Shown here piece after piece: positions 1 to 32,619 of a stretch of DNA of 32,619 bases. Each line of letters begins with the position of its first letter. Position 1 is the stretch's first letter. The notes under the pieces are model-generated. The model searched no databases and was not told the DNA's origin. It worked only from the letters and a program-made list of their open reading frames with translations. Source of the DNA: a bacterium (lineage in GTDB: Bacteria; Electryoneota; Electryoneia; Electryoneales; Electryoneaceae); the NCBI GenBank assembly GCA_043801585.1, contig JAZDLX010000003.1, positions 1-32,619 on the forward strand. The letters run 5' to 3'. Position numbers and translations under genes: made by a program.

Positions 1-181
1 GAAGCTGCTCGCGAAAGAGCCGGAACGCCCCCTTGATCTGAAAAACGATTGGGACCGCATCTCACGCCTCGCCCAGGTCGAGAAACAGGAACAGGTGTAC
101 AACCGTTGGGTCGAGGATCTGAAGAAAAACGTCTACATCGAGGTCTATTCGGATTCCACGGAAGACATTCAGGGCGAGTAA
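1..181 (+). CDS. 3' end (partial) of a SurA/PpiC-type peptidyl-prolyl isomerase chaperone
   Basis: Frame from base 2 reads KLLAKEPERPLDLKNDWDRISRLAQVEKQEQVYNRWVEDLKKNVYIEVY...GE* (TAA 179-181). The W-x-x-x-L-K-K-x-x-Y-I-E ending is typical of SurA-family C-termini. Confidence 0.7.
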   Translation, partial: KLLAKEPERPLDLKNDWDRISRLAQVEKQEQVYNRWVEDLKKNVYIEVYSDSTEDIQGE

Positions 182-202
182 CCTTTCTCAATTAAGCAGA
201 GT

Positions 203-236
203 AAAGCCCGGTGGACTGACGCACATCGGGCTTTTT
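203..236 (+). terminator. Intrinsic terminator
   Basis: AAAGCCCGGTG...CATCGGGCTTTTT stem-loop plus T tract, between convergent genes. Confidence 0.7.
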
Positions 237-274
237 GTTATCTCTGTCTAACAGCTTGCAGTCACTTTCATTTT

Positions 275-343
275 GAAACCCAATCAGTCTGTTGACTGAT
301 CGGGCCACCCTCCGAAACCCGACCCTGAAGGGTCGGGCCACCC
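275..343. repeat. Two tandem REP-like hairpins, GAAACCC-stem-loop-stem-GGGCCACCC (275-310, 314-343)
   Basis: GAAACCC AATCAGTC TGTT GACTGATC GGGCCACCC and GAAACCC GACCC TGAA GGGTC GGGCCACCC. The same flanks recur four times at 24500-24875. Confidence 0.85.
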
Positions 344-373
344 TCCCTGTTCTCATCTGACTGATCGGCTAGT

Positions 374-3079
374 CTACCCCTTCAGCATTTGGCGCAGGAC
401 GGTGTGCAGGATGCCGCCGTTGCGGTAATACTCAACCTCGACCGCACTGTCGAGGCGGGCGGTCAGCGCCACGGTGCAAACCTTGCCGTCCTCACCCACG
501 ATCTCGAGGGTGACATCCTGCCCGGGTTTCAGGTCATCGCTGAGGCCGCGCAGGTTGTAGGTCTCTTCACCGGTGATCCCGAGGCTGGAGAAATTGTCGT
601 TGCCTTTGAAGATCAGCGGCAGGATGCCCATGCCGACGAGGTTGCTGCGGTGGATGCGCTCGAAGCTTTGGGCGATCACCGCCTTGACGCCGAGCATGTA
701 GGTCCCCTTGGCCGCCCAGTCGCGGCTCGAACCGGTGCCGTATTCCTTCCCGGCGAAGATCACCAGCGGAGTCCCCTCTTCCCTGTACTTCATCGCGGTA
801 TCGAAGACGGTCATCTGTTCGCCGTCCGGGAGGTGGCGGGTGACGCCGCCCTCGGTTCCCGGCGCGAGCTGGTTTTTCAGCCGGATGTTGGCGAAAGTCC
901 CGCGCACCATGACGCGGTCATTGCCCCGGCGGCTGCCGTAGCTGTTGAACTGCAACGGCTCGACCCCATGGTCCATCAGGTATTTCGCCGCCGGAGAGGT
1001 TCGGGCGATGGAACCTGCGGGGCTGATGTGGTCAGTGGTCACCGAATCGCCGAGCAGCGCGAGGCAGCGTGCGCCGACTACCTCGCCGACCGGAGCCGGA
1101 TCGGGACTCATCTCGACGAAGAACGGCGGCTCCTGGATATACGTGGACGTTTCATCCCAGTCGTAGAGCGCGCTGTCCTTGGCCTTGATCGCGTTCCACT
1201 GTTCGTTGCCATCCCAGACGTTGCCGTACTGCTCGCGGTACATCGAGGGATCGAGGAAGTCGTGGATGGCCTGTTTGATCTCCGCCTGGGTCGGCCAGAT
1301 ATCCCTGAGGAAAACGGGGCCTTTTGCGCCATCGCCGAGGGGTTCCGACTCGAAATCGATGTCCACGCGCCCGGCGAGGGCGTAGGCGACGACCAGCGGC
1401 GGGCTGGCAAGGTAGTTGGCGCGGGTGTAGGGGTTGATACGGCCTTCGAAGTTGCGGTTGCCGGAGAGCACCGCAGCGGCGACCAGGTCCCCCTCCTCGA
1501 CTGCGGCGACAACCTCTTCCGGCAGCGGACCGCTGTTGCCAATGCAGGTGGTGCAGCCGTAGCCGACGACGTGGAAGTTGAGTTTTTCCAGCGAGGCGAG
1601 CAACCCGGCTTTTTTCAGGTATTCCGTGACAACGGTGGAGCCGGGAGCGAGCGACGTTTTGACGAATGGTTTGACGTCGAGACCCGCGGCGACTGCCTTT
1701 TTCGCGAGCAGTCCCGCGGCGATCAGCACCGACGGGTTCGAGGTGTTGGTGCAGGAGGTGATCGCGGCAATCACCACGCTGCCGTGCTTCAACACCGCCT
1801 GGCCGCCGTTCTTCTTCCACGTTCCCCTGGCATCCAGTTTGTCGGCAGGAAGCTCGAATCCACGCTGTTTGATCGGGCGTGACAGGGCGTCGTGGAAGTC
1901 TTTCTTCATTGCCGAGAGCGCGACACGGTCCTGCGGGCGTTTCGGTCCGGCAAGCGCAGGTTCGACCGTTCCAAGATCGAGTTCGAGGATGTCGGAATAC
2001 TCCGCCTCGCTCTCCTGACGCCAGAGGTGGTTCTCCTTGCAATAGGCCTCGACACGGACGACTTCATCTTCGGAGCGTCCCGTGAAGCGGAGGTAGCGGA
2101 GAGTCTCGTTGTCCACCGGGAAGAAACCGATGGTTGCTCCGTATTCGGGGGACATGTTCGAGATCGTCGCACGATCGGGGAGCGTGAGTTTTTCGGCGCC
2201 GGGACCGAAGAACTCGACGAACTTTTCGACAACACCGTATTGGCGAAGCATTTCGGTGACGCGGAGCACCAGGTCGGTCGCGGTGGCACCTTCGGGAAGC
2301 TCGCCCTTGAGCCGGACTCCAATCACCTGCGGCGGGAGCATGTAGATCGGCTGACCGAGCATCACCGCTTCCGCCTCGATGCCGCCGACACCCCAGCCGA
2401 CCACACCGAGTCCGTTGATCATCGTCGTGTGGCTGTCCGTGCCGACAAGAGTATCCGGCAGCAGCACGGTTTCGTTGCCGATCTCGTAGCGCTGGACCAC
2501 CTTGGCGAGGAATTCCAGGTTCACCTGGTGGACGATCCCTGTCGCGGGCGGTACCGCGCGGAAATTCTTGAACGCTTTCGAACCCCAGCGGAGGAACTCA
2601 TACCGCTCACGGTTGCGCTCGAACTCCTTCTCCGAATTGATCTGGAGGGCCTGCGAACTGCCAAAGGCATCCACCTGCACGGAGTGGTCAATCACAAGGT
2701 CCACTGGAACATGGGGATTGATCCTCGTGGGATCGCCGCCCAACCGGTGCATGGCCGAGCGCAAAGCGGCGAGGTCCACCACCGCCGGGACACCGGTAAA
2801 GTCCTGCAGGATCACCCGCGCCGGTTTGAAAGGAAACTCCTGTTGGCCGGGTGATTCAGCGTTCCAACCCACCAAGCGGCGGACATGATCCTCCGTCACA
2901 ACATCGTTATCGATATTTCGCAGAACTGCTTCAAGCAGGATGCGAATGGAATATGGCAAGCGACCGATCCGGCCAAGACCCTGTTTTTCGAGCGCCGAGA
3001 GATCATAGATCACAGCCTTGCCCTCAGCGGTTTTCAACCGTTTTCTTGAGCCAAATGGGTCTTTTCCGGAAGACGCCAT
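374..3079 (-). CDS. acnA: Aconitate hydratase A
   Basis: 901 aa. Motifs [48 protein letters not shown] (Fe-S cysteines) and [13 protein letters not shown]. Confidence 0.98.
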
Positions 3080-3268
3080 GATTGCCCCCTTCGCGTGAAA
3101 GCTTGAAATATCTCTTGAACCGACAACGTGTTACCGAATATCTTCGGGAATTGAAAGATACGTGCGGGCCTTCACCGTGACAAGGTGGTACCGGGTTCCT
3201 TCCCTCTCCTTCCCGGTTCACTTGGCGTTGTTCCCGGTGATCGGGCCTCGGGTAGCGCGGAGCGCTTC

Positions 3269-4081
3269 ATGAACGTTATCAGCTTTCTTGGCGTTGTCTT
3301 TGGTGTCCTCCTGATCGGAGGGGCTATTTGGATTGGAATCAATGACATCAGCATTCTGACAATCAATGCCGCCTGGGGAATCTTTGTCAACATTCCCTCG
3401 ATCATGATCGTGCTTGGCGGCAGCCTGGCCTCGACCATGATCGCCTACCAGACAAACACCCTGGGGGTGGTGGTTCGAAGCATCATGATCGTTTTGACAC
3501 GCCCGGCGCCGGATTTTGCCGGCCAGAAGCGCGCCATCATCGTCCTCGCCGCCCGCGCCGCACAGGGCAGCCTGGAACTCGAACGTGCCGTGAAGAGCAT
3601 CAAGAACCCGTTCCTTCGAGACGGCATCCAGATGCTGGCTGACAACTACTCCGTGGAAGAAATCCAGGACATCCTGGGGCAACGGATTGAGTTCCGTCTT
3701 CGCAAGGAATACGCCGACTCCGAGGTGATGCGGATGATCGGCAAGTTCTCCCCGGCTTTCGGGATGCTCGGAACCCTGATCGGTCTCGTCAACATGCTCG
3801 CCGGGCTCAGCCTTGCGGGCGACGCCACTGCTTCAATCGGTTCGGATATGGCGGTTGCACTGGTGACCACGTTCTATGGACTGATCCTCGCTTACATGGT
3901 TTTCATTCCGCTCGCTGTCAAACTGGAAAAACGCACCGATGACGAGATTCAACTGATGCGCATGATCTCGGATTCGATTCGCATGATCCGCGAGCAGTGG
4001 CACCCGCGCAAGGTCGAAGACTACCTGAACAGCTACCTGCCACCCTCACAGCGGCGCAGGCTGAAGCGTCTTCCGATGTAA
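3269..4081 (+). CDS. motA: MotA/PomA-family stator ion-channel subunit
   Basis: TM segments, PAFGMLGTLIGLVNML and MAVALVTTFYG motifs. Start chosen at ATG 3269, after GGAG. Confidence 0.88.
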   Translation: MNVISFLGVVFGVLLIGGAIWIGINDISILTINAAWGIFVNIPSIMIVLGGSLASTMIAYQTNTLGVVVRSIMIVLTRPAPDFAGQKRAIIVLAARAAQGSLELERAVKSIKNPFLRDGIQMLADNYSVEEIQDILGQRIEFRLRKEYADSEVMRMIGKFSPAFGMLGTLIGLVNMLAGLSLAGDATASIGSDMAVALVTTFYGLILAYMVFIPLAVKLEKRTDDEIQLMRMISDSIRMIREQWHPRKVEDYLNSYLPPSQRRRLKRLPM

Positions 4082-4093
4082 CCGGAGCAACCA

Positions 4094-4819
4094 ATGGGTA
4101 AAGGCAAAGTTTGGGATCCTCACCAGAAAAGCGAATCGGGAGCCGGACCGGAGGACGAAGACAGTTGGATGACCAGTTACGGCGACATGATGACGCTGTT
4201 GCTGGTATTCTTCGTCCTGATCGCGGCGATGTCCACCATCGACCCTGTGCGGATGCAGCAGGTCACACAGCAGATGCGCGAGGCGATGTCCGGCGAAGAT
4301 ATCAAGGTTCCCACACTGAAAGAAATCGAAGACCAGCTCGAAGAATCCATTGAACAGTTGAACCTTGAAAATCAGGTTGCGGTGCAACGTGACAAGGACG
4401 GTGTTCAGTTGGTCATGAGGGGGGAATCGTTCTTCGCATCCGGCAGCTCCCAATTGCTTCCACAGACCTATCCGTTCCTCAACGAAGTTGCCTGGCAGAT
4501 TGCGAAGAATCCTTACATGATCAGCGTGGAGGGACACACCGACAATATTCCGATTCGCACTGCCCAATTCCCCAGCAACTGGGAGCTCTCCGGCGCTCGC
4601 GCGGCGGCGGTCGTCCGCTACTTCGAACAGCGCTCTATTCCGCGAGACCGGATGCGGATCATCGGCTGGTCGGACGCGAAGCCGGTGGATCCTTCGGTCG
4701 GCAACTCCACCCCCCAGGCGCGCGCCCAGAACCGCCGGGTGGTGATTACTTTCCTCAATGAATTCGTAGATAAGAATATTGACAGTGAGTGGGTCCGTTC
4801 GAGCCGATCACAACGATAG
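4094..4819 (+). CDS. motB: MotB/PomB-family stator subunit with OmpA-like peptidoglycan-binding domain
   Basis: WMTSYGDMMTLLLVFFVL TM helix with the conserved Asp; VEGHTDNIPI, SNWELSGARA and NRRV motifs. Confidence 0.9.
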   Translation: MGKGKVWDPHQKSESGAGPEDEDSWMTSYGDMMTLLLVFFVLIAAMSTIDPVRMQQVTQQMREAMSGEDIKVPTLKEIEDQLEESIEQLNLENQVAVQRDKDGVQLVMRGESFFASGSSQLLPQTYPFLNEVAWQIAKNPYMISVEGHTDNIPIRTAQFPSNWELSGARAAAVVRYFEQRSIPRDRMRIIGWSDAKPVDPSVGNSTPQARAQNRRVVITFLNEFVDKNIDSEWVRSSRSQR

Positions 4820-4865
4820 TGCTTAATAACTCCCGCCACGATTGATGTTTTCCGAGCGAGCGTAA

Positions 4866-5876
4866 TCAGGATTCGATCTTTCGGCCAGCCAGATAACCGT
4901 GGTCGATGAACCAGGCGAGCGTTCTGCGGATGACGTCATCGATGGACGCCGCGGTGGGATTGTAATCAAATTCACGCGCCGCAACCTCACTTGAGATGAA
5001 GCATCCAAAGCGGGCAAAATCGATTCCAACCACCGGGAGCAGCGGCGCCTTACTCCGCAACAGCTTGCCAATCACTTCCGTTTTCCAAGCGAAAGGCAAC
5101 ACCACCTGGGGGGGCAGCGCAAATCTGGGGGGAGGAACTTCAGCGATACGGGCGACCCGGGCAAGAAATCCCTCGATGGTCACATTCTCACCGCCCAGGA
5201 CATAGAGTCCACCCGAACGCCCTCGTGCCAGCGCTTCCACCACTCCCCACGCCACGGAATGAACGTCCACGGCGTTCATGCGCCCTCGCAGCGCAACAGG
5301 CAACCGGCCGCGAGCAACGTCGAGGACCACTCTCCCGGTCGTCGGTTTCCGGTCTCCCTCCCCGAAAACCCCGGTGGGCGCAACGACGACGGAATTGAAT
5401 CGTGACGCCTGGCTGAAAACCTCATCCTGCATCGCACGTTTGATCGATGAATAGGTGCTGCGATACCGTTCTGATGGAAACGGAGCGTTTTCGTCCTCGG
5501 GCCGGCCGTCCTCGTAGCGGCCGACAGCCGACATTGAGGAAACGTAAAGAAAACGGCGGACATTCCGGCGTGCGAGCGCCTTGTGGATCCGGCCGATCTG
5601 TTTCAAGCCCAGATGTACCTGTTTGCTCTTGTCGAACGACCAGATCGGATAGTACCCGGCGGCATGGACAAGGGCATCCGCACCCTCCAGAGCATCCTCG
5701 AGCATTCCACTACGATCCAGATCGCCCTCGACAATCCGTACATCCACACCACGAAGCAGTGACCGGTCGGACGTTGGACGGGCAAGGACGCTGACCTGCT
5801 CCCCGCGCTTCAGGAGTTGGTGGACGATGTGATGCCCGATGAAACCGGTGCCGCCGAGAACGAGGACGCGCCCCAT
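4866..5876 (-). CDS. NAD-dependent epimerase/dehydratase (extended SDR, dihydroflavonol reductase/HpnA-like)
   Basis: GGTGFIG Rossmann motif, YSSIK (YxxxK) and GDRKPTTG. Confidence 0.85.
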   Translation of the reverse strand: MGRVLVLGGTGFIGHHIVHQLLKRGEQVSVLARPTSDRSLLRGVDVRIVEGDLDRSGMLEDALEGADALVHAAGYYPIWSFDKSKQVHLGLKQIGRIHKALARRNVRRFLYVSSMSAVGRYEDGRPEDENAPFPSERYRSTYSSIKRAMQDEVFSQASRFNSVVVAPTGVFGEGDRKPTTGRVVLDVARGRLPVALRGRMNAVDVHSVAWGVVEALARGRSGGLYVLGGENVTIEGFLARVARIAEVPPPRFALPPQVVLPFAWKTEVIGKLLRSKAPLLPVVGIDFARFGCFISSEVAAREFDYNPTAASIDDVIRRTLAWFIDHGYLAGRKIES

Positions 5877-5878
5877 CT

Positions 5879-7234
5879 TCAGTTCCCCGGACTTTCGACA
5901 GCGTCAATCGCCTCGGACAATGTCAAAATCCGCTGCTCGGATTCCGCCAGGTCCTTCAGACTTACTCGAAGATTCTCCGGATCGGCGGCTTCATCCGGAC
6001 CAACAACGGCAACATAGGGAATTCCCAATTTATCAGCGTATGAAAGGGATTTTTTAAGTTTTCCGGCCATTGGATACAGTTCACAAGGTATCCCGGCAAG
6101 GCGAAACTCCCGAACCACACGGAGCGCCGCGGAAACCTCTTCGTCACTGTACGCTGTCACCAGCACTCTGGTTACCGTGGCGGAATCCGTAGAAATCATG
6201 CCAAGCTGTTCCATCGCCGCGAAGATGCGGTCAAGTCCGATGGTCGTTCCCGTGGCGGGGAGGTCTCTGCTGCCGTAGAGGCCGATCAGCTTGTCATAAC
6301 GCCCCCCTCCCGTCAGGCTGCCGATGTGCGGATGATCTGGAAGGATCGTTTCAAAAACCACACCCGTGTAATAATCGAGACCGCGAGCGAGGTATGGGCT
6401 GAAATGGACAGCGTTTTCCGGAACCTCGAGCACCTTCAGCTGAGCGAGAATCCCCTCCAGGGCGTCCAGACCCATTTTCGCAGTTTTGTCTTCGGCAAAG
6501 GTCTCATGAAGGGTCTGGAGTTTCTCCTCGTTTGAACCGCTCACGTGGAGGATCTGCTGGAGTTGGGCGAAACCGGCCTTGTCCACACCGATCTTTCCAA
6601 GTTCCTCGCGGACACCGCCTTCCCCGATTTTGTCCAACTTGTCCAGGGTGCGGGTGAACGGGACTATCTGGGCGTCGGGCAAGCCCGAACTCCGGCAGAA
6701 CCCTTCGAGCAGTTTCCTGTGATTCAACTGGACCACAGCCCGCCTGTCCCCTTCGATGAATCCGAGCCGGGTGATCATTTCGACGGTCAGCGCGATGATT
6801 TCCGCATCGGCAACTCCCTCCTCCGCTCCGATGGTATCCACGTCACACTGGTAGAATTCCCGGAACCGCCCCTGGCGAATCTGCGGCTGGTCGGCTCGCC
6901 AAACCGGTTGGATCTGATACCGCTTGAACGGCATCGGCCATTCCGGATGAGAGGCGACGACTCTGGCGAGTGGGACTGTGAGATCATAACGGAGAGCGAC
7001 CCGATCCGAGAAACGATTGTTCTTGTAATCCAGCTTGTATACCAGTTTCTCGCTTTCGTCACCGTACTTGCCGGTGAGTACTTCCAGCATTTCAAGCGCC
7101 GGAGTTTCCATCGGGCTGAAACCGTAAAGTCGGAACACACCCTTGATCGTCTCGATGACGGTCTCGCGCGGAATCATTTCACTGGGTGTAAAGTCGCGTG
7201 TCCCCTTGAAACTGCGTGGAGCGATTTTCGCCAT
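5879..7234 (-). CDS. hisS: Histidyl-tRNA synthetase
   Basis: KGTRDF, LRYDLTVP, GRFREFYQCDVD, LARGLDYYTG and GGGRYD motifs. Start taken at MAKIAPR (ATG 7234). Confidence 0.97.
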   Translation of the reverse strand: MAKIAPRSFKGTRDFTPSEMIPRETVIETIKGVFRLYGFSPMETPALEMLEVLTGKYGDESEKLVYKLDYKNNRFSDRVALRYDLTVPLARVVASHPEWPMPFKRYQIQPVWRADQPQIRQGRFREFYQCDVDTIGAEEGVADAEIIALTVEMITRLGFIEGDRRAVVQLNHRKLLEGFCRSSGLPDAQIVPFTRTLDKLDKIGEGGVREELGKIGVDKAGFAQLQQILHVSGSNEEKLQTLHETFAEDKTAKMGLDALEGILAQLKVLEVPENAVHFSPYLARGLDYYTGVVFETILPDHPHIGSLTGGGRYDKLIGLYGSRDLPATGTTIGLDRIFAAMEQLGMISTDSATVTRVLVTAYSDEEVSAALRVVREFRLAGIPCELYPMAGKLKKSLSYADKLGIPYVAVVGPDEAADPENLRVSLKDLAESEQRILTLSEAIDAVESPGN

Positions 7235-7411
7235 TTGCTGCCTTTCTTCAATCGTTCGGCATGGAAGGTAGCCCCGGTGGAGGTCACGGTCAAGAAGGTC
7301 TTGATCGAAGGTGGTTCGCATGTCTATGCTTCAGGTGTTTGCCATTCCTAACATCACTCCTGATAATGGCACGTTCGCGGACAGTTTTTACCGACATCGA
7401 GAGGTCACAAG

Positions 7412-8099
7412 ATGAGCGACGCTGCACGTATCCTGATCGAAATCGATTCCCGAATCCGGAACCGTGGAATGCTGGATCACCCGTTTTACCGAGCCTGGAC
7501 ACGTGGCGAATTGAGCCTCGAATCACTCAAGGACTACGCTTCGCAGTATGCGAAACACGTTGACGCATTTCCCCGCTACCTCTCTTCGCTGCATTCGCAC
7601 ACCGTCGATCCGGCAACCCCACCGGAATCTCCTTGACAACCTGCGCGACGAAGAGGCGGGTTCACCAAACCACCCCGAACTTTGGATGCAGTTCGCAGAG
7701 GGTCTGGGAATCTCACCTACTGACATCCAGAAGACGGTCACGCGGCCGGAAACACAGGCGCTGATCGATCACTTCTTGAGCACCTGCCGAAAAGGCTCAG
7801 TGGCAGCGGGATTGGTGGCTCTCTATGCCTACGAAAGTCAGATTCCCGCTGTTTCACGGAGTAAGATCGACGGTCTGATCGCTCACTACGGAATCACGGA
7901 CGAGCAGGTGTACCGTTATTTCACCGTTCATGAGGAAGCTGACATCGAACACTCCAGGGTCGAGCGCGAGCTTCTGACATCCTGCGTGAGTCTCGAAAAC
8001 GAATCTGAAGTATTGGAAGTTGTTGATCTTACAATTGATCGTTTGTACGCTCTGCTCGATGGTGTCTGCGAGCGCCATGGCATCTCCAGAGCCGCCTGA
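7412..8099 (+). pseudogene. CADD (CT610)-family heme-oxygenase-like dimetal oxidase, putative self-sacrificing pABA synthase; one +1 frameshift near 7617-7620 (pseudogene or sequencing error)
   Basis: ORF 7412-7636 gives MLDHPFYRAWTRGEL...HVDAFPRYLS. ORF 7548-8099 gives NLLDNLRDEEAG..NHPELW, LYAYESQIP and YFTVHEEADIEH. Removing one C from ACCCCA joins them as DPATHRNLLDNL. Confidence 0.85.
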
Positions 8100-8241
8100 C
8101 AGGCTCCCGGGGCTCTGCAACTTCCATGCGGTTGCCTGCATCCAAGGGGTAGGTTAGCAATGTCCGTGAATCAACTTTTCCAGATTCAAAACCGAAGATG
8201 ATGCGACACGCCTCATCTCTGAAGATAAAAAGGAGTGATGG

Positions 8242-8571
8242 ATGAGTGAAAAGCCGTTCGCTGTGACAGACGATAGTTTCGACAACGATGTTCTCGGTGC
8301 GAATTTGCCGATTCTGGTGGATTTCTGGGCTCCCTGGTGCGCCCCTTGCCGCATGGTTGCGCCAGCTGTCGAAGAGCTGGCCGAGGAATATTCCGGCAAG
8401 GTCAAATTCGCCAAGATGAACACGGACGAGAATCCGATGAAAGCCGGTTTGCTGGGAATTCGTGGCATCCCCACGTTAATCCTGTTCAACGGTGGCGAGG
8501 AAGCGGATCGTGTCGTCGGCGCCGTTCCGAAAGGCGTTCTGAACGACATGCTGCAGAAGGTTGTGGGCTGA
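8242..8571 (+). CDS. trxA: Thioredoxin
   Basis: 109 aa, VDFWAPWCAPC and IRGIPTL motifs, AGGAG RBS. Confidence 0.95.
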   Translation: MSEKPFAVTDDSFDNDVLGANLPILVDFWAPWCAPCRMVAPAVEELAEEYSGKVKFAKMNTDENPMKAGLLGIRGIPTLILFNGGEEADRVVGAVPKGVLNDMLQKVVG

Positions 8572-8598
8572 CGTTTACCACCTGCACCTATCCCTTGG

Positions 8599-8634
8599 AA
8601 CCTCCGAGGTCCGCTGGACCTACGGAGGTTTTTT
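8599..8634 (+). terminator. Intrinsic terminator after trxA
   Basis: AACCTCCG-AGGTCC GCT GGACCT-ACGGAGGTT followed by TTTT. Confidence 0.75.
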
Positions 8635-8713
8635 GGGGTCTCCGGGGACCGCACCATTCGACGAGTCTTGCCACGAACACCTTTGATCGGCATCTTTCTG
8701 TACCGATTCACCC

Positions 8714-9373
8714 ATGAATACCGAAAACCAGGAGATGCTGTTGATGACCGTGACTGAAGCCATCGATGCCCGCCGATCAGTACACTCCTATGACCCCACG
8801 CGCAAAGTAACCATGGAACAGCTTCGCGAACTGATCGAACTTTCAGCAAAAGCACCTTCGTCGTTCAATCTGAACCACTGGCGTTTCATTGTCGTCCGCA
8901 GCACTGAGGGGAAGAAGAAACTCCACGAGGCGTCGCTGAACCAGAAGCACATCCTCGATTCTTCCGCCGTGCTTGTCGTTCTCGGAAAGATCGACGCCCA
9001 CCTCGATGTGGACAGGTTTATTCCCGACTGGATCGAAAAAGGGTACTACCCGGACGATAAACACCTTCGCGGTGTGTCAGAACAGTTTTACGGAAAGAAC
9101 CCCGTGGTCCAGAGGGATGAAGCGATCCGTTCAACGTCGATCATGACGGGCATCATGATGCTCGCGGCAGTCGAACGTGGCCTTTCCACAGCGCCGATCA
9201 TCGGCTTCCGCCCGAAGCAAGTGATGGAGGCGTTCGACATTCCTGAGAATTACGTCCCGGTGATGCTGCTGACGGTCGGCTACGAAAAGAATCCGATGCC
9301 GGAACGTGTAAAGCGGCTTCCTTTCGAGGAGATTACCTTCGACGAAACCTTCGACGTATCCTTCGAGGGGTAG
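8714..9373 (+). CDS. Nitroreductase-family flavoprotein
   Basis: RRSVHSY, APSSFNLNHWRF, QRDEAIRS and PIIGF motifs. Exact start uncertain. Confidence 0.9.
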   Translation: MNTENQEMLLMTVTEAIDARRSVHSYDPTRKVTMEQLRELIELSAKAPSSFNLNHWRFIVVRSTEGKKKLHEASLNQKHILDSSAVLVVLGKIDAHLDVDRFIPDWIEKGYYPDDKHLRGVSEQFYGKNPVVQRDEAIRSTSIMTGIMMLAAVERGLSTAPIIGFRPKQVMEAFDIPENYVPVMLLTVGYEKNPMPERVKRLPFEEITFDETFDVSFEG

Positions 9374-9409
9374 ATTCCCTTACGAATCGTCTGGCTGGAA
9401 CCCGGAGCT

Positions 9410-9445
9410 GCGCCCTGTCCCTGATGGACGGGGCGTTGTACTTTT
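9410..9445 (+). terminator. Stem-loop, possibly a terminator or REP-like hairpin
   Basis: GCGCCCTGTCC CTGAT GGACGGGGCGT followed by TGTACTTTT. Confidence 0.45.
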
Positions 9446-9494
9446 GAGACCGTTCACAGAGACTGCAACGACCACTACGCTACGGTATCGTGCG

Positions 9495-10844
9495 ATGAAA
9501 AGAATTCTCGTTCTTGGCGCCGGGAAAAGTTCTCCCACTCTGATCTCGTACCTGCTTGAGCATTCCGAGAAACATGACTGGAACGTCACGGTTGCCGATC
9601 TCGATCGTGAACTCGCCCAGCAGCGGGTCGGGGGACATCCCCGCGGGAAGGCAATCGCGTTCAATGCCGGCGATGCCGACGTTCTCGACGAATTGATCAG
9701 GGACGCCGATATTGTCGTGAATTTTCTTCTCCCTCGTTTTCAAACGCTCGTCGCCAACGCCTGCGTGACGCACGGCACCCATTTTGTCAGTGCATCCTAC
9801 CGCAATCCGGAAATCCGAGAGATGGACGCCGCAGCAAGACGCAAAGGCGTTTTGCTGTTGAACGAAATGGGGCTCGATCCGGGTATCGACCTGATGTCCG
9901 CGATGGATATCATTCAACGTGTGCGGGATAAAGGAGGCATCATCCGGAGTTTTGCCAGCTATGGTTCAGGCATTCCCGCGCCGGAAAACCATTCCAACCC
10001 GCTACGCTATGTGATCACCTGGAATCCCTACAACGTGGTCATGGCGGGGAGCAGCGGGGCCCAGTATCTCGAGGACGGGCAGATCCGGGCTCTCCCCTAT
10101 CACCGCGTCTTCACCCAGACCTGGTCGGTGGACGTCGACGGCGTCGGGAAGCTGGAGGCCTACGCCAACCGCGACAGCATCGCCTATCTGGACTATTTCG
10201 GATTGGAACACGCCGAAACGATGATCCGGGGCACCCTGCGCTACCCCAACTGGGGCAAAACGTGGTCGAAAATCATCAATCTCGGCCTGACAAACGACAC
10301 CCTGACTATCCCGCAACTGGAACAACGCAGTCTGCGCGAAATTGTAGAGATGTTTCTGCCGCCACACCTGGCTGGATCCGATGTGCGCCAGCGTGTCGCC
10401 GAGTATCTGAACATCAAGCCCACCGGACGCGCGATGCAGCAGATGGAATACCTGGGCCTCTTCTCGGATGAGATCCTTGGAACGAAAGGCCAGACTGCTG
10501 CCGACGCCATGGTCCATGTGCTGCAGATGAAACTGCCATTGCGGAAAGAAGACCGCGACATGGTCATCCTCGTCCACAGGATAACCGTTGAATACCCGGA
10601 GGCCGAGTCGTGTCGGGAGGAAATCGTCTCCACATTCCTCTGCTACGGGGATCCCAACGGGCACACCGGGATGTCCAAAACCGTCGGCCTTCCAGCAGCC
10701 ATCGCCGTCAAACTGATCCTGACGGGGAAACTGGAAGCAACCGGGAGCCAGCTGCCGTTGCTGCCGGAGATTTACAAACCTGTTCTGGAAGAACTGGAAC
10801 AGCTCGGAATGCCGTTCAGGGAGAAGGTCACTCCGCTTGACTGA
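9495..10844 (+). CDS. Saccharopine dehydrogenase/reductase (Lys9-like)
   Basis: KRILVLGAG, NEMGLDPGIDLMSAM, TWNP, LEAYANRDS, RGTLRY and MSKTVGLP motifs. Confidence 0.92.
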   Translation: MKRILVLGAGKSSPTLISYLLEHSEKHDWNVTVADLDRELAQQRVGGHPRGKAIAFNAGDADVLDELIRDADIVVNFLLPRFQTLVANACVTHGTHFVSASYRNPEIREMDAAARRKGVLLLNEMGLDPGIDLMSAMDIIQRVRDKGGIIRSFASYGSGIPAPENHSNPLRYVITWNPYNVVMAGSSGAQYLEDGQIRALPYHRVFTQTWSVDVDGVGKLEAYANRDSIAYLDYFGLEHAETMIRGTLRYPNWGKTWSKIINLGLTNDTLTIPQLEQRSLREIVEMFLPPHLAGSDVRQRVAEYLNIKPTGRAMQQMEYLGLFSDEILGTKGQTAADAMVHVLQMKLPLRKEDRDMVILVHRITVEYPEAESCREEIVSTFLCYGDPNGHTGMSKTVGLPAAIAVKLILTGKLEATGSQLPLLPEIYKPVLEELEQLGMPFREKVTPLD

Positions 10845-11332
10845 GAAGGGAAACGCATAGCTTTCCGCCAGGGGGCACCGCTGCGCTCATGGCCTGACGG
10901 AACTATAGTATGAAGTGGTTTGTAATTCTTTCCAGTTCCCTGGTTCTTCACGTAGTTCTTCAGCGTACCCTCATCACCATGATGACCGACCGTTGATATA
11001 AAGTAACCTTTTGTCCAAAACTCGCCACCCCAAAGCCACAATTTGACCGAGGGAACACGCCTGAAAACCTCTCGCGCGGTGATACTCTTTAGGGTCCGCA
11101 TAAGCTTGGTCGGACTGTAGCTGGGCACCGAGTGAACCAAGAAATGCGCATGATTGCGATCCGTCCCGATCTCCAAAAATGTGATCTCATACCGCTTCGA
11201 TATCTCAAGACATACATCACGTATCGCTTCATCTACACGCTGATCAACCACCTCTTGTCGATATTTGGCTGTACAGACGATAGGATACAGCAATACCGAC
11301 ACATTATGATGTTTATGGATCACCTCGCTCAT
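10772..11332 (-). mobile_element. tnpA: IS200/IS605-family Y1 transposase TnpA, probably decaying
   Basis: HNVSVLLY.IVC.AKYR, HAH (HUH motif), LWGGEFWTKGYF and NYVKNQG (catalytic Tyr). The C-terminus reads through into the end of the opposite-strand gene. Confidence 0.9.
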
Positions 11333-11357
11333 GCAACACGGTATCTACTGCAACCAG

Positions 11358-11373
11358 CCGAAGCAAGCTTCGG
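11358..11373. repeat. IS200-type subterminal hairpin
   Basis: CCGAAGC AA GCTTCGG, about 25 bp upstream of the tnpA start. Confidence 0.65.
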
Positions 11374-11655
11374 GATATCTGACCGCAAGGAGTATGAAAT
11401 GGATGGGAAGCGGGGGAGCCTCCATGATCGAAATCCTCCGTGATCACACGGCGCTACTCCCCCCGGCGTCCCTGTTTGGCATGTGAAGGAGCGTACGGCA
11501 GCATTCCTGAAAACGGCAATTCTCATTTTCGCTTTTGAGGGGTCGGGAAGGATGAGCCTGCTTCACCGACCTAGACGATTTGGCCTGCTGAATCACCACA
11601 TCGTTGAACCGCCGGATCCCTGCAGTGACTCCGGGAATAATCAAACTCCTGATGA

Positions 11656-11684
11656 TTGCTTCAGGGATCGATATCGGTTACCTT
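11656..11684 (+). promoter_or_regulatory. Sigma70-type promoter for tRNA-Ser
   Basis: TTGCTT-17 bp-TACCTT, followed by a GC-rich discriminator, upstream of the tRNA. Confidence 0.55.
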
Positions 11685-11712
11685 TTGCGCCGTGCTTCAA
11701 GAGTAGATTTCA

Positions 11713-11800
11713 GGAGAGGTGGCCGAGCGGTTGAAGGCGCTCGCCTCGAAAGCGAGTTTACGGTGACACCGTAACGTGGGTTCGAATCCCACCCTCTCCG
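11713..11800 (+). tRNA. tRNA-Ser (anticodon CGA)
   Basis: Acceptor stem GGAGAGG/CCTCTCC, discriminator G, anticodon arm CTCGC-CTCGAAA-GCGAG, long variable arm TTACGG TGACA CCGTAA, T-loop GGTTCGAATCC. CCA is not encoded. Confidence 0.96.
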
Positions 11801-11810
11801 CAACATGAAC

Positions 11811-11840
11811 AAATCCCGTATTTTTTGACGGGATTTTTTT
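11811..11840 (+). terminator. Intrinsic terminator after the tRNA
   Basis: AAATCCCGT...ACGGGATTTTTTT. Confidence 0.75.
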
Positions 11841-12044
11841 CACAAACACGTTTCCGCTTTCAACAGATCCCTCATCACCCCACCTCGCCTGTTTATCCGA
11901 ATCTCTACGTGGAGCATACCCGTTGGTATTATTACAGATAAAGATAGCTCTCTGATGATCATGCCGAATCATCGAATAAACTTGTTGTACAAGAACACAG
12001 AGATGTAAAATACGGGAGAAAAAAAAAGGTAAGGAGGGTCGTCT

Positions 12045-13643
12045 ATGCGAAACCTTGTGAAGTGTTTCATACCATTCATTTTGCTTTTCCTGGTTGCAGG
12101 ATGCGACCAGCTTCTCAACCAGAACCCAAAGGATAATCCTCCAGACGCACCGCGACAATTGACCGTGCAATTGAATCAGAGCGGCGCGATTGAATTCGTT
12201 TGGGTCGATGGTTCTGATAACGAATCCGGTTTCCGCATCGAATATCAGACTCAGGGAAGCATTGTCTGGAACCAGCTTGTCGAACTCTCGCGAAACGTCA
12301 CGAGCTACGCCTGGAACGGTGCGCAGGAGAATACAACCTATTCTTTCCGGGTCTACGCATTCAACGATGTAGACAATTCTGATTTCTCCTATTCAAGTGC
12401 GATTGATATCCCGTTCAAGGCACCGACAAACCTCACGGCTACCGTTTCCGGCACGTCGATCGTTCTGAACTGGCAGGACAACTCACATGCTGAAGAATCT
12501 TACCGTGTTCAGCGAAGAATTGGAACGAACGATTTTATCGAAATCGCCAACCTTGGTGCCAATACGATCAACTATACGGATACGGAGTTTCCTTCGGGTG
12601 CCCAACTCGCTTACAGAGTCGTGGCTGGAGGAGGTGGAGAGTTCTCCGCGGCATCAAATGTTGCAACGTTGACTGCTCCAATCACGATTGCGGCGGCCAC
12701 GAATCTGACGGCGACCGTGAATGGCAATGTCATTCAATTGAGCTGGACGGACAACTCGACCAATGAGACAGGTTTCCGTATCGAGCGGAAAACGGCTGGT
12801 GGATCCTATTCGACGTTGGATGACGTAGGATCGAATGTAGCCACCTACACGGACGAGGATTTCCCGTTTGATACCAACCTTGTGTACCGAGTCTTTGCCG
12901 TTGACGGCGAAGAGGAATCGTCTCCATCGAACGAAGCGACTGTCCATTCTCCCCTGGAGATGATTACTATCTATGAAGATGATTTCGAGAGCTACACACT
13001 AAACCATTTCATCGGTGCACCCTGGGAATATGGAATAACCACAGATCAGGTCACGTTTGGAATTCTTAGTGTTAATCCCTCCCCGGTGGGGGGTGGTCAA
13101 AACCTCATTTTCTGGGATAACACCATAGAAGATTGGGGTTATGCTGACCTTCCATTTTCTGCATTCAGCAAAGGTCGGATTGAATTTGACATAAACGTGA
13201 TCTATGACGCGGACAATCCTTATCTCGATTTCGGGATTGGTCTTTCGATTGACCAGGTATGGCAGGACTTCAACGATTTCGGACCGTACTTGGAATTCAA
13301 TTCAGACGGGAAACTGTACGCTGCCGATGGTTCCGATTTCGTTTCGACATGGCAGTTCCCGACCAATGAATGGTACCATATGGTCATCGAATTCGACGTC
13401 GAAGCGGGAACCTATCGTGTGTTGGCAAACGGCAACGTTGCTTACGACAATCTCGACTTCTTCAATAACAAGTCTGGCAGCAATGTCGTAGGATTCTCGC
13501 TGATCTGTTACAGCAACACAATGTTGTGGGCTGCTCAGATCGACAATCTGAAAGTGATCAGCCGTGGTCAACCTTCGACAAGTTCCATTGCGAAGTCTAC
13601 CGGATCGAAACGAGGTCCGATAGTAAGCCCCCTCGCTCGTTAA
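12045..13643 (+). CDS. Lipoprotein with three fibronectin type III repeats and a C-terminal beta-sandwich domain
   Basis: Lipobox LVAGC; three W.D.S.NE..F/YR repeats with (P)TNLTAT linkers; AGGAGG RBS. Confidence 0.85.
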   Translation: MRNLVKCFIPFILLFLVAGCDQLLNQNPKDNPPDAPRQLTVQLNQSGAIEFVWVDGSDNESGFRIEYQTQGSIVWNQLVELSRNVTSYAWNGAQENTTYSFRVYAFNDVDNSDFSYSSAIDIPFKAPTNLTATVSGTSIVLNWQDNSHAEESYRVQRRIGTNDFIEIANLGANTINYTDTEFPSGAQLAYRVVAGGGGEFSAASNVATLTAPITIAAATNLTATVNGNVIQLSWTDNSTNETGFRIERKTAGGSYSTLDDVGSNVATYTDEDFPFDTNLVYRVFAVDGEEESSPSNEATVHSPLEMITIYEDDFESYTLNHFIGAPWEYGITTDQVTFGILSVNPSPVGGGQNLIFWDNTIEDWGYADLPFSAFSKGRIEFDINVIYDADNPYLDFGIGLSIDQVWQDFNDFGPYLEFNSDGKLYAADGSDFVSTWQFPTNEWYHMVIEFDVEAGTYRVLANGNVAYDNLDFFNNKSGSNVVGFSLICYSNTMLWAAQIDNLKVISRGQPSTSSIAKSTGSKRGPIVSPLAR

Positions 13644-13670
13644 TACCCTCTATCGGGAAATCGATTCCTT

Positions 13671-13696
13671 AGCCCCGCCTTCGGCGGGGCTTTTTT
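13671..13696 (+). terminator. Intrinsic terminator
   Basis: AGCCCCGCC TTC GGCGGGGC TTTTTT. Confidence 0.85.
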
Positions 13697-13796
13697 GTTG
13701 CAACCTGTCCATTTCCCCTTTCGAACGGCGGATAGTCCATGAAAAACGCCCGGGAGATCCAGGGGCGTTGATGTTGTCGCAGCAGAAAGCACAAAA

Positions 13797-14360
13797 TCAT
13801 TTGGCGGATTCACCACCTGTTTCACGGTTAAGTACCTTGATCTCATCGCGTAGTTTCGCCGCCACTTCGTACTCCTCTCTCTCAACGGCTTCTTTCAGTC
13901 GGCGGTTCAACTCCATCAAACGATCTTCCTGGGTCGGTGCCTTCGATTCCGCTTCGGCGACCTCACCCCGCATTCCGGCTTCGGTGAAGACTTCCTCGGC
14001 GACAAAAATGGGCGAATCCGTTTTCAACGCGAGGGCGATTGCATCGCTTGGTCGCGCATCTACGATTTTCTCGCCGTCAACAGTTTGCAGATGAACCATC
14101 GCGTAGAACGTATTCTCCTTCAGTTCGGTCACCTCGATGCGTGTAATCTTCGACTTGGAGGCTTCCAGAAGATTGTAGAAGAGGTCGTAGGTCAACGGGC
14201 GCACATACTTCAATCCCTGAAGCAGAAGGGAAATGGTGTGCGCTTCCGTGGCGCCAATGAAGATCGGCAGCCACTGTTCGCCGTCCTTCTCCTTAAGAAT
14301 GACGACATATCCCTGATAGGGAGGACTGATTGAAATGCCCGTGACTTCGACCGGTATCAT
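13797..14360 (-). CDS. Bifunctional nuclease (DUF151/BFN) family protein with C-terminal UVR (UvrB/C) motif
   Basis: LPIFIG..EA, RPLTYDL and DARPSDAIALA motifs; C-terminal AVEREEYEVAAKLRDEI. Start after AGGAG. Confidence 0.9.
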   Translation of the reverse strand: MIPVEVTGISISPPYQGYVVILKEKDGEQWLPIFIGATEAHTISLLLQGLKYVRPLTYDLFYNLLEASKSKITRIEVTELKENTFYAMVHLQTVDGEKIVDARPSDAIALALKTDSPIFVAEEVFTEAGMRGEVAEAESKAPTQEDRLMELNRRLKEAVEREEYEVAAKLRDEIKVLNRETGGESAK

Positions 14361-14422
14361 GCCTTTCTCCTGCATCCTGAACCTTCTTGCGGGTATCATA
14401 CCTCGGCACCACAAGTCTTGCC

Positions 14423-14451
14423 AATATACCGGACCTCCCGAATACTGTCAA
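14423..14451 (-). promoter_or_regulatory. Sigma70 promoter for the DUF151 gene
   Basis: Minus strand TTGACA-17 bp-TATATT. Confidence 0.75.
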
Positions 14452-14595
14452 GCAACGGCATCGGTTGTCCTGAGGTTCACGCTGTTTCTCTTCAAAGAGC
14501 GATCCCTGTAAAACGAAACGCTGTGGGATCACCACAGCGCTGAAGAACACAAACAAATCAAGCGCACAGCAATGCTCTGCTCGCCTGTATAGACC

Positions 14596-15306
14596 TCAAT
14601 ACCGGCGGAAGAGACTGACAACCTTTCCGAGAATTCGAAAATCAGAAAGGTCTTTCTCGATGATAATCGGTCCCATGAACTCGTTTGCTGGACGCAGGAC
14701 AATGCGATCTTTCTCAGGGTGGTAGTATTTCACCGTTGCCTCATCCCCGATCAACGCGACCACGATGTCACCGGGTTCGGCGTTGTCCTGCTTGCGGCAG
14801 AAGACAACGTCGCCATCGTGGATACCCGCTTCGATCATCGATTGTCCCTTCACGCGCAAGGCGAACGTCTCCCCTTTCGGTGCATAATCGGCATCGATCG
14901 CGATGTGTCCCTTGAGGTTGTTCTCAGCGAGCAGTGGCTGGCCGGCGGCGACAGCCTCGCCGTACAGCGGGATCTCGACGATGCGATTCGTCCGATTGAT
15001 TATTTCCGAAAGTTCGACCATGTGCGGTCCACGGGAAGGCGTTTCGTCCACTTCCCTGCCGATATAGCGCTCAAGGGCAATCTGTTTCCCCTCGGATGTC
15101 AGTTCAATTGCCCGGCTGCGATACCTGCGGCGCAGCAGATATCCCTTCTTCTCCAGCGCCTCGAGTATGCTGCGCACGCCGTTCGTGGACTGGATCCCCT
15201 CGGCCTCGCCGATCTCGCGGAATGTCGGAGGATATCCGCGCTCCATCAGACCTTCACCTATCCGTTTAAGTACGGACTGCTGCCGGGGCGTCAGTTTCTG
15301 TGCCAT
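14596..15306 (-). CDS. lexA: LexA repressor
   Basis: LTPRQ, GYPPTFREI, STNGV..LEALEKKGYL, AAG cleavage site, catalytic Ser (VKGQSM) and Lys (ATVK). Confidence 0.96.
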   Translation of the reverse strand: MAQKLTPRQQSVLKRIGEGLMERGYPPTFREIGEAEGIQSTNGVRSILEALEKKGYLLRRRYRSRAIELTSEGKQIALERYIGREVDETPSRGPHMVELSEIINRTNRIVEIPLYGEAVAAGQPLLAENNLKGHIAIDADYAPKGETFALRVKGQSMIEAGIHDGDVVFCRKQDNAEPGDIVVALIGDEATVKYYHPEKDRIVLRPANEFMGPIIIEKDLSDFRILGKVVSLFRRY

Positions 15307-15525
15307 GATCCTGTCTCCTGTCCGGGACACGGATGACTGTTTTCTCGGGCGAATGATCAGAAAACACCTTCATTTGACCCGAAATTTGCATTCCGGCACC
15401 CAAAGTCCCTTCGATGATGAAAATCCGGAAAAAGATCAATGTTTCAAAGAAATCCTCGCGCACGCGCATACACGCATGCAAAAACAGGAAATCCCGTTCA
15501 CAAAGAAGCCAATTCCGGACAATGA

Positions 15526-15562
15526 CTGAACAAAAGATAAGTGAACAGGAGCTCAGTGTCAA
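15526..15562 (-). promoter_or_regulatory. Sigma70 promoter of lexA overlapped by two candidate LexA operators
   Basis: Minus strand TTGACA (15562-15557)-17 bp-TATCTT (15539-15534). Plus strand CTGAACAAAAGATAAG and GTGAACAGGAGCTCAG cover the -10 element and the spacer. Confidence 0.65.
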
Positions 15563-15803
15563 CGGTTTCTTGAGGTTTTGGAAAGAAGCACGGAGAGCTC
15601 GTCAGGTTGCTGATTTGAATTGACTTGAACAGAACCTCTTGGCGTGGATTAAAATAGCACCCGTGCCAATCCGTCGGGAAAGAAGTCCAAAGCGGCTTGG
15701 TGACGGCTGGCGTAATCCGAATTTCCACCTTATGATGGATTGCGCCTCATTTGAAGTAAAACCTGCTCAGGAGAATCACAAGCCTGGTAGGAAAAAGTAA
15801 CGC

Positions 15804-16259
15804 TCAGGAGCGATCCGCCGCCGCCCGTTCAAGCATTAGCGTCACCGGGCCGTCGTTGACCAGAGAAATCTGCATCATCGCCCCGAATGACCCCTCTTTG
15901 ACGTTCAGTCCCTCCAAACGGAGGAAATCACAGAAACGGGACATCATCGGTTCGGCGTGATCAGGTCGGACAGCATCGACAAAAGCGGGACGACGCCCTT
16001 TACGGACGTCACCGTACAGCGTGAACTGGCTGACCACCAGCACTTCGCCAGCGACATCCTGAAGGCCGAGGTTCATCTTTCCATCTGAATCCTCAAAAAC
16101 CCGCAACCCGGCTGTTTTCTTCGCCAGCCATGCAGCCTCCTCTTCCCTGTCATCGTGGGTGATCCCCACGAGCAGAAGAAATCCTCGGCCGATGCGCGAG
16201 ATCTCCCTCCCGTCCACGTACACCGCCGCCTCCGAAACCCGTTGAAGCAGGACACGCAT
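15804..16259 (-). CDS. dtd: D-aminoacyl-tRNA deacylase
   Basis: MRVLLQRV, SQFTL and NDGPVT motifs. Confidence 0.97.
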   Translation of the reverse strand: MRVLLQRVSEAAVYVDGREISRIGRGFLLLVGITHDDREEEAAWLAKKTAGLRVFEDSDGKMNLGLQDVAGEVLVVSQFTLYGDVRKGRRPAFVDAVRPDHAEPMMSRFCDFLRLEGLNVKEGSFGAMMQISLVNDGPVTLMLERAAADRS

Positions 16260-16261
16260 GG

Positions 16262-19200
16262 TCAGACCACACTTTCCAGCCGCACCGACCCTTCGCCGAG
16301 TCGCTTTTCTACAGTATCGAGAATTTCACGTTTCGGGTTGATCCGATAGCGACCGCTGGAGAATGTCCAGAGTTCGCCATCATCGCTCCGGAAAAGCACG
16401 CGAACGTTCGCCACCCCGGGATTTCGCCGCAGGTCATTTTCCAGGGCAAGCAGCTCCTGTCCCGCAATCGCTTCATCGACAATGAATTGCACTGCACGTG
16501 TCAGCCGTTGAGCAGCAAAATCAAGCCGTTCAACCTCCTCGACGATCAACTCCACATCTTCCTCTCGCCGCTGGACACGCGCGCTGATCAGCACCGGGTG
16601 TTGGCCGATTTCCCGAAGCACCTCTCGAAGCCTTTCATAGACCGTGGGAAAAATGACGATCCCGACCGTGCCTGTAAGATCCTCGAACTTGCCGCGCATC
16701 ATCGGGTCGCCCTTGCGGGTCGTTCGGCGTTCCAGGCTGGCGAAAAGCCCCGCCATGCGTACGTTGGTATTGTCTCCGGCGCCTGGCAGATCAGCGACAG
16801 TTATATTCGAGAACGAGGTGATTTCCCGATGGAATCGCATCAGGGGGTGGCCGGAAAAATAGAATCCCAACAGCTCGCGCTCCCATGCCAGCAGTTCATG
16901 CGCAGAGACCTCAGCGACAACAGGCATCTCCGGCCTGGGCAGATCCATTCCCCCACTCTCTTCCCCGAAGATGGAAACCTGGCCGTTCGCGCGTTCACGG
17001 GCGAGTTGCTGGCCGTAGTTGATCGCTGCTTCCAGTGCTTCCAACTGCTGATTCCGGTGCCCGGGGAGAGAATCAGTAGCGCCTGCACGAACCAGGCACT
17101 CGAGCACCTTCTTGTTCACCATCTGCCCGTTGATCCGCCCGGCGAGATCGAAGATGCTGCTGAAAGGTCCGCCTGTTTCACGTTCACCAAGAATATTCTG
17201 GATGGCAGCGCTCCCCACTCCTTTGATCGCGGCGAGGCCGAAGGTGACTTTGCCACCGTCGATCACAGCGAACTCCTCTTCACTCGTGTTGACATCCGGG
17301 GCGAGGACCTCGACGCCCATCCGTTTGCATTCCTCGAGGAATAGGACAAGCTCGTTCGTGTTGTCCTTGCGGACGGTCATCGACGCCGCCATGAATTCCG
17401 CGGGATGGTGGGTTTTCAGGTAGCCGGTCTGGTAGGCGAGTAACGCATATCCGGCGGAATGAGACTTGTTGAAACCGTAGCGTGCGAACTTTTCGATCAA
17501 ATCCCAGAGCTGTTTCGCGGAGTTCTTGTTGATGCCGTTTTTGGCGCATCCATTGATGAACTCCGGCATCATCCGGGCCATGACATCTTTCTTTTTCTTG
17601 CCCATCGCACGCCGCAGCTCATCGGCTCGTCCGAGACTCATTCCGGCCAGGCGGTTTGCGATCTGCATCACCTGCTCCTGATAAACGATGATCCCGTAGG
17701 TCTCGTCCAGGATCTCGCTCAACTTCGGATGGAGGTAGGTGATTTTCTGGCGGCCGTGCTTCCGGTCGATGTAATCGGGGATGTTCGCCATCGGCCCGGG
17801 ACGATACAGGGCGTTCATTGCGATCAGGTCCTCGAGTCGTTCCGGCTTCAACCGTCTGAGGTTGTCACGCATACCGCCCGATTCAAACTGGAAGATGCCG
17901 ATGGTGTCGCCACGGCTGAAAAATTCAAACGTTTCCGCATCGTTCATCGGCAGAGCGTCGAGATCGATGTCAATCCCACGCTTGCGCAGCAGGGTCAGAG
18001 ACTGCTCGAGGATGGTCAGCGTTTTCAGACCGAGGAAATCCATCTTCAGCAGACCCAGCTTCTCGACATTCGTCATGTCGAACTGAGTCACCATGTTGCC
18101 ATCCGAAGCGCGGTACATCGGCACAAGGTTGTCAATGGGCTCGGGGGTGATGACGACGCCTGCCGCGTGAACTCCCGCGTTGCGGATCGTACCCTCGAGG
18201 ACAAGAGCCTTGTCCATCAGCTCCTGATACTCCCGGCGGCTGTTCACAAGGTCGCGCAATTCCTTGACCTCTTCGAGCACCTTGGAAAGTGGCGGCACCT
18301 TCCCCTGCTGCGGATCGGGAATCAGTTTGCTGATCGCCTCGACCTCCGGCAACGGAATGCCCATGACCCGACCAACATCCTTGACCACCTGGCGCGAGAG
18401 CATCCGCCCGAAAGTGATGATCTGTCCAACGCAATCCTCGCCGTATTTCTTGCGAACATATTCGATCACCTCGCTTCGGCGGCTGTCGGAAAAATCCACG
18501 TCGATGTCAGGTAAGGATTCGCGTTCCGGATTGATGAACCGCTCAAAAAGGAGTCCGTACCGAATCGGGTCAATGTTCGTGATGCCCACCAGGTAGGACA
18601 CCAGAGATCCGGCCGCGGAACCTCGGCCCGGTCCCACCGGGATTTTCTCCCGTTTGGCGAAGGCAATGAAATCCTGGACGATGAGGAAATAGCTTGCGAG
18701 ACCCTTGAGTTTGATAATGTCAAGCTCGGTTTCGAGCCGCTTGCGAATTTCTTCGGTGACTTCCGGATACCGCCGCGGCAGGTCCCGGTAGGCAAGCTGT
18801 TTCAGGTATTCGAAATCATCGCTGACTTCCGCGTCTTCGGGCAGCTTGAATTCCGGGAAATGCTTGTTCCCGAAGTCCATCTCGAACTCGACCTTTTCGG
18901 CGACTTCCAGGGTGTTCGACAGCGCTTCCGGAACTTCGCTAAAAAGTGCCCGCATCTCCTCCTCGGTCTTCAGGTAGAATTCCTGCCCAGTAAACTTGAA
19001 ACGGTTCGGGTCGTTGCGATCGGACCGAGTCTGGACGCAGAGAAGGATGTCGTGCGGGTCAGCGTGTTCTTTTTTCAAATAGTGGGTGTCGTTCGTCGCA
19101 ACCATCTTCACGCCGATCTTCTTCGACAGACCGGTGAGAAATTTCATCACGTGAAGCTCTTCATCGATTCCGTGGTTCTGGAGTTCGATATAGAAATCCT

Positions 19201-19708
19201 CGCCATACAGATCCTGAAGCAACCCGGCGACCTTCAGCGCCTCTTTCTCACCCTTTTTCAGGAAGGTCTGGTTGAGGTGGCTCTGGATGCAGCCGGAGAG
19301 GCAGATGATCCCCTCACGGTGCTGGTTCATCAGCTCGTAATCGACACGGGGACGGTAGTGGAAGCCGTCACGGTACCCGGCGGTGGAAAGCTTGATCAGG
19401 TTATTCCACCCGGCTTTATTTTTCAACAGCAGCAGCAGGTGGTAGATCGGGCGTTTGTTCCCATAGAGGTCCGCGCCTTTTTCGGTGTGTTTGCCATCGG
19501 TTAAATAGAGCTCACAGCCGATGATCGGTTTGATCCCGACCTTCTTCGCGGCGGAGTAGAAATCAACGGCTCCGGCCATGTTGCCATGGTCGGTGAGTGC
19601 AATTGCCGGCATCCCGAGACGGGCGGCTTCCGCAGTCAGATCTCCAACCTTTGAGGCTCCATCGAGGAGGGAATAGTCGCTGTGGTTGTGCAGGTGGATA
19701 AAACTCAT
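16262..19708 (-). CDS. dnaE: DNA polymerase III alpha subunit
   Basis: PHP domain HLHNHSDYSLLDG, GRGSAAGS, PDIDVDF, KMDFLGL and YGFNKSH; 1148 aa with no intein-sized insert. Confidence 0.98.
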   Translation of the reverse strand: MSFIHLHNHSDYSLLDGASKVGDLTAEAARLGMPAIALTDHGNMAGAVDFYSAAKKVGIKPIIGCELYLTDGKHTEKGADLYGNKRPIYHLLLLLKNKAGWNNLIKLSTAGYRDGFHYRPRVDYELMNQHREGIICLSGCIQSHLNQTFLKKGEKEALKVAGLLQDLYGEDFYIELQNHGIDEELHVMKFLTGLSKKIGVKMVATNDTHYLKKEHADPHDILLCVQTRSDRNDPNRFKFTGQEFYLKTEEEMRALFSEVPEALSNTLEVAEKVEFEMDFGNKHFPEFKLPEDAEVSDDFEYLKQLAYRDLPRRYPEVTEEIRKRLETELDIIKLKGLASYFLIVQDFIAFAKREKIPVGPGRGSAAGSLVSYLVGITNIDPIRYGLLFERFINPERESLPDIDVDFSDSRRSEVIEYVRKKYGEDCVGQIITFGRMLSRQVVKDVGRVMGIPLPEVEAISKLIPDPQQGKVPPLSKVLEEVKELRDLVNSRREYQELMDKALVLEGTIRNAGVHAAGVVITPEPIDNLVPMYRASDGNMVTQFDMTNVEKLGLLKMDFLGLKTLTILEQSLTLLRKRGIDIDLDALPMNDAETFEFFSRGDTIGIFQFESGGMRDNLRRLKPERLEDLIAMNALYRPGPMANIPDYIDRKHGRQKITYLHPKLSEILDETYGIIVYQEQVMQIANRLAGMSLGRADELRRAMGKKKKDVMARMMPEFINGCAKNGINKNSAKQLWDLIEKFARYGFNKSHSAGYALLAYQTGYLKTHHPAEFMAASMTVRKDNTNELVLFLEECKRMGVEVLAPDVNTSEEEFAVIDGGKVTFGLAAIKGVGSAAIQNILGERETGGPFSSIFDLAGRINGQMVNKKVLECLVRAGATDSLPGHRNQQLEALEAAINYGQQLARERANGQVSIFGEESGGMDLPRPEMPVVAEVSAHELLAWERELLGFYFSGHPLMRFHREITSFSNITVADLPGAGDNTNVRMAGLFASLERRTTRKGDPMMRGKFEDLTGTVGIVIFPTVYERLREVLREIGQHPVLISARVQRREEDVELIVEEVERLDFAAQRLTRAVQFIVDEAIAGQELLALENDLRRNPGVANVRVLFRSDDGELWTFSSGRYRINPKREILDTVEKRLGEGSVRLESVV

Positions 19709-20081
19709 GTATGGCGACTCCGGCTAAGAGGGGTTCCAGCTTATGATCTGAAGCAGCCTTGTATCTCCAGGCTACTGCGGGGATTTCACCGAAAATCAGT
19801 CCTGCCCGTGAGACTCATTCCATCGGTCGAATCAGTCCATTTCAGCACCAATCGACGAACGGATCGCTTGTTCCGGTTCGGACAAGCAAGAAGATCAACA
19901 ACTTACGTTAATAATTGATTCTTCAGTGCTTACAAATATGCCCGCTTCGCAGGTGATACGGTGGTAGTATAGCGCAAGAGTGTGGCTCCGTCCACATCAA
20001 GAGAGGGCGAAAGACTCGGTCTCGGGAGTTTTTCTATTGCTACTGAGGTCCGAACATCGGCGCAGCCACCGATTGGCGTTC

Positions 20082-21335
20082 CTACTCCTCTTCTCGCCAG
20101 ATTTTGGCTCCGAGATTGGCAAATTTCTCTTCCAGCTGCTCGTAGCCACGGTCGAGGTGGTAGATCCGGCTGATTTCGGTCCTTCCTTTTGCCGCAAGTG
20201 CCGCAATGACAAGGCTGGCGGAGGCTCGCAGGTCGGTGGACATCACCGGTGCGCCGACGAGCTTCGTGGGACCGGTGACCTGGGCGATGTTGTCGCGCAT
20301 GATGATATTCGCCCCAAGGCGGATCAGCTCGGGAACATGAGTGAAACGGTCCGGATAAATCGTATCCTCAATCAGGCTGCTCCCCTCAGCTCCGGTCATC
20401 AGGGCGATCCACTGCGCCTGCATGTCGGTGGCGAAACCGGGGTAGACCTCGGTCTGGATGTCAACGGCATGGAGTTTTCCCGAGGATTGGACACGGATGC
20501 GGTCGCCCTTCACCGCGATTTTCAACCCCGCCTCGACGGAACGGTCGAGAATAATCGAGAAGTGATCCGGGTTCGCGCCGACGAGAGTGACATCCCCTCC
20601 CGCCCGCCCTACCGCTGCAAGGTAGGTTCCGGCTTCGATACGATCCGGGATGACACGGAAGTCCACTGCATTCAGGGAATGCCCACCCTCGATGTGAAGC
20701 GTTGTCGAGCCGGCGCCTTCGATGGGTGCGCCCATCGCGATCAGCATTTTCGTAAGGTTGGTCACTTCGGGTTCACGGGCGACATTCTCAAGGATGGTCT
20801 CACCCTTCGCCGCGACCGCCGCGAGAAGCAGGTTCACAGATGCACCAACCGAGGGAAAATCAAGGACGAACCGGTTGCCACGCATCTTCCGGGCGTCCGC
20901 GAGGATATATCCGCGATCAAGCTGTGTCTTGACACCCAGGGCTTCGAGTCCCTTGAGGTGGATGTCCACAGGCCGTGGCCCCCAGGCACATCCACCCGGC
21001 AGGCTGACCTTCGCCCTGCCGAGACGTCCGATCAGGGCGCCGAGCGCATAGAACGACGCGCGCATGGTTTTGACGAGTTCATACGGCGCGGTGTCAGAGG
21101 TGATCGTTGACGCGTCGAAGGTCATTGTGTCGTTTTGCCGGCTTACGGCGATCCCCAGACCTTCGAGCACCGAAGCCATCGTACTGACATCCGCAAGATC
21201 CGGAACGTTGTGAAGGGTTGTCTGTCCCGGAGCAAGAATTGCCGCAGCCATCAGCGGCAATGCAGCATTCTTCGCACCGGCGATCCGCACCTCGCCCTTT
21301 AATTCCCTGCCACCTTCGATGACCAGATTGTCCAT
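20082..21335 (-). CDS. murA: UDP-N-acetylglucosamine 1-carboxyvinyltransferase
   Basis: GAKNAALP, MRAS, LPGGCAWGPRP (catalytic Cys present), PDRIEAGT and DLRA motifs. Confidence 0.98.
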   Translation of the reverse strand: MDNLVIEGGRELKGEVRIAGAKNAALPLMAAAILAPGQTTLHNVPDLADVSTMASVLEGLGIAVSRQNDTMTFDASTITSDTAPYELVKTMRASFYALGALIGRLGRAKVSLPGGCAWGPRPVDIHLKGLEALGVKTQLDRGYILADARKMRGNRFVLDFPSVGASVNLLLAAVAAKGETILENVAREPEVTNLTKMLIAMGAPIEGAGSTTLHIEGGHSLNAVDFRVIPDRIEAGTYLAAVGRAGGDVTLVGANPDHFSIILDRSVEAGLKIAVKGDRIRVQSSGKLHAVDIQTEVYPGFATDMQAQWIALMTGAEGSSLIEDTIYPDRFTHVPELIRLGANIIMRDNIAQVTGPTKLVGAPVMSTDLRASASLVIAALAAKGRTEISRIYHLDRGYEQLEEKFANLGAKIWREEE

Positions 21336-21490
21336 GCGTCCTCACTCCCTGCCCATCAGGAAAAAGCAATGAACCGTTGACGGAAGGTAATACAAAGGGT
21401 GATGCGGAAAAACCTGTCACTGTGTCCTGCGCAGGCCTTTCTTTCTCACGTATCTTTAATTTTTTACTCCCTGGAGAGGAGGTTCACACG

Positions 21491-23200
21491 ATGGACAACC
21501 ACCAACAACCTGCGGAATCAGGCGCAAGTTCTGCGGCGGATACGGCGTTCAGTCTGTCACGCCGGGGATTTATCAAGATGACGATCGCAGGCACTGCGGC
21601 GACAATGGGAGCTTTCGGCGCCGCGGCGATTCACCCTTCAAAGGCGTCAGCACACCCCTCGACATCCATCCTGTCGATGGAGGATATCCCCTCCCGTTCC
21701 ATTGAAGAGGCGACCATCGATGATTTGATGAAGGGCATGGCTGACGGCAAATGGAATGCCCGCTCCATTGCCGAGGCCTACCTGACAAGGATCGAGGCGA
21801 TGGATCGAAGAGGACCCAACCTGGCGAGTGTGATCGAAACGAACCCGGATGCCCTCGGCATCGCGGACAGGCTCGACGGCGAGCGCCAGAAAGGAAAATT
21901 TCGCGGGCCACTTCACGGAATCCCCGTTCTCGTCAAAGACAACATTGCGACGCATGACAAAATGCAGACCACTGCCGGTTCCCTGGCGCTCGACGGATCA
22001 CAGCCGCCCGAAGATTCCTGGGTCGCGGCAAAACTGCGAGAGGCGGGGGCGGTGCTGCTGGGCAAGGCAAACTTGAGCGAGTGGGCGTTCTTCCGCGGAG
22101 ACTATGGCATCTGCGGCTGGAGTGCCCGCGGAGGGCAGTGCCGCAATCCCTACGCGACCGACCGTACAACAAGCGGTTCCAGTTCCGGATCGGCGGTGGC
22201 AACTTCCGCCAATCTGACCGCAATCTCCATCGGCACCGAGACCAACGGATCCATCGTCTCGCCTTCATCGGTAAACGGAGTCGTGGGCTTGAAGCCGACT
22301 GTCGGTCTGGTCAGCCGCTACGGCATCATCCCCATCGCCCACACCCAGGACACCGCCGGTCCGATTACACGAAGCGTGCATGACGCCGCCATCGTCCTTG
22401 GGGCGCTTACAGGTGTGGACAAGAACGACCCGGCGACCGCTGATTCAAAAGGGAAATCCTACACCAACTACATTCAGTATCTCGATCCTGATGGACTCCA
22501 CGGCGCTCGTATCGGGGTGGCACGGGAATTCTTCGACATGCGCCCGGGAGTTTCCGGGCTCGCCGAAGACGCGGTGAAACTGATGCAGAGTCTTGGCGCG
22601 GAAATCGTCGATCCCATCGAACTGCCGTGGATGGACGAAGCTGAGAAGCATTCGCTTGAGGTGATGTACTACGAGTACAAGCACGACCTGAACGCCTACC
22701 TGAATTGGCTGGGAAAGAACACAAAGGTCCATTCGATGGCGGAGGTAATTGAGTTCAACAAACAACACGCCGACGTCGAAATGAAATTCTTCGGCCAGGA
22801 GGATTTGGAAAAGGCGCAGGAGCGTGGTCCGTTGACCGACGAAAAGTACCTGAACGCGCTGAGCGAACTGAAACGGCTCGCCCGTGACGAAGGGTTGCAC
22901 AAGGTCATGGACGAGCAGAAGCTCGACGCGATTGTCGCACCGACAGCGGGGCTGGCGTGGGTCATCGACCCGATTAATGGCGACCATTTTACCGGCGGCA
23001 GCTCCTCCCCCGCCGCAATCGCTGGATGCCCGGACATCTCGGTGCCGATGGGGCATGTTTTCGGATTGCCGACAGGACTGTCGTTCTTCGGGCGAGCCTG
23101 GAGCGAACCGACGCTGATCCGTCTCGCCTACGCCTACGAGCAGGCGTCGAAGATGCGGCGTCCACCCCAGTTCCTGCAGACGGCGAATCTGGGCAATTGA
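21491..23200 (+). CDS. Tat-exported amidase-signature family amidase
   Basis: SRRGFIK Tat motif with ASA cleavage site; GIPVLVKDN, SGSSSGS and IGTETNGSI (Ser-cisSer-Lys triad). Confidence 0.92.
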   Translation: MDNHQQPAESGASSAADTAFSLSRRGFIKMTIAGTAATMGAFGAAAIHPSKASAHPSTSILSMEDIPSRSIEEATIDDLMKGMADGKWNARSIAEAYLTRIEAMDRRGPNLASVIETNPDALGIADRLDGERQKGKFRGPLHGIPVLVKDNIATHDKMQTTAGSLALDGSQPPEDSWVAAKLREAGAVLLGKANLSEWAFFRGDYGICGWSARGGQCRNPYATDRTTSGSSSGSAVATSANLTAISIGTETNGSIVSPSSVNGVVGLKPTVGLVSRYGIIPIAHTQDTAGPITRSVHDAAIVLGALTGVDKNDPATADSKGKSYTNYIQYLDPDGLHGARIGVAREFFDMRPGVSGLAEDAVKLMQSLGAEIVDPIELPWMDEAEKHSLEVMYYEYKHDLNAYLNWLGKNTKVHSMAEVIEFNKQHADVEMKFFGQEDLEKAQERGPLTDEKYLNALSELKRLARDEGLHKVMDEQKLDAIVAPTAGLAWVIDPINGDHFTGGSSSPAAIAGCPDISVPMGHVFGLPTGLSFFGRAWSEPTLIRLAYAYEQASKMRRPPQFLQTANLGN

Positions 23201-23281
23201 GTGACAGTTACCTAATTCCGGCGTTGGAACGAGATGTTCATCACAACGCATTCTGGAATTAGGTAACTGTCACTCAATTGC
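23193..23281. repeat. 89-bp palindromic element, copy 1 (27-bp perfect inverted arms, 35-bp centre)
   Basis: GCAATTGAGTGACAGTTACCTAATTCC (23193-23219) and its exact reverse complement (23255-23281). Confidence 0.95.
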
Positions 23282-23343
23282 GTTCATCTGTAATCCCCCT
23301 ACCCCTCATTGCCAAACAATTCACAATGTCTTAAACTTGCAGA

Positions 23344-24495
23344 ATGCATTCCATTCTGAAGTATATAGCCTGCACACTTGGATTTCTCTTCCTGCTGGGA
23401 GGTCCGCCCCTCATGGCCCAAGATTCCGCTGTGCAACAACTGCTCGACCAGGTTGGTTTGAAACCCAGCGACGGACAACGCGGGCAAATGGATACCGTGG
23501 GATTCGCCTCCACGGCGGAACAGATGGATGCCGTGGTTGCCCTGTGCACGGCAAATGCGAAGTCGAGGGAAGATTCTCTGCGGAGCGCCTTTTCGTGGCT
23601 GGACACGGTTTCCTTCCGTGCGGGTGTTTGCCCTCATGACGATTACTGCTACGCGGGGCGTCTCTACCCGCTGTTGCTCTCACGGATTCATGCCAAGCGA
23701 GTGATCCTTTTTGGTGTCTTCCACAAGGCGAAGGTGTTCAACTGCCAGGACGTTCTGGTGTTCGATTCCTTCACACGCTGGCACGGTCCGCACGGCACTG
23801 TACCAGTCTCTCCTCTTCGCGAGGAGATCCTCAGACGCCTCCCGGCTGGCGATGTTCGAATTGACGATGACATGCAGCAGGTCGAGCATTCGGTCGAAGC
23901 CATTGTCCCCTGGCTGCAGGCGTTCAATCCCGATGTCGAGATCGTTTCGATCCTTGTACCCTACATGGATTGGGCCACCATGAACCGTCTTGCTGGTGAT
24001 CTCTCCTCGTCGCTAAACGACATCTTCCGCGAGCACGGGTGGAAGCTGGGAGAAGATGTTGCGATCATCTGCTCTTCGGATGCGGTCCACTACGGAGATG
24101 CCGACTGGGGCGGAAGCAACTACGCGACGTTCGGGACGGATATCGCCGGGTATGAGCAGGCGGTCCGGCGTGACATGGACCTCGCCACACACGATCTCGC
24201 CGGAAACGTGAATCCAACCGGACTGCATAATTTCTTCGAATCGTGTGTGGATCCGGACGATGTGTACCAATACCGCATCACCTGGTGTGGGCGTTTCTCG
24301 ATTCCCTTCGGTTTATCTGTCGCTGCGAGTCTTGCCAACCGGTTGGGCGAGCCGCCGTTGGATGGAATACTCCTTGATTATGGCACAAGTGTCAGCGAGG
24401 CAACGCTTCCCCTCGATTCCCTCGCCGGGATGGGTCGCACCGCCCCCAACAACCTGCACCATTGGGTCGGATACGCCGCCCTGGGATACCGTTAA
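23344..24495 (+). CDS. MEMO1 / AmmeMemoRadiSam protein B family protein with N-terminal signal peptide
   Basis: PHDDYCYAG, EHSVEAIVPWLQ, SSDAVHYG, TWCG and WVGYAA motifs; hydrophobic N-terminus ending LMA-Q. Confidence 0.85.
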   Translation: MHSILKYIACTLGFLFLLGGPPLMAQDSAVQQLLDQVGLKPSDGQRGQMDTVGFASTAEQMDAVVALCTANAKSREDSLRSAFSWLDTVSFRAGVCPHDDYCYAGRLYPLLLSRIHAKRVILFGVFHKAKVFNCQDVLVFDSFTRWHGPHGTVPVSPLREEILRRLPAGDVRIDDDMQQVEHSVEAIVPWLQAFNPDVEIVSILVPYMDWATMNRLAGDLSSSLNDIFREHGWKLGEDVAIICSSDAVHYGDADWGGSNYATFGTDIAGYEQAVRRDMDLATHDLAGNVNPTGLHNFFESCVDPDDVYQYRITWCGRFSIPFGLSVAASLANRLGEPPLDGILLDYGTSVSEATLPLDSLAGMGRTAPNNLHHWVGYAALGYR

Positions 24496-24538
24496 AAGAG
24501 ATACCCGGCTGACAGGGCAGCCGGGCCATTCGTTATCA

Positions 24539-24564
24539 GTCATCCTGAACGAAGTGAAGGATCT
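24539..24564. repeat. GTCATCCTGAACGAAGTGAAGGATCT dispersed palindromic repeat unit
   Basis: ATCCT...AGGAT hairpin; a related copy starts at 28464. Confidence 0.6.
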
Positions 24565-24618
24565 TTGAGTATCCGTTCATTATGAAACCCGGGACTGAAG
24601 TCCCGGGCCACCCGCCGG

Positions 24619-24707
24619 GCAATTGAGTGACAGTTACCTAATTCCACGATGCGAAGGGATGAACGTCTCGACCCAACCCTGGAATTAGGTAACTGTCACT
24701 CAATTGC
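24619..24707. repeat. 89-bp palindromic element, copy 2 (inverted relative to copy 1)
   Basis: Same 27-bp arms (24619-24645, 24681-24707). The reverse complement of its 35-bp centre matches the copy 1 centre at 25/35 positions. Confidence 0.95.
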
Positions 24708-24764
24708 CTGACCATTTAGCAGAAACCCGGCCATCAAGCTGACCGGGCCACCCTACTTCAATGT

Positions 24765-24800
24765 TGTGTCGGGTCGTTAGCGCAGCGGAGACCCGACACA
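24765..24800. repeat. REP-like hairpin
   Basis: TGTGTCGGGTC-GTTAGCGCAGCGGA-GACCCGACACA, an 11-bp perfect stem. Confidence 0.65.
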
Positions 24801-24900
24801 GGTCTCACCTTGACCATCCATCTGTACAGCATTCTAAAACTATATGAAACCCGGGACGGAAGTCCCGGGCCACCCAAGCGTTGTTTTCATCAAGATGCCA

Positions 24901-26547
24901 CTATCCCTTCCCGATTAGCTCTCGCGCTGTGGCGCGGGCGGAATCGGTGATGGTATCGCCGCCAACGAGGCGGGCGATCTCTTCCACCTGCTCGCCGCTG
25001 CCGATGTCAACCTGGCGCACACGGACTGTAGTGCTTCCCGGATCCGTGAGTTTTTCAACCACGATGTGGTGATCGGCGAGGCTGGCGATCTGGGCGAGAT
25101 GAGTTACCAGGATCACCTGCCGGATCTTCGCAAGCTCTTTCAGTCGCACGCCGACCTGGCGCGCGGTTTTCCCGGAGATGCCCGTGTCGATTTCGTCGAA
25201 GATGAGAACAGGCGGATTTCCCTCCGGAGGATCGAGTCCTTTGAGCAGGAGCATCACCCGGCTGAGTTCACCTCCGGAGGCGACCCTGGCGAGGGGTTTG
25301 GGCTCATGGCCGGGGTTGAACGAAGTCAGAAACTCGATGCGGTCCCACCCCAGCGGCCCCACCCGTTTCTCTCCCACAGTGGGAAAAACCACACGGTCGC
25401 CCTCTTCGTCGATCCATTCGATGCGGAAGACCGGGTGCTGCACACCCACCGACTTCAGACCCTTCTCCATCTCGCCACCCATCTTCGGCGAAGCTTTACG
25501 GCGGCGCAGGGAAACACGGTCGCAAACACCCTCCCAGATCTCCAGGTGAGCATCGATCTGGCGTTTCAACTCGTCCCGAAGTATCTCAAGTTCTTCTGTG
25601 CCCTGCTGGCGTCCGCGCAACTGATCCCGCGTCTCAAGCAGTTTGTCCATCGTCCCGCCGTACTTCCGGATCAGCTTGTTGAGTTGATTGTGACGCGCGC
25701 GGACCTCCGACAACCGCTCAGGATCGAGGGCAACGTTGTCACGGCGATCGGCGAGATCAACGGAGGCCTGGCGCATTGCACCGAGAGCCTCCGACAACGT
25801 GTCTACCGTCGTTTTCAGTTCACCGTCTATTTTCTCAAGCGCACGCAGTTGGTTGATCACTTCGGCGAGAGCATCGGAAAGCGGTTCCTCACTCTGGTCA
25901 AGACGGTCGACCGCCTGCCCGAGTCCAACAATCAGGGTCTCCGCGCCTTCAAGGAGACGGATTTCCTTCTCCAGCTCTACATCCTCCTCCTTCTTCGGGT
26001 CGAATGCTTCGATCTCATCGAGCTGGAAGCGGGCGAGTTCCTCCGATTCACGGAAACGCGCAATCTTCTGCTCCGTCGTGGCCAATTGCGCGGTCATCGC
26101 CTGCCAACGTGCGTGCAGGGTGACAAGGCGTTCGGCGTCCGAAGTGAGTCCGGCGAAACGGTCAAGGTGGCCGAGATGGGTCGCCTCGTCGAGCAGTGTG
26201 ATTCCCTCCCGCTGTGCGGTGAGCTCCACCCAACGGCCCGCCTCTTCCTTGAGCGAACCGATAGTTGATGCAGCACCGTCCAGCCACGCCCGGGTACGGC
26301 CGTCCGGACGAACCTCCCGTTTCAACGACCGCGCTTCCGAAGTGCCCTCAAAATCCGCTTCAATTTCCGCGGGAGTGTCCCCGACAACATCGGGATGCGC
26401 CCGATCACCGAGGGCGAGGCCGATGGACCCGATGAGGATCGATTTGCCGGCACCGGTCTCTCCGGTAATGACATTCAATCCCGGACCGAACGTCATATCC
26501 AGCTCAACGACGAGGGCGACATTGCGTATGTGAAGGCGTTTTAGCAT
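24901..26547 (-). CDS. recN: DNA repair protein RecN
   Basis: ITGETGAGKS Walker A, coiled coil, ASGGELSR, IFDEIDTGISG and VTHLAQIA. Start at MLKRLHIRN. Confidence 0.96.
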   Translation of the reverse strand: MLKRLHIRNVALVVELDMTFGPGLNVITGETGAGKSILIGSIGLALGDRAHPDVVGDTPAEIEADFEGTSEARSLKREVRPDGRTRAWLDGAASTIGSLKEEAGRWVELTAQREGITLLDEATHLGHLDRFAGLTSDAERLVTLHARWQAMTAQLATTEQKIARFRESEELARFQLDEIEAFDPKKEEDVELEKEIRLLEGAETLIVGLGQAVDRLDQSEEPLSDALAEVINQLRALEKIDGELKTTVDTLSEALGAMRQASVDLADRRDNVALDPERLSEVRARHNQLNKLIRKYGGTMDKLLETRDQLRGRQQGTEELEILRDELKRQIDAHLEIWEGVCDRVSLRRRKASPKMGGEMEKGLKSVGVQHPVFRIEWIDEEGDRVVFPTVGEKRVGPLGWDRIEFLTSFNPGHEPKPLARVASGGELSRVMLLLKGLDPPEGNPPVLIFDEIDTGISGKTARQVGVRLKELAKIRQVILVTHLAQIASLADHHIVVEKLTDPGSTTVRVRQVDIGSGEQVEEIARLVGGDTITDSARATARELIGKG

Positions 26548-26735
26548 GTGACCCTTGAATGGGAATTCCGTTTTTCCCCACCCCGCCTCACCTTTGGCTG
26601 ATCGGCGAGCGGCGGCAAATTGCACGTTCGAACAAAAAGCTCTGCAAATGTACGCCGAATATAACAAAGCGAGAAGGGAACGTCAGTCCCTTCCCGCATC
26701 ATCATCCAGCGAGAGACAAGGTGAATCCGACCCGT

Positions 26736-27338
26736 CTACCCGGAATAATCCTGAAAATGCGACATCAAGTCTTCCATTGCCCGATGCGCGGCGTCAAGGT
26801 CCATGGAAAAGACACTTAGGTCGTGACGGCGTCCATAGGTGTCGCGGATATGATTCTTCAAAGTCGCCTCTTTGGTGAAACCGATCGCGGTCAACAGTTT
26901 CTGAGCCTCTTTGTGTTCTTCCATCAGGTCGGCATAGAGCTTTTCCAGACCAAGGGTCTCAGCCAAAGGTATCATTTCGTCGAACAGCACTGTTGCAATG
27001 CCATAACGCCGAAATTTCGGGTGGGTGACAAGCACAACTTCACCTGTGTGCCGGATCCACGTGCTCATCCCCGGGTACAGCGAAAGCACTCCTACAACCC
27101 GATCCTCACTCCAGGCCGCAAGTGTAATGACCCTTCCATCCTCGATCCACCTTCGCATCCGATGGGGATAATTCGGATCGTTCAGATCATTGGGCAGCTT
27201 GGACTGATCTTTTTTGTCAAGCTGCTGAAAAAGTTCGATCTCCTTTGGGATCTCTTCCATGGTGAGCGGTCTGATCTCGACCTCAAAATTCTTACGACAG
27301 ATGACTTTGTGAGGGTATCGATCTTTCAATGCGTCCAT
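26736..27338 (-). CDS. GNAT-family N-acetyltransferase
   Basis: VTHPKFRRYGIA acetyl-CoA motif and IGFTKEA.L..H. GAGGA RBS precedes ATG 27338. Confidence 0.85.
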   Translation of the reverse strand: MDALKDRYPHKVICRKNFEVEIRPLTMEEIPKEIELFQQLDKKDQSKLPNDLNDPNYPHRMRRWIEDGRVITLAAWSEDRVVGVLSLYPGMSTWIRHTGEVVLVTHPKFRRYGIATVLFDEMIPLAETLGLEKLYADLMEEHKEAQKLLTAIGFTKEATLKNHIRDTYGRRHDLSVFSMDLDAAHRAMEDLMSHFQDYSG

Positions 27339-27659
27339 AAATGTGTCCTCGTTCGGTACATTTAGAATAAGCGTCCGCCCTGAGATTGTCAACCGATTTC
27401 ACCTTGGAGAGAAACTGTCCCTCCCCTTGGATGCTTCCCAACTCCTCATTCGAGAGATCAATGGGAACTTTTGCCGGGTTGGTTGAGTTTCAGGGATAGG
27501 AAGTCCGAACAAACGTGCTCTTTGAACGTTCATGCGATTATTGAATGTGCTATTACGAAACAATTCTGCCAACCGTGCGTTATAATGCAGCACATTTCTG
27601 CCGTTCAGGCAGTCGCCGGGAGAATAGGAATGGCGGATGAAGATCGTTCGGGATATTGT

Positions 27660-27729
27660 TAAACTATTGATTTTATGACGGCAACAGCTATCGCGTGCGG
27701 ACCGTCAAACATTTGGCACGTTTCTTGTA
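27660..27729 (+). promoter_or_regulatory. Candidate sigma54 promoter with upstream IHF site
   Basis: TGGCACG-TTTC-TTGTA (27714-27729) against consensus TGGCACG-N4-TTGCW. Minus strand AATCAA-TAGT-TTA (27660-27672) matches the IHF consensus WATCAA-N4-TTR. Confidence 0.55.
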
Positions 27730-28022
27730 GTAGTTCTATTGTAGTAAAATGAGTCTCTGAGGAAGCATCTGACATAGAGTTAGCGACAGTGAAACAATTC
27801 GGCTATTCGATTTAAGCATTTGCTATTTCATGATCTTACAATCGGAGGTATGTAGAGCGCCTCCAAGAGTCACGACTTGACTTCCAGATATTTATTCTGT
27901 TTCTTCCCGGACCCTTGTGGTAGGGTTCGCTAACTACGTATTAAAGGGTAACGGTAGCTGCCGAGAAAACATCCGGCAACGCCTTTCGCTTCGGATTTTT
28001 CGTTTGTTAGGAGGATAGAAAG

Positions 28023-28367
28023 ATGAGTCCAACCGTCGATCTTTACGAACACCGTATGCCGACTCTCGACGAGTTGGAAACGGATCTTGAAAACTGGCAG
28101 CAACGTATCGCCAGTTGGGCCGAACGGATTCCGTGGGCGGAACCCGACCAGCGTGATTTGGCGATGTCCACGGCGAAATTCCTGCGGAAGATCGTCGCAG
28201 AGTCCTGGATTCACCTGCTGGCCTGCAAGGCTCGTGGCGCCGATCCCATGGACAATTCGGCCTTTCGCGCCCGCCGTCTGCACCGTCAGTTGCTGACATT
28301 TGGTCCGAAGCTGGCGATGAAAATGGAAGAGCGTCTTCCCGAGGCCGTTCCGAGCCTGGCTGCCTGA
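28023..28367 (+). CDS. Hypothetical 114-aa helical protein
   Basis: Strong AGGAGG RBS and its own terminator downstream; no family recognised. Confidence 0.75.
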   Translation: MSPTVDLYEHRMPTLDELETDLENWQQRIASWAERIPWAEPDQRDLAMSTAKFLRKIVAESWIHLLACKARGADPMDNSAFRARRLHRQLLTFGPKLAMKMEERLPEAVPSLAA

Positions 28368-28389
28368 TTCAGGCAATACATTCGCTATC

Positions 28390-28417
28390 AAAGCGTCCCA
28401 TGTGGGACGCTTTTTTT
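28390..28417 (+). terminator. Intrinsic terminator
   Basis: AAAGCGTCCCA TG TGGGACGC TTTTTTT. Confidence 0.85.
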
Positions 28418-28691
28418 ATAGCTATTGTGAAATTCCATGCTAAACAATGCATGTACTGGATTTGTCGTCCTGAACGTAGTGAACCGCAGCCCCAAAGGGA
28501 CAAGCCCGCAGGTCCCAAGGGGACGTGCAACACAGGATCTCTCGTTGTGAGCAGACCGGTTTCTCGAGATACTCACGCCGAGAGATGCTTGATGCCGAAG
28601 GGTCGCCATTCAGCAGGACAACTATCGTACAGTATCGTCATAAATCTCAACGGAGGCGTGGTAAAAGAATGTGCTCTCGCAGGATAATACG

Positions 28692-29702
28692 TCAGGATTC
28701 GAAAACTTTTTTCTCCAGCGTGGCGAGCAGGGCTTTGACATCCGGATCATTCTTGAGATCCACGCGAAAAGCACGGCGCAAGTGAGCCAGGGCGCTACCG
28801 GACACACCGAGGCGTTCACCCAGTTTCTTTACGCCTCCCTCGTCCACGGCATGCCGCAACGCGAGTTCGACAACGAATTTCCGTCCCGGATGCCGGCTTC
28901 GCGCTTTTCTGAGTTCCTGCGTGCTGGTTCCAAAGTACTCAGCAGCCACGGTGAGGATGCGGAGGAAATGCAGCATGGAACTGTCAACAACGTTTTCATC
29001 GCGTGGTGTTTCAAGGGAACGGCGGCGTCCCTTGGCTCTCTCGTAATAGCGATCGACAAACCCCTCCGAACCGAGCAGACTCATCGCGACAACTCGATCG
29101 AGCAGATCACCGCCCCCGTCCTGTTTGACGCCTTCGATGATGTACCGGTAAAAACCGTCGGTGGGATGATCCGGCATCAGCCGTTTGCACTTTTCAAGCA
29201 CCTCATCCTGCGCGAACCATTCCGGAACCGGCGCAGTGCCCGTATAGATCGGGAAAGACGTCCAACGATTGCTGCTGACCTCTCCCCACTTTCTCGCTTC
29301 CGATTCGTTTGACCAGTGCTCACCAATGATCGGTGAGATGTGCACACGACGGACAACCGGAAGAAAAAGGTCTCCCTCCTCGACAAGAATCGCACGATGC
29401 CTGTCGCGGATCAACGATTCAGATTGCCCTTTCGCCGCACGCAGCCGGTTGAAGAAACCCGCCTGGGTGCGATGGACAAATCGTGACAGGGGAAGTCTCC
29501 CCGCCCGGAGAAACAACAGAGCGGATTTTTCAAGCAGGGCAAAGGCATAAACGGTCACACCAGCGGGGAGAGCGGCATCTCCGAGGGATTGGAAAAAAAG
29601 CTCCCTGTCCTCATCGCCATGAAAGAGGGATACTTCCTCTCTGGCTCGAATCTGGACGAGGTACGTCGCTTGGGGTATATGAATCCGGACGGGTCGAGAC
29701 AT
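28692..29702 (-). CDS. RAYT/IS200-like (Y1_Tnp) HUH-fold protein with C-terminal helix-turn-helix; catalytic residues substituted
   Basis: Collinear with the MxRxxRI..PG..YHV..RGN...IF....DR..FL / AYCLMxNHYHLL / GHLFQGRYKAILV / RYIHLNP / WSSY..Y.G...P.WL / LGSEDFV / IG..FG.S.SAV family pattern, but reads AFALLEKSALLF and RRVHISP at the catalytic motifs. Confidence 0.8.
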   Translation of the reverse strand: MSRPVRIHIPQATYLVQIRAREEVSLFHGDEDRELFFQSLGDAALPAGVTVYAFALLEKSALLFLRAGRLPLSRFVHRTQAGFFNRLRAAKGQSESLIRDRHRAILVEEGDLFLPVVRRVHISPIIGEHWSNESEARKWGEVSSNRWTSFPIYTGTAPVPEWFAQDEVLEKCKRLMPDHPTDGFYRYIIEGVKQDGGGDLLDRVVAMSLLGSEGFVDRYYERAKGRRRSLETPRDENVVDSSMLHFLRILTVAAEYFGTSTQELRKARSRHPGRKFVVELALRHAVDEGGVKKLGERLGVSGSALAHLRRAFRVDLKNDPDVKALLATLEKKVFES

Positions 29703-29798
29703 GGCCGTTTAAAGTACATCCCATGAAGAGGTGGTACAAGGGCAGTGGAGGAGACGAGTGCGACGAACCGCGCTTTTCTCCTCCGCGAGGTACATCCG

Positions 29799-30965
29799 TC
29801 AGTCTACAAGTGCCGCGTTCCCGCTCCTGGTGATATCAAACATGCGTTCAAGGGCGGCATTCGACTCACGGGTTGTTTCCGGGTCCACAGCCACGTGCCA
29901 ACGAAGTTCGCCCTTTTCAACCGCACGTAAACTTTCAAGCAACGCCTCGGGGCTGATCCGGAACATCGTCGAGCAGAGACAGGCGTACGGAGCAAGACTG
30001 TAAACCTCTTTCCCCTGTTTTACCATCTCCTGCCCGATCCGCGCAACCAGGTGATTTTCCGTTCCCACGGCCCATTTCGAACCCTCGGGACTTTCCGCAA
30101 TCGTTTTTATAATCTTGGAAGTGGAACCGGAGTTATCAGCCTTCTGCACGACCTCGAAACTGCATTCGGGATGCACAATGATCTTGATGTCCGGGATCCG
30201 TTTGCGCCAGGCATCCACATGCTCGGGGATAAAATGCTGGTGAACACTGCAGTGACCCTGCCAAAGCAGCACTCTCGCATTACGAATCGCCACGGCGGAG
30301 TTCCCCCCAAGCGGCTCTTCGGGATTCCAAACGACCATCTTATCGAGCGGAATTCCCAGTTCATAGCTCGTGTTGCGGCCGAGATGCTGATCCGGGAAGA
30401 AGAACAGTCGCTCACCCTTCTCCAGCGCCCAAGTGATGATCTTGTGGGCATTTGAAGAGGTGCAAATGGTGCCACCGTGACGGCCGACGAACGCCTTGAC
30501 ATCCGCTGTGCTGTTGATGTAGGTAACCGGCACGAGTTTCGACGTGTCGATCACTTCTCCAAGCTGTTCCCAGGCCTCTTCAATGTCCCCGATCTGCGCC
30601 ATGTCCGCCATCGTACACCCGGCACGTTTGTCCGGCAGGATCACCTTGACAGAATCCGGCGTGAGCATGTCCGCCGTCTCGGCCATGAAGTGGACGCCGA
30701 GAAAAATCACGTACTTCGCGTCTTTCACCTCGGAGGCGTATTGCGCAAGGACCAGTGAATCGCCGGTTTTATCCGCAAACTGAATCACCTCGTCACGCTG
30801 GTAGTAATGCCCAAGCAGAACGAGGTCCCTGCCGAGACGTTTACGGATCTCGAGGATTTCAGCCAGCACCGCCGGGGCCACCACCGGCTCACCCATATAT
30901 TTGACGTCCTCGATCGGCTGTTCAGGATTCCAGCGTACTTCAAGGGGTTGTGTCTTGATCGCCAT
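29799..30965 (-). CDS. nadA: Quinolinate synthase
   Basis: GHYYQ, GDSL.LA, VHFMAET, GCTMADM, YINS, CTSSNA, GHCSVH, VHPEC and C.CSTM motifs. Confidence 0.96.
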   Translation of the reverse strand: MAIKTQPLEVRWNPEQPIEDVKYMGEPVVAPAVLAEILEIRKRLGRDLVLLGHYYQRDEVIQFADKTGDSLVLAQYASEVKDAKYVIFLGVHFMAETADMLTPDSVKVILPDKRAGCTMADMAQIGDIEEAWEQLGEVIDTSKLVPVTYINSTADVKAFVGRHGGTICTSSNAHKIITWALEKGERLFFFPDQHLGRNTSYELGIPLDKMVVWNPEEPLGGNSAVAIRNARVLLWQGHCSVHQHFIPEHVDAWRKRIPDIKIIVHPECSFEVVQKADNSGSTSKIIKTIAESPEGSKWAVGTENHLVARIGQEMVKQGKEVYSLAPYACLCSTMFRISPEALLESLRAVEKGELRWHVAVDPETTRESNAALERMFDITRSGNAALVD

Positions 30966-31092
30966 GAACTTGCACACATCCTTGTGAAAGGGTTTGCAAA
31001 GATGTTGTTCGTACAAACGTTAGTAGCAATATAAAGGATTGATCGGCAGGTGATAAGTGAGCGACCGGGGTGGAGTCGGCATTGCGAGACCG

Positions 31093-32616
31093 TCAACGAC
31101 GATCTGCCCAGGGCCCATAGGGGGGAAACTGGGGACGGTTCAATCCATCCACCCGCCAGGCGCGCATCTGCAACAGGGTTTTCCCTCGCCGCACCGGCGG
31201 GACATCAATGGCACTCACCCGTGCAAACCGTGCCTCCAGCATCTTGCGCGGGTCGATGGTGTAGCGGGCCTGGGTGATCAGCACTCCGCTTGCACCCTCC
31301 CACTCAGGTTCGGGTGTCCACCAGGCGAACATGTGCGGTTGATCCCCGATCAGAACCACCGGGTGCTCGCCGCGGTCCGCCCAGGCGATCTCGCCTGCTG
31401 TAAACCATTTGTGTGCAAAGAGTACGTCGCTCTGTTGCAGCAAGCCATTGCGCTCGAGGTAGAGAATCGTCTGGCGCCACCCCACCAGATCGAGTGTGGG
31501 ATCGGCTTTGGGCCTGATCCGAAGGATTCCTGCCTGCGCCTGAACGATCACCAGAATAACCAGCAACCCGTTGGCGATCAAGGAGCCACGCATGAAATGC
31601 TGTTCCCAGGGTTTTGTCGAAAGCCAGCCCGAGGTGAGCACGAGCGCCGCGATGTATCCCGGCATCGTCCAGTGCGGGAGGATTCCTCGTGTCAACCCGA
31701 GCAGCGTCATCCCAACCACCGGCAGCAGGAAAAACGGGATCAGCCAGGCGTCCCCCCGGTCCTCACGCCTTGGACGCAACGCGCCAATCCAGAGAACAGC
31801 ACAAACCCATGGCGTCAGGTAACTGAGTTGTCCGCCGAGTGCCTGACCGAAAAGATCAAAACGGAAACGAAAACCTCCGGAAATTCCCTTGCCGAACTGT
31901 CCCGCAAACGCAATCCAGCCGTTGTTCGCATTCCAGATCAGGTTTGGCAGAAAGACCAGCGCCGCGACAACAAGCGAGAGGTAAAGACGGGGATTACGCC
32001 ACCACCTCCGAAGCTCCGGATCGAAGACCGTTGCCAGCGCGAAGGATGCGGGAAGCAGAACAGCGTGGTATTTTGCCAGCATCGCCAACCCGAGCAACGC
32101 ACCCAGTGCGATGAACCCTCCGTTCGGTACGAATTGACCGCTGCGCAGGCGTGCCAGCACCCAAAGCGCCCAGATCCAGGCAGCGACGAGACCGTTGTCA
32201 GGGATGACAAAGGCCCCCGCACCTACGGCAAAGAAGGGTGTCGCCAACGGGAGGAGCAGGGCAATGATCGCGGCACGGCGGTTGTACAGGTCCCTGGCAA
32301 GGGTGTAAAAACCCACTTGGGACAAGGAAAACACGACGAGCGCACCGAACCGAAGCGCGAGCGGATGCCAGGCTCCCGTGAGCCACCAGCCGAGACCGGC
32401 TGTAACCGCAACGATGGGCGGATGGTCAAAATAACCGGGGGCGAGATGCCGCGCGAAGAGATGGTAGTACGCCTCGTCGAACCCCGGCCCCACGGACGCT
32501 GCGGCGACGGCACGGGCCACAAACGAGAGCGCGAGGATCAGCAGAGCCGGCCGGTCGTGAAAGATCGGCAAGACACGTGATGAAGGGATGGGACGCATGG
32601 CTGAAAGTAACTTCAA
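31093..32616 (-). CDS. GT39/ArnT-like membrane glycosyltransferase
   Basis: DEAYY, GYFDHPP, many TM helices, LAKY, PNLIWN and HWTMPGY. Start uncertain (32616 or 32598). Confidence 0.88.
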   Translation of the reverse strand: MKLLSAMRPIPSSRVLPIFHDRPALLILALSFVARAVAAASVGPGFDEAYYHLFARHLAPGYFDHPPIVAVTAGLGWWLTGAWHPLALRFGALVVFSLSQVGFYTLARDLYNRRAAIIALLLPLATPFFAVGAGAFVIPDNGLVAAWIWALWVLARLRSGQFVPNGGFIALGALLGLAMLAKYHAVLLPASFALATVFDPELRRWWRNPRLYLSLVVAALVFLPNLIWNANNGWIAFAGQFGKGISGGFRFRFDLFGQALGGQLSYLTPWVCAVLWIGALRPRREDRGDAWLIPFFLLPVVGMTLLGLTRGILPHWTMPGYIAALVLTSGWLSTKPWEQHFMRGSLIANGLLVILVIVQAQAGILRIRPKADPTLDLVGWRQTILYLERNGLLQQSDVLFAHKWFTAGEIAWADRGEHPVVLIGDQPHMFAWWTPEPEWEGASGVLITQARYTIDPRKMLEARFARVSAIDVPPVRRGKTLLQMRAWRVDGLNRPQFPPYGPWADRR

Positions 32617-32619
32617 AGG

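Follow-up and report, generated by a model that had tools for sequence, protein, structure and literature searches.

What part can a transposase homologue play in its host once the residues that cut DNA are gone and the gene itself is intact? The question is raised by P0001, a gene for a 336-aa protein at 28692..29702 on the reverse strand of the 32,619-nucleotide stretch of bacterial DNA analysed here (the window). An initial annotation had called it a catalytically dead but intact RAYT/HUH homologue; our analysis of its reading frame, orthologues and selection identifies it as a catalytically dead TIRYT/RAYT-derived protein. The reading frame is uninterrupted, opens with ATG and lies on the same strand as nadA across a 96-bp gap (nadA ends at 29799), and the motifs first quoted for it (YLV, KSAL, ESLIRDRH, RRVHISP and others) are all found in the translation where they had been placed. 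The reported absence of a flanking REP array or IS ends was likewise confirmed, as no repeat family lies within 700 bp and the gene is not bracketed by any inverted repeat longer than 7 bp. Searched alone, the P0001 sequence matched nothing in Pfam, NCBIfam or PDB, and one of 30 members of its clade touched PF01797, at E 0.13. P0001 lacks the traits of an IS200/IS605 TnpA, being 336 aa long and not a short Y1 protein, having no PF01797 match and not being multicopy.

A homologue search returned 47 proteins, namely P0001, 32 proteins at 47-87% identity without Pfam domains and, beyond a gap, 14 PF01797 proteins at 22-33% identity to P0001. At E <=0.001 a profile built from 30 orthologues matched 10,740 representatives, and the 150 best-scoring ones were taken. 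The end-to-end RAYT-like homology proposed initially was recovered by HHalign, which aligned the 30 orthologues with 19 intact relatives at probability 100 (E 3e-50) over 335 columns, gap-free along residues 1-174. The AlphaFold2 model of P0001 has a mean pLDDT of 88 and a pTM of 0.66, and its top Foldseek match is TnpA-REP (4er8, E 6e-6); superposition of the model with VIA placed residues 1-204 on 4er8 with Z 14.7 and rmsd 2.6 over 156 aligned residues, which confirms the HUH fold. The N-terminal part of the protein (aa 1-225; 29028..29702, reverse strand) thus comprises a HUH/Y1 fold with a subclass-2.1 extension, as shown by VIA and by HHalign to intact relatives. The C-terminal helix-turn-helix of the initial annotation is also present, and can now be specified as a domain resembling DnaA domain IV (aa 244-336; 28695..28973, reverse strand), with VIA Z scores of 13.8 to 3pvp and 13.3 to 1j1v, rmsd 1.7, and a profile match to 1j1v at E 1.5e-4. 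A homodimer prediction returned a score of 0.00, which carries no weight either way.

The active site of 4er8 is described, in the portion of that paper available to us, as Y115, H59, H61, N119, H123 and E161 (PMC3479197). In the HHalign register its two HUH histidines H59 and H61 correspond to S60 and L62 of P0001, its catalytic Tyr115 to R119, and N119, the Asn of YxxxNP and a metal ligand together with the histidines, to S123. The former HUH motif therefore now reads S60-A61-L62 (29517..29525, reverse strand), and the former catalytic Tyr and ligand Asn lie at 29334..29348 on the same strand. We aligned 187 of 192 proteins (five were left out for length), comprising 32 rows of the P0001 clade and 155 outgroup rows. 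Histidine at position 60 or 62 occurs in none of the 30 clade rows that have a residue there, position 119 is Arg in 32/32 rows and Tyr in 0/32, and the ligand Asn is found in 0/32 clade rows against 127/128 intact relatives. Both HUH histidines and the Tyr are kept in 128 of the 155 outgroup rows. The same loss is seen in each of the 16 orthologues taken from genome sequences, so that the proposal of a dead HUH homologue is borne out and extends to every orthologue, with the same substitutions in all clade rows. Since Tyr is missing at positions 113-124 in every clade row (0/32), the catalytic helix offers no replacement nucleophile.

Five full-length relatives elsewhere in the tree (P0093, P0112, P0119, P0126 and P0158) also lack both His and the Tyr. 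A single origin of the P0001 clade and five other triple-dead proteins was rejected by an AU test (p 0.005; the group was picked after an earlier tree was known), which indicates that catalysis has been lost more than once. Separately, P0034-P0047, three of which carry the name of Pseudomonadales or Proteobacteria, form a tight RAYT-like clade of 279-292 aa. Here His stands in place of the catalytic Tyr in 14/14 and both HUH His are kept in 12/14, possibly another domestication or an altered chemistry.

P0001 is present as one copy in each of the 16 genomes of the window's bacterial family, which includes Candidatus Electryonea clarkiae (FCB group, Electryoneota). In a protein search, 63 further genomes of the phylum yielded no orthologue, and a profile search of the phylum added only weak matches (E 3e-9 or weaker), whose position and length mark them as DnaA domain IV or as short TIRYT genes. 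When 185,579 species genomes were scanned with a pattern, 15 loci came back, on the same contigs as the family orthologues. The 16 genome matches, at 48-85% identity, contain zero internal stops. By the Nei-Gojobori method, the two closest pairs gave dN/dS of 0.066 (dS 1.6, near saturation) and 0.084 (dS 0.52); in the same pairs nadA gave 0.079 and 0.042, and recN 0.106 and 0.095. Most pairs are saturated: of 120, 23 have dS <2, median 0.33 and maximum 0.44; 0.2-0.4 is reported for functional RAYTs in the accessible part of one study (10.1101/2021.07.10.451892). The single copy in 16/16 and the dN/dS of 0.07-0.08 in the closest pairs are those of a gene kept by purifying selection, as had been supposed at the outset.

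The tree of P0001 shares 7 of 11 splits with that of DnaA in 14 genomes, including all five strongly supported ones, and the four splits that disagree are all weak. Patristic distances of P0001 correlate poorly with those of DnaA (rho 0.29) and nadA (0.21), against 0.74 between DnaA and nadA; for DnaA this is because of a long branch to one subgroup. The P0001 clade is fully supported, and its stem measures 1.2-1.5 changes per column, in a quick tree of 109 rows and a careful tree of 36 rows with the catalytic columns removed. P0001 thus has the single copy, fixed locus, purifying selection and vertical descent of a domesticated gene. With the catalytic loss shared by all orthologues, dN/dS far below 1 and one copy in every genome, the tests to which the initial annotation had exposed itself failed to overturn it: we found no intact orthologue, no dN/dS near 1, no replacement Tyr and no fold other than HUH. 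P0001 is neither artefact nor decay.

P0001 descends from a TIRYT flanked by TIRs, a member of TnpA-Y1 subclass 2.1.2, and not from a RAYT associated with REPs. The TIRYT and its TIRtron were described by Di Nocera et al. 2013 (PMC3733652, consulted in excerpt), and the sections of Quentin et al. 2018 (PMC6006769) at hand define subclass 2.1.2 by a Y1 domain with a Bac_DnaA_C-type HTH and no nearby REPs, probably the same thing. P0001 resembles this subclass over its full length, with a Y1 core, the 2.1 extension and a DnaA_C-type HTH, and its nearest intact relatives bear TIRs with a GGGGTCA-type tip; unlike them, it has no HUH, Tyr, Asn or TIRs, stands as a single copy at a fixed locus family-wide, and shares with the nearest of them only 21-26% identity. 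We fetched 80 loci of intact relatives, 46 of which had the full gene and flanks. An inverted repeat of at least 11 bp was found in 37 of these 46 active loci, while the longest flanking inverted match was 10 bp or less in 16/16 dead loci. The GGGGTCA-type tip occurred upstream in 40/46, downstream in 30/46 and on both sides in 28/46 active loci; a loose 7-mer version of it appeared in the dead loci upstream in 2/16, downstream in 2/16 and on both sides in 1/16. Ten outgroup nadA loci had no common neighbour and no Y1 gene, so that the insertion could not be placed.

Upstream of P0001, all 16 loci carry CTTG-N3, a spacer of exactly 17 bp, TAnnTT and then 5-8 nt to the ATG; this conserved sigma-70-type promoter, predicted at 29711..29740 (reverse strand) in the window, 8 nt before the ATG, is new to the present analysis. 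Upstream of 3,445 ORFs of the window's genome the same pattern gave 194 matches at spacer 17, 80 at 18 and 28-47 elsewhere, a peak at 17 that makes it the likely housekeeping promoter. A generic promoter scan overlooked the element in front of P0001, which has only the TTG of the -35 consensus. The conserved element may be taken as indirect evidence of expression, and its short distance to the start codon would imply an mRNA that is leaderless or nearly so. Among the active elements, 26/46 have TTGAC, equal to a -35 box, at the inner end of the left TIR, and in 14/46 a promoter pattern lies within 9 nt of the start. The flanks of the P0001 loci are otherwise unconserved, with TTG as the only possible upstream relic of a TIR, and inheritance of the promoter from the TIR is thus a guess. 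In the history that we propose, a TIR-flanked HUH tyrosine transposase would have been fixed once in the ancestor of the bacterial family: the TIRtron may have landed downstream of nadA, after which its TIR tips disappeared, with the inner TIR end possibly retained as a -35 box. A burst of change would then have rebuilt the active-site face, which has been frozen since.

In DnaA, R399 is reported to read the DnaA box from the minor groove, and the helix from residue 434 onwards to read it from the major groove (PMC5742627, in the part available). A mixed profile aligned to 1j1v at the E value given above places R268, R270 and R274 of P0001 on DnaA R399, R401 and R407, and S301-H307, the predicted recognition helix (28782..28802, reverse strand), on D433-H439. 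The near-invariance of residues at these DNA-reading positions is a second new observation: R268, R270, R274, S/T301, G302, S303, A304 and H307 are 91-100% conserved in the clade and variable in the 155 outgroup proteins, with G302 and H307 invariant, S303 at 91% and A304 at 97%. Positions frozen in the clade and variable outside it are as expected for a fixed target. By region, conservation in the clade is 0.78 for the DNA-reading loop and HTH against 0.29 for the linker and 0.41 for the tail. The DnaA-domain-IV-like domain would accordingly read a fixed site, with R268 and R270 reaching into the minor groove and helix S301-H307 lying in the major groove, and as the helix reads S-G-S-A in place of the D-H-T-T of DnaA, this target is not expected to be the DnaA box. 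The dead HUH domain, which keeps a basic helix-C face, would provide added DNA contacts or a surface for a partner or ligand.

A protein that has lost its cutting residues and its transposon ends, and yet is kept as a single intact copy in 16/16 genomes behind a predicted promoter, likely has a host DNA-binding role. On balance we therefore favour the reading that P0001 is a domesticated, sequence-specific dsDNA-binding host protein, probably a transcription regulator or chromosome-site binder. Our searches for its target were negative within their scope. Neither a conserved operator near the P0001 promoter nor an excess of synonymous-site conservation was found across the loci; sites like the ancestral TIR were not in excess in the window's genome (28 against 27 in controls); over-represented intergenic words were all residual repeats, with no unexplained motif; and the covariation of protein windows with TIRs in 46 active relatives reached a best r of 0.19, the 95% permutation limit being 0.23. 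Also against this reading, conservation of the N-terminal core (0.72, with 26/125 positions invariant) equals that of the HTH domain (0.67, with 11/67), so that the dead HUH domain may be the seat of the main function.

The foremost alternative, which we rate as rather unlikely, is that P0001 binds REP hairpins or TIR arms via its dead HUH domain and so restrains or competes with active RAYT/TIRYT enzymes. It draws on the helix-C face that grips the hairpin in 4er8 according to part of PMC3479197, which stays basic and conserved in the P0001 clade (H77, R78, N85, R86, R88, R101); the window's genome has 13 other Y1 genes, all bearing the HUH motif, and many repeat families, and the GAAACCC REP pattern is found in 11/16 family genomes. 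The repeat families of the window, however, each accompany an intact transposase of their own at another place. Around an intact TIRYT at C189:27235-27936 of the same genome stand four copies of the 27-29-bp arms, which occur in 2/16 family genomes; the GAAACCC hairpins, 75 in this genome, bracket intact RAYTs at contigs C152 and C208, and the nearest one is 3846 bp from P0001. In its exact form the REP pattern ranges from 0 to 99 copies and is missing from 5/16 genomes, one of them a 2-contig genome, while P0001 is constant. Repeats that accompany other enzymes and vary between genomes have other owners, and come and go while P0001 stays. In addition, subclass 2.1 is reported without REPs in the part of PMC6006769 available to us, and TnpA-REP is, as far as the consulted text of PMC3479197 goes, a monomer, which leaves little room for a dominant-negative heterodimer. 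Of the non-nuclease roles first proposed, DNA binding and regulation of transcription thus fit best, and the one as binder of the window's hairpins was not borne out.

The genome of the window is unusually rich in Y1 systems, with several REP-flanked RAYTs too. Its contigs C112, C122, C165, C189 and C206 carry five intact short TIRYT genes, each with its own TIR family, dispersed in 17-83 regions. Within the window, a MITE-like TIR-arm doublet lies on each side of a Memo-like gene (23193-23281 and 24581-24875), the second nested among GAAACCC hairpins. At 10772-11332 (reverse strand) there is an IS200-type TnpA (PF01797, E 6e-32) with HUH and Tyr motifs, whose frame continues into the 3' end of the convergent gene; it is probably a truncated, decaying copy.

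It is also conceivable, though distinctly unlikely in our estimation, that the rebuilt active-site face has taken on new biochemistry, to which the HTH would be secondary; the face might sense a ligand, bind a partner or carry out non-canonical chemistry. Around the old site the clade has its own invariant polar residues (D100, H102, R103, R119, H129, W130, S134, E135 and R137), and the long stem of the clade is followed by stasis. Against such chemistry stand the missing Tyr at 113-124 and the lack of any His at 60 or 62 on the HUH strand, which make Y1-type strand transfer impossible by established HUH chemistry (PMC8266576), and the contact residues of the HTH are frozen too.

A role in replication or chromosome organisation, exerted through origin-proximal or dispersed sites by the DnaA-like domain, appears very unlikely. 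The fold of DnaA domain IV, the core-gene distribution and the neighbours recN, murA and dnaE speak for it, and Quentin et al. suggest, in the part of PMC6006769 that we could consult, that a DnaA-type domain may target subclass 2.1 proteins to the fork. The family nevertheless has a normal DnaA, its D-H-T-T helix intact in each of the 14 complete domains read (14/14), and DnaA boxes of the ordinary kind lie downstream of dnaA; the recognition helix of P0001 is unlike that of DnaA. As the domain is ancestral to the transposase, its likeness to DnaA needs no replication role. The notion that P0001 replaces DnaA was rejected, given the normal DnaA and DnaA boxes of the family.

The neighbourhood of the gene raises a further possibility, to which we give a slim chance: P0001 could serve nadA and NAD synthesis specifically, as a regulator or as an operon partner. 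The nadA gene (quinolinate synthase, PF02445/TIGR00550; 29799..31016, reverse strand, likely start 30965) lies directly upstream of P0001 on the same strand in 14/16 genomes, so the synteny looked for in the initial annotation exists, although the partnership is not obligate: in the two other genomes (G031 and G038) P0001 keeps its predicted promoter but follows divergent genes (proS-type and dioxygenase), and nadA lies on other contigs. P0001 also has its own predicted promoter in 16/16, and no significant hairpin was found between nadA and P0001 (z -1.4). The conserved block comprises a PMT glycosyltransferase, nadA, P0001, a convergent 114-aa gene, GNAT, recN and murA, and with the whole block syntenic the adjacency is expected from slow rearrangement. 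From its sequence context, the link between nadA and P0001 looks like one of gene order and not of function.

The convergent 114-aa gene (28023..28367, forward strand) belongs to no known family. It is 61-97% identical in 15/16 family genomes, was not found elsewhere in the phylum except for one broken weak match, and adjoins P0001 in 9/16 loci, several other loci ending at a contig edge. Its dN/dS is 0.03-0.04 in the closest pairs, its region has 100% identity to an RNA-run contig, and its look-alikes in the Atlas reach only 0.85-0.86. A terminator-like hairpin from a consensus scan lies between it and P0001 (28390..28413), but the scan found 3 such sites against 1.9 expected, so that this one is weak on its own. 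A sigma-54-like site at 27711-27725 upstream of the 114-aa gene was seen in only 2/9 loci. Before nadA there is a Rex-box-like palindrome with two mismatches (30982-30999). Such matches number 3 in the window against 0.1 expected, and the genome has a Rex-type gene; a Rex-like box within three mismatches is kept at only 3/14 nadA loci. The consensus used agrees with the listing in the part of PMC2883068 available to us.

Finally, recent inactivation and neutral decay is scarcely credible, for although the GC3 of P0001 (0.60) lies below that of its housekeeping neighbours (0.67-0.78) and the very shallow contigs of three RNA runs from one study reached, at depth 2-3, the 114-aa gene and a portion of nadA and left P0001 uncovered, the low dN/dS of the closest pairs, the stop-free frames of all 16 genome matches and the identical substitutions clade-wide refute it.

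P0001 is a catalytically dead TIRYT that has become a core gene of the whole family, with unusually strong conservation, and whose function we infer to be DNA binding in the host. A bolder extension of this reading, which we think unlikely but worth stating, is a HUH transposase turned family-defining core regulator, in which the DnaA-like domain sits on a fixed site and the dead HUH domain senses ssDNA hairpins, tying the control of transcription or replication to DNA structure. If true, P0001 would be the best-conserved case in a class of nuclease-dead TnpA factors that has evolved several times without having been described, and that would match TldR on the HUH side. Clean, soluble and 336 aa long, it also lends itself to testing the benefit that hosts draw from taming TnpA-type transposases, its own hosts being uncultured. 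Our search of the literature on inactive or domesticated RAYT, HUH and Y1 proteins met no description of a conserved catalytically dead TnpA-Y1, although the supplements of PMC6006769 could list some. According to the available text of that paper, the main survey of the superfamily, sequences without HuH or Y were discarded as probably non-functional, so that motif-less members were filtered out, and standard profiles miss P0001 entirely. The word transposase does not occur in what we could consult of the main text of the Electryonea paper (PMC9324843).

Among known systems, TnpA-REP of E. coli (4er8) shares the HUH core fold with P0001 (Z 14.7 as above), which in addition has the DnaA-IV-like domain. 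Single-copy, vertically inherited genes are also found in the domesticated RAYT groups of Bertels et al. 2017 (PMC5581495, as far as available), where RAYTs are treated as domesticated with an intact catalytic centre. RAYTs so described retain that centre, and their groups 2 and 3 are REP-flanked (PMC5581495; 10.1101/2021.07.10.451892, both seen in part), whereas P0001, which has neither feature, behaves as a core gene without the motifs; three members of its clade tested against the RAYT profile NF047646 scored 15.6 bits or less, the cut-off being 80. With DnaA domain IV (1j1v, 3pvp) it shares the fold at rmsd 1.7, the minor-groove Arg loop and the His that ends the recognition helix, but it has no AAA+ domain, its N-terminal domain being HUH, its helix differs in the four residues discussed, and the true DnaA is a separate protein. 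The closest conceptual precedent is TldR, the nuclease-dead TnpB repressors (Wiegand et al., 10.1101/2023.11.30.569447, from the section at hand), in which an IS200/IS605-type nuclease was repeatedly domesticated as a dead DNA-binding regulator. TldR derives from the RuvC nuclease TnpB and is RNA-guided, whereas P0001 comes from the HUH TnpA side.
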